Shown here: positions 1-64,000 of the stretch, one piece after another | Position numbering within the stretch: the stretch's first letter is position 1 | Layout: the number at the start of each line of letters is the position of its first letter | NCBI GenBank assembly: GCA_965261595.1 | Contig: CBDHDG010000006.1 | Span: 608,001 to 672,000 of the forward strand | DNA from: a bacterium | GTDB lineage: Bacteria > UBA8248 > JACPRG01 > G963555815 | Reading direction: 5' to 3' | DNA length: 64,000 bases | The notes under the pieces: model-generated | The model's database searches: none | Told to the model about the DNA's origin: nothing | Seen by the model: the letters and a program-made list of their open reading frames with translations, nothing else | Made by a program: the position numbers and the translations under genes

Positions 1-2
1 TT

Positions 3-805
3 AGTACAACTACGAGGCCGGGGTCCATTGAAGCCGAATTGAAGTTTAAGTGTATTGAATCCGACCAAAGGAAGATCGTAGCCGAACGCGAACGGCTGGA
101 GAGAGAAAGGAGGCGTATCGCAACTCTTCGGCGTGCGCAAGAGAAGCGTACAGAGAGAAAAGCGATTACCCCTTCCTCAAAGGCATGGAGAATAGCAGGC
201 TCCGGTCTTATTTTGAGGGGGACTTCTTACGCTCTAACGAGCTACCACGTCATCCAACAAGGCGAGAGCATCCGCGTAACATTGCCATCCGGCGAGGTCT
301 ACCCGGCCTTGGTTGTGACGAAAGATCGGAACAACGACCTTGCCCTAGTTCTGCTTAAAGGTATGCGGCCCATGGGAGGATTCATCGCTCGGGTTCAGGC
401 CGAAGTTAAAACAGGCGAGTTGGTCCACGCCCTGGGATATCCACTGGGGGGACGCCTTAGTCGACAACCAAGCATCGTCACGGGTCATGTGAGCGCCGCA
501 ACGGGTCTGGAAGATAATATCGCGCAGTTCTGGATGACGACGCCTATTAACGAGGGAAATAGCGGAGGCCCCGTTGTGAACGCCCAGGGAACTCTCGTTG
601 GTATCGCTTCATCCGGCTTGGTACAGAAAGGCGTTGAGGCAATTCGATTCGGAACGAAGATATCAGCCGCTATGCTTATTCTCCAACAAGCCCGATTAGT
701 GCAAAAGTTCACCTTATGCCTGTGCCCAAGGAGAGAAAGGTCCTAACGCCTCCAGAGATCTTCCGAAAGCATTCGCCGTATGTTGTTCTTATTGAAACCC
801 GATAA
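3..805 (+). CDS. Trypsin-like (S1C/Do-like) serine protease, 5'-partial; probable frameshift near 715
   Basis: Triad motifs TSYHV, NNDLA, GNSGGP. Frame is open from the window start. An alternate frame gives ...VLTPPEIFRKHSPYVVLIETR* ending at 805. Confidence 0.8.
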
Positions 806-1066
806 TGGGATGGCTTCAGCCCCTCTAGGCCGCCGTGCATCCACGCCGTGGGCGAACCCCTGGATCCAAAGGAACTAACGCAATAATGGGGGTCAGGTCT
901 TGAATTATCAGGTCACAACGCAGAACGCCCATTTGCACCCCCTTCCCCTCCTTCATGGACATTATCTCAAGGGTGCAGGAATCGCAAAACCCTTTGGGGG
1001 AAAAAAGGCGCGCTGTGTCGCGATTTGGGCCATTTCTTGATTTTGCATGGCGGAGGACGCCGCAGC

Positions 1067-1354
1067 TTAATCAAGCATCAGTAGGCGTGCCGCGTGAAAG
1101 ACAGTAAGAACCTCGACCGCCTCGGCCTTGACCCGATACACGATACGGTAGCTGCCGTGAATCACCTCCCGCACGGAGTCATCCCCCACTTCAGGGACGA
1201 CGCGTCCGGAAAGCGGAAATCTATCGAGTCGTTCCACGCCCGCCACGATACGTTCGACGAGAAGCTCAGCGTATCGGACAAAGTCGCGGGCTACGTATTC
1301 ACGTATCGCCTCGACGTCTTCAAGCGCCTGGAGCGTCCAGATGACGGTCTTCAC
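1067..1354 (-). CDS. RelE/ParE-family toxin
   Basis: MKTVIWTLQALEDVEAIREY...FPLSGRVVPE...REVIHGSYRIVYRV is typical of the family; overlaps the upstream antitoxin by 4 nt. Confidence 0.9.
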   Translation of the reverse strand: MKTVIWTLQALEDVEAIREYVARDFVRYAELLVERIVAGVERLDRFPLSGRVVPEVGDDSVREVIHGSYRIVYRVKAEAVEVLTVFHAARLLMLD

Positions 1355-1533
1355 CTGGTGAGCCGCTGCTTCGCTTCCTCGTGCGGTATGGTCTTGCCTG
1401 CGTCGGCTTCCGCGATGCCCCGTTCGACCTTCGCAAGGAAGAACAGGCGCTCCATGGCATCTTCGATGGTTGCATCGGGCGGAAGCTTCTGAACGGCCTC
1501 TAAAATCTTTTCCTTTGTTGTGTTTTCCGCCAT
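1351..1533 (-). CDS. Antitoxin of the RelE/ParE module
   Basis: 60 aa, KLPPDATIEDAMERLFFLAKVERGIAEADAGKTIPHEEAK; translationally coupled to the toxin. Confidence 0.85.
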   Translation of the reverse strand: MAENTTKEKILEAVQKLPPDATIEDAMERLFFLAKVERGIAEADAGKTIPHEEAKQRLTR

Positions 1534-1734
1534 CCTGAGTCTCTCCGCTACTCTAAAGAGGGGAAGGCTTCGCAATGCCTCAAATCTATAGCAACCCCCC
1601 ACATCATTCAAGGGGCGGGCGCATCCGGCCGCGAAGGTCTCATCGACCCCCGTCGTAGCCGGAATTTCTCACCAAGCCAAACGCCTCGCAGCTTGCCATT
1701 CGGGGAAAATCGGGACTGAGGATGCCGGGGAAAC

Positions 1735-2375
1735 TCAACGGATCTGAATCTCGGCGGACGCCGATCGGCCCGCGGCGTCAACCACCGTCACCCGCACGAA
1801 CCCCGGCCCGTCCGGGTTCCATTCATTCTCCTTCCGGCCCCCGGAAATCGGACGGCCGTTGATGAGCCAGTTGAACGGACTCTCGCCCCCATGGGCGATG
1901 AGGGGGAGGCGGCTCAATTCAGCGTCCGCCCCGCTGAGCTCCACCGTCGAGCCGTCCCGGGGAAATTCCAGACGCGGCGGCGGGGTCCGGTCACGGGCCA
2001 TACCCCTTTCACTCAGGGCCTGGACCACGCAGGCGGCGCAGGTGCGGGGGAAGCCCCCGGTTATCCGCGATCAGCGCCCCTTCGGGCGCCCGCTCATCCA
2101 GGGAGGGGGAGGGGGGCGGGAGTTGTTCGAACACCTTGAAAAGCAAGGGCGCCGCGGCCCGGCGTCCCGTCGCGCCCGGCACAGGCGTTCCGTCCGGCCT
2201 GCCGACCCAGACTCCGGCCGTATAGCGCTTGTTGTAGCCAATCGCCCACGCATCGCGGTATCCGTAGGAAGTGCCCGTCTTGAGGGCGATCGGCGCGCGC
2301 GGGGTCGCTCCCGAATTTTGCACCCGGTTCGGCGGCCTGGGGACGCCCTCGAGGATTTTCGTCAGATGCCACGCC
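1735..2375 (-). pseudogene. pbpC: Penicillin-binding protein 1C, C-terminal remnant (KTG region plus C-terminal domain), frameshift near 2020
   Basis: IALKTGTSYGYRDAWAIG...VWVGRPDGTPVPGATGRRAAAPLLFKVF, then PRLEFPRDGSTVEL...NWLING...PDGPGFVRVTVVDAAGRSAS in a second frame. Confidence 0.85.
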
Positions 2376-3918
2376 GCCGGGGCGTTCCCCCCCCGTCCGC
2401 GCACCCTGCCGGGGGAGAACCGCGCTACGCCCCGGACATCGCTCGTCACGGCGTCCAACACCCTGTTGTTCCGGGCGATGAGCCTGACTTCCGCGCCCGC
2501 CACGGGCTTGGCCGATTTCAAGGAGCGGACAAACACGTGCAGGCCGTCCCGGCCCTTGACCGTGGAAAGTCCGAGGTCCGACATGACGACCCACTGCGTC
2601 GCGAGAACGCCTCCGGCCTTGGCCGAGACCACATAGATGCCCGGCCGCCCATCCTTCAGGATCTCTCCCAGCGGAATGGACGTGCGCGTCTCCCGGTTGA
2701 CCCGGGTCTCTACGTCCAGGCTGCCCTGCCAGAGCAATTCGCCCGTGTCCTCCCGAAATTCCCTCAATTTCCAGTTGTAGAGCTGGCGGGTGATATTCCC
2801 CGCCATGATCTCGCGGATGAGGTTCCTCTCCACGATGTGATAGACCCGCAGACTTACGGTCCGGACGTTGACCACGGAGAGGGGGAGGTCCTTGGCCTTC
2901 CGGGCCGGCAGGACGTAGGCGCTGTTCCGAAAGGCGACCTGGGGGGCGCGGTCCGGGACGGCGGCCCGGACGGTCGCGCTGGCGGGCGTTTTCAGCCCAT
3001 GCCGGTCGGGCATCCCCTTCAGAACCGTTATCTTGTATGAGCGCCCGTGCGCCAGGCCCTCCAGGCAAAGGGACTTTCCCTCGGGGTTCAAGGCGACCCG
3101 GGCGGCGGGGTCGATCTGGATGTAGTCCCGATACCGAACCCGTCCCCTCCCGGCCAGCGGGCCGGAAAACGTCAGGCAGACCGAGGGTTTTGGACGGTTG
3201 GAGAAAACGCGAAACCTGCGCAGCCGGAATGAATGACGTTTTTCGATCCGCTTCCGGGTCTGGTCGAGCGACCGGGCAAGCCGGCCGATGACGGCGCCCT
3301 CGCGGGCCGCCTTCTCCCGCGACACCAGCCGGTTGGCCTCCCGGATGGCCATCAAGGCCTGCGAGGAGTCCCGGGTTTTATCGAAGACGGTCGCGAGAAA
3401 GCCCAAGGCCATCGCGCGGGAGAGGCTGCTTCCCGCCGCTTTGTACGCCATGTAGGCCGCCCGGGCGGCCTTTTGCAAATTCCGATGAGGACCGGGGTCG
3501 GAATGCGCGCGCGCGAGCTTCAGCCATGTGGCGGAAGTTCCCTTCCCCTTGGCGATCAGGAGCTCATAAGCGAAGACGGCGTCCGGCGCGCCCTTGCGGC
3601 GCGGCCCTTTCCCCACAGACGGGAGGGGGGAGGGGAGGGGAGGGGAAGGATGGGTCCGACCAGCGTCTTGAGCATCTCCAGGTCTTCCGGGGAAAGCTTC
3701 TCGCGGTCGTCGCGGACCCGGGCCTTGATCTCTTCCTCGTAGGCCGCCCCTTCCGCGGCCAGCGGCCGGTTCTCGTAGGCGTAGGACGAAGAAGAAAGCA
3801 CGGCCAACACGCAAACGGGCAACAGAACCGTGCGCAGCCATCCGATCCTGCCCGCAACGGGACGCAATTCCGTTCCGGCCTTCGGCGTCCCGAGCGCTTC
3901 TCTCTCCGGCATGCCCAT
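2376..3918 (-). pseudogene. Bacterial alpha-2-macroglobulin, N-terminal part only; frameshift in a G-rich tract near 3620-3650
   Basis: Signal peptide in ORF 3556-3918 with RBS GGAGG. MG-domain motifs YVLP...LPLSVVNV, ATQWVVMSDLGL, GLHVFVRSLKSAKPVAGAEVRLIARNN. Confidence 0.85.
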
Positions 3919-4337
3919 ACTCCTCCCATCACGCGGGTGGATAACGCGGATTCCAACCATCTATTTTCAGAGTAGACGCTTGGATCAAGTCTTTTGTTCC
4001 CGGTCCTGGCGAGCGGGGGGAGGGGGAGAGGGGGAGGGGGAGGGAGGGGGCCGGCGGGTTCCCACCGAAAGGTTTTCTCGTATTCCTCGCTCGCGGTCTC
4101 TATTTCGGCCCGGACGGCGCCGGAAACAACCGCGCGGACCGGATTCTTCCGCGCCACTCCGCTTGTTCCAAGACAAGCCGGCTCAAGGGAGGAGGGAGGG
4201 AGGGGTGGGATTGATGGGGCCAAGCTTGAAGGGCTCGGAGACGCCCGGCGGCTTCCCGGGTCGGAGCCCAACGGCGATGGCGTCAAGGCCGGGATCGGCC
4301 GTCCGTGGAACCGCAATGGCAGCCGGACGGGCGAAAA

Positions 4338-5414
4338 TCAGAGCCGGATGTTTTCCGGAAGGTGGGGGAACGCGCTCAACTCGTGGGCGGGCATCACCGG
4401 GTTCGTTGCCGTGAGATAGGATCCGTCCAGCTCGGCGAGGCTCGCCACGCCGAGAAGCCCCATGGACTTTTTGATCTCCCCCTCGAGGATTTCGAGCGCC
4501 CGTACGAGGCCGGCCTGGCCGGCGGCGGCGAGCGCCCAGGCCTGGAGCTTTCCGATGGAAACGGCGTCCGCCCCCAGGATGATGGCCTTGAGGACGTCGG
4601 TCCCGCGGACAAACCCGCCGTCGATGATCACTTCGGCCTTGCCGTCCACGGCCGCGACGATCTCGGGCAGGGTCTCGATGGCCCCCCGCCCGTGGTCGAG
4701 CTGCCGGCCGCCGTGATTGGAGACGTAAACCGCCTGGACCCCGTGCTCGACGGCCAGCGCCGCGTCTTCCGCCGTCGCCACGCCCTTGAGGATAAACGGC
4801 AGCCCGCCGATCTCCTTGATCGCGTCCAGGGTCTCCCAGGTCATGGAGGTGTGATACTCATGGCCCTCCAGGTTTTTGACGGCGGCCGGTATCCAGCCTT
4901 CGATGAGCTGCCGCTCGTGGTTGCCGTAGTACACCGAGTCCACGGTGAGGGCCAGCCCGGCGTAACCGGCGCGCTTCGCCCGGCCCACGACGTCCTCGAC
5001 CCACTTCAGATCGCCCCGCACGTAGAGCTGGAAGATCTGCGGATGGGCGGCGCAGGCGGCCGTCTCTTCCAGACTCGGCTGGGTGGCCGAGCTGACGAAG
5101 TTAACCGTGCCGAATTCCTCCGCCGCGCGGGCGGCGGCAATCGCGCCCTCCGGGACGATGGAGTGGAGCGTGCCGACCGGCGCGAGCATCACCGGGATAC
5201 GCAGCTTGTGGCCCAGGACGGTCGTGGAGGCGTCGATCTCGGTGACGTCTCTCATAATTCTCGGCCTGAACGCGAGGCGATCGAGCCCCTGGCGGTTCCG
5301 CCGCAGCGTCGTCTCCGATTCCCCTCCGCCGCTGATGTAGTTCCAGACGTACTGGGTGGCGTTGCGCCGCGCCTCGACGATGATTTCGTGGATGGTCAAA
5401 AATTCGGCGCTCAT
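4338..5414 (-). CDS. FMN-dependent alpha-hydroxy acid oxidase/dehydrogenase
   Basis: YISGG.ESETTLRRN, FQLYV, ILKGV, VSNHGGRQLDHG, DGGFVRGTDVLKA motifs; start MSAEFLT. Confidence 0.92.
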   Translation of the reverse strand: MSAEFLTIHEIIVEARRNATQYVWNYISGGGESETTLRRNRQGLDRLAFRPRIMRDVTEIDASTTVLGHKLRIPVMLAPVGTLHSIVPEGAIAAARAAEEFGTVNFVSSATQPSLEETAACAAHPQIFQLYVRGDLKWVEDVVGRAKRAGYAGLALTVDSVYYGNHERQLIEGWIPAAVKNLEGHEYHTSMTWETLDAIKEIGGLPFILKGVATAEDAALAVEHGVQAVYVSNHGGRQLDHGRGAIETLPEIVAAVDGKAEVIIDGGFVRGTDVLKAIILGADAVSIGKLQAWALAAAGQAGLVRALEILEGEIKKSMGLLGVASLAELDGSYLTATNPVMPAHELSAFPHLPENIRL

Positions 5415-5547
5415 TCGGGCTTCCGCGAGGGCGCGAATCCCTCTTGCGAGATTCCGCCGTAGAAAAGCTCTCCATCTCCGGGTCGGCACATCTAGGCGTG
5501 AAAGCGGGGAGTTGTCAAGCCGAGGGGGAGGGGAGGGGGAGAGGGAA

Positions 5548-5766
5548 CTGCGGAATCCACACATCAACGCGAAAATCGCCCGGGGCGAGGTCGGTCTCCT
5601 GAAGCGGCTCGTCCTGGGGGCCGAGCAGAAGGCGCACTGCATCGGCTGGATGGACGCGAAGAAGATGCAGGCCTCCGCCCGGATCACCCTCGAAGCCCGC
5701 AATGTCGACCCCAAGGGCGTGGACGTCGCCGGCGGATGGACGAACGAGTTCCTCCCGTGTAAGTGA
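5548..5766 (+). pseudogene. C-terminal remnant of an ABC solute-binding protein (NMT1/THI5/SsuA-like)
   Basis: IGWMDAKKMQ...VDVAGGWTNEFLPCK* resembles the C-termini of this class; host-like codon usage; no start or signal peptide. Confidence 0.5.
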
Positions 5767-5788
5767 GGGGCTGAGGGGGGAGTGTGGC

Positions 5789-5903
5789 GGGCCGGGACCC
5801 CCTGCTTTCGTAGAGGGTAGGGGGTCCCGGCCCCTACGAAACAACGCCGGACGGGTGTGTAGGGCGGGGACAGACAGCCCCCCGGCTGAAGCCCCGCCCC
5901 TAC
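5789..5903. repeat. REP-like palindromes (GTAG-type)
   Basis: GGGCCGGGACCCCCT (5789-5803) is the reverse complement of 5819-5833; GTAGGGCGGGG...CCCCGCCCCTAC spans 5859-5903. Confidence 0.65.
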
Positions 5904-5961
5904 ATTTCAGAGCCCCTACCATCAAATCTGGGGTAGTGAGTCAGTTTGATTTTCTGGTCGC

Positions 5962-5995
5962 AAAAAGAAGAACCCCACCTTTCGATGGGGTTCTT
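5962..5995 (-). terminator. Intrinsic terminator closing the candidate ncRNA
   Basis: AAGAACCCCAUC-GAAA-GGUGGGGUUCUU 12-bp stem followed by CUUUUU. Confidence 0.8.
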
Positions 5996-6098
5996 CCGGC
6001 ACAACCGCTATCACGGCCCCGCGTGGCTTGCCTTCGCCAGCCTGGGGAGCCGGCCACCCTCTCGGGTGATCTTCCAATACCGCCGAAGCGGTGACAAC
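5962..6098 (-). ncRNA. Candidate structured ncRNA downstream of the PemK/MazF-like gene
   Basis: TTGACA 3 nt after the toxin stop; enclosing stem GUUGUCAC/GUGAUAGC; hairpins with UUCG and GAGA tetraloops; terminator. Confidence 0.6.
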
Positions 6099-6133
6099 CG
6101 AAATTTCGGCCAATCCATCGATTTTGTCAACCC

Positions 6134-6340
6134 CTAGAGCGAAAGTGCGAACCGAATTGCGGCCTGAATATTCTCAATCACATCTGGTGACAAAACCGGG
6201 GTTTCATAAACCCGCCGGCCCTCTTCTTTCCCGACCATCAATCGATCAAGCCGATCATAGGCCACGGTGTTGATCATATCGCACTTGACCCATTGGTCGG
6301 CCTCCGATCTCCTGAAGGGAAGACTGCCCTTTCCTGGATT
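6134..6340 (-). pseudogene. PemK/MazF-like toxin, C-terminal half
   Basis: QWVKCDMINTVAYDRLDRLMVGKEEGRRVYETPVLSPDVIENIQAAIRFALSL* matches the PemK-like C-terminal pattern; the 5' half is replaced by repeats. Confidence 0.65.
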
Positions 6341-6341
6341 T

Positions 6342-6424
6342 GGGGACACCACACATAATTCCAGAAATAAGTATGGTGTCCCCATAATTCTCCGTTCCCA
6401 TAATTCTCCCCCCCATAATTCTCC
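6342..6424. repeat. Inverted repeat plus three tandem CCCATAATTCTCC units
   Basis: GGGGACACCA (6342-6351) / TGGTGTCCCC (6374-6383); 13-mer at 6381, 6397 and 6412. Confidence 0.8.
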
Positions 6425-6486
6425 CACAAACAAATGGCCGATCGGGAGATGAAGGAAACTCTTCCTGCCCGAATCCCGGCGATCCT

Positions 6487-6603
6487 GTCATTCCCGCGAA
6501 GGCGGGAATCCAGAAATCCATCGAGGTTCGACACGAAGCAATAGAGTCGTGGAAACGGCCTCCCATCCACATCGGCCTGGATTCCCGCCTTCGCGGGAAT
6601 GAC
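6487..6603. repeat. REPIN/dRS3-like inverted pair
   Basis: GTCATTCCCGCGAAGGCGGGAATCCAG (6487-6513) and its exact reverse complement (6577-6603); ATTCCC-N8-GGGAAT core. Confidence 0.85.
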
Positions 6604-6859
6604 CGTCGCGGCGGCTCTACAGCCAGCCGTCCCCCGGAAGCCCGTGCGGACTCCCGTCGGCTCTCAACCGACATCCGCCGCAGTGAAGGGCCTCCAGACA
6701 GCCTGCCATCTTTTTCCGCCTCACATTCGAAATCGTGTGATATCGTGGATGGGCAAAGGACAAACCCCACAGCGCCCGGCCATGGCGCGTGGAGACGCGG
6801 CCCGGTCTCCCCGGCGCGGGGCTCGAGGGCTTCCCTCCTCTCCCGTGAAGGGATTCCCC

Positions 6860-7966
6860 ATGACGAACTCCCCCCGGAGCATCGAAGAAGTCGGCGAGCT
6901 GCTCGACCGGAGCGAGTACATTCCCACGGAGGAGATCTCGACGGCCGTTTTCCTGGCCGAGCGGCTGGGGAAGCCCATCCTCGTCGAAGGCCCGGCGGGC
7001 GTGGGTAAGACCGAGCTGGCGAAGGCCTGGGCGAAGGCCACGGGGCGGGACCTCATCCGCCTTCAGTGCTATGAAGGCCTGGACGAGACGAAGGCCCTCT
7101 ACGAGTGGGAATACGCGAAGCAGATGCTCTATACGCAGCTTCTTCGCGACAAGCTCCAGGACATCCTGGCCGGGACCGGATCCCTGGGCGAGGCCGCCGA
7201 CCGGATCGCCGCCGAGGAGGACGTGTTCTTCTCCGAGCGGTTTCTCCTCCCGCGGCCCCTCCTTCGCGCCATTCAGGCCGAGAAGCCGACGCTGCTCCTC
7301 ATCGACGAGATCGACCGCGCCGACGCGGAATTCGAGGCGTTCCTCCTCGAAATCCTCAGCGATTTTCAGATCAGCGTCCCCGAGCTGGGCACGCTCACGG
7401 CGAAGCAGCGGCCGGCCGTCGTCCTGACGAGCAACAACACCCGCGAGCTCAGCGAGGCCCTCAAGCGCCGGTCGCTCTATGTCTTCATCGACTATCCGTC
7501 CGTCGAGACGGAACTCCGGATCGTCCGGCGGAAGGTCCCGGACCTGGCCCCCGCCCTCGCCCGGCAGGCGGTGGAGGCCGTCCACAAGCTCCGGGGCCTG
7601 GACCTGAAGAAAAGGCCGAGCGTCAGCGAGACCCTGGACTGGGCGAAGACCCTGGTGATACTGAACGCCGAATCCATCGAGCCGAAGGTCCTGGATAACA
7701 CCCTGACGGTCCTCCTGAAACACGAGCACGACCTCATCCGGGCCCGCCGGGCGCTGGCGGCCGAGCGGCGGGCGACGGCCGAGGCCGAGCGGCCGAGCGA
7801 ACCGCAAGCCCCGGAGGGGAGGCGTCCGCCCCGCTCCCCCCGGCCTCCCCGTCCCCCTCGGATCGATCCGGGGGGGTTCGACCCCGAGCGCTTCGACCCC
7901 GAGGGCTTCAACCCCGACATCCTCGGAGGAAACGGACCGGCCGAGGGCGAGACGAATGGAAGATAG
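6860..7966 (+). CDS. MoxR-family AAA+ ATPase (CoxD-like)
   Basis: Walker A EGPAGVGKT, RLQCYEGLD, Walker B LLIDEIDR, LTSNNTRELSEALKRR. Confidence 0.92.
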   Translation: MTNSPRSIEEVGELLDRSEYIPTEEISTAVFLAERLGKPILVEGPAGVGKTELAKAWAKATGRDLIRLQCYEGLDETKALYEWEYAKQMLYTQLLRDKLQDILAGTGSLGEAADRIAAEEDVFFSERFLLPRPLLRAIQAEKPTLLLIDEIDRADAEFEAFLLEILSDFQISVPELGTLTAKQRPAVVLTSNNTRELSEALKRRSLYVFIDYPSVETELRIVRRKVPDLAPALARQAVEAVHKLRGLDLKKRPSVSETLDWAKTLVILNAESIEPKVLDNTLTVLLKHEHDLIRARRALAAERRATAEAERPSEPQAPEGRRPPRSPRPPRPPRIDPGGFDPERFDPEGFNPDILGGNGPAEGETNGR

Positions 7967-9335
7967 GATCGTCGATTTCGTCGCCGGCCTGCGGGGCGCG
8001 GGCGTTCGGGTCTCGGTCGCCGAGAGCGTCGACTGCCTGAGCGCCGTCGATCACACGGGCGCGCGGGACCGGGAGACGTTCCGGCGCGCGCTGCACATCA
8101 CCCTCATCAAGGACGGAAGCGACCTCCCCAAGTTCGAGCGCCTCTTCCCGCTCTATTTCGGCACGGGGGAGAAACCGCTCCTTCAGCCCTCGGACGTCCT
8201 CACGCCGGAAGAGATGAAAACGCTACAGCGGGCGCTGGGGTCCCTCGACCCCGAGCTTCTGGATCTCCTGCGGCAGCTTCTCGAAGGCCGTCCGCTGGAC
8301 CGGGAAGACCTCGATGCCCTGGGCGAGGCGTCGGGGCTTCCGTCGGCCCGGACCCCGTGGGAGCGGCGCTGGGCCGAGCGGCGGATGACGCGGACCCTGG
8401 GCCTGGAAGAAGCGATGGAGGCCCTGGAGCGGCTCCTCGAAGCCCTGGCCGAGATGGGGATGGGCGAGGAGGGGTTGGAGAAGGTCCGTGAGATGTTCGG
8501 GACCAACCTGGAGGCCCTGGAAGAGCAGGTCCGACATCACGCGGGCGGGAGCGTCGCGCGGCGGATGGCCGAGGAGGCGCGGCGGGACGCGGACCCGGAC
8601 CTGATCGACCGGCCCTTTCGGCATCTCGACGAAGCGGAGGCCGAGGCCCTGCGGGACGAGGTCCGCCGCTTGGCGGCCCAGCTTCGGAGCCGGGCGGCCC
8701 TGCGCCACCGGCGGGGGAAAAAGGGCGTCCTCGACCCCAGGGCCACGCTGCGCGCGAACCTGCGCAACGGAGGCGTGCCGATCGATCTCCGCCTCAAGAC
8801 CCGCCGCCTGAAACCCAAGCTGGTCCTCATCTGCGACATCTCCACATCGGTCCGGCACTGCGCGGAGTTCATGCTGCGGCTGATCTACGAGCTTCAGGAC
8901 CAGGTGTCCCGCGCCCGCAGTTTCGCCTTCATCGACCGGATGGAGGAGATCAGCGGGGCCTTCGAGGAGCATCGCCCGGACGCGGCGGTGGAGAAGGTCC
9001 TCCGGGGGCTTCAGCCGGGCCACTACAACACCGACCTGGGGGCCTCGCTGGCGCATTTTTTCGACCGGTCCCTGGACGCCGTGGACGGCCGGACAACGGT
9101 GATCTTCGTGGGGGACGGCCGGAACAACTTCAACGACCCGCGGCTCGACCTGGTGGACGGACTCCGCCGCCGCGCCCGGCGCATCGTCTGGATGAACCCG
9201 GAGCCCCGGCCCCTTTGGGGAACGGGCGACAGCGACATGCCGGCCTACGCCCCGCTCTGCGACCACGTCCACCAAGTGAGCACCCTGGCCGAGCTGGCCG
9301 CCGCCGTCGACCGGCTCTTCCTCCCCGGAAGGTGA
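7956..9335 (+). CDS. VWA domain protein, CoxE-like
   Basis: FVAGLRGAGVRVSVAES, ICDISTSV (MIDAS-like), GDGRNN, WMNPE, WGTGDSDM. Confidence 0.9.
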   Translation: MEDRIVDFVAGLRGAGVRVSVAESVDCLSAVDHTGARDRETFRRALHITLIKDGSDLPKFERLFPLYFGTGEKPLLQPSDVLTPEEMKTLQRALGSLDPELLDLLRQLLEGRPLDREDLDALGEASGLPSARTPWERRWAERRMTRTLGLEEAMEALERLLEALAEMGMGEEGLEKVREMFGTNLEALEEQVRHHAGGSVARRMAEEARRDADPDLIDRPFRHLDEAEAEALRDEVRRLAAQLRSRAALRHRRGKKGVLDPRATLRANLRNGGVPIDLRLKTRRLKPKLVLICDISTSVRHCAEFMLRLIYELQDQVSRARSFAFIDRMEEISGAFEEHRPDAAVEKVLRGLQPGHYNTDLGASLAHFFDRSLDAVDGRTTVIFVGDGRNNFNDPRLDLVDGLRRRARRIVWMNPEPRPLWGTGDSDMPAYAPLCDHVHQVSTLAELAAAVDRLFLPGR

Positions 9336-9494
9336 GCGGCGGACCCCGATTCGCCCGCAACCGCATTTCTCACCGGCCATCGGACGCAAGGGGCGGCGGG
9401 ACATCGAAACCCGATAGCGGGCTCACCGATTTGTGAACGCGGCGCGGCGCTTTTTCAAAATCCGGAAAACCGATAGGCATAGAAGATGGAAGGC

Positions 9495-9523
9495 TTGACT
9501 TTGCGCGCCCGCCAAGCTAGAAG
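9495..9523 (+). promoter_or_regulatory. Possible sigma70 promoter for the ABC operon
   Basis: TTGACT-N17-TAGAAG. Confidence 0.4.
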
Positions 9524-9609
9524 TGTCCCTTTGATTGGAATGCCTCTAAAGTAAAATCGCTTGGAACCGCCGGACGGAAGCTCCCTCATCATGCGGCGGA
9601 GGATTTCCC

Positions 9610-10479
9610 GTGTTCTATGCCCAAATGCTGATCAACAGCCTTCTGCTCGGCGGCATCTACGCGTGTGTGGCCATCGGCTTCTCCCTGGTGTGGGGGGTCA
9701 TGAACATCCTCAACGTCCTTCACGGGACGTTCCTGATGTTGGGCGGCTACATTACATTCTGGCTGTTCCAGCTCTACAGCATCGACCCCTTCATCTCGAT
9801 GCCCCTCACAATGTTGATCATGTTCGGCGTGGGCTATCTGACCCAGTATTGGGTGATCAATCTGGTCATCCGGGCCCCGTTGTTCATCACGCTGATCTTG
9901 ACCTTCGGACTCGAATTGTTCGTGGTGAACATGGCGCTCTATTTCTGGACGGGGGACTACCGGGTCGTCCAGACCGCATACGCCGAGTTCTCCTTCCAAG
10001 TCGCCGGCCTGGTCGTTCCCCTCATTCGCCTGTCGCTTTTCTTCATGGGGTTCCTGCTGACGGGACTTCTGTTCTGGTTCATGGCCAAGACCCGGACCGG
10101 GCGGGCCATCCGCGCCACCCGGATGGATCTGGACGGGGCGCGCCTGATGGGGGTCAACATCGGACGAATTTACGCCATCACCTTCGGTCTGGGCGCGGCC
10201 TTGGCGGGGGCGGCGGGCTCGCTCGTGAGCGTGGGGTTCTCCATCTCGCCCGTGATGGACCTCGAATTCCTGGCCAAGTCCTTCGTCATCTGCATCATCG
10301 GCGGCCTGGGCAACATGATGGGCGCCCTCGTGGGGGGGCTCTTGCTGGGACTCGTCGAGAACTTCGGGGCCTATTATTTCGGCCCCGGTTATCAGAACGC
10401 CATCGGATTCATCATCATGGTCCTGGTCCTGTTCATCCGGCCCGAAGGGTTGCTGGGGAAGGCGGGGTACGCAAAGTAA
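9610..10479 (+). CDS. Branched-chain amino acid-type ABC permease (LivH-like)
   Basis: GFSLVWGVMNILNVLHG, TRTGRAIRA, IIGGLGN. Confidence 0.92.
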   Translation: MFYAQMLINSLLLGGIYACVAIGFSLVWGVMNILNVLHGTFLMLGGYITFWLFQLYSIDPFISMPLTMLIMFGVGYLTQYWVINLVIRAPLFITLILTFGLELFVVNMALYFWTGDYRVVQTAYAEFSFQVAGLVVPLIRLSLFFMGFLLTGLLFWFMAKTRTGRAIRATRMDLDGARLMGVNIGRIYAITFGLGAALAGAAGSLVSVGFSISPVMDLEFLAKSFVICIIGGLGNMMGALVGGLLLGLVENFGAYYFGPGYQNAIGFIIMVLVLFIRPEGLLGKAGYAK

Positions 10480-11472
10480 ATGTTCAGGCCCTGGACGAAA
10501 TTTCAATTGACGGTCTTTGCGCTGGGACTCGTCCTGTTTGCCTTGATTCCGGTTTTCGAGCCCAATGACGAGATCCGGAAATGGTTCGACGTTCTTCTCA
10601 TCGCCATCCTGGCCATGAGCTGGAACTTCATCGGCGGGCTGACCGGATACCCCTCCTTTGCGCCCGCCGCCTTCTTGGGGATAGGTGCCTACATGACGGC
10701 CATCTTCATGAACGCGGGGGTCGGTTTCTTCCCCACGCTGCTCATCGGGGCGTTCGCCGGCGGGCTGGTGGCCTTCGTATTGGGCGTCCCGATTCTTCGC
10801 CTGAGAGGGCACTATTTCGCGATCGCCACCTACGGCGTCGCGGAGGCCATCCGCGAGCTGGCCGAAAATTTCGAGATCACGGGCGGGGGAGAGGGAATCA
10901 ACCTGCCGCTGATCAGCGGCGGCCCCGACTTCTTCACGCGGTACTTCTATTACGCGATGCTCGGGGTCGCGCTCTTGTCCTTTCTGACCCAGTATTGGGT
11001 CACCCGAGGCCGCCTCGGCTTCGGTCTGGTCGCCATCCGGGAGAACGAAGACGCCGCTGCGATGCTGGGCGTGGAGACCACCAAGTACAAGATTTACGCC
11101 TTCGTCCTCTCGGCGATCTATCCGGCCATGGCGGGGGGGGTGTACGCCTACCGCGCGGCCTTCCTGGAGCCGATCGACGTTTTCGACGTCCTGTTCTCCA
11201 TCCGGGCCATCGTCATGTCGCTCATCGGGGGGGCCGGGACCATCATGGGTCCCGTCCTGGGCGCCGCTTTCATCGAGCTCGTGAACGATTATCTCTGGGG
11301 AGCGTTCCTGGAGTTCCACAGCGCGTTCCTCGGGATCGTCATGGTCGTGGTCGTGATCTTCATGCCCAAAGGGTTCTTCTCCCTCTACCAGGGATTTCGG
11401 GCCAAGGGGAAGGGGAGCTGGAAGTCGATCGGGCCGGTTTTGCTCGAGAACATCCGGCGATACCGCGTATGA
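10480..11472 (+). CDS. ABC permease (LivM-like)
   Basis: SWNFIGGLTGYPSF, LRLRGHYFAIAT, AIRENEDAAAMLGV. Confidence 0.92.
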   Translation: MFRPWTKFQLTVFALGLVLFALIPVFEPNDEIRKWFDVLLIAILAMSWNFIGGLTGYPSFAPAAFLGIGAYMTAIFMNAGVGFFPTLLIGAFAGGLVAFVLGVPILRLRGHYFAIATYGVAEAIRELAENFEITGGGEGINLPLISGGPDFFTRYFYYAMLGVALLSFLTQYWVTRGRLGFGLVAIRENEDAAAMLGVETTKYKIYAFVLSAIYPAMAGGVYAYRAAFLEPIDVFDVLFSIRAIVMSLIGGAGTIMGPVLGAAFIELVNDYLWGAFLEFHSAFLGIVMVVVVIFMPKGFFSLYQGFRAKGKGSWKSIGPVLLENIRRYRV

Positions 11473-12233
11473 GCGGAGAAATTCTTCTCGAAGGCAAAGG
11501 CATCACAAAAGGATTCGGGGGACTGACCGCGGTCTCGGACGTGGATTTCAACGTCCGCAAGGGCGAGATCCTCGGTCTCATCGGCCCGAACGGCGCAGGC
11601 AAGACCACCCTGGTCAACTGCATCACCGGGGTCTTCCCCATCTCGAAAGGGACGCTCATCTTCAACGGAACCCGTCTCGACGGTCTGAAACCCCATCAGG
11701 TGACGCGCCTGGGCATCGCCCGCACCTTCCAGATCGTTCAGCCGTTTCCGAGCCTGTCCGCGCTCGACAACGTCTTGATGGGCGCGCTGTTCGGCCACGC
11801 CCACAATGAAAGCACCATCACCCGCGCCAGAGAGATCGCCAGAGAGAAATTGGAATTCGTCGGTCTTTCCCCGATGGCGGATCGGGTCGCCGGGGAGCTC
11901 ACGCTGGTGGAGCGGAAACGACTCGAGCTGGCGAAGTCCCTGGCCACGAGCCCGGAACTGCTGCTCCTGGACGAGGTCAACGCGGGGCTGAACCACACCG
12001 AGACGCAGGAGGCCATCGACCTCATCCGCAGGGTCCGGGACCAGGGGGTCACCATCCTGATCATCGAGCACGTCATGAAGGTGATCATGGGGCTTTCCGA
12101 CCGGGTGTTCGTCCTTCATCACGGTGAAAAAATCGCGGACGGCAACCCACGGGACGTCACCAGCGACAAGGAGGTGATCCGTGCGTATTTGGGGGACAAA
12201 TTCGCCGCCCGCCTTGCTGAAAGCGGCGGATGA
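11469..12233 (+). CDS. ABC ATPase (LivG-like)
   Basis: GLIGPNGAGKTT, GIARTFQ, LLLDE, IIEHVM. Confidence 0.92.
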   Translation: MSGEILLEGKGITKGFGGLTAVSDVDFNVRKGEILGLIGPNGAGKTTLVNCITGVFPISKGTLIFNGTRLDGLKPHQVTRLGIARTFQIVQPFPSLSALDNVLMGALFGHAHNESTITRAREIAREKLEFVGLSPMADRVAGELTLVERKRLELAKSLATSPELLLLDEVNAGLNHTETQEAIDLIRRVRDQGVTILIIEHVMKVIMGLSDRVFVLHHGEKIADGNPRDVTSDKEVIRAYLGDKFAARLAESGG

Positions 12234-12262
12234 GGATCGAATCGCCGGTGAGGGGCCATTCA

Positions 12263-12994
12263 ATGCAAACCACGAACGGATCGCCGCTCCTGAAGGTCGA
12301 GGGCCTCGAATCTGGATACGGAGACATCCAGATTCTTTGGGGGATCGATCTCGAGGTCCATTCCGGTGAGATTATCGCCATTGTCGGAAGCAACGGCGCC
12401 GGAAAAACAACCTTTCTGCGGACCCTCTCCGGCATCTTGACGCCGACAGGAGGCTCTTTCGTATTCGACGGCGAGCCGATGGAGCGCGCAACCTCCGATC
12501 AAATTGTCGAGCAGGGCATCTCTCATGTCCCCGAGGGGCGCCGGCTCTTTCCCGCCATGTCCCTCGAAGACAACCTCCTGATGGGGGCCTATGCCAGGAA
12601 GCTCTCCGCCAAGGAGCTGCAGCCGGACATCGAACGGGTCTTCCAGCACTTCCCCGTTCTGCGGGAGCGGCGGGATCAATTGGCCGGCAGCCTGTCCGGC
12701 GGCGAGCAGCAGATGTGCGCCATCGCCCGCGGGATGATGGCCTCCCCCAAGCTCTTGCTGATCGACGAGCTTTCCCTGGGCCTTGCCCCCCGCATCGTGG
12801 AAGAGCTTTCCGTTATCGTGCAGGGGATCAACGCCGAGGGCGTCACGGTCATCCTGGTCGAGCAGGACGTCTTGACGGCCTTCGAGCTGGCGGGCCGCGC
12901 CTATGTTTTTGAAACCGGCCGAATCACCATGTCAGGGCCCAGCCGGGAATTGATGGAGAACCCGGAAATCAAGCGGTCCTACCTGGGCATGTGA
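12263..12994 (+). CDS. ABC ATPase (LivF-like)
   Basis: GSNGAGKTT, VPEGRRLF, LSGGEQQM, DELSLGLAP; the start could also be 12230. Confidence 0.92.
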   Translation: MQTTNGSPLLKVEGLESGYGDIQILWGIDLEVHSGEIIAIVGSNGAGKTTFLRTLSGILTPTGGSFVFDGEPMERATSDQIVEQGISHVPEGRRLFPAMSLEDNLLMGAYARKLSAKELQPDIERVFQHFPVLRERRDQLAGSLSGGEQQMCAIARGMMASPKLLLIDELSLGLAPRIVEELSVIVQGINAEGVTVILVEQDVLTAFELAGRAYVFETGRITMSGPSRELMENPEIKRSYLGM

Positions 12995-13150
12995 AAACCG
13001 CGCCGGCATCACTCCCGGAAGCCCTGTCCGGGGGCTTTCCCGGGGTCTGACTTCATTGTTCATTCCCCACGAACCTGATATGATCGCTCCATGCATTCCA
13101 GGCGCGGCGCAATTCCCGATGAATCCACGCCGAAAGGGCGGCTCCCGCCG

Positions 13151-15478
13151 ATGACGCCCCTCTCCCTGGTTGGAACAGGCGCACCCCGGATCGACGGCCC
13201 CGGCAAGGCGACGGGGGAGACCCCATATCTCTCCGATATGCAACTGCCGGGAATGCTTCACGCGCGAATCCTCCGCAGCCCCCACGCCCACGCCCGCATC
13301 CTGAAGATCGACACCGCCCGGGCGGCCTCCGCCAAGGGGGTCCGAGCCGTTATCACGGCGGACGACACACCCAAGATCCTTTTCAGCTTCATGCCCGAGC
13401 TGGCCGACAAGCTGCCCCTGTGCGACGAGAAGGTCCGCTTCATCGGGGACGAGGTCGCCGCCGTGGCCGCCGACACCGAAGACACGGCGGAAGAAGCCCT
13501 GTCTCTCATCCGGGTGGATTACGAGCCGCTGCCCGCCGTCTTCGACCCGAAAGAGGCCGTCCGGGACGACGCCCCGCTCGTGCATGAGGGGAAGGCGCGG
13601 AACATCTGCATGGAACTCCACAAGATGTTCGGCGACCCGGAGAAGGGTTTTGCCGAGGCGGACCACATTGTGGAGGACTCCTACGACACCCGGCGCGTCG
13701 CCCATTGCCCCCTGGAAACCCGGAGCTTCATCGCCCGGTGGGAGCGCGCGGGGCATGACTCCCGGCTCAAGATCTGGGCGTCCACGCAGGCCCCGCATGT
13801 TCTCAAGGAAGACATCGCCCGGTGCCTCGGGATGGACTCCCGGCGGATTCAGGTCATCAAGCCGGCCACCGGCGGGGCCTTCGGGAACCGGATGATCATG
13901 GAGATGGGGGCGCCCAGCGCCGTGATTTTGGCGGAGAGAACCGGCCGACCCGTGAAGCTGGCCAACACGCGGACCGACGAATTCCAGATCTCCCGAACCC
14001 GTTTTCCGTATCACATCGAGCTGAAAACCGGATTCCGCTCCGACGGACGCCTGGTGGCCCGCGCGATCCGGATTGATGTGGACAGCGGGGCCTACTCCGA
14101 CAAAGCCGGCCCCACGCTGAGCTTCTCGGGCGCCATGTTCGCCGTTCTCTACAACGTGCCCCACATCCAATTCGACGGCTACGTCGTCTACACCAACCAA
14201 CAACCCGGAACGGCCTTCCGGGGCTTCGGCTGCCCCCAGGTCACCTTCGCCGCCGAGACCCAGATGGACCGCATCGCGAAATTCCTGGAGATGGACCCGC
14301 TGGAGCTGCGCCGGATCAACGCCAACCGGGCGGGGGAGACAAGCGCCTCGGGCGTCACGCTCCCCACCTGCGGCCTGGAGCAATGCATGAAGGAAACCGC
14401 CCGGGCGGCCGGTTGGGCGGAGCACCGGAAAGGACGCAATGAGAATTCCCGCGGCGGCGGCCGCTACCGCCGGGGAATGGGCCTCGCCGTGATGGTCCAC
14501 TCGGGCGGCGGGTCCCGGTATTACGGCTTCAACTCCGCGGGCAGCTTCATCAACGTCTCCCGGGACGGCCAGGTCTTCCTGACCACCCCCGCCAACGACA
14601 CGGGCCAGGGCGCCCTCACCGTGATGGCCCAGGTGGCCGCCGAAGAGCTCGGCGTCCGGATGGAGGACATCCGGGTCGTCTCGGACGACACGGATCTCGT
14701 GCCTTACGACGTCGGAAACTACGGCAGCCGGACCACCTGGGTCTGCGGCCAAGCGGCGAAGGCGGCTGGAGAGGAAGCGCGCCGGCAGATCTTCGAGGCC
14801 GTCGGCAAAGAATGGGAGGTCTCGCCGGAAGACCTGCGCGCCGCCGATTCGAGGATCTTCGCCGTGGGGCGCCCGGAGCAAGGCATGAGCTTTCAGGACG
14901 CGGCCTCAATGATTTACAACAACAACGGCGTCCCCATCACGGCCGAGGGCCGGTTCGAGGACGTGGAGGCGGCCGGCCACGTTGACTGGAGCAACCAGAT
15001 CCCCAACTTCTCCACCGGCTGCCACCTCGTCGAGGTCGAGGTGGATATGGAAACCGGGGCCGTGAGCCTCCTGCGGTTCTTCGCCGCGCACGATGTGGGC
15101 AAGGCGGTGAACCTGCGCGGCGTCGAAGGACAGATCGAGGGCGGCGTCGGCCAGGGTCTCGGCTACGCCTTGTTCGAGGAGCTGGTCCAGGACGCGGGCG
15201 CGGCGGTTAACCCCTCGTTCGTCGACTACAAGATCCCCTGCGCCCTGGACATACACGGCATGGAGACCTTCGTCGTGGAGGACGCGGAGCCGGGGGCGCC
15301 GCTCTACGGCGCCAAGGGGGTCGGCGAGCCGGGCTTGGTCCCGACGGCGGCCGCGGTGGCGAACGCCATCGCCGACGCGACGGGCGTCCAGCTCCACGAG
15401 CTGCCCATGAATCCCGAAAGGGTGTATCGGGCCCTGAGGGAGGCCGAATCGGTCAAGGCGCCCCAAGAAGTCGTTTGA
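13151..15478 (+). CDS. Xanthine dehydrogenase-family molybdopterin-binding (large) subunit
   Basis: LRSPHAHARI, GGAFG, TAFRGFGCPQ, GQIEGG, KGVGEPG. Confidence 0.92.
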   Translation: MTPLSLVGTGAPRIDGPGKATGETPYLSDMQLPGMLHARILRSPHAHARILKIDTARAASAKGVRAVITADDTPKILFSFMPELADKLPLCDEKVRFIGDEVAAVAADTEDTAEEALSLIRVDYEPLPAVFDPKEAVRDDAPLVHEGKARNICMELHKMFGDPEKGFAEADHIVEDSYDTRRVAHCPLETRSFIARWERAGHDSRLKIWASTQAPHVLKEDIARCLGMDSRRIQVIKPATGGAFGNRMIMEMGAPSAVILAERTGRPVKLANTRTDEFQISRTRFPYHIELKTGFRSDGRLVARAIRIDVDSGAYSDKAGPTLSFSGAMFAVLYNVPHIQFDGYVVYTNQQPGTAFRGFGCPQVTFAAETQMDRIAKFLEMDPLELRRINANRAGETSASGVTLPTCGLEQCMKETARAAGWAEHRKGRNENSRGGGRYRRGMGLAVMVHSGGGSRYYGFNSAGSFINVSRDGQVFLTTPANDTGQGALTVMAQVAAEELGVRMEDIRVVSDDTDLVPYDVGNYGSRTTWVCGQAAKAAGEEARRQIFEAVGKEWEVSPEDLRAADSRIFAVGRPEQGMSFQDAASMIYNNNGVPITAEGRFEDVEAAGHVDWSNQIPNFSTGCHLVEVEVDMETGAVSLLRFFAAHDVGKAVNLRGVEGQIEGGVGQGLGYALFEELVQDAGAAVNPSFVDYKIPCALDIHGMETFVVEDAEPGAPLYGAKGVGEPGLVPTAAAVANAIADATGVQLHELPMNPERVYRALREAESVKAPQEVV

Positions 15479-15547
15479 CTAATGGAGGGAAATCCGGGTA
15501 CTGTCATTTTCACTCAAAATGAACTTCTGAACAGGAGGGGGAGACCA

Positions 15548-16777
15548 ATGAAACGTTGTGGTTTGTTCCGAAGCTTGGTTGCACCCGTGTTGGCCGCGGC
15601 CGTTCTGATCGCCGGCGCGGCGTTTGTCGGAGACCGGGCGCAGGCGGCCATGGACGTCATCAAGTTCGGCGCCGCCCTGCCGCTGACCGGTCCGCTGGCC
15701 ACCGAGGGAAACAAGCAGAAAGCCGGTTATGAGATCTGGAAGGACCTGGTGAACAGCCAGGGCGGCATCAATGTCGGCGGCAAGAAGATGAAGGTGGAGA
15801 TCAGGTACTACGACTACGAGAGCAAGACGCCGGTCGCCAGCAAGCTTTACGAGCGGCTGATCACAAAGGACAAGGTGGACTTCCTGTTCGGGCCGTTCGG
15901 AAGCGGGGCCACCGCGTCGGTCGCCGCCTTGACGGAGCGTTACAAGATTCCGATCATCGCGCCGACGGCCAGTTCGGCGAAGCTGTACGCACGGGGATAC
16001 TCCTACCTCTTCGGCCTCCTGGTGCCCAACAACTTCGTCTCGGACAGCTTTTTCGAGTTGGTGACCTCCCAGAACCCCCGCCCGAAAACAATGGCCTTCG
16101 TGACGCGCAACGATTTCTTCCCCAAGGTCATCACGGGCGTTTTCCAGAATGCCGCCAAGAAGTACGGCGTCAAGGACATCTACTACGCCAAGTTCCCCAA
16201 AGACGCCAAGGACATGTCCACCTGGCTGACGATAGTCAAGAGCAAGAACCCCGACCTTCTGATGGTGGCCGGCTACCTGGGCGACTTGATCCTGGTGACA
16301 AAGCAGGCCAAGGAGCTCGGCGTCAATCCCAAGGCCATCTTCATGACCGCCGGACCGGTTTATTCCCAGTTCACCGAGGCCCTGGGCAAAACAGCCGACG
16401 GCATCACGACGGCCTCCTGGTGGGCGGACACCCTGGATTACAAAGGGCGCATCATCGGAACGCCGGACGATTTCAGCAAGATGTGGAGGAAAAAGACCGG
16501 CAAGGAGGCCGATTACGTCTCCGCCGCTTCCACCGCCAGCGGCGTGGTCTACCAGATCGCCATCGAGAAGGTGGGAAGCCTGGATAAGAAAAAAATCCGG
16601 GCTGCCCTGGCCGCGATGAACGAGATGACGTTCTACGGCCGGGTCAAGTTCAATAAGAACGGCCAGAACATCGGGAGCATCGTCCCGGTGATCCAGATCC
16701 AGAAGGGGAAGCGGCTTCCCGTATCCCCCAAGAACATGGCCCAGGGCAAGTATCAGTATCCCAAGCCGAAGTTCTAA
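15548..16777 (+). CDS. ABC substrate-binding protein (Liv/PBP type 1)
   Basis: Signal peptide, IKFGAALPLTGPLA, VNSQGGI, DKVDFLFGPFGS. Confidence 0.9.
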   Translation: MKRCGLFRSLVAPVLAAAVLIAGAAFVGDRAQAAMDVIKFGAALPLTGPLATEGNKQKAGYEIWKDLVNSQGGINVGGKKMKVEIRYYDYESKTPVASKLYERLITKDKVDFLFGPFGSGATASVAALTERYKIPIIAPTASSAKLYARGYSYLFGLLVPNNFVSDSFFELVTSQNPRPKTMAFVTRNDFFPKVITGVFQNAAKKYGVKDIYYAKFPKDAKDMSTWLTIVKSKNPDLLMVAGYLGDLILVTKQAKELGVNPKAIFMTAGPVYSQFTEALGKTADGITTASWWADTLDYKGRIIGTPDDFSKMWRKKTGKEADYVSAASTASGVVYQIAIEKVGSLDKKKIRAALAAMNEMTFYGRVKFNKNGQNIGSIVPVIQIQKGKRLPVSPKNMAQGKYQYPKPKF

Positions 16778-16789
16778 GCCGCAATCCCG

Positions 16790-16825
16790 AGCCCCCGCCC
16801 CTCTCTTGGGGGCGGGGGCTTTTTT
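16790..16825 (+). terminator. Intrinsic terminator
   Basis: AGCCCCCGCCCC/GGGGCGGGGGCT stem followed by a T run. Confidence 0.85.
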
Positions 16826-16946
16826 ATTTTCGGGCGTCGCGCGCGAGAAGGGGGAACTGTAGCCCGGGAGCCCCAGGCCTGGAGGGCCTCGGGCCCGGAG
16901 GGCTCCGGCCCGCTCCATCCGCCACGCCCGCTCCGGAGAGACGCCG

Positions 16947-17780
16947 ATGACGACGATCCGCCTGCTGGAAGAGGAGGAGATCCGCCGCGCCGCGCCCGAA
17001 ACCGTCGATCAGATCCTGGCCGCCGAGAAGGCCCGGTGGGGGATTCCCAAGCTCGCCAACATCTGGCGCTGCATGGGACACCAGCCCGAGTACCTGGAGG
17101 TCACGTGGAAGAAGGCGAAGTCCGTCCGCCAGCCCGGGAAATTGTCCAACCTGACGCGGGAGATGATCGCCTCGGCCGTCTCGGCCGCCAACGGGTGCCG
17201 CTACTGAACGGACTCCCACGTCGCCGCCGTGATGCGGATGGGAAAGGGAGAACGGGCGGTTACGGAGCTGATATCCATCGTGGACCTGGTGAGCGGGCTT
17301 TCCAAGGCCGCGCTCGGAGCGGGGCTCTACGCGCCGGAGGCGGAGGGGGTGACACCGCCGGGGATGATCCTGGGGCTTGTGGACGAGGAGAGCGCCAAGG
17401 GCCGGGTCGCCAAGGTCTTCGGGGAGATTCGAGAGCGCGAGGCGGAGCGTCTCGGACGGGACACCATACCGCTCTTTTGGCGGGCCATCGCCCACCGGCC
17501 GCTCTACCTCGAAGCCGCCTGGAACCGCTCGAAGGTTCTGCTCGCCGAGGGCGAGATCACCCTCAAGGAGAAGGAAATCCTCGGCTACACCGTCGCCGCC
17601 AACGTCGGCAGCCACTACTTCGGCCACGAGCACGCCACCGCCCTGCGCCGGCTGGGGATGGACGACTCCGCCCTGGTCGAGGTCCTGGCCGTCGTGGACT
17701 ATTTTGAAGGGCTCAACCGCGTGAGCGAGGGCATGGACATCGAGTCGGATATCGCGCCGTATCGGGAGTATGAGAAATGA
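16947..17780 (+). CDS. Two-domain AhpD/carboxymuconolactone decarboxylase-family protein; probable selenoprotein (TGA 17205-17207 = Sec87)
   Basis: ORFs 16947-17207 and 17229-17780 are in the same frame. Read-through gives VSAANGCRY-U-TDSH, the CxxCxxxH motif of AhpD-like proteins. A SECIS-like hairpin follows. Confidence 0.8.
17214..17243 (+). promoter_or_regulatory. Putative bacterial SECIS element
   Basis: UCCCA/UGGGA lower stem, CCGC/GCGG upper stem, apical loop CGUGAU starting 21 nt after the UGA. Confidence 0.6.
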
Positions 17781-18081
17781 TACCTTTGGGATTTGGGGGA
17801 TCGTGACCAATACCGCCACAGAACTCTAAACCAAATGCGAGTTGGCCCATCCATCTTCCATATACGCTTTTTCAATCGAAGACCCGCGTCCATGCTAACG
17901 CTGCCCAATGCATGTCAACCAGCCACACCAACCAGCTCATGCCAACCGGCTATATTGAAGAGATATGCTAAATCCTATCTTTCATCCACAGGTTTCTCCT
18001 TCCACTTTACCTGATCATCCCCCCAAAACTTAGGCATCCAAAATCTCATTTCTTTGTTATTAAAATCGCCATGTTTGACAG

Positions 18082-20749
18082 TGGACTTACCCCGGTTTCG
18101 TGGAGAGTTAAGCACTTGGGTTTTCAGGGTGTGCGTTGTTGTCTCCTCCCCCGCTCTAGGGTTTTGTTGGACACTCGATTGATCCATGATTCATGGAGAA
18201 AGGGGTGTCGCGATGAACGAACAAAAGCAAGAGGGGGCTTTGGCGGAGGGCGCCCGCAGGGCGAACGGAGCCAAGGCCCCAGGGCATCGCAGTGAGCGGG
18301 GTCGGTTCTCCTGCCAGCGCAAGCGGGAGGCGGTCCTGCGTCTTTTGCGGGGCGAGAGCCTGGAGACGCTCTGCCGCGAGTTGGGCACGACAGCGGCTCG
18401 GCTTTCCGCCTGGCGCGAGGCGTTCCTTCGCGGGGGCGAGGCGGCGCTCAAAGCCCGCCCGGCGGATGAGCGGGACGAGGAGAACGCCCGGCTCAAGGCC
18501 AAGGTGGGCGAACTCACGATGGAGGGCGAGGTCCTGCGGGAGAAGATCGACCGCCTGGAGGCCGGCCGCCCTTTAGCCGGCAGGAGGTGGAGGCGATGAG
18601 TCAGGCCCGCTTCACCTCCACGGGCAGAGCCTACGGCCTGAAGCGGGTGTGCGCCCTTTGGGGCTTGGCGCGCTCCACGGTCTACGCGCAACGGCGGCGA
18701 GAGGCGGTCCCCGTTCATGAACGCCCCACGCCCCATAAGCGCGGCCCTGTGGGCCCGTGCACCGATGCGGAACTCCTCGGCCACATCCGGCAGGTCCTGG
18801 AGGACTCTCCCTTCCATGGCGAGGGCTACCGCAAGGTGTGGGCGAGGCTGCGCTTCGCGGGCATCCGCACCAGCAAGGAGCGGGTGCGTCGCCTGATGCG
18901 GGAGGCGGGGCTTCAGGCCCCCCACCGGGTGGGCAAACCCCGAGGTCCCAAGGCCCACAACGGGACCATCCGCACCGAGCGGCCCGACCGAATGTGGGGC
19001 ACGGACATGACGACGACGGTGACCACCGAGGAGGGGGTGGCCTCGGTGTTCGTGGCGGTGGATCACTGCTCGGTGGACTGCGTGGGGATCCATGCGGCCA
19101 AGAGCGGCAACCGCTTCGAGGCCCTGGAGCCGATCCGGCAGGGGGTCGCCGAGCGCTTCGCCGGCTTGGAGGCGGACGTCGCCGAGGGGCTTAAAGTTCG
19201 TCACGACCACGGCCCCGCCTATCTGTCCGATGACTTTCAGCGGGAGATCGCCTACCTGGGCATGACCAGTTCGCCCAGCTTCGTGCGGGCGCCCGAGGGA
19301 AATGGCTACTGTGAGTGGTTCATCCGCATCTTGAAGGAGAATCTCCTGTGGGTGCGCTCTTTCGCCACCGTAGAGGAACTGCGGTGGGCGCTGCTTGAGT
19401 TCAAGAACCTGTACAACCATCATTGGATTCTCGAGGGCTACGGCTACCGAACGCCGGCCCAGGCAAGGCAGGAAAAACTCGCTCAAGTTGCGGAGGCCGC
19501 ATGAGGTCGAATACCCTCACCCGAGTGTCCAATAACCCAGGGGCGGTCCACTCCTTTCGTAGTTAACGGGTGACAGGTTGTCGATGGAGGAGTGCCGACG
19601 ATGCGGGTTGTAGAAGCCCTCGATGAACCCGAACACCTCCATGCGCGCCTCGGCCCGGGTGCGGAAACTGTGGCGAGCGAGGAGCTCGCACTCCAGCGTG
19701 GCGAAAAAGCTCTCACACAGCGCGTTGTCGTAGCAGTCCCCGACCGAACCCATGGAGGGACGCCCGCCCGCCTGGCGGCAGCGCTGCCCAAAGGCGACCG
19801 AGGTGTACTGCGTGCCCTGGTCGGAGTGGTGGATGACGGCCCGGGGACGGCGCTTATACAGCGCCATGTCGAGCGCGTCGAGCACCAACTCGGCCCGCAG
19901 GTGTGTGGCCATCGACCACCCCACGATGCGCCGGCTGAACGCATCGAGCGCCACGGCCAGATACAAAAACCCCGCCCATGTCGGAACGTAGGTGATGTCG
20001 GCCACCCACAGCCGGTCGGGGGCCTCGGCCGTGAAGTTGCGGTCCACCAGATCAGGGGCCGGCCGCGCCTCCTGCCGGCGCTGCGTCGTGCGCGCTCCCT
20101 TGCGCCGACTGACGCCCGCAAGTCCCGCCCCACGCATCAGCCTGGCGACGCGCTTGCGGCCCACACGCACTCCCTCAGCCTCCAGCTCGGCATGGACGCG
20201 CGGCACGCCGTAAGTCCCCCGAGAACGCTCGTGGATCGCCTGAATGCGTTTGGTGAGCGCCCGATCGGTACACGAGCGGGCACACGGCGCGCGCCTGCGC
20301 CACGCGTAGTAGCCGCTGGAGGAGACGCCCAGCACCCGGCACATGGTGGCGGTCCGATACATGGCCTGGTTCGCCCTCACGAACCCGTAGATCCGGACGG
20401 GATCGAATCGGTATCCCGAGCAAACCAGGCCGCGGCTTTTGCTAAGATCTCCCGCTCCTGGCGGAGCTGTCGGTTCTCGCGGCGAAGTCGGCGCAACTCC
20501 TCCCGCTCATCGCTCGTGAGCCCGTCTTTGCGACGCCCCTCGTCAACGTCGGCTTGATGGGCCCAGGTGCGGATCGTCTGCGCCGAGGGCTCGAACTCGT
20601 GCGCCAGCGCCTCGGGCGTGCGTCCCGCCCGGACCAACTCTACCATCTGGCAGCGGAACTCCATTGGATAGCGTGGGTGAGTCTGTGGCATCGTGAACAC
20701 CTCCTTTACCCCCAAATCATCAGGTGTCCACCAAACCGGGTCAACTCCA
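18082..20749 (-). mobile_element. IS3-family element, copy 1 (interrupted by a nested IS)
   Basis: Ends TGGACTTACCCCGGTTTCGTGGA / TCCACCAAACCGGGTCAACTCCA; orfA 20377-20691, orfB 19517-20380 (WVADITY, HHSDQG, CESFF); near-identical to 55138-56397. Confidence 0.93.
18147..19550 (+). mobile_element. Second IS3-family element nested in the orfB 3' end of copy 1
   Basis: orfA 18213-18599, orfB 18596-19504 (WGTDMT, RHDHG, PEGNG); imperfect IRs sharing TTGGACACTCG; CTCC duplicated at 18143-18146 and 19551-19554. Confidence 0.9.
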
Positions 20750-21044
20750 GATTGACCATGAACATGTCATGCGACCATATTCTCATCCTTCACCTCCCTA
20801 AATTGCCACCAAACGACAAACCAAGGGGCATCCCGCACTACGATATTTTGGCCGCGTTAAAAACAGACAAGATGGCGAAGGGGTGGAGTTCGCCGCACAA
20901 AGGGTGGGCCATTAGGCGTTGAGGTCCGGATTTGTGATTCAAAGCGCGAGACCTGACCCCATTCTATCTTTTCTCATACTACCCTCCGCGATGAATTCCT
21001 CTGACCGCTCTTCCATTCCTCTCAATGGATGCAAGCATCCATTA

Positions 21045-21836
21045 TTAATCGAACAAAACCTTTCCAACGCTGATGGTGGAACCATTAATTCCAACTTCAC
21101 GATATTGGAATCTGCCTCTACGGTTCTTCTCAGTCGTTTTACCGGAGGCCAGAATCCAATCTATGTCGTGATGGTCCTCCCACAAGTCGGACACATGCTT
21201 ATGTCCAAAACAGAGAACAGTCGTCCTGCCGGCCAAGATCTCCATAACCTTGGTGGCATCCTCCATTTCGAGCGTAAAGTTCCTCATGAATGGATGATGA
21301 TGAAAGTGCACAACTTTATGCTATTCAGGGTTTTCCAACAGAATCTTCGCCAAAGCATTCCGTTGCTTCTTTCCGATCTCACCAGTTGCAAATGTAATCC
21401 CCTCTTCAACCAGATTTGTATAAACAGAATCTAACCCAATAAACACAATTCCATTGACCTGCCGGGTCTTTGGATAAATTTCATCGATTGGCTTGTTCTC
21501 ATGGTCATCACCCAACAACTCCTCATGGATATACTTCTGAAACCGTCTAGCTGCTGCTTGGTTATAATTCATCCCCCATCGGCCATAATCGTGATTCTCG
21601 GGGGTAGGCAAAATCTGAAATTCGGCTTCCACGAGAGGCGTTAGAATTTTCACGGCGTTCTTGTATTGGTTGGTTTTACCGTCATCTACAATATCTCCCG
21701 TGAGGAGAATTAGAGGCTTCTGATCGTTGGAATATCGCTCGCCGATCCAATCCACAATGATCCGCGCGTTCACGTTTTCATCCCTTTTCATTGATCCACG
21801 GATGTGTAAGTCACTAAGATGAATGAAGCTGGTCAT
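21045..21836 (-). pseudogene. Metallophosphoesterase (calcineurin-like) with an in-frame TAG at 21321-21323
   Basis: HLSDLH, LTGDIVD, TPENHD (G>E relative to GNHD), then HHHP and FGHKH in the same frame after the stop; low GC. Confidence 0.8.
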
Positions 21837-22291
21837 TTCTATTTCTCCTTTGTATTACGGGATGGAGTCAGGTGTCCAATCTCAACAGTCGTGTGATTTG
21901 TCTCTAACCTCTGTTTGGAACGACCGAACGGCTCCGCATTTATCGAGCTGATTGGGTCAGGTTTCACATTCTCACATCTTCGAGGGGCCGTCGAATTTCC
22001 ATTCTGCACATCCGAGCGGCATCTAATTCACCCCGCAGAACTCACTGATCTCTTTCATCGAGTAAGCGCCGGAACGATTCAGCATGGCCATCGCTTCATC
22101 CCGCTGGGAATACTCCCCTAATACACACCGCTACGTACGAAGGTCGATCTCCGGGATAGAAACAGCGGGGGCGGTATTGCTCACATGCGTTGAAATATAA
22201 GATTTGACTTCTACCTCCCTTCCGACTTTTATATCCCGCCCTGAGAAAATCACATTGATCCGGAATCGCTTTGGCCGAGAGGACTGTGATT

Positions 22292-22915
22292 TTAGAATCT
22301 GAAGCCCGCACCTATGGAAAAGAGAAGGAAAACATCACCTTCTTCTTTGTCTGGCCCAGTCGCATTCACCCCGACCCCGATATTTACCAAATCCCGAAGG
22401 AATCCCACCACGAGTGCTGGTTGGAGTAATACTTCAGACTCCTTTTCCGCCTTGGATGCAAATCCAATCATTGAAATCGGGAAAAGTGGGAAGGCTACCT
22501 TCCCTGCCTCTGGATTTTCATCTACAGACTGGGCGTCAAACGTGGTTGCGCGACACTTTGGTTTTACATAGTCTATATCTTTGAAAGTATTTCCATCCTT
22601 ATCTTTTACAGTTGGCAACCAAATCGATGGGTAAAAACGAAAAGCGATCCCTGCCCCGATGCCCAACGCGTTTATAGAGGTTTTGCCAGAGGCTAAATTG
22701 TGGCGAATTAATTGGGCAGATACGGTAGTCCCCACCGTCCAGTGCTTGGTAAAAACGTCACCACTAGGCGGAGCTACGTCCTGTACTTTACGTAGGCAAT
22801 CGGCGCACCGTGCCTGTTTAGGGTCTGCTTTTGTTTCCCCAGCCATTGATGACAAGGCGAAGCAGATAGGGAAAAAGGAAAGCTACAAACTGGTGAATAT
22901 TTTTTTACGACTCAT
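22292..22915 (-). pseudogene. Hypothetical exported protein; TAG inside the apparent signal peptide
   Basis: RBS GGAGG, then MSRKKIFTSL*LSFFPICFALSSMA in frame with ORF 22292-22855; C-terminal ...SIGAGFRF. Confidence 0.5.
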
Positions 22916-23337
22916 CCCTCCAGATTTGGCACATGTGAATGACGTCGCTGCCTTAAGTCCAAAGTAGACAGCGCAACCTGCTCCAAGCCAGAATTAGGGA
23001 CCTTGGGAAATCATGGGGCACCCGCGATCAAGCCAGGCCGCAATCGCACCGACTCCCAAGCTCCTCCTTCATCGTCCGGAGAACCACGTAGATGCGTGAA
23101 ATCGTATCTCGAATTGTCGAGCGGGTGATGCCCTGACCTATGGTCGGATAATGTCGGGTATGCATGGGTCCCCCCCCGGACCTGGATCACCTTCGGTTGC
23201 CCGCCTGTGCGGCGGATATGACACCATCAAATTTGGGGACGGATGATTTTTTAATGTAGAAATCCTACCGAGACAGAGGCATCGTGTCAACAGGTAGTAG
23301 TAGTAAAAAAATATTAACATGATCAAAAGGGATTAAC

Positions 23338-25032
23338 CCCGCATTTCCCATATGGATGATAATTTTTAACGCCCCGAAGGCCGTTTTCTCGTGTAAAATC
23401 AAGGTGTTGGCCTCTCCCTGCCATCATCTTGCGAGGGGACCCGATGGGTGAAGCGAAAAAGAGGCCGTTGAGGCTCCAATTCGACGGTCGGCTCAGGCTG
23501 GAGTTTCACGGAGCAAAGGTTACGAGTGACGCCGGTTTGCTTGCCTATCGTGAACTGGATGAGGTGTTGGGGCTGACGAAGGCGGCCGAGGGGTTTCTGT
23601 CCGATTCACGGACGGGCGGGAACACCCGGCACAGCCTCACCGCTTTGGTGCGCCAGTCGGTCTACAGCCGCCTGGCAGGATATAAAGACACCAATGATGC
23701 CGAGCGGCTCTGTGTCGATCCCGCCATGCGTCAGGTGGTTGGGGGGCGAGCGAAGTATCACACCGCTGCCTCCACCAGCCAGATGAGCCGATTCGAGACG
23801 CAGACCCTCACCCGGCCCCTTAACCCCTCAAGGCGCTGAGCGGTCTGCCCGGTGTGTTGGTGGATCGTGTCCGCAAACGCAAGCCGATTCGCAAGCTGAT
23901 CCTGGACATGGACAGTTCGGTCAGCCCGACCCACGGTGAGCAGGAAGGCTCTTCCTACAACGGCCACTTCGGCTGCACCTGCTATCACCCACTGTTTTGC
24001 TTCAACCAGTTTGGCGATCTGGAGCGGGCGCTGTTGCGCAACGGCAAGGTCCACAGCGCTGATGACTGGTGGTCTGTATTGGAGCCGGTGGTAGCTCGCT
24101 ACCGGGATGCGAAGGTCTGTCGGTTTTTTCGAGGCGACGCGGCATTTGCCAAGCCGGAGGTGTACCGATACCTTGAGGCGGAGGGCTACTCCTATGCGAT
24201 TCGGCTTCCGGCCAACGCCATCTTGTACAGGGACATCGAATGCCTTCTGACCCGGCCGGTTGGCCGACCGCCCAAAAGGCCCATTATCTTCTACCACAGC
24301 GTCTCCTATCAGGCGGCTAGTTGGGAGAAGCCTCGCCGGGTGGTGGTGGCGGTCGAGTGGCACCAGGGCGAGTTGTTTCCAAGAGTCAGCTTCATCGTGA
24401 CCAACCTGCACTGGCGGGAAGAGAACGTCGTGAGGTTCTACAACCAGCGTGGGACGGCGGAGCAGTGGATCAAGGAGGGCAAGTACGCCCTGAACTGGAC
24501 GCGCCTGTCCTGCCACGGCTTTGAAGAGAACCAGGTTCGCTTGCAACTATTTGCCTTGGCGTACAACCTGGCAAACTTCCTGCGGCGGCTGGCGTTGCCC
24601 AGAGCGGTGAAGCACTGGTCGCTGACGACGTTACGCGAGAAGCTGATTAAGATTGGGGCCAAGGTGGTCACCCACGCCCGGCACACCACCTTCCAGATGG
24701 CCGAGGTGGCCGTGCCGCGTCAACTGTTCAGGGCAATCCTTGAACGAATTCGACGGTTGTGGTTACCGCCTCCCGTACCAGATACCGGATGACGGAGCAG
24801 ATGGCCCGGAAGCTTAGTGACGTGGTGGAGACGGGGGATCAGTCTGTGCCGAACTCCCCTGAGTGTGCCGGTAGAGCTGGGTTTTCAAGGGATTGCGGCT
24901 TTAGGACGGCCGTTGCCCCTCGATTGAGCAGAGGGTTCTGCAAAGAGACCCTGAATCTGTAGTAAAATGGGGTACTTTGATGACACAGGAGGACCGCAGG
25001 ATGGCTAAGAGTGGTCATCTGGGAAATCCCGG
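23338..25032 (+). mobile_element. IS1380-family element; transposase 23444-24792 frameshifted near 23820
   Basis: [43 protein letters not shown]; IRs CCCGCATTTCCCATATG / CATCTGGGAAATCCCGG. Confidence 0.9.
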
Positions 25033-25269
25033 TTTAAATCAAGACAACTCTTGTATTGACCACCCGTTGCTCTTTAACTCAATTAGAGCCCTCTTTACCG
25101 GGGCTGTCAACACCATTTCGGGCGCCTGAAACCCTGATCGGAGCGGTATCCGCCATTGGAAAACCATGTCAGCGCCGGCGTGTAAACGGGCTTGACCACC
25201 AGGTTTGGAGTCTTCGTCATTTTGCCCTTGTGTGGACTCCGCTTAGGGTCGCTAGACAGGCACCGGGCA

Positions 25270-25641
25270 TCATCGCTTGATTCTCTCCAAGATAAGGGCA
25301 AATGTCTTCCTGGATACACCGACCTCGGCCAACTGGAAGGTGATGTGGCGGGCGTACCGCACGAGCCGGCCGCCCATTTTGAGGAGCTTAAGCTGAAGGC
25401 CGCGTAACGACCAGTGCTTGATCCCTCTCGGCAGGCCAGCAATCCCGCATCCGAAGTCATTCTGGTTCCGTGAAACTCAAGCCTCAGCCGACGCTCAAAA
25501 CGGACCTTCAACGCCCACTTTTTCGCTTCACCCATTGGATTACCCCGCGAGAGGATGGCTCGGGGAGGCTCATGCATTGATTTTACTCCAGAAAATGTCC
25601 TCCGGTCCGACAAAAGTTATGATCCATATGGGATATCTGGG
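25270..25641 (-). mobile_element. Internally deleted IS1380-family remnant
   Basis: IR CCCAGATATCCCATATG at 25641; N-terminal MGEAKK...[11 protein letters not shown] joined near 25425 to C-terminal KHWSLRGLQLKLLKMGGRLVRYARHITFQLAEV. Confidence 0.8.
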
Positions 25642-26096
25642 TTAACTTAGTCCATCCGTGTATGGACGGAAAATATAATTAGGCAAACAACTTGATTGCA
25701 GTTCTGGGTTTGATCTTGATAAGTCATTGAAAAACAGCGATGAATGGAATACACAGCCGCGCCTCGTATTCCTCCAGAACCCGTTGGCCCGATCCGAAAA
25801 CGGCGTTGTGAACCCAACGGGACCGCCGCCATGCGTCGAATCGCGTGGTGAGGCGCTCACCGGGGCTCAACTGGTCCTTGAGTCGGTGTAAGTCCTTTGT
25901 CGGAAGGACGATACGGGGGGGGAGGGGGGCGCGCTCCCGACGAAAATGACCGCCGCTGGCCGTGAAATTTCCCTCACCGCCGGTTTGTTGGATATACTGG
26001 CTCCCTTGACGGAGAGCGACAATGCCGGAGATTTCTTCCGCCGACTTTGGCCCTTGAGGATTCTCGATGATGCTGGACATGAAAAGGAGAGTTGGG

Positions 26097-27248
26097 ATGC
26101 CGACCGACGCGAACCGGGGCTTGGCCCGGGCGGCGGCGGAGTGGCTCGTCAGGCTCCTCATCCCCGTGATTATCTCCGGGTGCGTGACCGCCCCGAACCC
26201 CCTGGGCGCACAAGAGATCCGGGAGAAGATCCGCCTCCCGAAGGGTTTCCGGATCGAGGTCTTCGCGAAGGGGCTCAGAAGAAAAGCGCGCTTCATGGCC
26301 TTCGACGCCAAGGGGAACCTCTACGTGACGCTGGCCCGATCCGGACGGGTCGCCGTCATGCCCGACCGGAACAAAGACGGCCGGGCCGATTCGGTCATCC
26401 CCTTCGCGACAGGTCTGCGGTCGCCCCACGGGATCGACGTCCGGGACGGATGGGTCTACGTCGGCGAAACCGACGGCGTCGTCCGCCTCAAGGACCTGGA
26501 CGGGGACCTGCGGGCCGACCTGAAGGAAAAAGTCGTGGGCGGACTTCCCACAGGCGGCCATTGGACCCGGACCGTCCGCTTCGGCCCGGACGGCAAGCTC
26601 TACGTCTCCATCGGCTCAAGCTGCAACGTCTGCGTCGAGACCGACCCGCGCCGGGCGGCCGTCGTCCGCTACACGCCCGACGGAAGGGAGGAGGAGGTCT
26701 TCGCCGCGGGCCTGCGCAACTCCGTCGGCATCGCCTGGCGCCCCGGAACGAGCGAGTTGTGGGCGGTGAACAACGGCCGGGACTGGCTGGGGGACAACCT
26801 GCCCCCGGAGGAGATCAACATCGTCCGCCCGGGACGCCACTACGGCTGGCCCTACTGCTACGGAAACCGCGTCCCCGACGCCAAATACGGCCGGAAAGAC
26901 TTCTGCGCCCGGAAGACCGAGCCGCCCGTCTTCAAGATGCAGGCCCACTCGGCCCCCTTGGGGCTGGCCTTTTACACCGGCAAGATGTTCCCCGCCGATT
27001 ACCGGGGTGACCTCTTCATCGCCTTCCACGGCTCCTGGAACCGGACCGTCCCGACGGGCTACAAAGTCGTCCGGGTCCGGATCAAGGACGGGAAACCGGC
27101 GGGGATCGAAGACTTCGCGTCCGGCTGGCTCGACGGCTTCAAGGTCCACGGCCGGCCCACGGACGTGATCGTCGGACCCGACGGCGCCCTGTTCGTCTCG
27201 GATGACGGCGCGGACCGGATCTACCGGATCTCGTATGCCCCGCGCTGA
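26097..27248 (+). CDS. PQQ-dependent sugar/sorbosone dehydrogenase-family protein, possible lipoprotein
   Basis: GGHWTRTVRFGPDG, IGSSCNVC, GLRNSVG, YGWPYC, AHSAPLGLAFY, FHGSWNR; IISGC lipobox-like. Confidence 0.88.
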   Translation: MPTDANRGLARAAAEWLVRLLIPVIISGCVTAPNPLGAQEIREKIRLPKGFRIEVFAKGLRRKARFMAFDAKGNLYVTLARSGRVAVMPDRNKDGRADSVIPFATGLRSPHGIDVRDGWVYVGETDGVVRLKDLDGDLRADLKEKVVGGLPTGGHWTRTVRFGPDGKLYVSIGSSCNVCVETDPRRAAVVRYTPDGREEEVFAAGLRNSVGIAWRPGTSELWAVNNGRDWLGDNLPPEEINIVRPGRHYGWPYCYGNRVPDAKYGRKDFCARKTEPPVFKMQAHSAPLGLAFYTGKMFPADYRGDLFIAFHGSWNRTVPTGYKVVRVRIKDGKPAGIEDFASGWLDGFKVHGRPTDVIVGPDGALFVSDDGADRIYRISYAPR

Positions 27249-28413
27249 AACTCCCGGACCGGACCAGAAGACCCTCCTTCGCATCCAAAGGGCCCTGTTG
27301 GCGTGGTACGGCCGGGAAAAGCGGGACCTCCCCTGGCGGCGCACCCGGGACAAGTACCGCGTCTGGGTCTCCGAGGTCATGCTCCACCAGACCCGCGTAG
27401 AGACCGTCATCCCCTACTACGAACGGTTCCTGAAGCGGTTTCCCGATGTCGGCACACTCGCCCGCGCCCGCCTGGAGAGCGTCTTCAAGCTCTGGGAAGG
27501 TCTCGGCTACTACGGGCGGGCGCGAAACCTCCACCGGGCGGCGAAGGTCGTGGTTCGGGAGCACGGCGGACGTCTTCCGGCCGACCCCGGTCGGCTTTCC
27601 CGCCTCCCCGGAATCGGCGCGTACAGCGTGGGGGCCATCCTCAGCATCACCGAGGATCTCCCCCTGCCGGCCGTGGACGGGAACATCCGGCGCGTGCTCT
27701 CCCGGCTGTTCGGCGTGGACGCCGACACGGCCGAAGCCGGAACCCGCCGGCTCGTCGAGGCGCTCGCCAAACGGCTCGTCTCGGCCGGACGGCCCCCCCG
27801 GTCGGGCGACGTGAACCAGGCCCTGATGGACTTGGGGGCGGGGATCTGCGTCCCCCGAAACCCGAAGTGTCCGCGCTGCCCGCTCCGGCCGCGGTGCGCG
27901 GCCCGGATCGGCGGCGCGGAAAAAGAGATCTCCGGCGCGCTTCCCAAACCGGCCCCCCGGGCGGTCGCGTTCTCCTGCGCGCTGGCTCGCCGCCGGGACG
28001 GGAAGGTGCTGTTGGCCCGGAACCCGGCGGAGGGTCTTTTCGGCGGTCTTTGGGAGCTCCCCGGCGGCGCGTGCCCGCCGGGAGAATCCCCCGCCGACGC
28101 CCTCCCCCGGCTGCTCCTCGAGCGGGCGGGGCTTCGGGTCCGCGCGGGCGAGGCCCTGGGGGAATTCACGGCGACGCTGACCCATCGGCGCATCACCTAT
28201 CACGTCTTCAAGGTTGCGGGCGTCCGGGCCGAGGGCGCGCCCGCGGCCTACGCCGAAATCCGGTGGGTCCGGCCGGACGCCCTGGCTCGGCTCCCCTTCT
28301 CGAAAGCCCAGCGCGGAATTCTTGAAAAACTCCTCCCCTCCCCCTCCCGGCCTGACGGCTTGGCGCGTGAGCCGGAAGGAGGCGCGGGACCAGCGTCCCG
28401 GGGGGGGCTTTGA
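27235..28413 (+). CDS. mutY: A/G-specific adenine glycosylase
   Basis: RDLPWRRT, VWVSEVML, WEGLGYY, LPGIG, VDGNIRRV, C-X6-C-X2-C-X5-C cluster, NUDIX-like C-terminus. Confidence 0.95.
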   Translation: MPRAETPGPDQKTLLRIQRALLAWYGREKRDLPWRRTRDKYRVWVSEVMLHQTRVETVIPYYERFLKRFPDVGTLARARLESVFKLWEGLGYYGRARNLHRAAKVVVREHGGRLPADPGRLSRLPGIGAYSVGAILSITEDLPLPAVDGNIRRVLSRLFGVDADTAEAGTRRLVEALAKRLVSAGRPPRSGDVNQALMDLGAGICVPRNPKCPRCPLRPRCAARIGGAEKEISGALPKPAPRAVAFSCALARRRDGKVLLARNPAEGLFGGLWELPGGACPPGESPADALPRLLLERAGLRVRAGEALGEFTATLTHRRITYHVFKVAGVRAEGAPAAYAEIRWVRPDALARLPFSKAQRGILEKLLPSPSRPDGLAREPEGGAGPASRGGL

Positions 28414-28427
28414 GGACGGCGGCCGGC

Positions 28428-28436
28428 TGGTATAAT
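28428..28436 (+). promoter_or_regulatory. Extended -10 promoter element
   Basis: TGGTATAAT about 140 nt upstream of the acyl-CoA ligase start. Confidence 0.55.
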
Positions 28437-28573
28437 GCACGCGGAAACCAAGTCCCTTCCAGGCGGCGCACCGAAGGGGAGAGGCGGCAACGTCCCCCAA
28501 TAACGGGTTGCGAGCGCTAGCGTCCACAGACGATTCCGATCACGAGGACGAGTCCTCATGGAGGAGACAGGAG

Positions 28574-30097
28574 ATGACGCTCCAGGAAGTCCTGGAAAGA
28601 ACCGCGTGGAGGGTGGGGTCCAAGACCTTCCTGTATTGCGACGATGAAGAAATCACGTACGAGGCCGCGGTCGAGCGGAGCCGGAAAATAGCCGGGGCGC
28701 TGGCTTCCTTCGGGGTCCGGAAAGGGGACCGGGTGGGGTTTCATTCGGTCAACTCCATCGACTTCGCCCTGGCGATGTACGGATGCTGGAACCTGGGCGC
28801 CATCGCCGCCCTGATCGACCCCCGCAACGGGCCGACGCTGGATTACTACGTCAACGACGCGGACCCCCGGGTCCTCCTCTTCAGCCGGGGGCTGGCCGGG
28901 CAGGTGGAGCGGAAACGGAAAGAGATGAAGGGCGTCCGGCGCTTTGTCTGCTTCGACGGGCCGGGAAAGGGGGTCCGGGGCGCGGTGGGCTGGAGGCAGC
29001 TCGTCCGGGCCTCCAAGCCGGTGCGCAAAGACGTGAAGGACACGGACCCCTGCCACCTCTCCTGGACCTCCGGGAGCACGGGACTCCCCAAGGGCGCCGT
29101 CCTGGCCCACGAGCCGACGGCCACGGCCACGTCCTGCATCGCCGAGCGCATTCATCTGCGCCAGGACGAGGCGACCCTCGGGCCGACGGGCCTCAGCTCC
29201 TCCTATCACCTGGTGGCGAACCTGCTGCCCGGCGCGGCGCGCGGCTGCACCGTCGGGTTCATGTCCGTTTTCGATCAGACCGAGGCCTGGAAGATCATCC
29301 GCAAGCGGAAGGTGAATGTCTTTGTCGCCAACCCCCTGCTTCTGACCGATCTCTACAACGAGTGGCGCGACAAGAAGCTCAACAAGGGGACCCTGCGCAT
29401 CACGGTTTCGGGCGGAGGGCCCGTCCCGCCCGACCTGAAACGGGTCTATCAGGAAAAGATGAAGGTCCCGCTGGTGGAGAGTTTCGGCCAGAGCGAGCTC
29501 GGCGGGTTCGTGGCGCTGGGAGACCCGGCGCCGTACAGCCGGAAACATTTCTCGGCCATCGGCCGGCCCCTGCCGGACAAGGAAGTCATCATCGGCGACG
29601 AGAACGACAAAGAGCTGCCCATCGGCCGGGTCGGCGAGATCCTGATCCGGCGCGGGTTCATGTGGGGTTACTGGCGGCGGGACACCGCGACGAGAAAGGC
29701 CCTCAAGAACGGGTGGCTTCACACCGGAGACGTGGGCAGAATGGACGAAGACGGGTTCGTCTTTCTCATGGCGCGGAAGAGCGAGCAGATCCGCTGGGGC
29801 AAGAAAACCGTTTATCCCCGCGTCGTGGAAGAGGCCCTCTACTTCAACCCGGCCGTTCAGTACTCGGCCCTGATTCCGGTCCGCGATCGGAAAATGGGGG
29901 AGATCCCCAAAGCCATCGTCTCCCTCTATCCGAGGAAAAAGACGACGGAAAAGGCGCTGCGCGAAACCGTCCGGAAGCGCCTCGGCGCCGGGGAGATCCC
30001 CCCCGTGTTCGAGATCCTGGACGAGATGCCCATGACCGTAACCGGGAAGATCAACAAGACCGCCCTTCGGGAGCGGGAGCGGAAGCTCAAGAAATAG
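28574..30097 (+). CDS. AMP-dependent synthetase / acyl-CoA ligase
   Basis: WTSGSTGLPKG, FGQSE, WLHTGDVG, TVTGKINK. Confidence 0.92.
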   Translation: MTLQEVLERTAWRVGSKTFLYCDDEEITYEAAVERSRKIAGALASFGVRKGDRVGFHSVNSIDFALAMYGCWNLGAIAALIDPRNGPTLDYYVNDADPRVLLFSRGLAGQVERKRKEMKGVRRFVCFDGPGKGVRGAVGWRQLVRASKPVRKDVKDTDPCHLSWTSGSTGLPKGAVLAHEPTATATSCIAERIHLRQDEATLGPTGLSSSYHLVANLLPGAARGCTVGFMSVFDQTEAWKIIRKRKVNVFVANPLLLTDLYNEWRDKKLNKGTLRITVSGGGPVPPDLKRVYQEKMKVPLVESFGQSELGGFVALGDPAPYSRKHFSAIGRPLPDKEVIIGDENDKELPIGRVGEILIRRGFMWGYWRRDTATRKALKNGWLHTGDVGRMDEDGFVFLMARKSEQIRWGKKTVYPRVVEEALYFNPAVQYSALIPVRDRKMGEIPKAIVSLYPRKKTTEKALRETVRKRLGAGEIPPVFEILDEMPMTVTGKINKTALRERERKLKK

Positions 30098-30310
30098 TTT
30101 CGCCCGGGGAGAGCCCGGCGTTTTTCAGATTCAGTCCCCGCCGCCGCGTACGGTTTCCGGGTTGATGGCCCCGGAGGCGCCTTGCCGCGCGGCCGCGGAT
30201 CACGGGGCGGATGACCCGTTCGCGGGAGTCATGCTCATCCCCCCGCCATTTCCACGCCCCGCGGCCTAACCCGTCCGGGACCACGGGCGCGATCACCCAA
30301 GGAGCATGCC

Positions 30311-31420
30311 ATGGCCAAGATTGCCGTCATGGGCGGGGGCGGGGGCGGGCAGACCATCGCCGCCGATCTGACACTGGACGGCCACTCCGTCCGACTCTTC
30401 GAGCATCCCAAATTCGCCGCCGGCCTTGCCGCCGTCCGCAAAAAGGGCGGGATCACCGCCTCGGGAAGCGGGCGGGACCGGGACTTCGCGAAGATCCACC
30501 TCGTAACCACCGATGCGAAACGGGCCGTCCGGGGCGCGGACGCGATCATCGTCGTCGTCCCCTGCTTCGGCCACGGGCCCATGAGCGAGGCCATCCTCCC
30601 TCACCTCTCGGACGGCCAGACCGTGGCCTTCCTCGGCGAAGGGAGCGGTTCTCTCGTCTTCCGGCAAATGCTCCTGAAGAAGCGGAAGCGCCTGAAGATC
30701 GTCTACGGCGAGACGAACACCCTGCCCTACCTGACCCGGATCAGCGGGCCGGCCCAGGTTACGTTGATGCGCAAGCGCGGCGGCACGCTGGCCGCGGCCT
30801 TCCCGGCGAAGGACAACAAGCGTTTCGTCGGAACCCTCCAGGAGCTCTGGCCGTACATCGAGCCGGCGACGCACGTCTTCGAGACCGTCCTGATCAACTT
30901 TAACGCCATCGATCACGTCTCGGCCTGCCTGTTCAACGCGGGCGCCATCGAGGGGGGGACCACGCCCTTCCTCCTCTGGGGGCAGGGGGCGACGCCGTCC
31001 GTGGTGCGCTGCATCGAGGCCGTCGACGAGGAGACCCTCGCGCTGCGCAAGGCCCTGGGCTGCAAGGATTTCTCCACGTACAAGGATTTCCTCTACCGCC
31101 AGGGGATGGTCGAGAACCGGCAGCGAACGACGTATGACGCCATCCACAAGGGTTTGGGCGGCAAGGGCACTTACCAGTGCGGGCCGGAGGGCCTGAAGTT
31201 CCGCTACGTCACCGAGGACGTGCCGTACGCCCTGGTCCTCCTCAGCGACATCGGCGGGCTGCTGGGGATCCCGACGCCGATGAACGACGCCCTCATCACC
31301 GTCGCCTCCGTGATGAACGGGGACGATTACCGGAGCTGGGGCCGGACGCTGAAGTCCCTCGGCCTGGACCGGCTGACGAAGCGGAACGTCCGGGGGTTCC
31401 TCCGGACGGGCGAGATCTGA
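30311..31420 (+). CDS. NAD/NADP opine (octopine/nopaline) dehydrogenase-family protein
   Basis: Rossmann GGGGGG, ETNTLPY, RYVTEDVPYAL, GRTLKSLGL. Confidence 0.88.
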   Translation: MAKIAVMGGGGGGQTIAADLTLDGHSVRLFEHPKFAAGLAAVRKKGGITASGSGRDRDFAKIHLVTTDAKRAVRGADAIIVVVPCFGHGPMSEAILPHLSDGQTVAFLGEGSGSLVFRQMLLKKRKRLKIVYGETNTLPYLTRISGPAQVTLMRKRGGTLAAAFPAKDNKRFVGTLQELWPYIEPATHVFETVLINFNAIDHVSACLFNAGAIEGGTTPFLLWGQGATPSVVRCIEAVDEETLALRKALGCKDFSTYKDFLYRQGMVENRQRTTYDAIHKGLGGKGTYQCGPEGLKFRYVTEDVPYALVLLSDIGGLLGIPTPMNDALITVASVMNGDDYRSWGRTLKSLGLDRLTKRNVRGFLRTGEI

Positions 31421-31462
31421 TTCCGGCCGGGAAACTTCCCGATTCCGCAAGGGAGATCAACT

Positions 31463-32464
31463 GTGCTTTTTGGATTCAGCTTCTGGGTGGACCGCGACGC
31501 CCGGGAGGTCGCCGACCTCGTCGTCGCCGCCGAAGGGGCGGGGTTCGACTTCGCTTGGTTTCCGGACCACTACTTCCTCCGCGAGGTCTACGCCGTCCAG
31601 GCCCTGGCCGCGGCCAAAACGAGCCGGATCAAGCTGGCCACGGGCGTCACCAGCCCCTACCTGCGCCATCCGGCCCTCCTGGCTTCCGCCACCGCCACCC
31701 TGGATGAATTCTCCGGCGGGCGGGCGGTTCTGGGGATCGGGGCCGGCGGGTTCGAGTTCGCCACCCAGCTCGGCATCCACTGGAAACGCCCCCTCACGGG
31801 CTGCCGGGAGAGCGTCGAGATCATCCGCCGTCTGTTCCGCGGGGAGCAGGTCGACTTTCAAGGGAAAGAGTTCAGCGTCCGGGGCGCGAGCCTCCCCTTC
31901 GGGGGGCCCTTCGACATCCCCATCTACTACGCCGCCCGCGGGACGAAGATGCTCGAGTTGTCGGGCAAAAACGGCGACGGCGTTATCACCCACAGCGTCA
32001 CGCGGGAATTCGCCCGGCACGCCTCGGAGGTGGTCGCCCGCTCCGCTCGGGCGGCGGGACGGGATGGAAAGGACGTCGACCTCGCGATACAGGCGCACCT
32101 GGCGATCACCGACGACGCGGCCGGGGCCGTCGAGAGCCTCAAGCGGGCCTGCCTCATGATGGCCGGCGGGGAATACTCTCTCGATCTGGTTCCGAAGTAC
32201 GGCCTGACGCTGGAAGAAGTCAATCCACTGCGCGAGATGGTCCGCTCGGGCGACCTCGATAAGGCCGAGGGGCTCGTCACGGAAAGGATGGTGCGGGCCT
32301 TCTCCGTCATCGGAACGGCGGAGGAATGCGTGTCCCAGGTCCGCGAGATGGCCGATGCCGGAGTTACTCACCTCATCGTTTCAAGCGGCGGGAAGTGGTC
32401 GAACGAGGAGATCCTGGAGAACATCCGCCGCATCGGAAAGCACATCATCCCGCGCTTTCGGTGA
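31463..32464 (+). CDS. LLM-class (luciferase-like, Mer-like) flavin/F420-dependent oxidoreductase
   Basis: AEGAGFDFAWFPDH, TSRIKLATGVTSPYLRHP, LDEFSGGRAVLGIGAG. Confidence 0.88.
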   Translation: MLFGFSFWVDRDAREVADLVVAAEGAGFDFAWFPDHYFLREVYAVQALAAAKTSRIKLATGVTSPYLRHPALLASATATLDEFSGGRAVLGIGAGGFEFATQLGIHWKRPLTGCRESVEIIRRLFRGEQVDFQGKEFSVRGASLPFGGPFDIPIYYAARGTKMLELSGKNGDGVITHSVTREFARHASEVVARSARAAGRDGKDVDLAIQAHLAITDDAAGAVESLKRACLMMAGGEYSLDLVPKYGLTLEEVNPLREMVRSGDLDKAEGLVTERMVRAFSVIGTAEECVSQVREMADAGVTHLIVSSGGKWSNEEILENIRRIGKHIIPRFR

Positions 32465-32516
32465 TCCGGAAGCAAAGTCCGATCATTCTCAACAATGAAG
32501 GGGGGGGGACGACTCC

Positions 32517-33917
32517 GTGACCGTAACCGAAGCGGCCGGGATCCGCGACCTCCGGTCGAGCCTGGAAATCCTCGAACGGGGCGGCCGGCTCCACCGGATC
32601 GACCGGGCGGTCGACCTGGACCGCGAGCTGGGAACGGTGGCCTTCGAGGTGGAAAAACGCGGGATCGGCGCGGTCCTTTTCAACCAACCCGCCCGCGACC
32701 CTTCCGGCCCCTACCACCCCGACGCCGCCGGCATCCCCGTCGTCGCCGGCGTTCTCAGCCACACCGAACAGGTGGGCCTCATCCTGGGGTGCGCGACGGA
32801 CGATGTGGTGACCCGCCTCGCCTCGGCCATGGAGCGGCCACTCCGGCCCGTGGAGAGGAAGGACGCCCCTTTCCTGGAAAACGTCCTGCGCGACGAAGCC
32901 GACCTCAACCGTCTTCCCATCCCCCGGCACACGGAGAAAGACGGCGGGGACCGGGACGGGCGGTTCATCAGCGGCGGCGTGGTCTTCGCCCGGGACCCCG
33001 AGACCGGCCAGGCCAACGCCTCCTTCCAGCGCTTCCAGCTTCAGGGCGCGCGCCGCACCGGGATCCAGATCAACAACTGGCGGCACCTCCTGACCTTTTA
33101 CGAAAAGGCCGAGGCCCGAAACGAGGCCCTGCCCATCGCCATCGCCCTGGGGACGGACCCGGTGGTGTCCATCGCGGCGGGGATCCGGACCGAGATCGAC
33201 GAAATGGAGTACGCCGGATCGCTGCGGGGCCGGCCGATGGAGATGACGCTCGCCCCGGCGACGGGCATTCCCGTCCCCTCGGAGACGGAGATCGTCATCG
33301 AAGGGGAGATCCCGCCGCACCACCGGGAGGCCGAAGGCCCCCTCGCCGAATTCACCGGCCATTACAGCGGGGTCTACCAGGCGCCCGTCTTCGAGGTGAG
33401 CGCGGTCTCCCACCGGACGAACCCCATCTTCCAAACCATCGTCCCGGCCTCCCTGGAGCACCGGAACCTGGGCGGCTCGCTTCCCCGGGAGCCCGTCCTC
33501 TACAAGTTTGTCAAGCACGTCGCGCCGAACGTCCGGAACGTCCACCTGCCGCCTTACGCGAGCGGGTTCATGGCGGTCATCTCGCTGAAACCGGAGCATC
33601 CCGGCCAGCCCAAGAACGTGGCCCTGGCCGCTATGACCAGCCACGTGAACATCAAGGTCGTCGTCGTGGTCGATCAGGACGTGGACATCTTCAACCCGAT
33701 GGAAATCCTCTGGTGCCTGTCCACCCGCGTGGACGCCCGCCGGGACCTGTTCACCGTGCCGTATTCGCAGGGACACGAGATGGACCCCTCGACCGAGGCC
33801 GGGGGGATCGCGACGAAGGTGGGGATCGACGCCACGCTCAACCCGCGCGGCCGGGAATCCCTGGAAAAGGTCACGTATCCGCCGATCGACCTGTCGAAGT
33901 ACTTGGGAGGTTCTTAA
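32517..33917 (+). CDS. UbiD-family (prFMN) decarboxylase
   Basis: LPIPRHTEKDGG, EIVIEG, EGPLAEFTGHY, VVVVDQDVDI, KVGIDAT. Confidence 0.92.
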   Translation: MTVTEAAGIRDLRSSLEILERGGRLHRIDRAVDLDRELGTVAFEVEKRGIGAVLFNQPARDPSGPYHPDAAGIPVVAGVLSHTEQVGLILGCATDDVVTRLASAMERPLRPVERKDAPFLENVLRDEADLNRLPIPRHTEKDGGDRDGRFISGGVVFARDPETGQANASFQRFQLQGARRTGIQINNWRHLLTFYEKAEARNEALPIAIALGTDPVVSIAAGIRTEIDEMEYAGSLRGRPMEMTLAPATGIPVPSETEIVIEGEIPPHHREAEGPLAEFTGHYSGVYQAPVFEVSAVSHRTNPIFQTIVPASLEHRNLGGSLPREPVLYKFVKHVAPNVRNVHLPPYASGFMAVISLKPEHPGQPKNVALAAMTSHVNIKVVVVVDQDVDIFNPMEILWCLSTRVDARRDLFTVPYSQGHEMDPSTEAGGIATKVGIDATLNPRGRESLEKVTYPPIDLSKYLGGS

Positions 33918-33967
33918 ACGTCACCACCTCTGGGGGGCTTCTTGAAAGACGCCCCCCACACTCCCTG

Positions 33968-34020
33968 GTAGGGCGGGCTTCCAGCCCGCCATCCGATGGC
34001 GGCCAAGATGGCCGCCCTAC
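33968..34020. repeat. GTAG-type REP doublet
   Basis: GTAGGGCGGGCTTCCAGCCCGCC...GGCGGCCAAGATGGCCGCCCTAC. Confidence 0.8.
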
Positions 34021-34187
34021 CACTTGGTCAAGCCTAAAGGCTTGGCCGAAGCGCGACTGTGGGCGAAACGGCTGACTATCGGCCTTGCCGCGCGGGACGC
34101 TTCTTTGGCCGTCCTCCGAGGGACGGGATGAAGGGTCCACCGACCCGATGGAAGCGCCCCCCGCTTTCCTCCGCACAGGAGCATTCC

Positions 34188-35537
34188 ATGGAAGCCGTTG
34201 ACGTTCTGATTCGCGACGGGATTGTGGTCACACTGGACGACCAAGACAACATCCTTCGCGGCTCCGTGGCTGTCCGGGACGACCGGATCGTCGCGGTCGG
34301 AACCACCGAGGAGCAGGACGCGGCGGTGGAAGCCGGGAAGACCCTGGACGCCCGCGAGCGAATCGTCCTGCCCGGCCTCATCGACATGCACAACCACCTC
34401 CGGGACCTGGCGCCCGGCCTCTCCATCGGGCAGGGGCTCAAGCTGGACGACTACCTCCGGGCCGGCTGGGAGATGCAGCAACACCTGACCGCGGAGGACT
34501 ACCATCTCGGGGCGACGCTGGGGGCTGTCCGGCTGCTCAAGGCCGGCGTCACCACCGTCGTGGACCACTGCTATCCCTTCCACCTGCCGGGGCTGGAGGA
34601 GGCGGTCCTGCGGGCCTTCGGCGACACCGGCATCCGGGGGTGCCTGGCCCGGGGGATCATGACCAAGCCCTTCGAGCCCATCTGCGAGACGCGCGAGGAG
34701 GCCCTGAACCGCATCCGCCGGCTGGTCGATGACGGGAAGGTCCCGGCCGAGCGGCTCTTCATCGCGCCCGTCTCCTTCCGCCAAGCTCTCCCCGACGACT
34801 ACCGGGAGGCCAGAAAGCTGGCCGACGAGCTGGGCGTCGGGACGTACACCCACATCGCCGAGACCACGCAGGAGGTCGAGGGCATCATCAAGGAATACGG
34901 CGAGCGCCCCATTCACTTCCTACACGAATTGGGCTTCTCCGGACCCGGGACCGTCCTCGTCCACTGCGTCCTGCTGGACGACTCGGAGATCGAGCGCCTG
35001 GCGGAGACCCGGACGACCGTCGTCCACTGTCCCTCGAACCACATGAAGCTGGCCAAGGGGATCACGCGCGTGCCGGACCTGCTGAAGGCCGGGGTGAACA
35101 TGACGCTGGGCGTGGACTTGATGGAGAACCTGTGGGTCGAGATGCGCAACGAGCTTCAGCTTCAGAGCATCGCCAACCTGAACCCCCAGGCCGTCCCCCC
35201 GATGGCCCCGCTGCACATGGCGACGCGCAACGGCGCGCGGGCGTTGGGGATGGAAGGCGAGCTGGGCGTGCTCAAGGCCGGGGCCAAGGCCGACATCACC
35301 ATGGTGGACATCGGCGGCGCCTCCGCCCACCCCTTCATCGACGCCGTGAATCATCTGCTTTGGCGGACCGAAGCGGCCGACGTCAGGACCGTTCTGGTGG
35401 ACGGGAAGATCGTCCTGGACGACGGGAAGCTCCAGACCCTCGACGAGGCCGAGACGCTCGACCGCATCGAAAAAGCCGCCCACGCCTACATCCGCCGGGC
35501 GGGGAAAGAGGGTTTGGTTCCGGATTACGCGCGGTGA
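34188..35537 (+). CDS. Metal-dependent amidohydrolase (MtaD/AtzA/SsnA-like)
   Basis: PGLIDMHNH, THIAE, LVHCV, HCPSNHMKLA, LGVD, MATRNGARALG. Confidence 0.9.
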   Translation: MEAVDVLIRDGIVVTLDDQDNILRGSVAVRDDRIVAVGTTEEQDAAVEAGKTLDARERIVLPGLIDMHNHLRDLAPGLSIGQGLKLDDYLRAGWEMQQHLTAEDYHLGATLGAVRLLKAGVTTVVDHCYPFHLPGLEEAVLRAFGDTGIRGCLARGIMTKPFEPICETREEALNRIRRLVDDGKVPAERLFIAPVSFRQALPDDYREARKLADELGVGTYTHIAETTQEVEGIIKEYGERPIHFLHELGFSGPGTVLVHCVLLDDSEIERLAETRTTVVHCPSNHMKLAKGITRVPDLLKAGVNMTLGVDLMENLWVEMRNELQLQSIANLNPQAVPPMAPLHMATRNGARALGMEGELGVLKAGAKADITMVDIGGASAHPFIDAVNHLLWRTEAADVRTVLVDGKIVLDDGKLQTLDEAETLDRIEKAAHAYIRRAGKEGLVPDYAR

Positions 35538-35538
35538 A
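35452..35538 (+). repeat. 87-bp direct repeat, copy 1 (3' end of the amidohydrolase gene)
   Basis: Matches 37728-37814 at 82 of 87 positions by manual alignment. Confidence 0.92.
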
Positions 35539-35626
35539 TTTCTTTCTGTTTAACAGGGTGTTGTATGATTTCGTGTTAGAATTTATGCGGTGTTGGTTTT
35601 CTAGCCGGTTGCGGAGCGGCTATCCG

Positions 35627-35753
35627 TGTCATTCCGAGTGTAGCGAGGAATCGCGCTCGCTTGAAATTTCTTCCAACCTTCTGCAAAAACAAGGGAGTTC
35701 TGGCTTGAGCAGATTCCTCACTGCGGGTCGGTTGACCTTCGGTCGGAATAACA
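35627..35753. repeat. Degenerate REP-like inverted element
   Basis: TGTCATTCCGAG..GAGGAATC ... GATTCCTC...TCGGAATAACA. Confidence 0.65.
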
Positions 35754-35878
35754 GATTGAGAGTGATTGACGCCCTGCAAGGGGTCTATTGACAGAGTTTT
35801 CCGCAATCTGCCGGGTAGGTTTCTGACAAAAGAACGGTTACGAGAATCGAGCCGGAAACCAGGAAAAAGGATTTCGAA

Positions 35879-36649
35879 TTGCCGAGAAGAGCGGTCACGG
35901 CGAAGGAATTACGCGAATACGTTCGCATAGAACAAGATCCGCGGGAACTCCCGGCTTACGGGATTGCCGAAGCGGCTCACTTTCTCTACATGCCCCCCTC
36001 GACTCTCCGGTATTGGGTCAGAGATCAAAAACACCCGCGTCATCCGAACAGAACAACTTCCAAACCGATTATCATTCTGCCTGATGAGGAATACCCACTC
36101 CTATCCTTCGTCAATTTGGTGGAAGCCCACGTTTTAGACGCATTTCGCCGCGCACATAGGCTGCCGTTACAAACCATGCGCAAGGCCCTCGATTTTTTGG
36201 AAGCCCATTTAAAATCCAAATACCCTTTGGCTGAAGAACAGTTTGAAACTGACGGGATTGATCTTTTCATACACAGGTTTGACCAATTGATTAACCTTTC
36301 CAGAGAAGGTCAGTTGACCATAAAGGGCTTCGTGACATCTTATCTACGCCGAATTGAGCGGGACCCTTCGGGTTTACCCATCAGACTCTACCCGTTCACG
36401 AGAAAGCGGAAACCCGACGAGCAAATGAGAGGACATCTCGAAGGAGAGTTGGAGCCAAAGCTCATTGTGATAGACCCTTCGATTTCGTTCGGCCGGCCGG
36501 TATTGACAGGCACACGGATTCCGACAGCGATCATTGCGGAACGTTGGAAAGCAGGTGAGTCCATCGATGAGCTGGCGAAAGATTATCAGCGTGGGCAAGA
36601 TGAGATAGAAGAAGCAATTCGCTGTGAACACCCCGCCAAAGCCGCCTGA
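35879..36649 (+). CDS. DUF433-domain antitoxin (VapB45-like)
   Basis: N-terminal HTH (YGIAEAAHFL..STLRYW), LSFVNLVEAHVL, IVIDPSISFGRPVLTGTRIPT. Confidence 0.88.
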   Translation: MPRRAVTAKELREYVRIEQDPRELPAYGIAEAAHFLYMPPSTLRYWVRDQKHPRHPNRTTSKPIIILPDEEYPLLSFVNLVEAHVLDAFRRAHRLPLQTMRKALDFLEAHLKSKYPLAEEQFETDGIDLFIHRFDQLINLSREGQLTIKGFVTSYLRRIERDPSGLPIRLYPFTRKRKPDEQMRGHLEGELEPKLIVIDPSISFGRPVLTGTRIPTAIIAERWKAGESIDELAKDYQRGQDEIEEAIRCEHPAKAA

Positions 36650-37058
36650 CCCTCCGATATTCTTTATTGATCATAGCCTCGGAACAATCACGATCGCCGA
36701 TGCCATTCGCGATGCGGGCGAGGAAATCCGCATTCTCAGGGAACACTTCCCTGAAAATATAAGGGATCGCGATCTACTAAAAAAGATCGGTGAAAGAAGA
36801 TGGGTGTTCCTGACAAAGGATGAAAGAATACGGTACAGGAGCGTAGAGCAAGCGGCATTGGTGGAAGCGAGCGTCGGTGCGTTCGTCCTGACATCAGGAA
36901 ACCTCTCGGCATCTGAGATGGCTCATGCATTTGTCAAGGCAATCCCCGCCATGAAGCGCTTCATGAGCCGTATTCCCCCACCGTTCATCGCGAGGGTTAC
37001 GAGAACTGGACGGGTCGAAGCGATTTATCCTGAGAAGAAGTCCAAGCGCCCGACCTGA
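36624..37058 (+). CDS. PIN-like toxin (VapC45-like)
   Basis: FFIDHSLG, D.DLL, WVFLTKDERIRY; GTG start overlaps the DUF433 gene end. Confidence 0.85.
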   Translation: MNTPPKPPDPPIFFIDHSLGTITIADAIRDAGEEIRILREHFPENIRDRDLLKKIGERRWVFLTKDERIRYRSVEQAALVEASVGAFVLTSGNLSASEMAHAFVKAIPAMKRFMSRIPPPFIARVTRTGRVEAIYPEKKSKRPT

Positions 37059-37060
37059 GG

Positions 37061-37159
37061 ACCGGGCTTCTTGTAAAGGTTCCTTTCAAATCCGGAAAGA
37101 CCTTGGCCCCGAAGACCAACACTTCGATCTTAAAGCAGGCTCGAATTGAGAATGTGTAG
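37061..37159 (+). pseudogene. hicA: HicA toxin 3' remnant
   Basis: TGLLVKVPFKSGKTLAPKTNTSILKQARIENV* resembles the HicA C-terminus; lies directly before hicB; no start codon or GSH motif. Confidence 0.65.
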
Positions 37160-37171
37160 GAGAAGAGGAAG

Positions 37172-37681
37172 ATGAGGTATCCGGTCATCCTGGAGCCGGC
37201 GCCCGAAGGCGGATATAGCGTGATGGTTCCCGACCTGCCCGGCTGCTTTTCTCACGGCGACACTTATGAGGAGGCCGTCGATCACGCGAGAGAAGCCATC
37301 GAGCTTCACCTGTTCAGCCTGCAAGAGGAAGGCCTCAAGGCTCCGTCTCCGAGGACGGTCAAAGAGATTCGCGAAAAAGGGAATCCGGAATTCGAGTACG
37401 CCCTTGTGCAAATCGACCTCGCCCGGCTGGGGAAGGGTGTGCGTCGCGTCAAGACCCGCCGGATTCAGGTGACGATGCCGCCTCAGTTGCTGGCCGCCAT
37501 TGAAGAACAACGCCATCAGCGCGGGATGGACCGGAGCAAATGGCTTCAAGAAGCCGCTTGGCTCAGACTAAAAAAGGAAAAATGGACAGGCGCTTTCAAG
37601 AATAAGAAAACCCGTGTTGCCGGCCAGAAGGTCCGCTCAAAGAAAAAGGAGCGATCCGGGACCACCCCCGCAAAGAGCTGA
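37172..37681 (+). CDS. hicB: HicB-family antitoxin with C-terminal RHH
   Basis: YPVILE...GYSVMVPDLPGCFSHGDTYEEA; RIQVTMPPQLLAAIE...RSKWLQEAA. Confidence 0.9.
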   Translation: MRYPVILEPAPEGGYSVMVPDLPGCFSHGDTYEEAVDHAREAIELHLFSLQEEGLKAPSPRTVKEIREKGNPEFEYALVQIDLARLGKGVRRVKTRRIQVTMPPQLLAAIEEQRHQRGMDRSKWLQEAAWLRLKKEKWTGAFKNKKTRVAGQKVRSKKKERSGTTPAKS

Positions 37682-37727
37682 CGGATCCCCGAGCGACAGT
37701 TGTCATAAAGCAGCAGCAACGACATTT

Positions 37728-37814
37728 AGACGCTCGATCGCATCGAAAAAGCCGCCCACGCCTACATCCGCCGGACGGGGAAAGAGGATTTGATCCCGGA
37801 TTACGCGCGGTGAA
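37728..37814 (+). repeat. 87-bp direct repeat, copy 2
   Basis: Duplicate of the amidohydrolase 3' end including the stop codon. Confidence 0.92.
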
Positions 37815-37939
37815 CTTGAAAAGAAACGTTCGCTTGACCCACGTCCCTGAACAAAGGCCGGTCCATTGATTCGCCGGGGCGGAGTCCGGCCGGCTCCGCC
37901 TCCCCGGCTGAGTTCGAGGAGGCGGGACCGGCGGAATTC

Positions 37940-38452
37940 CTACAGACTCCTGCCTCGGTGACCCCACCCCCTCTTTCCTGAAAAACCGCCCGCGTGGCGC
38001 GAAAACATCCGGCGGATGAAGGGCTTGGCCTTTTTTCTTTGCTCGGGGGTCAAGACTTCCCGGATCTGGAAGAAGGCGTCCATCCGGTTGCGGATCATTT
38101 TCTCCGTGGCCTGAGCGATTTGACTGACTTTTCCGTCGACCTTCCCTTTGTCCACCTCATCCTGCGTCAGGAGCTCGGCCAGCTCGATTCCGGCCACCCG
38201 AACGTCCGCGCGTGCTTTGACGGCTTTCTTTCTGGCTTGCGTCATGAGGGCCGCGATTTTGTCGGCCTGCTCGTCCGTGAGGCCGAGCTTCTCGCTCAAC
38301 CGGCTGAAGCGATTTCCGAAACCTCCTCCGCCTCTCCGCCCATAGGCGTTCCGGTAGCCCCGATCCGATTCGGCAAGCGTGACCCGGGCGACGACGCCTC
38401 CGGCGAGCAGGAGCGTCAGGGCCAGGATGATCCATTTTGCGGCTTTCTTCAT
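37940..38452 (-). CDS. Spy/CpxP/ZraP-like periplasmic protein
   Basis: Signal peptide, KLGLTDEQ and VLTPEQ (LTxxQ) motifs. Confidence 0.85.
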   Translation of the reverse strand: MKKAAKWIILALTLLLAGGVVARVTLAESDRGYRNAYGRRGGGGFGNRFSRLSEKLGLTDEQADKIAALMTQARKKAVKARADVRVAGIELAELLTQDEVDKGKVDGKVSQIAQATEKMIRNRMDAFFQIREVLTPEQRKKAKPFIRRMFSRHAGGFSGKRGWGHRGRSL

Positions 38453-38518
38453 TGTTTGCTTTTCCTTCCAGTCCATGGGTGAATAAGGTTGTCGCAGGGT
38501 GGAACCGACGCGCCGGTG

Positions 38519-38653
38519 CTAAAGCAGGAAGGTGACCCAGCCGGCGAGCCCCCCCACAACGAAGAGGGCGAAGAGCGCCTTCCCCCAAATTCCGCATCGA
38601 CCCATTCCACACTTCCTTTCCCCGTCTCTTTTCACGCCTTGCTCTTCTTTCAT
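38519..38653 (-). CDS. 44-aa single-pass membrane protein (not in the ORF track)
   Basis: RBS GGAAGGAGG; MKEEQGVKRDGERKCGMGRCGIWGKALFALFVVGGLAGWVTFLL*. Confidence 0.55.
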   Translation of the reverse strand: MKEEQGVKRDGERKCGMGRCGIWGKALFALFVVGGLAGWVTFLL

Positions 38654-38873
38654 GCTCGGTCCTCCTTCCGGGCCGCCCGGTTCAACTCCATTCCCTCAAT
38701 CGGAAAATCACCCATTAGACAAAAGGGGGTTCCATCGGGCGCGAACGAAAGGCTTCGGGATGAGCCAAACGGTGGACGCGGCTCAGAGGAAAGAGCGGTG
38801 GACTGATTTCATCGGGAGGAAAGCGGGCGAACGTCGGCGGCGCCTGGCGGGGGGGAGGGGGAGGGGGGGGATG

Positions 38874-39281
38874 TCAATGGCCCCAGCGTCTTCGGCGGCC
38901 CCGGCGGCCTCCCCGGCGATGCCGCCTCTCGCGGAATTTCTTGATGAGTCTCTCGAATTTTCGGTCCTGTTCCGGATTCAAGACGGGGCGAATCCGCTCG
39001 CCGCCCTTTTCCAGAACCCGGTCTATCTTCCGGAACGCTTCCGCGCGGACATCGCCCAATTCCTTCCAGGTCGTCCGGAGGACGGGGGCGATTTCCGCCC
39101 GCTGGGCTTCGGAAAGATCGAGCTTCCGGGAGAGGAATCCGAGGATGCGCGCCTGCCTTTTCTCCGGGCCTCCTCTCCAACCCCCGCCCCAAAAGCCCAG
39201 GTAGGCCCGATCCAGAAGCACCCCGCCTCCCATCCCGAGCAGGAACACGCCGATCAACGCCCAAAGGGCCTTCCGCTTCAT
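38874..39281 (-). CDS. Membrane-anchored Spy/heavy-metal-sensor-like helical protein
   Basis: N-terminal TM, KLDLSEAQ and VLNPEQ motifs; coupled to the anti-sigma gene. Confidence 0.75.
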   Translation of the reverse strand: MKRKALWALIGVFLLGMGGGVLLDRAYLGFWGGGWRGGPEKRQARILGFLSRKLDLSEAQRAEIAPVLRTTWKELGDVRAEAFRKIDRVLEKGGERIRPVLNPEQDRKFERLIKKFRERRHRRGGRRGRRRRWGH

Positions 39282-39736
39282 TCTTCCGTCGCTCCCGCCC
39301 ATTGGTTCAGGACCGCGTCCGGCTCGATCAGGCTGATGAGGGGAAAGTCGGACTCCTGAAGTCCCGCTCCGTCCCCCTCCCCCCCCACCGCCCCACGCCA
39401 GAAGGCCGCGCCGCCCAGGAGCAGCAAAATGAGCGCAAACGCGGGCGCCAGCCTGCGGGTCCACAGGAGGAGGACCTCGCTGAACGACTCGGACTGATCC
39501 AACCGTTTCTGGATCCTCGCCATCACCCCCGGCCAGAGCGAGTCCCGCAACACGGGCTCAGGCGCGGCGGCGAAGAACCGCTTCCAGAAAACCTCTTCTT
39601 TCAGAAGAGGCCGGCAGTCGGCGCACGAGCGGTGGTGCTCGGCGGCGTCCTCCGGCATCTCGCTATGGGATGCGGCCGGCCCTGCCTCCCCCTCCCCCTC
39701 CCGCTCCAGCCACGATTTGAAATCTTCACACTTCAT
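39278..39736 (-). CDS. Zinc-finger anti-sigma factor
   Basis: MKCEDF...EHHRSCADCR (HxxxCxxC) plus one TM segment. Confidence 0.8.
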   Translation of the reverse strand: MKCEDFKSWLEREGEGEAGPAASHSEMPEDAAEHHRSCADCRPLLKEEVFWKRFFAAAPEPVLRDSLWPGVMARIQKRLDQSESFSEVLLLWTRRLAPAFALILLLLGGAAFWRGAVGGEGDGAGLQESDFPLISLIEPDAVLNQWAGATEE

Positions 39737-40374
39737 GACCCGCCTCCTCCCCCCTCCCCCCGTCCCCCCCGTATGAATTCCGGGGCGTACGGTGAAAGCG
39801 CCTCGCGGAGCCTTTTTCGCGCCCGGGAATGCCTGGACTTGACCGTCCCGACGGAGCATTTCAGCACCCGGCTCACCTCCAGATAGGAAAGCCCCTCGAT
39901 ATCCTTGAGGGTCACGATAACGCGCATCCGGTCCGGCAGGCTTGCGACCGGCCGGCCCACCAGCTTCCGAAGAACCTCCGGGGGCCCGCCGGAAGGCTCT
40001 TCGGCCTCCAGGCCGGGTTGACCGACCCACCCGTCGAGCGCTTCGACGGCCTCTCCCTCTTCTCCCCGCGAGATCGCGTCATCGAGCGAGGCCCGCCGGG
40101 ATTCCTTCTTCATTTCGTCCCGAGCCCGGTTGACGGCGATCCGGTAGAGCCAAGTGCCGAAGGCCGCGTCCCCCCTGAACTTCTTCAGAGAAAAATAGGC
40201 CTTCACGAAAACCTCCTGGACAACGTCCTCGACGTTGCCGTGTCCATGCCCGATCAGGCCCGAAACCAGCCGGTGAATTCGGGCCTGGTAACGCTCGACC
40301 AGGAAGCGATAGGCCCGGGCGTCACCTTCCTTTGCCCACCGGACCGACCCCCGCTCCTCGTCCGCCTTCGCCAC
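39733..40374 (-). CDS. ECF sigma-70 factor
   Basis: EDVVQEVFVKAY, FGTWLYRIAVN, EGLSYLEVSRVLKCSVGTVKSR; start codon uncertain. Confidence 0.9.
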   Translation of the reverse strand: MAKADEERGSVRWAKEGDARAYRFLVERYQARIHRLVSGLIGHGHGNVEDVVQEVFVKAYFSLKKFRGDAAFGTWLYRIAVNRARDEMKKESRRASLDDAISRGEEGEAVEALDGWVGQPGLEAEEPSGGPPEVLRKLVGRPVASLPDRMRVIVTLKDIEGLSYLEVSRVLKCSVGTVKSRHSRARKRLREALSPYAPEFIRGGRGEGGGGGS

Positions 40375-40702
40375 AACGGCAATGCCCTTCCTTCCGGCGC
40401 CTGCGTGCCGGCCAAACCGCGGATGAAGGCGCTCGCGCTCATCACAACTTGGCGGCGCACGCCACGTGTGAGTTGATCGACCGGGCGTCCTCTTTGGGGC
40501 AAGCGTCGTTCGGCCGATGCGAGACCTCCGTCGCTTAGCATCCGGAACAAAGGCCATCCAAGAGGAACCGAACCTCCTTGAGTCACTCAACAAACCGACA
40601 CACCCATTTGACGGTCGGGGGTTCCCTCCGCGGCGATGTCCGAGCAAAGAACGGAAAAAGGGGCCGTCTCGGGGGCCGTGAACGGCGGACCTTCGGGAGC
40701 AT

Positions 40703-41134
40703 TCAGGGCCTCTCGGATCGGGACCGCGCCCCTCCCCCTCCCCCCAGCCCTCTCAGGGATTTCTCCAGCCCCTTCAGGGACTTGCCAAGCCCTTTGAAAG
40801 ATTCGAGCTCAGGAAAAAGATCGGCCACAAGATCGGACTCCTTCTCGGTCAGCAAACGGAATCCAATCCGGACGCAATCCGTCTGGCTCCACCTTTTTTC
40901 TTTGATCTTGCTTCGGACCGCCATGGTGACAAAGGGCCCGGCCAGCGTTTTGAGCCGAGCGATCGCGGGATGCCGGACGGTCTCCCTGTCGATGGCCCTC
41001 CGGCTCGCCGCAACGGCCTCGACGGTCAGAATGTCGTACGGCAGGACGGATTGATAGCGGGTGTACACCATGATAATCGCTCCGCCCAGGACGAAACCCA
41101 GGAGCAGGGTCAGGACACTCTTCAAGGCGGTCAT
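40703..41134 (-). CDS. Hypothetical membrane-anchored protein
   Basis: MTALKSVLTLLLGFVLGGAIIMVY N-terminal TM; host-like codon usage. Confidence 0.6.
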   Translation of the reverse strand: MTALKSVLTLLLGFVLGGAIIMVYTRYQSVLPYDILTVEAVAASRRAIDRETVRHPAIARLKTLAGPFVTMAVRSKIKEKRWSQTDCVRIGFRLLTEKESDLVADLFPELESFKGLGKSLKGLEKSLRGLGGGGGARSRSERP

Positions 41135-41192
41135 TCGAAGTTCCTTGGCCGGCGGCCCTCGAGGCGACGGGGGTCGGGTGGGGCCGGGGGGG

Positions 41193-42059
41193 TCAGCGCG
41201 GCTCGGCGAGGCCGCCGTAAGTCTCAGGCCGGCGATCGCGGAAGAACTGCCACCGGTTGCGCGCCTCGCGCACCGTGTCCAGGTCGATGCCCGCGACGAC
41301 CAGCTCGTCTTCGTCCTCGCCCGCCCGGGCGAGGATCTTCCCGCGCGGATCGACGACGTAGGTCGAGCCATAAAACTTGCCGATGTTCCACGGGGCCTCG
41401 GTCCCTACGCGGTTGATGGCGCCGATGAAAACACCGTTGGCGACGGCGGAGGCCGGCTGCTCCAGCTCCCAGATGGTTTGGCTGAGCCCGGCCGTGGTGG
41501 CCGAGGGGTTGACGATGTACTCGGCCCCGTTCAGCGCCAGGGCGCGCCACCCTTCGGGGAAGTGCCGGTCGTAGCAGATGTAAACCCCCAGCTTGAGAAA
41601 GGCCGTCTCGAAGACGGGGTAGCCGCTGTTTCCCGGCTTGAAGAAGAATTTCTCGTAGAACCCGGCGACCTGGGGCAGGTGCGTCTTCCGGTACTTTCCG
41701 AGGTAGGCGCCGTCGGCGTCGATGACCGCGGCGGTGTTGTAGTAGACGCCGGCCATCTCCTCCTCGACGACCGGGACGATCATCACCATCCCGTGCTTCT
41801 TCGCGAGCGCCCGCATGCGCCCGACAGTCGGGCCGTCCGGAACGGCCTCGGCCGCGTCGCACCACTTGATGTCCTGGCTGGGGGGGAAATAGGGCTGGGT
41901 GAAAAGCTCCTGAAGGCAAAGGACCTGAACGCCCCGCTTGCCGGCTTCCTCGATGAAGGGGGCATGGGCTTCGGTCATGACCTCGCGGATCTCGTCCGGC
42001 GGCAGGTCCGTCCCGCATTTCAGGGACATTTGTATCAATCCAACTTTGACCTCGCTCAT
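41193..42059 (-). CDS. Carbon-nitrogen hydrolase (beta-ureidopropionase-like)
   Basis: CLQELF, GKYRKTH, ICYDRHFPE catalytic E-K-C motifs. Confidence 0.92.
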   Translation of the reverse strand: MSEVKVGLIQMSLKCGTDLPPDEIREVMTEAHAPFIEEAGKRGVQVLCLQELFTQPYFPPSQDIKWCDAAEAVPDGPTVGRMRALAKKHGMVMIVPVVEEEMAGVYYNTAAVIDADGAYLGKYRKTHLPQVAGFYEKFFFKPGNSGYPVFETAFLKLGVYICYDRHFPEGWRALALNGAEYIVNPSATTAGLSQTIWELEQPASAVANGVFIGAINRVGTEAPWNIGKFYGSTYVVDPRGKILARAGEDEDELVVAGIDLDTVREARNRWQFFRDRRPETYGGLAEPR

Positions 42060-42337
42060 CCTTCCTCCGGCCCTTTTCAGATTGATGATCCACAGACACC
42101 GGCCCCGCGCGGGCGGGGATGACACAGGTTACACCGATTTTATGAAGGTTGGCGAGTTCGCGTGCGCGGGCTCAATCATTCAACTGATCTGATGTGATTT
42201 GTCATTCCGGTGAGCCGGCTGGTGGCCGTCCCGACGGCCGCCCGCAGCGAGCGTGATTGTCCGGTTGGATTGATTTTCCAATCGGGTACACTGATACAGG
42301 TTTCTGACAAAAAACCCAATAACAGGAGGAAACACCC

Positions 42338-42628
42338 ATGTATGCGCGCATCAATCTGCTGCATTTCAAGCCGGGGACGTTGGATAAAGGGCACCAAAGC
42401 GCGCGCGTAGCTTCCGCCGCGTACAAGGCCCTCAAGGGGTTCAAGTCGATGGTCTTCATTGGGGATGATGAAGCGAACGAATTCGGATCGTTCAGCCTTT
42501 GGGAAACAAAGGAAGACGCCGAGGCCGCCTCGGAAGGGTTAAGGCCCAGAATGATGGAGGAGGTGGGCGATCTGTTCAGCGCCCCGCCAACAACCAGGGT
42601 GTTCGAGGTGCACAAGGTGGAAGCGTAG
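42338..42628 (+). CDS. ABM-like dimeric alpha-beta barrel protein
   Basis: MYARI...FKPG, LKGFK, SFSLWETKEDAEA, RVFEV; RBS AGGAGG. Confidence 0.75.
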   Translation: MYARINLLHFKPGTLDKGHQSARVASAAYKALKGFKSMVFIGDDEANEFGSFSLWETKEDAEAASEGLRPRMMEEVGDLFSAPPTTRVFEVHKVEA

Positions 42629-42780
42629 GCTCGGTTTCTCGCCAGCCTAAAATCTAACCCGTGGGCGCATGCTCCTCTTGCTCGCCCCATTGAGAACCCT
42701 CACTTCCTCTCGGTTCCATCCTTCTCGGGCGAAGCCGGGAACCCCCTAGCGGCGCGTGGAGGGCGCGTCGCTGACTTTTC

Positions 42781-43770
42781 CTAGACGTGATTCCTGAGCA
42801 TGAGCTCCTTCGGATTGGGGTCCAGGTAGACCTGCCCCTGGAGATAGCCGACGTCGAAGCGCCGGATGTAGTGGCGGATGAGAGTCAGCGGGACAATCAA
42901 AGGAATTAAGCCGTATCGGTAGTCATCGATGAGTCCTAGGAGGACCTGTTTGGAAGCTGCATCGAGGACCTTTTTGAAATATCCACTAATGTGGATCAGG
43001 ACATCCGTATTCCTTTTTGGCGTTGCCATCTTGGCCAAAGCACTCATGAATTCAAATTCATACTGAGAGCGGACTTTATCCCGCGGCACGGCCTTCGCGT
43101 CAGCAACAAGGCGGCCCATCCGCCGATAGGCCTGTTCTGAATGCGCGCGTAGTTGGAACTTATGGGCTGTGTGAAAGGCAACCAAATCGCCCACAGTCCA
43201 TCGCTTAGAAAAAAGCCGCCTTAACCGGTGGTAAGCGAATATCCGCTCTACGAAGTTCTCCCGGAGGCGCGGATCGTTTAGTCGTCCTTCCTCCTCAACC
43301 GGCAAGAGCGGTGACGCTTCCAAGAGTACCTCCGCAAAGACCCCCCGTCCCGATTTCGAAGGAACCTTGTTGGGATCGTACACCTTGACCCGCTCCATTC
43401 CGCAGGTGGGCGAATCCTTCTTCAAGATGTAGCCGGATAGATCCTCCCGTGTGAGCTCATTCACTCGTCGCTCCGCGCACGCACGCATGGAGTTGGTGTG
43501 ATCAACGCCTGGCTTGGGCATTATGAGACGGATACCGTTGTCCATCCGAACGAGACGCAGGGTCTCTCGGGGCGTCCCCAGGCCTATCTCCACCTCCGGG
43601 CAAACCGGCACCCACTCAACGAAGCAGCCAAACGTGTCGACCAGGAAGCTATCTTTGGCGTGACCCCCATTAAACCGGACCTTCTCTCCGAGCAGGCAGA
43701 AAGAAATTCCAATTCGAATGGGTGTCGACTGCTGATCCGTCGAACTTTGGCTTCTGTTATTGCTTGCCAT
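42781..43770 (-). CDS. DUF523 + DUF1722 protein (YbgA-like)
   Basis: IGISFCLLGEKVRFNGGH, PVCPEVEIGLGTPRE, KKDSPTCG, EEEGRL, ELMLRNHV. Confidence 0.9.
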   Translation of the reverse strand: MASNNRSQSSTDQQSTPIRIGISFCLLGEKVRFNGGHAKDSFLVDTFGCFVEWVPVCPEVEIGLGTPRETLRLVRMDNGIRLIMPKPGVDHTNSMRACAERRVNELTREDLSGYILKKDSPTCGMERVKVYDPNKVPSKSGRGVFAEVLLEASPLLPVEEEGRLNDPRLRENFVERIFAYHRLRRLFSKRWTVGDLVAFHTAHKFQLRAHSEQAYRRMGRLVADAKAVPRDKVRSQYEFEFMSALAKMATPKRNTDVLIHISGYFKKVLDAASKQVLLGLIDDYRYGLIPLIVPLTLIRHYIRRFDVGYLQGQVYLDPNPKELMLRNHV

Positions 43771-43792
43771 TTCGATGCGCCTCATCGGGCCG

Positions 43793-45188
43793 TTAGCCTT
43801 TGCTGCCCTTTTCTAGGCTTTCAATTCTCTGGATATAGGCTTTGCTGTCGAATTTTCTGGAAGTGCTTTCGTAGGACATATAGCGGATTTTTCCGAAGAC
43901 CGTCCGCTCTGGTCCCCATGCCCTGTCGTGCTTGCCGCCAATCGCCCATGCGATGCCCGTATATCCGTTGGGGTCTCTTCCGTCCAACTCATAGCGATCA
44001 TTCAAACGAATGCAAATATTCAATGCCTCCTCTGGAGATCGTGTCCATTGCAGAATCTTTTTTGCCCAATACATACGCAGATATCCGTGCATCCACCCTG
44101 TCATCACCATCTGCTTCTGTGAAGCATTCCAGAGTGGATCATGGGTCTCAGCATTCTCGAGCGAAACCTCTTTGTACCTATAGGACCGAGGGTCCGAGGC
44201 ATGTTCCCGCAACGTCCGCCGAGCCTATTTCTCACAGCTTTCGAGGGAATCGTAATGGGGGTTGAAGCGTACGAAGTTGACCGCTAGCTCACGGCGAACG
44301 ATCAACTCCTCTAAGAAAGCTTTTTTATCCACTGCTGGGGCATCCGCTTCTTGAACTGCCAAAGCCACGGTGTGCGGGCTGATCTGCCCAAAGTGTAGAT
44401 ACGGTGAAAGTTGGCTGGTCTCGTTCAACTCGGGGTGGTTTCGGTTCCTAGCGTACCCCTTGAGGGCATCACCGATGAATTGTTTAAGCGCTCTCAGTGC
44501 GTGAAGCGTACCTCCGCGGAGATGGCTCACTGGCTGAACGGAGCGATCGATGTCCAACCCCTCGAGAAGGTAGGTGTCTGGTTCGAGAGTGTACAGGCTG
44601 CGTAGCGCTTTCCACGGGACGTGCACGTGGGTATTACCAACGGGGACCAGGAACTGGTCGAGTTGATCTCGAATTTTTGGCCTAATGGTACGTGCGGCGT
44701 AGTGTTCCTTCTCAAGCAGGACAGAGGGGACGATGACATCTGCGTCCACCGTCCAAAAGGGAGCTTCCAATCGGACGGTGACCTTCTGCCTCCTGCGCTC
44801 GGCTCCCCGCAGCGGATTCTCGTCGCCTATTACGAGGCAGGGGCGTACCTTTTCACAGAACTTTAGGAGACAGTGATTCGGCTGGCGGCGGACCACAAAA
44901 CCGATTCCGCGGCGACGGAGCCGATCGGCTGTCTCTACCAGACCTTCGACCAGAAAATGGAAGTGCCGTAAGTTGGCGCCGACCCTGAGGGGACAAACCG
45001 AAGAAGACGACGACGGGTTTCCTCAAGAGGTTAGCAGCCTGAACGGCAGTCTCCAGGACGGGGTTATCAACCGCTCGCTGTGCCCGCTGCATCCAGTAAA
45101 CTACAGCGTTGCCTTCAAGGTTGGGGGAACCACCCAGTCGAACAAAAATACGCGGATCCTCTGTTAAAGATTCGATGGTTTTCTTCAT
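43793..45188 (-). pseudogene. Class II CPD photolyase (frameshift near 44980, TAG at 44225-44227)
   Basis: [60 protein letters not shown] spread over three ORFs. Confidence 0.9.
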
Positions 45189-45193
45189 CGTTT

Positions 45194-46656
45194 TTATGTT
45201 TGCTGGGCAAAGGCGGCAATGCGACGTAGCATGCGTGAAAAAATCAAATGATGGACTGGATACAACGCGTACCAATAGATCAGTCCCCAAAGGCCGAGTG
45301 GATCGAAGACTACTGTTTATCGAATCACAGATCCCTGTGAGCTCTCTTTCACTTCAAACTCGAGCCAGGCCCGCCCAGGGAGTTTCATTTCGGCGGAAAG
45401 TCGAAGCCTTTTATCCGGTTCAATGGCGTCCACCCGCCAAAAATCCAAGGTGTCTCCTACCCTTATTGACTCGGGATCCCTGCGCCCCCGTCTGATACCA
45501 ACACCACCTAAGAGCAGATCGAGGAAACCCCTAATCCGCCAAAGCGTGTTTCCGTAATACCAGCCTGCGCTTCCTCCAATGAGGCGTATGGGTCTGAAGG
45601 CATCGGCAGGGTGAACGCCGACGGAAATCTCTCGGAGGTCAACGATCCGGGTTCCGAACCGAGTGCCGCCCCAATTTCGTCGAGACCCGCCTGAGGAGAA
45701 CGCGTCCGACCATCGGGTCTCGGCCAGTTCGCAAGCCTCATTGGATAACGCTCTCTGGATGGCCTCCTCCAATCCGCGCGCTTTAATTCCGAAAACGGAA
45801 ATGGCGGAGGGGTCTTGGACCAGCGTGGGATTCTGCAGGCTATCGATGAGCTTGCGACCAATACGCGCATAAATTGGCGTCACCAAACCCAACCAGAGAC
45901 TAGATAGCCTCGGCTCAACACGGGCACGGAAATCATCAAGCGGCGAAGCCCACGTTGTTTTGCATACTCTTTCATGATCCCACCGTAGGAAACTTGATCC
46001 GTACCCCCAATTTCGAAGATTCGATTTTCCTCAACAGGGAGGTCCAAAGCAGCGACTAGGTACCCCAGAAGGTCTTCGATGGCAATCGGCTGGGCCGGTG
46101 TAGAAACCCACTTTGGACAGATCATTATAGGAAGCCGTTCAACGAGAGTACGGATCAATTCAAACGACAGGCTTCCTGAACCAATCACGATAGATGCCCG
46201 GAATTCAGTTACGGAAACGCCGCTTCCCCTCAGAACGTTCCCAACCTCCTGGCGGCTCCGCAGGTGGGGGGAGAGATTCTGTCCTCGGCCGTCTCCCAAA
46301 CCGCCGACATAGATGATCTGCCGCACCCCTGACGAGCGTGCCGCCTCTCCGAAGTTGCGAGCCGCCGTCCGGTCCTGATCTTCGAAATCGTGTTTCGACC
46401 CCATCGAGTGAATCAGATAGTAGGCTGTATGCACGCCTGAGAGCGCTATAGGCAGAGAATCACGGTCCAGGCAATCGGCGGGAATGACCTCCGTATCCGG
46501 TCCAACGCGCGGTCGCAAAGACTCGGGCCACCGAGCCATACAGCGCAAGTGACGGCCCGCTTCTTCAAGAGATTTCCTAAGCCTTCCGCCCACGTATCCC
46601 GTCGCGCCGGCAATTAGGATGATTGGTCTTTCTTTGGATGGAATCAGATGTGCCAA
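45194..46656 (-). pseudogene. YbjT-like SDR + DUF2867 protein (frameshift near 45900, TAA at 45317-45319)
   Basis: GATGYVG, HLRSRQEVG, GDTLDFWRV, AEMKLPGRAWLEF, then FDPLGLWGLIYWY after the stop. Confidence 0.88.
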
Positions 46657-46887
46657 TTCGTACGGCCTTCGCAGCTTAGGTGGGTGTTTTGGGTTTGGAT
46701 CCTAGAGGGAAAACAGATTACGTAGACCGAAGAGGCCTATCCCATCCCGCAAGGGGGCAAACGGCGGTTCACGGTGAATTCCGAAATCCGTCTAGGAATT
46801 CTCGGAATTCGGAGAATCTCTGAATTCTGACCGCACCAATCGCATCCAGAGTATTGCGATAGTTCTCCGAGGCCCTGCCCTACGCCG

Positions 46888-46974
46888 GTCACCTACCTCG
46901 CCCAGGGGATCCTCTACCCCGACACAATCGAGGGCGTTTCCTTCCGAGGTCCCTCAACCACTATTAAATCTCAC
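46888..46974 (+). pseudogene. guaA: Internal fragment of GMP synthase
   Basis: [29 protein letters not shown] versus the conserved GuaA motif LAQGTLYPDVIES...IKSHHN. Confidence 0.7.
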
Positions 46975-47002
46975 CGTGGAATCCGCGGATAAATCAATAC
47001 GA

Positions 47003-47044
47003 AAAAAGGAGGCGGCCGGCACCGTGATCCCCAGCCACCTCCTT
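47003..47044 (-). terminator. Probable tRNA terminator
   Basis: AAGGAGG.GGC...GCCACCTCCTT inverted repeat with an A run on + (U run on -). Confidence 0.6.
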
Positions 47045-47052
47045 GCGTTTTC

Positions 47053-47129
47053 TGGCGCGCGATGCAGGACTCGAACCTGCGACCTTCGGCTCCGGAGGCC
47101 GACGCTCTATCCAGCTGAGCTAATCGCGC
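47053..47129 (-). tRNA. tRNA-Arg(CCG)
   Basis: GCGCGATTAGCTCAGCTGGATAGAGCGTCGGCCT-CCG-GAGCCGAAGGTCGCAGGTTCGAGTCCTGCATCGCGCGCCA folds as a cloverleaf with encoded CCA. Confidence 0.97.
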
Positions 47130-47149
47130 TTGAACATTCGTCTAGCCGA

Positions 47150-47178
47150 AAGATATTCCCACGCCGGGGGACTGTCAA
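47150..47178 (-). promoter_or_regulatory. sigma70 promoter of tRNA-Arg
   Basis: TTGACA-N17-TATCTT on the minus strand. Confidence 0.7.
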
Positions 47179-47228
47179 TCATTCGGCGGCGGGGGCTTCC
47201 AGTCCCGGCCGGCCGAAGGCCCCCGGCC

Positions 47229-48212
47229 TCAGCCTATCCCGACGACGACGTTGCCGACCGCCTGTCCGCCCTCGACGGCCTCGTGCGCGGCGGCGAGGTC
47301 CGCCAGGGGGAATTCGGCCGCGATGGGGAAGGTGAGCTTGCCCGCCTCCATGACGCGGACGAGGTCTTCGCAGGCTTGGCGCTTGGCCTCCTCGGGCATG
47401 GTGTAGAGGAAGACCTGCCGGACGACCGTGTTGAGGAACATGAAGGGATAAAAGGGGAGCTTCGGCTCCATCTCCCCCATGGACGCGTACGTGGCGATGG
47501 CCCCGTTGTTCTTCAGCGCCCCCAGGCTGGCCTGGATGTTCCCGCCGAAATCGACCTCCACGATCCGGTCCACCCCTTCGCCGCCGGTGACCTCCCGGAC
47601 CCGCTCGGCGACGTTCTCCGTCCGGTAATTGACGACGTGATCGGCCCCGGCTCCCCGGGCGCGCTCCGCCTTCTCGTCCGAGCTCACCGTGGCAAGAACA
47701 GACGCGCCACCCCACTTGGCTAGCTGCACCGCGCAATGTCCAACGGTTCCGGCCCCGCCGGTCACCAGGACAATCTTCTCCTGAACCGGACCATCCGCGA
47801 ACACGCAACGGTGGGCAGTCATCCCGGGAATACCCACGCACGCCCCCTCCACATCGGTCACACCCTCCGGCAGGCGGACGGCCTGTCCGGCGGGCAGGGC
47901 GATGAATTCCGCCGCCGTCCCGAAGGGCCGGTCCCACTGTCCGTTAAAGACCCAGACCCGCTCGCCGACGCGGGCGGGATCGACGTCCGGACCCACCCGA
48001 TCGATCTCCCCGGCCCCGTCGCTGTGCGGAACGACACGGGGGAATTTCATGGGGCCGCGAGCGCCCAGTCGATTCTTGGCGTCGGACGGATTCACGCCCG
48101 AAACGGCCAGGCGGATCCGCACCTCGCCCGCTCCCGGCTCCGGCGCGTCCATCTCTCCGACCCGGATGACTTCCCCGGCCGGACCCTGTTTCTCGTACCA
48201 TCCCGCCCGCAT
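47229..48212 (-). CDS. NADPH:quinone reductase (MDR/zeta-crystallin family)
   Basis: GVNPSD, PHSDGAG, VLVTGGAGTVG, VEVDFG. Confidence 0.92.
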   Translation of the reverse strand: MRAGWYEKQGPAGEVIRVGEMDAPEPGAGEVRIRLAVSGVNPSDAKNRLGARGPMKFPRVVPHSDGAGEIDRVGPDVDPARVGERVWVFNGQWDRPFGTAAEFIALPAGQAVRLPEGVTDVEGACVGIPGMTAHRCVFADGPVQEKIVLVTGGAGTVGHCAVQLAKWGGASVLATVSSDEKAERARGAGADHVVNYRTENVAERVREVTGGEGVDRIVEVDFGGNIQASLGALKNNGAIATYASMGEMEPKLPFYPFMFLNTVVRQVFLYTMPEEAKRQACEDLVRVMEAGKLTFPIAAEFPLADLAAAHEAVEGGQAVGNVVVGIG

Positions 48213-48488
48213 CGGCCCTCCTCCATCTGTTCCGGGAATGCGGCCCGCGGCCGCGGGCCTCCCGGGGGATTCTCGATAAACCCCTGTGAACGGAAAGCCG
48301 ATCATGCATCCCGGACAAAATCCGCGCAAGCCCCCCCGGATTCCCTCCCGCCCGCTCCCCACGCACAACCCGCACGGGCGTTGACTCCCCCGGGAAGTAC
48401 CGATATATATTGAATTCGGACGGGGGTCCGCCGTTGAGACCGCGGACGGGCCGGGTGATTCCGACATGAATAAATTTGGAGCAAAGGG

Positions 48489-49046
48489 ATGGCCGTGTCC
48501 CCGCTGACGCACGTAGACCCGTCGGGACAGGCCCACATGGTGGACGTGGGCGAAAAGGCCGTGACGCGCCGGGAGGCGACGGCCCGGGGACGGGTGTGGA
48601 TGAAGCCCGAGACACTGGACCTGATCCGCGAGAACGCCGCGGCCAAGGGGGATGTCCTGGGCGTGGCCCGGGTGGCGGGAATCCAGGCCGCGAAAAAAAC
48701 AGGGGAGCTGATCCCCCTCTGCCACCCCCTGAGCGTCTCGGGCGTGGACGTGGAGTTCTCGCTCGGCGAGGGGGGGCCGGAAACCTCGGCCGCCGCGGAA
48801 GCCACGGGGGACACGGCGTGGGTGGACATCGAGACGCGGGCGCGGATCACAGCGCAAACGGGCGTAGAGATGGAGGCGCTGACGGCCGCCGCCGTCGCGG
48901 CCCTTACGATTTATGACATGTGCAAGAGCGTGGACCGGTCGATGGTCATCTCCGACATCCGTCTGGTGAGCAAATCCGGCGGGCGGAGCGGAGATTATTC
49001 GAGGGCTGGCGAGCCGCGGGCCGGGGAGCCGGGCAATCCAGGATGA
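48489..49046 (+). CDS. moaC: Cyclic pyranopterin monophosphate synthase
   Basis: [49 protein letters not shown]. Confidence 0.96.
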
Positions 49047-49185
49047 AGGAAAGGCGGGCCGCCGAGAGAGAACGACGGGCTTCGGGCGGGCCGGAATGCG
49101 TTTTCATTCATCTCAACAGTTCATACACGCGGGGCGATTGGGAAGAGTGGTTTTATTATCTGGTTGATGAGGGGAGGGGTGCGGC

Positions 49186-50214
49186 GTGAGGTTGACTTGG
49201 TTGCGATCCTTATGGGTCCTTCTCGGAGCGGTGGCCGGATATGCCCTCGGCGCGGTTTCCTCGGGCAGCGTCTTTGCGGCCGGGATCGGGGCGGTGACGG
49301 GCGTCGCCATCTCCGGCCTGGTGGTGGTGGCCGATTGGTGGTTGTCGGGTTATTCGCCGCGCAGCGTCGGCGGCGGGTTCCTGGGGATCCTGTTCGGACT
49401 CCTTTCCGCGAAGCTGCTGGAGGCCCCGGTGCTGGCGCTGCCCCTCAACTCGCCCGTCGTCCTGTCGACCCTGGTCCTGGCCCTGTACGTGGGGGGCGGG
49501 TGCCTGGGCCTGTTGGTCGGGCTGCGCAAAGGGGAGGGGTTCACCCTGTACACGGAGGGAACCCGCGCCGAGCACGAGGGACAGGCGCGGCGTCCGGAAA
49601 CCGTGAAGATCCTGGACACCAGCGTCATCATCGACGGCCGAATCGCCGACATCAGCGAGACCGGTTTTGTCGAAGGGACCATCATCGTCCCCCAGTTCAT
49701 TCTCAAGGAGCTTCAACACATCGCCGACTCCTCGGATTCCCTGAAACGAAACCGGGGCCGGAGGGGGTTGGACATCCTTCAGAAGATCCAAAAGGACCCC
49801 AACCTGCGCGTCCAAGTGGTGAATCAGGATTTCCCCCACATCCGTGAGGTGGACGCCAAACTGGTGGCCCTGGGCAAAGAGCTGGATGCCAAGCTCGTCA
49901 CCAACGACTTCAACCTCAACAAAGTGGCCGAGCTCCAGGGGGTCCCCGTTCTCAACATCAACGACCTGGCCAACGCCGTGAAACCCGTCGTCCTGCCCGG
50001 CGAGGCCATGACCGTCTTCGTCCTGAAAGAGGGCAAAGAGTACGGCCAGGGCGTGGCGTACCTGGACGACGGCACCATGGTGGTCGTGGACAACGCCCGG
50101 AAGAATATCGGCCGCAACGCCGATGTCGTCGTCACCAGCGTTCTGCAAACCACCGCGGGCCGGATGATCTTCACCCGGCTCAAAGAAAACGTGGAGCGGA
50201 TGACCGCCTCCTGA
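49186..50214 (+). CDS. Membrane PIN/TRAM domain protein (YacL-like)
   Basis: Four TMs, ILDTSVIIDGRI, TNDFNLNKVA, GVAYLDDGTMVVV. Confidence 0.93.
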   Translation: MRLTWLRSLWVLLGAVAGYALGAVSSGSVFAAGIGAVTGVAISGLVVVADWWLSGYSPRSVGGGFLGILFGLLSAKLLEAPVLALPLNSPVVLSTLVLALYVGGGCLGLLVGLRKGEGFTLYTEGTRAEHEGQARRPETVKILDTSVIIDGRIADISETGFVEGTIIVPQFILKELQHIADSSDSLKRNRGRRGLDILQKIQKDPNLRVQVVNQDFPHIREVDAKLVALGKELDAKLVTNDFNLNKVAELQGVPVLNINDLANAVKPVVLPGEAMTVFVLKEGKEYGQGVAYLDDGTMVVVDNARKNIGRNADVVVTSVLQTTAGRMIFTRLKENVERMTAS

Positions 50215-51038
50215 TGGCCGCGTCCCGCCCTCCCCCTCCCGGACCACCCGGAAACGGGGGGGCCGTCAAAGCCGCCGCCATCATCCCCGCCGCGGGCGCG
50301 GGAACCCGATTCGGCGTCCACGGGAACAAGGCATCCAAGCAATTTCGCGACCTGGGCGGGTTGCCCTTGCTCGTTCACGTCCTGCGGGCCTTCGAGCGCT
50401 CGATCGTTCAGGCGGTCTACATCGCCGCGCCCCCCGGACGCGCGGTCTGGGTGCGGCGGGAAATGGTCCAACGCCACCGGATCCGGAAGGTCCGGGCCGT
50501 CTGGGCCGGCGGGGCGAGCCGCGGAGAATCGGTCCGCCGGTGCGTGGACCGGATCCCCGCCGCCTACAACGTCCTCGTGGTTCACGACGGGGTGCGTCCA
50601 CTCGTGACGCCCGCGCTGATCGACAGCGTCACGGCCGCCGCCTTCGAGCATGGCGCGGCCCTGGCGGCCGTCCCCGAAACCGATACGGTCAAATCCGTCC
50701 GGAAGTCCGGGACCCGAGAGCCGGGGGAAGAGGGGGGAGGGGAATGGGTCCGAAGGACCGAGCGGCGGGAAACCCTGTGGCGCGCCCAGACGCCCCAGGC
50801 GTTCCGTGCGGAGGTCTTTCGTGACGCCCTGCGCCGCGCCGCCGAGACCGGATTCGACGGGACCGACGACGCGTCGTTCGTCGAAGAAGCCGGAGGGCGC
50901 GTCCGGATTGTCCCGGGGGATGCACGCAACGTGAAAGTGACGGACCCGACCGACTTGTTGCTGGCGGAGGCCCTATGGCTCGACGCAACCGGGGGACGCC
51001 GCGCCGGGAAGGGGCGGCCTGGAGGCGGGCCGTCTTGA
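50214..51038 (+). CDS. ispD: MEP cytidylyltransferase
   Basis: PAAGAGTR, KQF, VHDGVRP, AQTPQAF, TDDAS, NVKVT. Confidence 0.95.
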   Translation: MAASRPPPPGPPGNGGAVKAAAIIPAAGAGTRFGVHGNKASKQFRDLGGLPLLVHVLRAFERSIVQAVYIAAPPGRAVWVRREMVQRHRIRKVRAVWAGGASRGESVRRCVDRIPAAYNVLVVHDGVRPLVTPALIDSVTAAAFEHGAALAAVPETDTVKSVRKSGTREPGEEGGGEWVRRTERRETLWRAQTPQAFRAEVFRDALRRAAETGFDGTDDASFVEEAGGRVRIVPGDARNVKVTDPTDLLLAEALWLDATGGRRAGKGRPGGGPS

Positions 51039-51520
51039 TTCGGGTCGGGGTGGGATACGATGTCCACGCAACGGCCCTGGGCCGCAAGCTCGTCCTGTGC
51101 GGCGTGGAGATCCGTCACGAGCGAGGCCTGGCGGGCCACAGCGACGCCGACGTCGCCCTCCACGCCCTGTGCGACGCCCTGCTCGGGGCCGCCGCCCTGG
51201 GAGACATCGGCGGGCACTTCCCGGACACGGACCCGGCGTACAAGGACGTTTCGAGCCTCGTCCTTCTCGAACGCGTCCGGGCCGTCCTGGAAGAGAAGGG
51301 CTTTCAGCCCCTCAACGTGGACTTGACGGTCGTGGCCCAGGAACCCAAGTTGGCCCCTTATGTCCCGGAGATGAGAAAGCGGATCGCCGCATGCCTGAAA
51401 CTTCCCCCGGATGGCGTCAGCGTGAAGGCCACGACGACCGAACGCCTCGGATTCACCGGTCGGGAAGAGGGAATCGCCGCACACGCCGTTTGCACGATTC
51501 ATTCGCCGCCCAACGCCTGA
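51035..51520 (+). CDS. ispF: MECDP synthase
   Basis: GYDVH, GHSDADV, DIGGHFPD, KATTTERLGFTGR; TTG start. Confidence 0.96.
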   Translation: MIRVGVGYDVHATALGRKLVLCGVEIRHERGLAGHSDADVALHALCDALLGAAALGDIGGHFPDTDPAYKDVSSLVLLERVRAVLEEKGFQPLNVDLTVVAQEPKLAPYVPEMRKRIAACLKLPPDGVSVKATTTERLGFTGREEGIAAHAVCTIHSPPNA

Positions 51521-51542
51521 TTCACCGGCTTTAGAAAGCTCC

Positions 51543-53030
51543 ATGACCCTTCGCCTCTTCAACACCCTGTCGCGCACCCTCGAGACCTTCGAGCCGCTGA
51601 CTCCGAACCGGGCCGGGATCTACATCTGCGGCGTGACGGTGTACGACGACGTTCACCTGGGCCACGCCCGGGCCGCCCTGTCTTTCGAGATCATCCGGCG
51701 CTACCTCCGGCTCACAGGCTATGAAGTCACCTACGTACGGAACTTCACCGATGTGGATGACAAGATCATCGCGCGCGCCCAGGAGGAGGGAGTCTCCTCC
51801 GAGGAGATCGCCGAGCGGTATATCCGGGCCTTCTCGGAGGACATGGGACGGTTGGGCGTTCCGACCGCGGACGTCGAGCCCCGGGCCACCGAGCACGTCC
51901 CCGCCATGGTGGAGATGATCGAGGGCCTCATCCAGAAAGGGTTCGCCTACGCCTCGGCGGGGGACGTTTACTTCGCGGTGAGGAAATTCGCCGATTACGG
52001 GAAACTCTCTCGCAAGAACCTGGACGACCTGGAGGCCGGCGCGCGGGTGGAGGTGAACGAGCAAAAGAGGGACCCGCTGGATTTCGCCCTCTGGAAAGCC
52101 GCCAAACCCGGTGAGCCGGACTGGGATTCGCCCTGGGGAAAGGGGCGTCCGGGGTGGCACATCGAATGCTCCGTCATGTCGCATCACATCCTCGGCGAGA
52201 CCTTCGACATCCACGGCGGCGGGGAAGACCTGATTTTCCCTCACCATGAGAACGAGCTGGCGCAATCCCGCGCTTACGCCGAGGGAGCGTCCGCCCGATA
52301 CTGGCTTCACAACGGCCTCGTCCGCGTTCAGCAGGAAAAGATGTCCAAGTCCACGGGCAATTTCTTCACCCTCAAGGCGATCCTCGAAAAGTTCCGCCCC
52401 GAGGTCGTGCGGTTTTTCCTGGCCGGCGCCCAGTACCGGAGCGCCCTGGAATATTCCGACGACGGCGTCGCGGCGGCCGGCCGCGGCCTCGACCGGCTTT
52501 ACAACGCCTGCCTTCGGGCGGAGGAGGCCCGCGCGGCCGAAGGGGCGAAGCCGGGGCCGGACGGCGGAGCAGACGAAACGCTGGAAGGGGCGATCCAAAC
52601 CTTCGAGTCGGATTTCACCGAAGGCATGGACAACGACATCAACACCCCCCAGGCCATCGGGGCCATGTTCACCCTGGCCCGCGAGATCCACGGCGCGCTG
52701 GATCGCGCCGCCTCCTCCGGAGCGGCCGCCCCGGCGGAATCGCTTCAAAAGGCCGTGCGCTCCTTGCGGGAACGGGCCGAGATCCTGACGTTCCTCACCC
52801 ATCCCCCCCGTCAGTGGTTCCAACAGGCGTACGCGCCCGAGGAGGCGGTCGACGCGGCCTCCGGATCCCCGGATGACGAAACCATCAAGCGCTTTATCCG
52901 CGAGCGCGAGGAAGCCCGCGCCCGAAAAGACTGGGCGGAGGCCGACCGCATCCGGGATGAGCTGAAGGCCCATGACATCATCCTGGAAGACAGCGCCGCC
53001 GGCACCGGCTGGAAGCGGGCTCAGGGGTGA
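51543..53030 (+). CDS. cysS: Cysteine-tRNA ligase
   Basis: CGVTVYD, HLGH, PGWHIECS, FPHHENE, KMSKS. Confidence 0.97.
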   Translation: MTLRLFNTLSRTLETFEPLTPNRAGIYICGVTVYDDVHLGHARAALSFEIIRRYLRLTGYEVTYVRNFTDVDDKIIARAQEEGVSSEEIAERYIRAFSEDMGRLGVPTADVEPRATEHVPAMVEMIEGLIQKGFAYASAGDVYFAVRKFADYGKLSRKNLDDLEAGARVEVNEQKRDPLDFALWKAAKPGEPDWDSPWGKGRPGWHIECSVMSHHILGETFDIHGGGEDLIFPHHENELAQSRAYAEGASARYWLHNGLVRVQQEKMSKSTGNFFTLKAILEKFRPEVVRFFLAGAQYRSALEYSDDGVAAAGRGLDRLYNACLRAEEARAAEGAKPGPDGGADETLEGAIQTFESDFTEGMDNDINTPQAIGAMFTLAREIHGALDRAASSGAAAPAESLQKAVRSLRERAEILTFLTHPPRQWFQQAYAPEEAVDAASGSPDDETIKRFIREREEARARKDWAEADRIRDELKAHDIILEDSAAGTGWKRAQG

Positions 53031-53878
53031 GCCCGAAACGCATTCGGACCTTGGCCCGGGGGCGGGGGGAAGAGAGACCCCGGACGCTCTATGGTCTCCG
53101 GCCGGTCCGGGACGCGCTGCGGGCGGGCCGCCGGACGATTGAAGAAGTCTGGGTTCTCTCCGGCCGCGGGGACCCCGCTTTGGCCGAGGTTGTGGAAGCG
53201 GCCGAGCGGGCGGGCGCGCCGCTCTCGCGGGCGGACCGCGGCCGGCTGACCGAGCTGGCTGGAAGCCCGGACCACCAAGGCGCCGTCCTCCGCGCGGGGC
53301 CGCTCCCCCTTCTTCCGCTGGAAACGGTGGCGGGGGAATCACCCCCGGGGGGAAACAGGGGGGACGGACGGACGGACGTCTCAACGCAGACCCTCCTGGT
53401 TCTGGACGGCATCGTGGACCCCAGAAATTTCGGCGCGCTTTGCCGCTCCGCCCTGGCGCTGGGTTGCCGGGGCGTTGTGTTTCCCAAGGACCGATCGGCC
53501 GGTCCGACGCCCGCGGCGGCCAAGGCGGCGGCCGGGGCGTTGGAGTTTCTTCCGCTGGCGCGCGTCACGAATCTGGCGCGCGCGCTGGAATCGCTCAAGG
53601 AATGGGGCTGGTGGATCGTCGGCTTGGCCAAGGAGGGAGAGCAATCGCCCGGGGAAATCCGGTTCGACGCCCCGGCGGCCCTCGTCGTCGGCGGCGAGGG
53701 AAGCGGACTGAGGCGGCTGGTGCGAGAGCGGTGCGATCACCTCATGCGGATTGAGACGAATCCGGACTTTCCGACGCTGAACGCCTCGGTGGCGGGGGCG
53801 GTCGCCCTCTATGAAATTCAGAGGAAACGAAGAGCCGTGAGAGAAGGGGGGGGGGGGGGAGGCCGAGAGCCTTCCTGA
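53027..53878 (+). CDS. rlmB: 23S rRNA Gm2251 methyltransferase (TrmH family)
   Basis: HQG, LDGIVDPRNFGA, GGEGSGLR, LNASVA; follows cysS. Confidence 0.9.
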   Translation: MSPKRIRTLARGRGEERPRTLYGLRPVRDALRAGRRTIEEVWVLSGRGDPALAEVVEAAERAGAPLSRADRGRLTELAGSPDHQGAVLRAGPLPLLPLETVAGESPPGGNRGDGRTDVSTQTLLVLDGIVDPRNFGALCRSALALGCRGVVFPKDRSAGPTPAAAKAAAGALEFLPLARVTNLARALESLKEWGWWIVGLAKEGEQSPGEIRFDAPAALVVGGEGSGLRRLVRERCDHLMRIETNPDFPTLNASVAGAVALYEIQRKRRAVREGGGGGGREPS

Positions 53879-53884
53879 CAGGCC

Positions 53885-54667
53885 TTACTCCATGTGCCAG
53901 CCATGGCTCGCGATGACGGATTGGCCGGTCAGGGCGCCTGACGGAAAACTCGCCAGAAAGACGGCTATGGCCGCGATATCCGCTGTGGTCGTGAACTCCC
54001 CATCCACCGTGTGCTTGAGCATCACGTCACGGACGACTTCCTCCTCGCCAATACCCATCTCGTCCGCCAACTCGGGGATTTGCCTCTCCACCAAGGGGGT
54101 GCGCACAAAGCCCGGGCAGATGACGTTCGCCCGCACACCGCGCCCGGCCCCCTCCCTGGCCACCGTCCTGCAAAGCCCGAGCAAGCCGTGCTTTGCGGTG
54201 ACATACGGGGCCTTCAGGGGCGAAGCATCCTTCGAGTGCACGGAGCCCATATAGATCACCGCCCCGCCGCGCCCCGATTCGTACATGGGACGAAGGGCCG
54301 CCCGCGTGGTCAGAAACGCGCCGTCCAAGTGGACCGCGATGATCCTCCGCCAGTTGTCGAAAGAAAGCTCGACGACGGAATCGAGATGCTGGACGCCCGC
54401 GTTGCTGACCAGCACATCGAGCCCCCCATAAGCCCGGACAACCGAGTCGATCCCCGCATCGACGGCTTTTTCCTCGGTCACGTCCATCGCCACCGCCATG
54501 GCCGCGCCGCCGGTCCGCTCGATTTCAGCGGCCGCGGCCTCCACCCCTTCGAGGTTCACATCCGCGACGGCGACCTTTGCGCCCTCACGCGCGAAGGCGA
54601 GCGCGATTTCCCTGCCGAGACCGCTGGCGGCGCCCGTCACGACGGCGACTTGATCTTTCATCCGCAT
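53885..54667 (-). CDS. 3-hydroxybutyrate dehydrogenase (SDR)
   Basis: TGAASGLG, NAGVQH, SVHS, YVTAKHG, VRTPLV.RQI. Confidence 0.88.
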   Translation of the reverse strand: MRMKDQVAVVTGAASGLGREIALAFAREGAKVAVADVNLEGVEAAAAEIERTGGAAMAVAMDVTEEKAVDAGIDSVVRAYGGLDVLVSNAGVQHLDSVVELSFDNWRRIIAVHLDGAFLTTRAALRPMYESGRGGAVIYMGSVHSKDASPLKAPYVTAKHGLLGLCRTVAREGAGRGVRANVICPGFVRTPLVERQIPELADEMGIGEEEVVRDVMLKHTVDGEFTTTADIAAIAVFLASFPSGALTGQSVIASHGWHME

Positions 54668-54852
54668 GTTCGAGCCTCCCGGCCACCGGCGCTTCCGGTG
54701 AACGTGGATGGGTCGGGGGGGGGGAGAGGGGGGGGGGTGAAGCGGCGTCCCGCAAGGGCAATGTCGAAGCCCTCAGCCCGGGCCGCGCCTCTGAAGGGAA
54801 TCCTCCATTGGAGGCCAACCTGGATATCTCAAAATTCAATCGTGTCCTAATT

Positions 54853-56639
54853 TTAAAGCTTGGACGGTGATTTTTTCTGTTTGGCTAACGGCGGGCCTGG
54901 TCCGTCATGCCTGATGGCGTGGATTATTATTTGGATAATCTTCAGCCTTTGTAATCGACAGTATCCGTTGAACCGCCGAGAAATAGGGAGCTCTATCCGC
55001 TAGGAATGTTCCCAAGACATCATCCGGGACAACCAGAATGCCAACATCGATTTCTCCATGCATAATGTCATCTCTCAGATGGATCAAATCCACGATGACC
55101 AAATCGCTCCTTCCGGAAACCTGAATTTCAACCCCGATGGACTTACCCCGGTTTCGTGGAGAGTTAAGCACTTGGGTTTTCAGGGTGTGCGTTGTTGTCT
55201 CCTTTCGTAGTTAACGGGTGACAGGTTGTCGATGGAGGAGTGCCGACGATGCGGGTTGTAGAAGCCCTCGATGAACCCGAACACCTCCATGCGCGCCTCG
55301 GCCCGGGTGCGGAAACTGTGGCGAGCGAGGAGCTCGCACTCCAGCGTGGCGAAAAAACTCTCACACAGCGCGTTGTCGTAGCAGTCCCCGACCGAACCCA
55401 TGGAGGGACGCACGCCCGCCTGCCGGCAGCGCTGCCCAAAGGCGACCGAGGTGTACTGCGTGCCCTGGTCGGAGTGGTGGATGACGGCCCGGGGACGGCG
55501 CTTATACAGCGCCATGTCGAGCGCGTCGAGCACCAACTCGGCCCGCAGGTGTGTGGCCATCGACCACCCCACGATGCGCCGGCTGAACGCATCGAGCGCC
55601 ACGGCCAGATACAAAAACCCCGCCCATGTCGGAACGTAGGTGATGTCGGCCACCCACAGCCGGTCGGGGGCCTCGGCCGTGAAGTTGCGGTCCACCAGAT
55701 CAGGGGCCGGCCGCGCCTCCTGCCGGCGCTGCGTCGTGCGCGCTCCCTTGCGCCGACTGACGCCCGCAAGTCCCGCCCCACGCATCAGCCTGGCGACGCG
55801 CTTGCGGCCCACACGCACTCCCTCAGCCTCCAACTCGGCATGGACGCGCGGCACGCCGTAAGTCCCCCGAGAACGCTCGTGGATCGCCTGAATGCGTTTG
55901 GTGAGCGCCCGATCGGCACACGAGCGGGCACACGGCGCGCGCCTGCGCCACGCGTAGTAGCCGCTGGAGGAGACGCCCAGCACCCGGCACATGGTGGCGG
56001 TCCGATACATGGCCTGGTTCGCCCTCACGAACCCGTAGATCCGGACGGGATCGAATCGGTATCCCGAGCAAACCAGGCCGCGGCTTTTGCTAAGATCTCC
56101 CGCTCCTGGCGGAGCTGTCGGTTCTCGCGGCGAAGTCGGCGCAACTCCTCCCGCTCATCGCTCGTGAGCCCGTCTTTGCGACGCCCCTCGTCAACGTCGG
56201 CTTGATGGGCCCAGGTGCGGATCGTCTGCGCCGAGGGCTCGAACTCGTGCGCCAGCGCCTCGGGCGTGCGTCCCGCCCGGACCAACTCTACCATCTGGCA
56301 GCGGAACTCCATTGGATAGCGTGGGTGAGTCTGTGGCATCGTGAACACCTCCTTTACCCCCAAATCATCAGGTGTCCACCAAACCGGGTCAACTCCACAT
56401 TTGGTCCAATCCACCCCTCCGGTTTGCTTCTTAGTCCAGCCTTCATCTGGTGAAGAGTTGAACCGGGCATCTATCAGCTCCCTGACCACTTTTCCGCTAT
56501 TGGCGTTTTTGGATTCCTCAACACGTAATGAAAAACCTGTGATTATTTCACGCAATTCCTCGTAAAGTGGCTGCAAACCAAGCCGCTTTAGTTTCTCGGT
56601 GGCCCCACCGAAACTCTGGAATTCGGTGATTTCAGGCAT
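54853..56639 (-). pseudogene. Type II restriction endonuclease (BamHI/BglII-like), split by IS3 and frameshifted near 54930
   Basis: N-half 56398-56639 (...TGGVDWTK); C-half GVEIQVSGRSD...GEIDVGILVVP...FLADRAPYF; lies downstream of the MTase. Confidence 0.75.
55138..56397 (-). mobile_element. IS3-family element, copy 2 (intact, 1260 bp)
   Basis: TG...CA IRs; orfA 56025-56339, orfB 55180-56028. Confidence 0.95.
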
Positions 56640-56643
56640 TGCT

Positions 56644-58397
56644 CTATCGGAAGATTGAAAGAAGTTTTTTGGCGGGTTCTTGACCGATTTGGTCTGGGAA
56701 ATGCCCTTGTAGCCGTTCAAGAATGGGGGTGCACTCATTAATTTCAGATCCCACCCAATATCGCTGTTGCTCTTGGGCCGATTGGTATGTGGAGCCGCCA
56801 CCACCAAATGGGTCCAACACAATTTCTCTTGGATTTGTGGAGATCTGAATACACCGTGTGGGGATCATGGGCTTGAGCTCATTGATATGCCAACGGGCTT
56901 TAAACTTGCCGTGTCTCGCTGGTGAGGTATCTTCCCAAAAGTCAGTTAAATTTAACCCTTCCGGGTTCAGATATTTCCGGTGCCCACCGTAATCCTTTTG
57001 ATCTCCCCCACAATGTCGACAGGTCGGAATCGGAACCCTCACCCGATTGAAGGTTTTCAAGTCGCCCTTTGTAAAATAAAGCAGGGCGTAGTGGGCGGGA
57101 TACAGCTTCTTTCCCCTGGGATATGTTCCTTTCATGGTAAGGGCTATCCAGTGGCGGAATACCATACCCTCATCTTCTAGGTGTCCAGCAAGCCGATATC
57201 CCCATTTAGGCAAAATATACACAAGGATTGCTCCTCCTGGCCTTAAAACCCGAACAGATTCATCAAGCCATCCGTAGCACCATTCCAAATAATCGTCTGC
57301 TTCTAGGTTGTCGCGGAAGTCTCCATTTCCATATTCTTTTTGGCGATTGTAAAAGATATGACACCGGATTAGGCTGGTGTCGTGGACCTGAAGAGCTTTG
57401 AAGTCCTTGTAAAATCGGAAGCTACAGCGAGACGCCATCTGCTCATGGCGTGTCAGAAAAACGGGCGTAAAATCTGCCCTCGTTGTGAGGGTCGAAAACG
57501 CTACGTTTTGGGCACGCGGGGGCGCTTTCGCTGCGCTGGGTGTCGGTACACCTTCGGGCCGTTCACGGGCCGCTGGCTGGGCCAACTTCGCCTCTCGGCC
57601 CGGCAGTGGCTTTGGGTGGTGAAGCTCTTTGAGCTGGAGGTCTCGGCCTGCAAGATGGCCCAGCAACTCGCCGTGAGCTATCCGACAGCGCTGCGGGCCG
57701 TGACGACGCTCAGGCGCAGTCTTGTGGCCGGCACGCCGGGGGGACAGGAGCTTCTTCGAGGGGAGGTGGAGGCGGACGAGGCCTACTTCGGGGGCAAGCG
57801 CAAGGGCAAGAGAGGCCGAGGCGCAGCGGGTAAAGTCCCTGTTTTCGGCATATTGGAGCGGGGCGGCCGGGTGAAGGTGGAGGCGGTCGGCAACGTCAAG
57901 GCCCAGACCCTTTTGGCCTCCACCGTGAAGTTGGTCCGTCGGGGCAGCGTGGTCTACACCGACCGCTACCGGGTCTATGACGCCCTGATGTTCTGCGGCT
58001 ATCGCCACTTGCGGGTGGATCATGATCGGCGCTTCAGTCGGGGCAAAGTGCACATCAACGGCCTGGAAGGCTTTTGGGCCTACGCCAAGGAGAGGCTCAT
58101 CAAACATCATGGGGTGTCCAAAGAGCGGTTCCCCCTCTACCTGAAGGAGATGGAATTCCGTTACAATCACCGACACCAGGATCTCTTTCCCCTGGTGGTC
58201 CAACATCTCACTCAATTGGTGTCAAAACCTTTATAATCCCCTTCTTTTTTCAGGTTAAACGGTGGATCGGCAAAAATGCAGTCAACTGAATCGTCTTTAA
58301 TCCAAGCGAACAAATCCATGCAGTCGGCATGGAACAGCATCCCAAAACGGGTTGTAAGAACCGGCTGGCCTGCACCCACGACGCTCTTGGGAGTCAC
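56644..58397 (-). pseudogene. N4/N6 DNA methyltransferase (beta class, M.BamHI-like), split by IS1595
   Basis: FADPPFNLKK|EYG rejoins in frame when the IS and one TSD copy are removed; VLDPFGGGGST. Confidence 0.9.
57342..58241 (+). mobile_element. IS1595-family element (900 bp), transposase 57382-58236
   Basis: Zn ribbon, VEADEAYFGG, VYTD, HINGLEGFW, YLKEMEFRYN; IRs GGCGATTGTAAA / GGGGATTATAAA; 8-bp TSD TTCTTTTT. Confidence 0.95.
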
Positions 58398-58582
58398 GCG
58401 ACATTTCCTCCATTGTCCACACATGCTCTGCGCGCCCCGCTTTCATCGCGGGGGTCAGCCTGAAGCTTCGGTGAACCCAACTGGAATTGTACCACGCGAA
58501 ATGGAGAGAAGAAGCCGCCTTCAGGTTTTTGATTTGACAGGATGAAAGAAGGTTTGCCTCTTCTCTTTGTAAAGAACCGGGG

Positions 58583-59104
58583 CTAAATCCTGAGGACGAA
58601 TGACGTGTAGACGACCGTCACCACCAGGAGGAAGAACACCACGCCGTACAGGCGGGTGGACAAACGATGGAGCCTCTGGAACCGCTCGCGGAGCCGGACC
58701 AGCTCCGCGGATCTTTCGGTGGACGCCCCCCTCCCCCCCGCCCCGCCCGGCTTGCCCTGGATTTCATGGACCCGGACCCGCGCCTCTCTGGCTTTCGGCA
58801 GAACCACCCAGCCCCCGTAGTAGTTGAGGCCCGCCATCGCCGCGACGAGGACAAACGGGATCCACCGCTTCGCCGGAGATAGCCCCCCCCAGGAAAGAAT
58901 CGCCAACGGGATGATCGACGCCAGGGCGATGAGGGCGCAAACCGCGCCGGTCTCGAAATAAACCGGCAGGGCGAGACCCACCACCCGGCCCGCCAGGTCG
59001 GGCATGCGTGTGAAGAGCGCCGCCGTCAGGATCAGCAGGAAAGCCGTGGCCCCCAGCCAGACGCCGATCGAGGTGTTGAAGCAAAACCGCAGAAAGGTTT
59101 TCAT
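58583..59104 (-). CDS. DUF4149-like membrane protein
   Basis: GVWLG, AGRVVG...PVYF, FQRLHRLS; four TMs. Confidence 0.75.
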   Translation of the reverse strand: MKTFLRFCFNTSIGVWLGATAFLLILTAALFTRMPDLAGRVVGLALPVYFETGAVCALIALASIIPLAILSWGGLSPAKRWIPFVLVAAMAGLNYYGGWVVLPKAREARVRVHEIQGKPGGAGGRGASTERSAELVRLRERFQRLHRLSTRLYGVVFFLLVVTVVYTSFVLRI

Positions 59105-60507
59105 CCTCGGCCTCCCGCTCGGGATTCAGGGCCGCCGGTTTCCGCTTCATACGCCTCGGCCAAAAGCTCGACCGGATGGAGAACCCGCATCCCCCCCCCC
59201 CCCCCCCCCCCCTCCCCCCCCTTCTCCTTCAACCCGCTCTCGATTTGGATGATGCATCCCGGGTTGGCCGCGACGACCACCGAGGCGCCCGTATCCAGGA
59301 TGTGGCCGACCTTTCGTTTCAGCAGACGCCCCGCCATCTCGGGCTGGGTGAGGTTGTAGACCCCCGCGCTGCCGCAGCACCAGTCCGATTCGGCCAGCTC
59401 CCGCACCTCCACGCCCGGCAGCGCCCGGAGGATTTCCATCGGCGGTTTGCGGACCTTCTGCCCGTGGACCAGGTGGCAGGCCTCATGGTGCGCGACAGCC
59501 AGCGGCGCGTTTTCGCGGAGGCCGGGCGGCCCGGAGGGGGGGCGGAACTCCTGCTCGACGAGGAACTCCGAAATGTCCCGGACCTTCGCGGCCAGGCGCC
59601 CGGCCTTCTCGCGATAGACCGGGTCTCCTTCCAACAGCTCGCCGTACTCCTTCATCATCGAGCCGCATCCGGCGGAATTCGTGACGATGAAATCCGCCCC
59701 GGAGTCCAGGAAGATATCGATGTTCTTGCGGGCGAGCTCCCGGGCGGTCCGCCGGTCCCCGGAATGGCCGTGAAGCGCCCCGCAGCACACCTGCCCCCGC
59801 GGAACCTCGACGGTGTGTCCGTTCTCCGCGAGGACCCGGATGGTGGCCAGGTTGATGTGGCCAAACGAGACCCGCATGACGCAGCCCGTGAGGAGGGCGG
59901 CCGAGGCCCGGCCTTCCTTGCCGTTCGGGGCGCCTTTCTCCACCCGCCGGCGGACCGACGCCGGCGTCACCGGGGGCGACAAGGCCTCCAGCTCCCCCAG
60001 TCGGCCCAGAAATTTCAAAATCCCGCTCCCCCGAACGAGGCGTTGCAGCCCGCTCCTCCGATACGCGCCGAGGAGCGCGGCGGCGGCCGTGAGGCGCCCG
60101 GGATGCGGGAGAAGACCGCGCAGGGCGATCCGCCGAAGCCGCCCGCCCTCGCCGTCGCGCTCCCGCGCCGCTTCCACCTTCGTCCGCGCGGCCTCGATGA
60201 GGCTGTGGTACCGGACGCCGGAGGGGCAGGCCGTCTCGCAGGCCAGACAGCCCAGACACAGGTCGAGGTGATCGCGGACGATGGCGGTGTAATCAATCCG
60301 TCCCTCTCCAGCGGCCCGCATGAGATAGATTCGCCCGCGGGGAGAGTCCATCTCGTTTCCGAGCTCGGAATACGTCGGGCAAGAGCTCAGGCAAAGCCCG
60401 CAGTGGATGCAGTCCGAAAGCTGGTCCGGGTCGGGTGACTCGCCCCCGAGGGGACGGTTATCCCTATCCGGACCCGCGGGCTTTTCCGTGAACAGCTTGG
60501 ATGTCAT
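59101..60507 (-). CDS. glcF: Glycolate oxidase Fe-S subunit
   Basis: CIHCGLCLSSCP, CLGCLACETACP, two CCG domains. Confidence 0.9.
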   Translation of the reverse strand: MTSKLFTEKPAGPDRDNRPLGGESPDPDQLSDCIHCGLCLSSCPTYSELGNEMDSPRGRIYLMRAAGEGRIDYTAIVRDHLDLCLGCLACETACPSGVRYHSLIEAARTKVEAARERDGEGGRLRRIALRGLLPHPGRLTAAAALLGAYRRSGLQRLVRGSGILKFLGRLGELEALSPPVTPASVRRRVEKGAPNGKEGRASAALLTGCVMRVSFGHINLATIRVLAENGHTVEVPRGQVCCGALHGHSGDRRTARELARKNIDIFLDSGADFIVTNSAGCGSMMKEYGELLEGDPVYREKAGRLAAKVRDISEFLVEQEFRPPSGPPGLRENAPLAVAHHEACHLVHGQKVRKPPMEILRALPGVEVRELAESDWCCGSAGVYNLTQPEMAGRLLKRKVGHILDTGASVVVAANPGCIIQIESGLKEKGGEGGGGGGGMRVLHPVELLAEAYEAETGGPESRAGGRG

Positions 60508-60548
60508 GGACGTTCAGCTCCCGGGATTTTCATGACGCGGCCGGGGGG

Positions 60549-61925
60549 TCAGATTCTTCCGAAGAATCGGCCGGGATTCATGATCCCTTTGGGGTCGAGG
60601 GCGAGCTTGGCCCGCCGCATCAGCCGGCGGCTCGTATCGCCGACGGAGGTCTCGTCAAACAGGTCCAGCTTGTCCCGCAGGGCCGACGATCGGGTTTCGA
60701 TGACGGCATATCCCCCCACCCGTGCGGCGGCCTCCCGCAACGCCCGGACGGCGCGCTCGGCGCGCCCGATCCCGAGGAGGTCTTCTTTTCCTTCTTCCCA
60801 GCCGAACCTCATCCGGATGATGCCGTTGCCGGCGTGCACCTGCCCGTGAAACCGGAACCCCTCGGCCTCCCCCGCCATCCGCGCCCGCTCGACCGTCTCC
60901 CCGACCCGCGTCAGCGGGACCCCCACCCGGCAGGCGAAGCCGGGCCCCCGGGCGGAGTCGTGAAACGGGCCCGCCCGGCTCAGGGATTTCCTCACGGCGT
61001 CCGATTTCTCGGGTCCCGGCCGGACAATGGGTCCCACGCCCCAGGCGCGGCAGGCCTCTTCCGCCCGGTCCAGCTGCCCGGCAATCCCCGCGTCGTTGTC
61101 CCTGAAGCTGACCAGGAGGATGTTCCGCGCCCCGGCCGCTTCACCCAGGAGCGCGTCGGAGGAGAGCGAGCCCCCCGTCAGCCACTCCAAGCTCACCGGC
61201 AGGATCCGCTCCGAGAGAATCCGCGTAACGGCGGACTGGACGGCGCCCGCTTCATCGAACCCGGCCAGCAGGGCCCCTTCCCGGACCTTGAGGGAGAACG
61301 TCTTGAGGGTGACCTCGGTGATGAATCCCAGCGCGCCCAGGGACCCGATGTACAGTTTGTTGAGATCGAACCCGGCGACGCTCTTGACCACCTTGGCCCC
61401 GAAGCGGACCGGCGTTCCGTCGGCCATGACGACTTCCATGCCGAGGACCAGGTCGCGCGGGGTTCCGAATCCCAGGCGGAGGGGTCCGCTGGAATTCGCC
61501 GCGCAAATCCCGCCCAGGGTGGCCCCGTCGCCCTCGAGGGGATCCAACGGCAGAAACTGCCCGCGCTCGGCGAGGAATTCGTTGGCCGCCCCCAGGGTGG
61601 CGCCCGCCCGGAGGGTGGCGACGAAGTCCGCCTCCTGGTGTTCGGCCATCCCGTTGAGGCGGCTCAGGTTCACCACCCAGTCGCGGCGTGTAGCCGGGTA
61701 GCCGTGATGCTGTTTCGTCCCTCCTCCCCAAGGGATGAGACCCAGCCCGGCGGCCTGGGCCTCTTTCACCAGGGCGGACAACTCCTCTCGGCTCTCGGGA
61801 TAGAGGGTCAGCCGGGGGGGAGGGGCCGGGCCGTCGAAGGCGTCCCGCGCGGCCTCGCCCTCCAGGACGCGCTCGGCGCCCAGGATCTTCCGGGCGGCTT
61901 CATCCGCGCGCTCCGAGTCAGTCAT
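60549..61925 (-). CDS. glcE: Glycolate oxidase FAD subunit
   Basis: GGGTK, ATLGG, VVKSVAGFDL.KL..GSLG, LDPKGIMNPGR. Confidence 0.85.
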   Translation of the reverse strand: MTDSERADEAARKILGAERVLEGEAARDAFDGPAPPPRLTLYPESREELSALVKEAQAAGLGLIPWGGGTKQHHGYPATRRDWVVNLSRLNGMAEHQEADFVATLRAGATLGAANEFLAERGQFLPLDPLEGDGATLGGICAANSSGPLRLGFGTPRDLVLGMEVVMADGTPVRFGAKVVKSVAGFDLNKLYIGSLGALGFITEVTLKTFSLKVREGALLAGFDEAGAVQSAVTRILSERILPVSLEWLTGGSLSSDALLGEAAGARNILLVSFRDNDAGIAGQLDRAEEACRAWGVGPIVRPGPEKSDAVRKSLSRAGPFHDSARGPGFACRVGVPLTRVGETVERARMAGEAEGFRFHGQVHAGNGIIRMRFGWEEGKEDLLGIGRAERAVRALREAAARVGGYAVIETRSSALRDKLDLFDETSVGDTSRRLMRRAKLALDPKGIMNPGRFFGRI

Positions 61926-61961
61926 CCGAATCCTCCTCCGACATTCATGTTCCGCCGACCC

Positions 61962-63404
61962 TCAGATCCAGACCCCGGCAGGCAGTCGCCGGCGGGCGGC
62001 GCCGCGCACCTCGCCGCAACGGCCCGGCGTGGGGAAGACCTTCGCCGGGTTGCAGCGCCCGTCCGGGTCGAAGACCGCCTTGACGCGCTTCATGGTTTCC
62101 AGGGCCGCTTCGCTGAACTGGACGGGGATGTCCATCATCTTCTCGATGCCGATCCCGTGTTCGCCGCTGAGTGAGCCGCCCAGCTCCACGCAGGCGTGCA
62201 GGATCTCCGAGCCTGCCTGAATGACCCGGTCCGTCTCCCCGGGCTTGCCGTCGTCGAACAGGACCAGCGGATGGAGGTTGCCGTCCCCGGCGTGAAAGAC
62301 GTTGGCGATGGAGAGGCCGTACTTTCGGCCGATCCCCTCGATGCGCCGGACGGCTTCGGCGATGCGGCTCCGGGGGACGGTCCCGTCGAGGCAGTAAAAG
62401 CCGGGGCTGACCTGCCCGAAGGCGCCGAAGGCGTTTTTCCGTCCCGCCCAGAGCCTCGCGCGCTCCTCTTCACTCCGGGCCACGCGGAACTCGGTGCTGT
62501 CATTCCGGCGGCAGTGACCCTCAATCGTATTCACCCACTCGTCCATCCCGGCCACGGGGCCGTCGATCTCGATGAGAAGAACGGCGGCCGCCGATTCCGG
62601 GAATCCGCTTTGGAGCGTCTTCTCGACCAGTTGAATGGTTTGCCGGTCGATCATCTCCAGGGCGGCCGGAATGAGACCGTCGGCAATGATATCCGAAACG
62701 GCGTCGCAGGCGCACTCCATCGAGTTGAAGACCGCGATCATCGTCTTCACCCCCTCCGGCAGCGGCAGCAGACGCACCGTGATCTTCGTAATCACCCCCA
62801 GCATCCCCTCGGACCCGATCCCGAAGCCCCGGAGATCCAGGCCGGGGGTGTCCTCCACCGTCCCGCCCAGCTCCACCACCTCGCCGTCGGGGAGGACCAT
62901 TTCGAACCCCACGATGTGGTTGGTGGTGACGCCGTATTTCAGGCAATGGGGCCCGCCGGAGTTTTCGGCCGCGTTCCCTCCGATGGTGCAGGCCGCCTGG
63001 CTGGAGGGATCCGGCGCATAGTAATAGCCGTCCCCTTTCACTGCCTGGGAGAGATGCAGGTTGACGACGCCCGGCTGGACGACCGCCCGGCGGTTGGGAA
63101 GGTCCACTTCCAGGATCCGGTTCATCCGGCTGAACCCGATGAGGATGCCGTTCTCATGGGGCAACGCGCCGCCGCTCAACCCCGTTCCCGCCCCGCGTGG
63201 GACGATGCAGGCGTTGTGCCGGGCGGCGGCCCGAACGGTGTTTTGCACCTCTTCGGTGGTCCCCGGCAACACGACCGCCAGGGGCAGGTTGGCATAGATG
63301 CTCAGGGCGTCGGATTCGTACGTGAGAAGCTCCTCCGGCGCCGCGAAAACGTTCTCCGGGCCGACGGCTTCTCGCAACTCGGTCACCATCCGCCCTGTAT
63401 CCAT
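61962..63404 (-). CDS. glcD: Glycolate oxidase subunit
   Basis: PRGAGTGLSGG, YAPDPSSQ, HCLKYG, FHAGDGNLHP, GEHGIG. Confidence 0.92.
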   Translation of the reverse strand: MDTGRMVTELREAVGPENVFAAPEELLTYESDALSIYANLPLAVVLPGTTEEVQNTVRAAARHNACIVPRGAGTGLSGGALPHENGILIGFSRMNRILEVDLPNRRAVVQPGVVNLHLSQAVKGDGYYYAPDPSSQAACTIGGNAAENSGGPHCLKYGVTTNHIVGFEMVLPDGEVVELGGTVEDTPGLDLRGFGIGSEGMLGVITKITVRLLPLPEGVKTMIAVFNSMECACDAVSDIIADGLIPAALEMIDRQTIQLVEKTLQSGFPESAAAVLLIEIDGPVAGMDEWVNTIEGHCRRNDSTEFRVARSEEERARLWAGRKNAFGAFGQVSPGFYCLDGTVPRSRIAEAVRRIEGIGRKYGLSIANVFHAGDGNLHPLVLFDDGKPGETDRVIQAGSEILHACVELGGSLSGEHGIGIEKMMDIPVQFSEAALETMKRVKAVFDPDGRCNPAKVFPTPGRCGEVRGAARRRLPAGVWI

Positions 63405-63943
63405 CGTTCCGTCCCGGTCCCGCCATCCACTGGTTTGAAAAACGCCGCGCCGCTTTCGGGACTCCCATTATATTCGGAATCCGGGCCGGAGACGAGGGGG
63501 GGGGATCCGCCGGGCCTCGTCCGCCGGTTTTCCCGGACGGATGGATGACCGGGCCGTGCGAGCGGCGTTTTCCATTGGAGGACCCGATGGGTTGACGCGG
63601 CGATCCATCAACCCGGGCGCATCCATCGACGTGATATGGTCAAGTGGAAGGTCAATGACCCATCGCGGGTCCACTCCTTTCGCGAAATCGGTGTAGGCGC
63701 CTCCGCCCGATTGCGGACCCATCGAAGCAGAGAAGGCGGGCAAGGGGTCAACCAACCCAAGGGACCATTCGCGTCTTTCGGGTCTTGATATGTAAAACCA
63801 TTTACGAGAGATCAAATAAGATGACAAACCTACGCAATAAAATTATTTTCCGAACCCCCCCGCAACGATGTTACGTGAATTATTAACGATAGTTATCTGT
63901 CGTCAGTTCTCTTTATTTCTGGGGAACCTCCGGGGAACCTCCA

Positions 63944-63972
63944 TTGACCACGGGAAACATCTGTGTTAAAGT
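63944..63972 (+). promoter_or_regulatory. sigma70-like promoter for a gene beyond the window
   Basis: TTGACC-N17-TAAAGT with a TG extension, preceded by tandem GGGGAACCTCC. Confidence 0.55.
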
Positions 63973-64000
63973 GCTGGAACGTACACTTTTGAAGCGCCTA

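Follow-up and report, generated by a model that had tools for sequence, protein, structure and literature searches.

When a 64,000-nucleotide stretch of bacterial DNA (the window) was compared with homologous loci, a structured RNA gene was found directly behind the remnant of a PemK/MazF-like toxin gene, and the same RNA was found next to intact relatives of the toxin, one RNA per toxin. MazF/PemK proteins are textbook type II toxins, the archetype of toxins with protein antitoxins. Here we consider it probable that this RNA and its MazF-like neighbour work as a type III-like toxin-antitoxin pair, in which the RNA would bind the nuclease directly and inhibit it. A broader reading, to which we give somewhat better than even chances, is that the pair represents a very widespread class, unrecognised until now, in which a genuine MazF/PemK nuclease would be checked by an RNA with three hairpins, present in a single copy, whose invariant 8-nt loop would serve as pseudo-substrate; on this reading, plasmids and prophages have carried the module into at least five or six phyla. 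The first-pass annotation of the window had proposed a non-repetitive RNA antitoxin, a proposal supported here by comparative genomics, with neutralisation itself being what we infer. Three outcomes set beforehand as refuting the idea (no conserved structure downstream of homologs, a consistent upstream protein antitoxin, or a dispersed repeat) were all checked and none occurred.

The RNA gene of the window lies on the minus strand. Its conserved core (6009-6095, ~85 nt), delimited by a covariance-model match, consists of three hairpins. From sequence and model, P1 (CGC-UUCG-GCG with a UUCG loop) was placed at 6079-6092 and P2 (CACCC-GAGA-GGGUG with a GAGA loop) at 6054-6069; the model places a purine-rich joiner between them (6070-6078). 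The long arm P3 (6014-6052) ends in an 8-nt apical loop (6028-6035). A promoter of its own precedes the RNA, with the -35 box TTGACA (6125-6130) located 3 nt past the toxin stop codon and a weak -10 box GAAATT (6102-6107) after a 17-nt spacer, ~7 nt ahead of the first base of the RNA. It ends in an intrinsic terminator (5962-5997) with a stem of ~14 bp, a GAAA loop and a U tract. All the minus-strand coordinates, the hairpins and the terminator originally described for a non-coding RNA behind a PemK/MazF-like gene are present. A consensus promoter scan did not flag TTGACA-17-GAAATT in the window because the -10 box is weak. A closing stem (6098-6091/6014-6007) had also been drawn around the hairpins. 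Its pairs are possible in the window, but it was rejected as a feature of the family, with no covariation and 56.6 % of the family columns paired versus 58.8 % in shuffles; its 5' end (6098-6091) is at or ahead of the predicted transcription start.

When a 143-nt stretch of the minus strand was folded, a free energy of -72.6 kcal/mol was obtained, compared with -54.6 ± 3.8 kcal/mol for 200 shuffled sequences (z = -4.74), none of which was as stable. The RNA stretch has one copy in its own 6.17-Mb genome, where the covariance-model match has a genome-wide E-value of 1.7 × 10−8. The core scores 63.1 bits with model R1 and 57.0 bits with model R2, both values being inflated by the presence of the window sequence in the model seed. 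The promoter, all three helices and the terminator are retained. Contigs of related strains differ from the window RNA at three positions (6048, U.G to C-G; 6061, GAGA to GAAA; 6069, U.G to C-G), and the structure is intact in each case. The window RNA departs from the consensus at conserved positions, namely the base that closes P1, the final base of the joiner and base 3 of the loop, so it may have begun to decay. Just one RNA library (X20) contains part of this stretch; it covers only the repeats 6482-6516 and 6575-6610 and parts below 5937, and leaves the RNA itself uncovered.

The toxin gene in the window is a C-terminal relic (6134-6319, minus strand), carried by an open reading frame at 6134-6433 (minus strand) with its TAG stop codon at 6136-6134. 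As the first-pass annotation had noted, its 5' half is missing: when aligned to the 131-aa full-length homolog P0004, only residues 71-131 are matched, and the missing N-terminal half is the part that bears the invariant arginine. The relic matches Pfam PemK_toxin with an E-value of 0.097, below the curated cut-off. It is the only toxin match in its own genome at E ≤ 1. A dispersed repeat (6335-6450) with 32 matches in the genome and raised depth in DNA runs stands where the N-terminal half of the toxin would be expected, and may have caused the disruption; within it, a 15-nt tandem array (6380-6425) was identified by Tandem Repeats Finder. One run of related strains' contigs has a 1-nt insertion in the relic. 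Since the toxin gene is wrecked and the genome has no second copy, we read the RNA gene of the window as a likely orphan antidote, remaining after toxin loss.

Other repeats were observed on both sides of the locus. Two long, GC-rich perfect hairpins (5782-5840 and 5857-5904) are located in the gap that separates the terminator from the next gene, with only chance matches to microRNA models. The depth of DNA runs rises about tenfold at 5870-5937, and therefore at least one of these hairpins belongs to a repeat. A short palindromic REP-like repeat with the core C-G-C-G-A-A-G-G-C-G occurs at 6482-6516 and 6575-6610. In metagenome runs its summed contig depth is 10^4 to 7 × 10^4, with many contigs joined through it. 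This organism group appears to carry it as a dispersed repeat in very high numbers.

When a 173-nt stretch was searched against 60 relatives by a BLAST-type DNA search, only chance-level fragments were returned. The RNA family is too divergent for BLAST, and homologs were therefore sought via the protein. In the window's class, three genomes contain intact homologs, and a similar set of hairpins with visible compensating changes is found directly behind each gene. A scan with one genome per species gave 259 toxin relatives, of which 80 loci were fetched; going by record titles, these span Alpha-, Beta- and Gammaproteobacteria, Planctomycetota, Geobacter and other 'Deltaproteobacteria', Nitrospinota, Acidobacteriota and Candidatus Saccharibacteria. 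By inspection, the RNA element is present behind the toxin gene in nearly all 80 loci. Model R1, built from a 19-sequence seed, found matches in 53 of 86 sources, and model R2, rebuilt from the R1 matches, in 77 of 86, with one match per source and always on the strand of the toxin. With default filters, R2 detected the RNA in 73 of the 80 species-representative loci, and with filters off L042, L068 and L052 also reached E ≤ 0.01 (76/80). Weak matches at the expected spot were observed in L050, L078 and L038 with filters off, the second of these loci being cut by the end of its contig. Even with filters off, no RNA match was obtained in L036, L011 and L012, all three of which are truncated or broken toxin copies.

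Viral contigs, none of which had been used in model building, contain 137 toxin relatives. When 80 of these loci were fetched, the RNA was found in 71 with default filters and in seven more with filters off (78/80; E ≤ 0.01). One of the two remaining loci (L116) has a divergent, AT-rich version of the RNA by eye, and the model gave no RNA match in the other (L117). Toxin relatives are also present in 84 plasmid records, and the RNA lies behind the toxin gene on three small plasmids of Polaromonas, Citrobacter and Fluviibacter. Five isolate genomes have exactly one toxin gene each; in four of the five there is a single genome-wide RNA match (E ≤ 0.01), 20-93 nt behind the toxin gene, and the RNA of the fifth is a weak locus-level match. 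Together with the single copy in the window's own genome, these counts dispose of the concern that the segment could be a dispersed repeat. In a reverse search, the RNA model was run over 51 genomes of the window's class and matched only the three genomes with intact toxins, the window and an orphan RNA in genome G008 (L101:1501-1580). The orphan lies behind a membrane-protein gene with no toxin gene near; it has its own -10 box, a promoter and a terminator, and its apical loop is shortened.

A more distant toxin subfamily (35 % identity) is carried by E. coli plasmids; it was observed in 42 of 5426 complete genomes and was never chromosomal. On plasmid CP057092.1 (L093:2470-2595, by eye), TTGACA-17-TAAACT precedes a shorter RNA-like unit, made up of two small hairpins and a terminator, and only the toxin CDS is annotated. 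Model R2 gives no match to this short unit. The shortened variant would extend the principle of RNA control to these plasmids.

When the 19-sequence seed was folded with RNAalifold, the consensus had 18 pairs, 15 of them with compensatory changes. In the alignment A4 (77 matches), 96.6 % of cells are paired, whereas shuffles reach 64.1 % and slid controls 36-44 %; double changes occur in 17 of 18 pairs. The independent viral set (A7) gave similar values, with 95.8 % of cells paired versus 62.2 % in shuffles and 35-43 % in slid controls, and double changes in 16 of 18 pairs. A4 and A7 were fitted to the model, which biases their covariation counts towards the model's structure; covariation is present already in the seed, which was aligned by MAFFT only. 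Compensatory changes, seen in all three helices and in several phyla, show selection on the RNA fold, and the conserved downstream structure anticipated among the homologs was thus found with heavy covariation. The consensus RNA begins with 5' G-U-U and continues with P1, which is either short or extended on its inner side, a purine-rich joiner that ends in A-A-G-A-C or A-A-G-U-C, P2 between joiner and P3, and a long P3 whose covarying 2-4-bp tip closes the 8-nt loop G-A-U-N-N-C-A-A. The variable parts of the RNA are covarying paired stems and the single-stranded parts are conserved across phyla. The RNAs of the window, L028 and L023 contain no tandem repeat, there is one model match per locus, and no processing sites are evident.

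Two further pairings were tried for the consensus RNA and gained no support. A pseudoknot in which the joiner (C-U-U-G) would pair with the loop end (C-A-A-G) is possible in 71 % of cells versus 71.6 % in shuffles and has no covariation. When the apical loop was paired with the U-rich tail behind the terminator, duplex energies did not differ for cognate and non-cognate combinations (permutation p 0.34, 51 pairs), and covariation was again absent.

Toxins with a full-length match were never seen without the RNA, when the weak matches (L038, L050 and L078) and those made by eye (L116 and L093) are counted and L117 is set aside. The RNA persists beside the toxin relic of the window and alone in G008, and the broken toxins of L011, L012 and L036 are without RNA. 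This distribution bears on an alternative that we regard as unlikely, though the best of the alternatives: that RNA and protein form a ribonucleoprotein with another job, the RNA being a cofactor, activator, sensor or dedicated substrate that is, for example, cleaved or remodelled on phage infection. The tight one-to-one linkage of RNA and toxin would suit such a complex, as would the frequency of the module on viral contigs (137 relatives) and plasmids (84 records). Most members also have A-C-A within the conserved loop, and A-C-A is the cleavage motif of E. coli MazF according to the reference list of PMC8860590. However, the consensus RNA contains no variable single-stranded 'guide' segment, and broken toxins without RNA together with RNA without toxin fit an antidote better than a cofactor, an asymmetry argument that rests on few cases (three broken toxin copies and two orphan RNAs).

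In the homologous loci, TTGACA lies 17 ± 1 nt ahead of a TAnnnT box upstream of the RNA, and the commonest boxes are TTGACA with GATAAT, GATACT, TATATT or TATAAT at a 17-nt spacer. When a strict test was applied (TTGACA-17-TAnnnT, at least 9 of 12 matches and at least 5 of 6 in the -35 box), 37 of 75 distinct upstream regions were positive, compared with 1.6 in shuffles. In intact toxin genes, the -35 box is located inside the last codons, where TTGACA is read in frame as Leu-Thr. This accounts for the conserved Leu-Thr in the C-terminal tail of the toxin, a stretch of protein on which a DNA signal thus imposes a constraint. When a strict script test was applied behind the RNA, 56 of 75 distinct members had a terminator-like hairpin and a U run, and several of the misses have visibly interrupted U tracts. 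In two alphaproteobacterial loci (L030:3020-3060 and L058:3020-3060), the terminator is replaced by a T-arm-like fragment with an acceptor end C-C-A, after which a tRNA-like start follows. ARAGORN and Rfam called no tRNA or tmRNA at these fragments, which may be the scar of an integration site.

In most loci the toxin gene is followed by the RNA on the same strand. Five loci have the RNA first and then the toxin (L028, L035, L127, L128 and L173), and in two (L111 and L112) the RNA is convergent to the toxin, with its own TTGACA-17-TATATT promoter. Since adjacency is kept across three gene orders, a trans-acting partner is favoured and an element of the toxin 3'-UTR is disfavoured. A trans-acting RNA could also control synthesis of the toxin, either as a type I-like small RNA on the toxin mRNA or through an effect on its translation or stability. 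We consider this doubtful, and a little more so than a ribonucleoprotein with another job. Like many base-pairing small RNAs, the RNA is predicted to be an independent small transcript with a strong promoter, a terminator and a U-rich tail, and in three of the RNA-first loci (L028, L035 and L127) the terminator ends 6-9 nt ahead of the toxin ATG, so that toxin expression in such loci needs read-through. Against this, the variable RNA parts are covarying stems and the single strands are conserved across phyla, while the toxin leaders are not. In addition, antisense pairing at the toxin translation start was tried as a candidate and rejected: the apparent advantage of cognate pairs (p 0.001) was 0.6 kcal/mol at the start region, and advantages of similar size were obtained at four control regions (0.05-1.6 kcal/mol). 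We read this advantage as an effect of base composition.

No protein gene that could serve as an antitoxin is conserved in these loci. When ORFs of at least 70 aa from the 80 loci were clustered, the toxin was found in 80/80 and its antisense shadow ORF in 41/80, and the next cluster comprised four loci. Among ORFs ending within 300 nt upstream, clustered over the same 80 loci, no family was present in more than two. An XRE-type HTH gene lies directly upstream of the toxin in two of the 80 loci (L032 and L057) and could be a protein antitoxin or regulator there. No protein-coding neighbour is conserved, and the module therefore has no protein antitoxin, which bears out the original expectation that none would consistently be found upstream. 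It is very improbable that the RNA-like element has no functional connection with its neighbour, whether as a mere promoter, terminator or insulator block or as a passenger on the mobile element, with the protein antitoxin encoded elsewhere: the HTH gene upstream in two loci and transposase remnants upstream in four would agree with it, but three helices carry compensatory changes in several phyla, adjacency is kept in three gene orders, no other gene is conserved nearby and there is one RNA per toxin genome-wide. The remnants are ORFs ending at the toxin start in four alphaproteobacterial loci (L025:2238-2486, L034:2280-2495, L041:2241-2495 and L044:2228-2473) that have a common C-terminal K-R-G-P-Y-K-K-R-like motif, which we take to be the C-terminal remnant of a transposase. 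This hints that in some alphaproteobacteria the module travels with, or adjoins, an insertion sequence.

Full-length homologs of the toxin match Pfam PemK_toxin (PF02452) above the curated cut-off (E-values of 4.2 × 10−15, 1.6 × 10−11 and 4.2 × 10−13). In the AlphaFold model of the toxin (pLDDT 91.7), the best solved matches are MazF of S. aureus, M. tuberculosis and B. subtilis with TM-scores up to 0.84, and by this model the protein is a true MazF fold (SH3-like barrel). A profile of 54 sequences reaches E. coli MazF (5ck9 and 3nfc) with an E-value of 0.0066. In the alignment with 5ck9, K-R-P of the family falls on R-P of MazF and V-P-x-S/T on V-P-C-T-T, and the arginine aligned with R29 of E. 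coli MazF is invariant in the 54 sequences. The aligned E. coli residues are presumably the catalytic Arg29 and Thr52. The PADLOC defence models gave no match for three toxins, and NCBIfam yielded only a sub-threshold match to MazF. As a separate observation, comparison of A6 with A4 suggests that the toxin motif past the invariant W (V-K-G-D, A-K-C-D or V-K-A-D) follows the subtype of the RNA joiner, the subtypes being G-U-C-U-A-A-G-A-C, C-U-U-G-U-G-A-G-A-C and C-U-U-A-A-G-U-C. Such tracking could reflect contact, or shared ancestry only.

We prefer to regard the RNA as an antidote because this nuclease family is otherwise always paired with an inhibitor, yet no protein inhibitor gene is present, and because the RNA is tied strictly to the gene, has a strong promoter and is under structural constraint. 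The ToxIN-like layout of some loci and the presence of the module on mobile DNA argue for the same function, as does the fact that full-length toxins were not seen without the RNA, which is itself seen beside a relic and alone. On this basis, the module would be an autonomous and mobile unit of two genes, one of them encoding a MazF-fold endoribonuclease. Its own strong sigma-70 promoter would yield the ~85-nt RNA in excess, and toxin transcripts that read through would probably supply more of it at their 3' end. By binding the nuclease directly, the RNA would keep it inactive, and the invariant 8-nt apical loop and the purine-rich joiner would be the likeliest contact or pseudo-substrate sites. 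Once the RNA is lost or outrun, for example upon loss of the plasmid or prophage or under phage attack, the nuclease would be freed. In the window, a repeat element would have replaced the 5' half of the toxin gene and the RNA would survive as an orphan antidote. The module may serve in the maintenance of plasmids or prophages or in phage defence.

If this is true, the pair would be a new architecture in RNA-based control of toxins, in a subfamily with matches in 259 species genomes, 137 viral contigs and 84 plasmid records. It would account for many 'solitary' PemK/MazF genes that genome pipelines label as type II, and would provide a compact protein-RNA pair for structural study and tool building. 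To our knowledge, RNA antitoxins that bind a protein are known only from three families, all of them repeat arrays. A literature search, whose reach stopped short of most subscription journals, found no description of the RNA or of an RNA partner for MazF/PemK, and there is no account of the RNA in the available parts of 10.64898/2026.09.22.753630, PMC3879964, PMC2701414 and PMC3141249.

Three known systems are comparable to the module. Rfam contains a pemK RNA motif, which we take to be a motif of Bacillota located upstream of pemK-family genes, and so in another phylum. It resembles the present RNA in being associated with pemK-family genes, but it has no match to the window or to 20 homologous loci at the gathering score. 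More generally, when these sequences were run against Rfam 15, as the first-pass annotation had suggested, no family matched at the RNA at the gathering score, and matches at E ≤ 10 were at chance level only. With the type II systems (MazEF, PemIK and Kid-Kis), the module shares the toxin fold, the Pfam family and the aligned arginine and S/T stretch; it differs from them in that a structured RNA gene is present instead of a MazE/PemI-type or other conserved protein gene.

The closest comparison is with the type III systems (ToxIN, CptIN and TenpIN), which, in the available part of PMC8860590, consist of a promoter, tandem antitoxin repeats, a terminator and a ToxN-type toxin that processes the array. 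As in these systems, an endoribonuclease toxin lies beside a non-coding RNA gene with no protein antitoxin, a minority of our loci have the order of promoter, RNA, terminator and toxin start seen in ToxIN, and modules occur on plasmids and phage-derived DNA. On the other hand, the RNA described here is a single-copy, ~85-nt molecule with three hairpins, whereas the type III antitoxins are ~36-nt pseudoknot repeats in tandem. The toxin mostly comes first here and the RNA has a separate promoter. In addition, the toxin is a member of Pfam PemK_toxin with MazF proteins as its best fold matches, and it is not a relative of ToxN, CptN or TenpN. By analogy, the RNA/MazF pair would be type III-like in its working, yet it is built without two defining features of the known families.

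Follow-up and report, generated by a model that had tools for sequence, protein, structure and literature searches.

A two-domain AhpD/CMD-family gene in a UBA8248 bacterium, recorded in databases as two fragments, has an in-frame UGA that very probably encodes selenocysteine

Introduction

Selenoproteins related to AhpD and to carboxymuconolactone decarboxylase (CMD) have been on record since 2005. Passages of the Sargasso Sea survey by Zhang, Fomenko and Gladyshev (2005; PMC1088965) list both an AhpD-like family (COG2128) and a CMD-domain family as selenoproteins with a CxxU motif, and a figure legend of that paper highlights conserved guanosines in the apical loops of bacterial SECIS elements. 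The part of the 2008 analysis of GOS data cited here (PMC2398784) counts 299 sequences as 'AhpD-like 1' and 70 as 'AhpD-like 2', and sections of a 2026 review (PMC13188914) name as selenoprotein families AhpD-like (TIGR01926), CMD-like (PF02627), AhpD-related (NF041238) and distant AhpD (NF041047) proteins. On the account given in passages of PMC1088965 and PMC13188914, AhpD-like selenoproteins were predicted in 2005 and have stayed functionally uncharacterised since. An excerpt of the paper on BSepDB (PMC13326102) places UBA8248 metagenome-assembled genomes (MAGs), labelled there as Nitrospinota/Nitrospinaceae, among the richest in selenoprotein genes (48-54), and one of the orthologues found in the present work comes from a MAG labelled Nitrospinota. 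Our search of the literature on this lineage found no paper describing the tandem protein analysed below.

The gene occupies positions 16947-17780 of the forward strand of a 64,000-nucleotide stretch of DNA (the window), which corresponds to positions 608001-672000 of contig C6 in a genome of 6.17 Mb assembled into seven contigs. A preliminary description, drawn up from the sequence alone, had proposed that a selenoprotein gene was hidden here and gave it considerable novelty. That rating was too high, since CxxU selenoproteins of the AhpD-like and CMD-like types had already been catalogued (in the cited passages of PMC1088965, PMC2398784 and PMC13188914); to these the present protein adds a tandem architecture in which one half is degenerate, and this architecture itself has Cys-containing and solved-structure precedents.

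Results and Discussion

One reading frame recorded as two genes

The gene begins with an ATG at 16947, ends with a TGA at 17778-17780 as read from the sequence, and comprises 277 codons plus the stop. A likely Shine-Dalgarno sequence, GGAGAG at 16935-16940, was picked out by eye 6 nt ahead of the ATG. The sole break in the frame is an in-frame TGA at 17205-17207, which under translation table 11 leaves two ORFs in one frame, 16947-17207 (86 aa) and 17229-17780 (183 aa from a GTG start). Reading through the TGA gives a protein of 277 aa with the motif N-G-C84-R-Y-U87-T-D-S-H91, in which the UGA stands at the second redox position of C84-x-x-U87-x-x-x-H91. The preliminary description had reported the same two ORFs and the same read-through product. 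We conclude that 16947-17780 is a genuine single selenoprotein gene, routinely mis-split by annotation, and that the UGA at 17205-17207 is very probably decoded as selenocysteine.

The way in which databases hold this gene accords with the earlier expectation that gene callers would divide it. In an exhaustive protein search, close relatives appeared as fragments only: N-terminal pieces of 86 aa and C-terminal pieces of about 170-190 aa beginning at M96. The relatives returned by a word-indexed protein search were C-terminal fragments and single-domain proteins, none of them full-length, and the full-length Cys forms surfaced with the exhaustive search alone.

These records also follow the simplest competing account, in which the UGA is a true stop and the locus makes a peptide of 86 aa and, from GTG 17229, a separate protein of 183 aa. 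Gene callers read the locus in this way and the fragments in the databases have the corresponding lengths of 86 and about 170-190 aa. In addition, TGA is the terminal stop of seven of the ten neighbouring genes, so it is still an ordinary stop codon in this organism. Termination at 17205-17207 is nevertheless highly improbable, because a CMD domain and a predicted helix both cross the UGA, every one of the 33 extracted copies, the most divergent at 28% identity, preserves frame and spacing, distant homologues carry Cys at the U position within one uninterrupted chain, and the constraint on synonymous sites immediately 3' of the UGA is that of a hairpin. The evidence on each of these points is given in the sections below.

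Conservation of the UGA and exchange with cysteine

Matches at E <= 1e-15 were present in 31 of the 51 genomes of the phylum, and all 40 of these matches carry the in-frame TGA. Thirty-three copies were extracted, namely that of the window, its paralogue and 31 from relatives; a frameshifted paralogue in the same genome (L036) was excluded. All 33, at identities from 28 to 100%, have the TGA as the U of C-x-x-U with x-x-x-H after it, and the excluded paralogue, which has a stop or frameshift, also shows C-P-Y-U. Outside the phylum, a scan of named genome records yielded 11 further loci in MAGs labelled Methylomirabilota, Rokuibacteriota, Limnocylindria and Dehalococcoidia. The same C-x-x-U was found in ten of them, the eleventh (L071) being a degraded copy. 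In the alignment (A3), C84 is invariant and position 87 and H91 are nearly so.

Ten distant full-length two-domain homologues were aligned at the U column, where Cys stands in eight and Ser in one; the motif is missing from the tenth. Among the relatives above about 36% local identity, protein searches found no form with TGC or TGT. The comparison of homologues that the preliminary description had called for therefore shows TGA or Cys at position 87, apart from the two distant homologues with Ser or no motif.

It could be argued that the TGA is a recent nonsense mutation, or a sequencing or assembly error, in a gene for a CxxC protein, and that the locus is a pseudogene. Damaged copies do exist, as the paralogue L036 in the same genome and the degraded L071 demonstrate. 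Against this, the in-frame TGA recurs in 40/40 matches of the phylum and in the ten loci from other phyla, relatives with TGC or TGT are missing from the range searched, and the codon is found again in independently sequenced DNA. Contigs from two other DNA studies span the whole stretch and differ from the window solely at 17466, leaving the TGA unchanged, so that the TGA at 17205-17207 is not an assembly error; this was a check asked for at the outset. A contig from an RNA library is identical to the window over 17105-17257 and keeps the TGA. The two RNA-library runs leave some stretches uncovered (17258-17461 in X15; 17190-17325 and from 17564 onward in X16), gaps that count neither for nor against the reading, and since such libraries can contain DNA their contigs show the presence of the sequence and not proven transcription. 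Taken with the conservation, a mutated or misread CxxC gene is the least credible of the explanations considered, and selenocysteine at position 87 remains the preferred reading.

One copy (L050) has a second in-frame TGA within domain 2, at a column where its relatives have Ala, and we take this extra codon to be damage or error. A second selenocysteine was considered for the copies showing two TGAs and was rejected, as the second TGA is the terminal stop in all but L050.

Selenocysteine machinery and a conserved hairpin

The genome encodes the machinery for selenocysteine insertion, whose presence the preliminary description had made a check of its proposal. The selA (550 bits) and selB (390 bits) genes are adjacent, selD (330 bits) has an in-frame TGA of its own, and a tRNA-Sec (selC) scores 72 bits and is called by ARAGORN as tRNA-SeC with anticodon tca. 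All four are above the curated cut-offs.

Just 3' of the UGA, the sequence CCGC (17224-17227) can pair with GCGG (17234-17237) around the loop CGUGAU (17228-17233), so forming a candidate SECIS upper stem-loop at 17224-17237 whose first loop base (17228) is the 21st nucleotide past the UGA. A possible lower stem, UCCCA (17214-17218) with UGGGA (17239-17243), would enclose this hairpin and span 17214-17243. Both elements had been pointed out beforehand, and we found them at the same place. RNAalifold was applied to an ungapped alignment of the UGA and 51 nt in the 33 copies and returned one helix, columns 20-23 with 30-33 and a loop of 6 nt, which corresponds to 17224-17227 with 17234-17237.

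The upper stem can be paired in 33/33 sequences. The pair 17225/17236 is CG in 30 copies, UA in two and GU in one, and in a locus labelled Dehalococcoidia (L072) it is A-U; the other three of the four upper-stem pairs are invariant and hence uninformative for or against pairing. For the upper and lower stems together, 94.9% of the cells are paired, and displacing the 3' partners by 1-3 columns brings this down to 35-47%. The observed covariation score was not reached in any of 500 shuffles, a control which overstates the significance because the sequences are related. In the lower stem (17214-17218/17239-17243), 90.9% of the cells are paired and one pair is changed on both sides, evidence that is weaker since Ser-His and Met-Gly codons also dictate these bases. 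The loop occurs as CGUGAU, GGUCAU and CGGGAA, with its second base, G (17229), invariant.

The strongest single result for the hairpin is the constraint on synonymous sites. Third-position entropy was calculated for 36 conserved four-fold-degenerate codons in 41 copies, and the two lowest values were those of R97 (0.00; G in 37/37) and A93 (0.61; C in 37/41), the remaining four-fold sites ranging from 0.93 to 1.89. The third positions of R97 (17237) and A93 (17225) both lie within the upper stem, and the four exceptions at A93 are the sequences in which the partner base has changed too. Synonymous sites frozen in this way indicate that the RNA is selected as a structure exactly at the place expected of a SECIS element.

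Folding of the window's sequence by itself is less informative. A stretch of 60 nt from the UGA onward had z = -1.35, with 25 of 200 shuffles folding as well, and the minimum-energy structure of the single sequence pairs the outer bases unlike the comparative consensus. As the lone fold is no better than chance, the case for the hairpin comes from the comparative data. A scan of 16900-17800 against Rfam at E <= 10 gave no match to a SECIS family; a JUMPstart match on the minus strand was dismissed as chance (17.3 bits against 35). The hairpin check thus found a conserved structure with one covarying pair directly 3' of the UGA, on which Rfam is silent.

Read-through might also occur without selenocysteine, by near-cognate insertion of Trp or Cys or by some local recoding independent of SelB. 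This is even less probable than a true stop, given that the selenocysteine machinery is complete, that the hairpin stands at a distance typical of bacterial SECIS elements with an invariant G in its loop, and that the UGA occupies the place of the redox Cys in a CxxC motif, the classical position for Sec/Cys exchange. In the mechanism that we propose, SelB and tRNA-Sec would decode the UGA at 17205-17207 as selenocysteine under the direction of the hairpin at 17224-17237, which pairing of 17214-17218 with 17239-17243 may extend. The earlier claim that this UGA specifies selenocysteine is favoured alike by its conservation, the Sec/Cys pairing, the hairpin and the machinery.

Domains, fold and predicted chemistry

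The read-through product matches Pfam CMD (PF02627) at 77.5 bits (cut-off 23) in two stretches, the better of which, aa 47-121, crosses the UGA, and it scores above the cut-off for TIGR00778 ahpD_dom (51.2 against 27.8). The N-terminal AhpD/CMD domain (16947-17357; about aa 1-137) is catalytically equipped, carrying E72, C84, U87 and H91. In the C-terminal domain (17358-17777; aa 138-277) S-H-Y-F stands where the first has C-x-x-U, as the preliminary description had noted. Homology of the two halves is shown by an ungapped alignment of 119 residues at 28% identity (E 1e-20), which bears out the two similar domains of that description, and C84/R/Y/U87/H91 are aligned opposite S/H/Y/F/H. The second domain has thus lost its redox motif.

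The protein falls below the curated cut-off of every specific NCBIfam (seleno)protein model. It scores 64.1 against 81.8 for TIGR01926 (peroxidase-related enzyme), 30.9 against 191.95 for TIGR00777 (AhpD proper), and 44.5 against 175 for NF041238 (AhpD_rel_CFYUT), where 57 residues of the 357-position model are matched.

An AF2 model of the read-through protein, built from an alignment of 29 sequences, is all-helical with a mean pLDDT of 93.3 and a pTM of 0.91, and its helix 85-97 passes through U87. The top whole-chain match in Foldseek is 2q0t, a two-domain CMD protein (TMq 0.63, TMt 0.70, 262 columns), followed by the AhpD-core structures 2prr, 6k40, 2oyo and 2ouw, the debrominase Bmp8 and the AhpD of Mycobacterium tuberculosis (1knc). 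A profile search of PDB sequences matched the AhpD-core protein 2ouw at 5e-29. On this model the fold is a tandem AhpD/CMD pseudo-dimer. DehI-type dehalogenases were matched by the sequence profile and superpose poorly (TM ~0.23). Assignment to the DehI haloacid dehalogenase family (PF10778) was tried and rejected, the protein scoring 17.8 bits against 28.9 with TM values of 0.17-0.24.

In M. tuberculosis AhpD we take the nucleophile to be the second Cys, helped by a His at +4 and a Glu at -15. E72, 15 residues before U87, and H91, four residues after it, presumably reproduce the spacing of the His137/Glu118 proton relay of that enzyme. In the first domain U87 would attack and C84 resolve, giving a selenenylsulfide across C84-x-x-U87, with E72 and H91 placed to act as a His/Glu proton relay. 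The redox-dead S-H-Y-F domain would serve as the built-in partner of the pseudo-dimer, most likely standing in for the other subunit of the ordinary CMD dimer. We infer that the product is most likely a thiol/selenol-disulfide oxidoreductase or a peroxidase-recycling protein.

Genomic neighbourhood

Upstream of the selenoprotein gene and on the same strand, the window contains a CoxD-like AAA gene (6599-7966), a CoxE-like VWA gene (7956-9335), an LIV-type ABC transporter (9610-12994), the large, molybdopterin-binding subunit of a xanthine-dehydrogenase-family enzyme (13091-15478; two genes upstream) and an LIV-type periplasmic solute-binding protein (Peripla_BP_6; 15482-16777; immediately upstream). 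A terminator-like hairpin with a T run (forward strand, 16789-16821; 14 pairs, 11 of them G-C), recognised by its match to the consensus only, separates the binding-protein gene from the selenoprotein gene. Two IS3-type elements lie downstream (18186-19504 and 19517-20715).

Parts of this arrangement recur in the phylum. An orthologue of the binding-protein gene adjoins the selenoprotein gene upstream and co-oriented in 12/12 loci for which 1.5-kb flanks were scanned (L023-L034). In genus g7, genes for FAD-binding and 2Fe-2S subunits follow the selenoprotein gene directly in 7/7 loci, and the large-subunit gene is found two genes upstream in the window and in two further loci (L060 and L061). 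A paralogue lineage with 38% identity has the large-subunit gene directly upstream in four of six loci (of the remaining two, one is at a contig end and one has none), and a PhzF-like gene downstream in five of six. When the g7 proteins were used as queries, no genes for the FAD-binding or 2Fe-2S subunits of the molybdenum enzyme were found in the 64-kb window, so either its cluster is incomplete or those genes are elsewhere. In the group from other phyla, none of nine loci scanned has such neighbours within 3 kb. A HAD hydrolase gene is situated upstream in three of these nine loci. No AhpC-type gene was present among the neighbours scanned. The linkage to molybdenum-hydroxylase genes is thus real within the phylum and not universal, and the neighbourhood by itself is no demonstration of function.

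This gene order raises the possibility that the protein, while a true selenoprotein, serves specifically as an accessory or catalytic partner in the pathway of the adjacent xanthine-dehydrogenase-type molybdenum enzyme. Possible roles for such a partner are reductive processing of the substrate or product, for instance a Bmp8-like dehalogenation, or maturation of the cofactor. The constant binding-protein gene upstream, the FAD-binding and 2Fe-2S subunit genes downstream in g7, the large-subunit gene in the window, L060 and L061, and its return beside the paralogue lineage all point this way, as does the occurrence of the CMD-family debrominase Bmp8 among the fold matches. The empty neighbourhoods in the other phyla, together with the terminator-like hairpin that parts the gene from its upstream neighbour in the window, speak against it, and we regard a dedicated partnership as unlikely, though well short of negligible. 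The fuller proposal, that a selenol-based reductase, dehalogenase or cofactor-maturation factor works with the molybdenum hydroxylase on a substrate that the LIV-type transporter takes up, is somewhat more doubtful again. A general selenol-based oxidoreductase encoded by one gene through UGA 17205-17207 is the reading carried forward here.

Significance of the locus

The main value of these results lies in correcting annotation, since a conserved and probably expressed gene for a predicted redox enzyme stands on record as two fragments. At least 31 genomes of the phylum share the mis-split, as do MAGs from several other phyla. The hairpin would also provide a clean natural example of a SECIS element freezing synonymous sites, and the gene's repeated position next to molybdenum-hydroxylase genes gives a way to test ideas on the function of AhpD-like selenoproteins. 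Should the partnership with the molybdenum enzyme hold, it would constitute an encoded selenocysteine link to molybdenum hydroxylase catabolism, represented by two paralogous gene pairs in the phylum.

Comparison with known systems

M. tuberculosis AhpD (1knc, 1gu9) shares with the present protein the AhpD fold (Foldseek TMt 0.74; profile 2e-8) and the spacing of CxxCxxxH. It differs in having Cys where the new protein is predicted to have Sec, and the new protein is a two-domain chain with no AhpC gene among its scanned neighbours. The closest whole-chain likeness is to 2q0t, a putative gamma-carboxymuconolactone decarboxylase subunit from Burkholderia xenovorans, which is likewise a two-domain CMD protein; tandem CMD proteins are therefore a known architecture. 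Identity to 2q0t is 18%, however, and its record is not that of a selenoprotein.

Bmp8 debrominase (6ohi/6ohj) and the DehI-type 2-haloacid dehalogenases (5gzx, 3bjx) have folds that are likewise CMD-derived, with profile matches of 2e-13 for 5gzx and 8e-3 for Bmp8, and DehI is also a tandem pseudo-dimer like the 277-aa protein. The likeness to DehI does not extend to superposition (TM 0.23) or to the Pfam DehI score (17.8 against 28.9). Proteins of NF041238 resemble the new protein in having an AhpD-related domain with C-x-Y-U, but its score lies below their cut-off and it is not a member.

The catalogued CxxU AhpD-like and CMD selenoproteins, as described in the cited passages, have in common with it the Pfam family, Sec as the second redox residue of CxxU, a SECIS element 3' of the UGA and the existence of Cys homologues. 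In contrast to them, the protein described here is a 277-aa CMD tandem whose second copy is degenerate, does not reach the TIGR01926 cut-off and is clustered, in its own phylum, with genes for a molybdenum hydroxylase and an LIV transporter. Its gene order with a xanthine-dehydrogenase-type enzyme and an LIV-type transporter is the less ordinary trait of this selenoprotein.

Genomic context of the selenoprotein gene

In the window, the large-subunit gene of the xanthine-dehydrogenase-family molybdenum enzyme (13091-15478, + strand) is preceded by genes for a CoxD-like AAA ATPase and a CoxE-like VWA protein, and by the four genes of a LIV-type ABC transporter (6599-12994, + strand). No genes for the FAD or 2Fe-2S subunits of this enzyme were found within the 64-kb window. 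Directly 3' of the selenoprotein gene (16947-17780, + strand) lie two IS3-type insertion elements (18186-19504, + strand; 19517-20715, - strand), each carrying an HTH_Tnp_1 ORF and an rve integrase ORF. The gene found 3' of the selenoprotein gene differs in relatives, with FAD/2Fe-2S subunit genes in genus g7 of the same phylum and MutY at two other loci (L026, L060). Within the selenoprotein gene, position 17466 is a strain variant: the window has A, whereas X4 and X7, both whole-stretch contigs from other DNA studies, have G, as does one contig from an RNA library (X16).

Irregular copies and a neighbouring gene in relatives

In an AhpD-like paralogue from a relative's genome (L050, G004:C75:15776-16579), domain 2 contains an additional in-frame TGA (Y-F-V-D-U-I-R-Q) where its relatives have Ala. 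This TGA may reflect damage or an error, or it may be another site of recoding. A degraded family copy (L071), the second locus on the MAG contig that holds L063, lacks the C-x-Y ahead of U and loses the frame past residue ~95.

In two MAG loci the AhpD-like gene is preceded, at a distance of 0.6-1.4 kb, by a DUF3179 (PF11376) gene, and in both this DUF3179 gene is interrupted by a single in-frame TGA (L062:1032-2432 and L064:186-1628, both + strand). When read through, the TGA gives Y-U-T-L-C-G, a UxxC motif, and the gene probably encodes a further selenoprotein.

Other AhpD-like genes and selD in the same genome

Besides the window's selenoprotein gene, its genome (G000) contains three additional AhpD-like genes with C-x-Y-U. 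These are a two-domain paralogue with 38% identity (L035, C4:199603-200406), flanked by a molybdenum-enzyme large subunit on one side and a PhzF-like gene on the other; a two-domain copy with 33% identity (L036, C2:154503-155126), in which a stop or frameshift occurs past residue ~217; and a single-domain form (L037, C6:1478413-1478556). The selD of this genome (L010, C5:89297-90265) itself encodes a selenoprotein, with Sec in G-G-U-G-S-K, and the hairpin 3' of its UGA (GGUCC-CGA-GGACC) is located at a distance similar to that of the hairpin in the window's AhpD-like gene.
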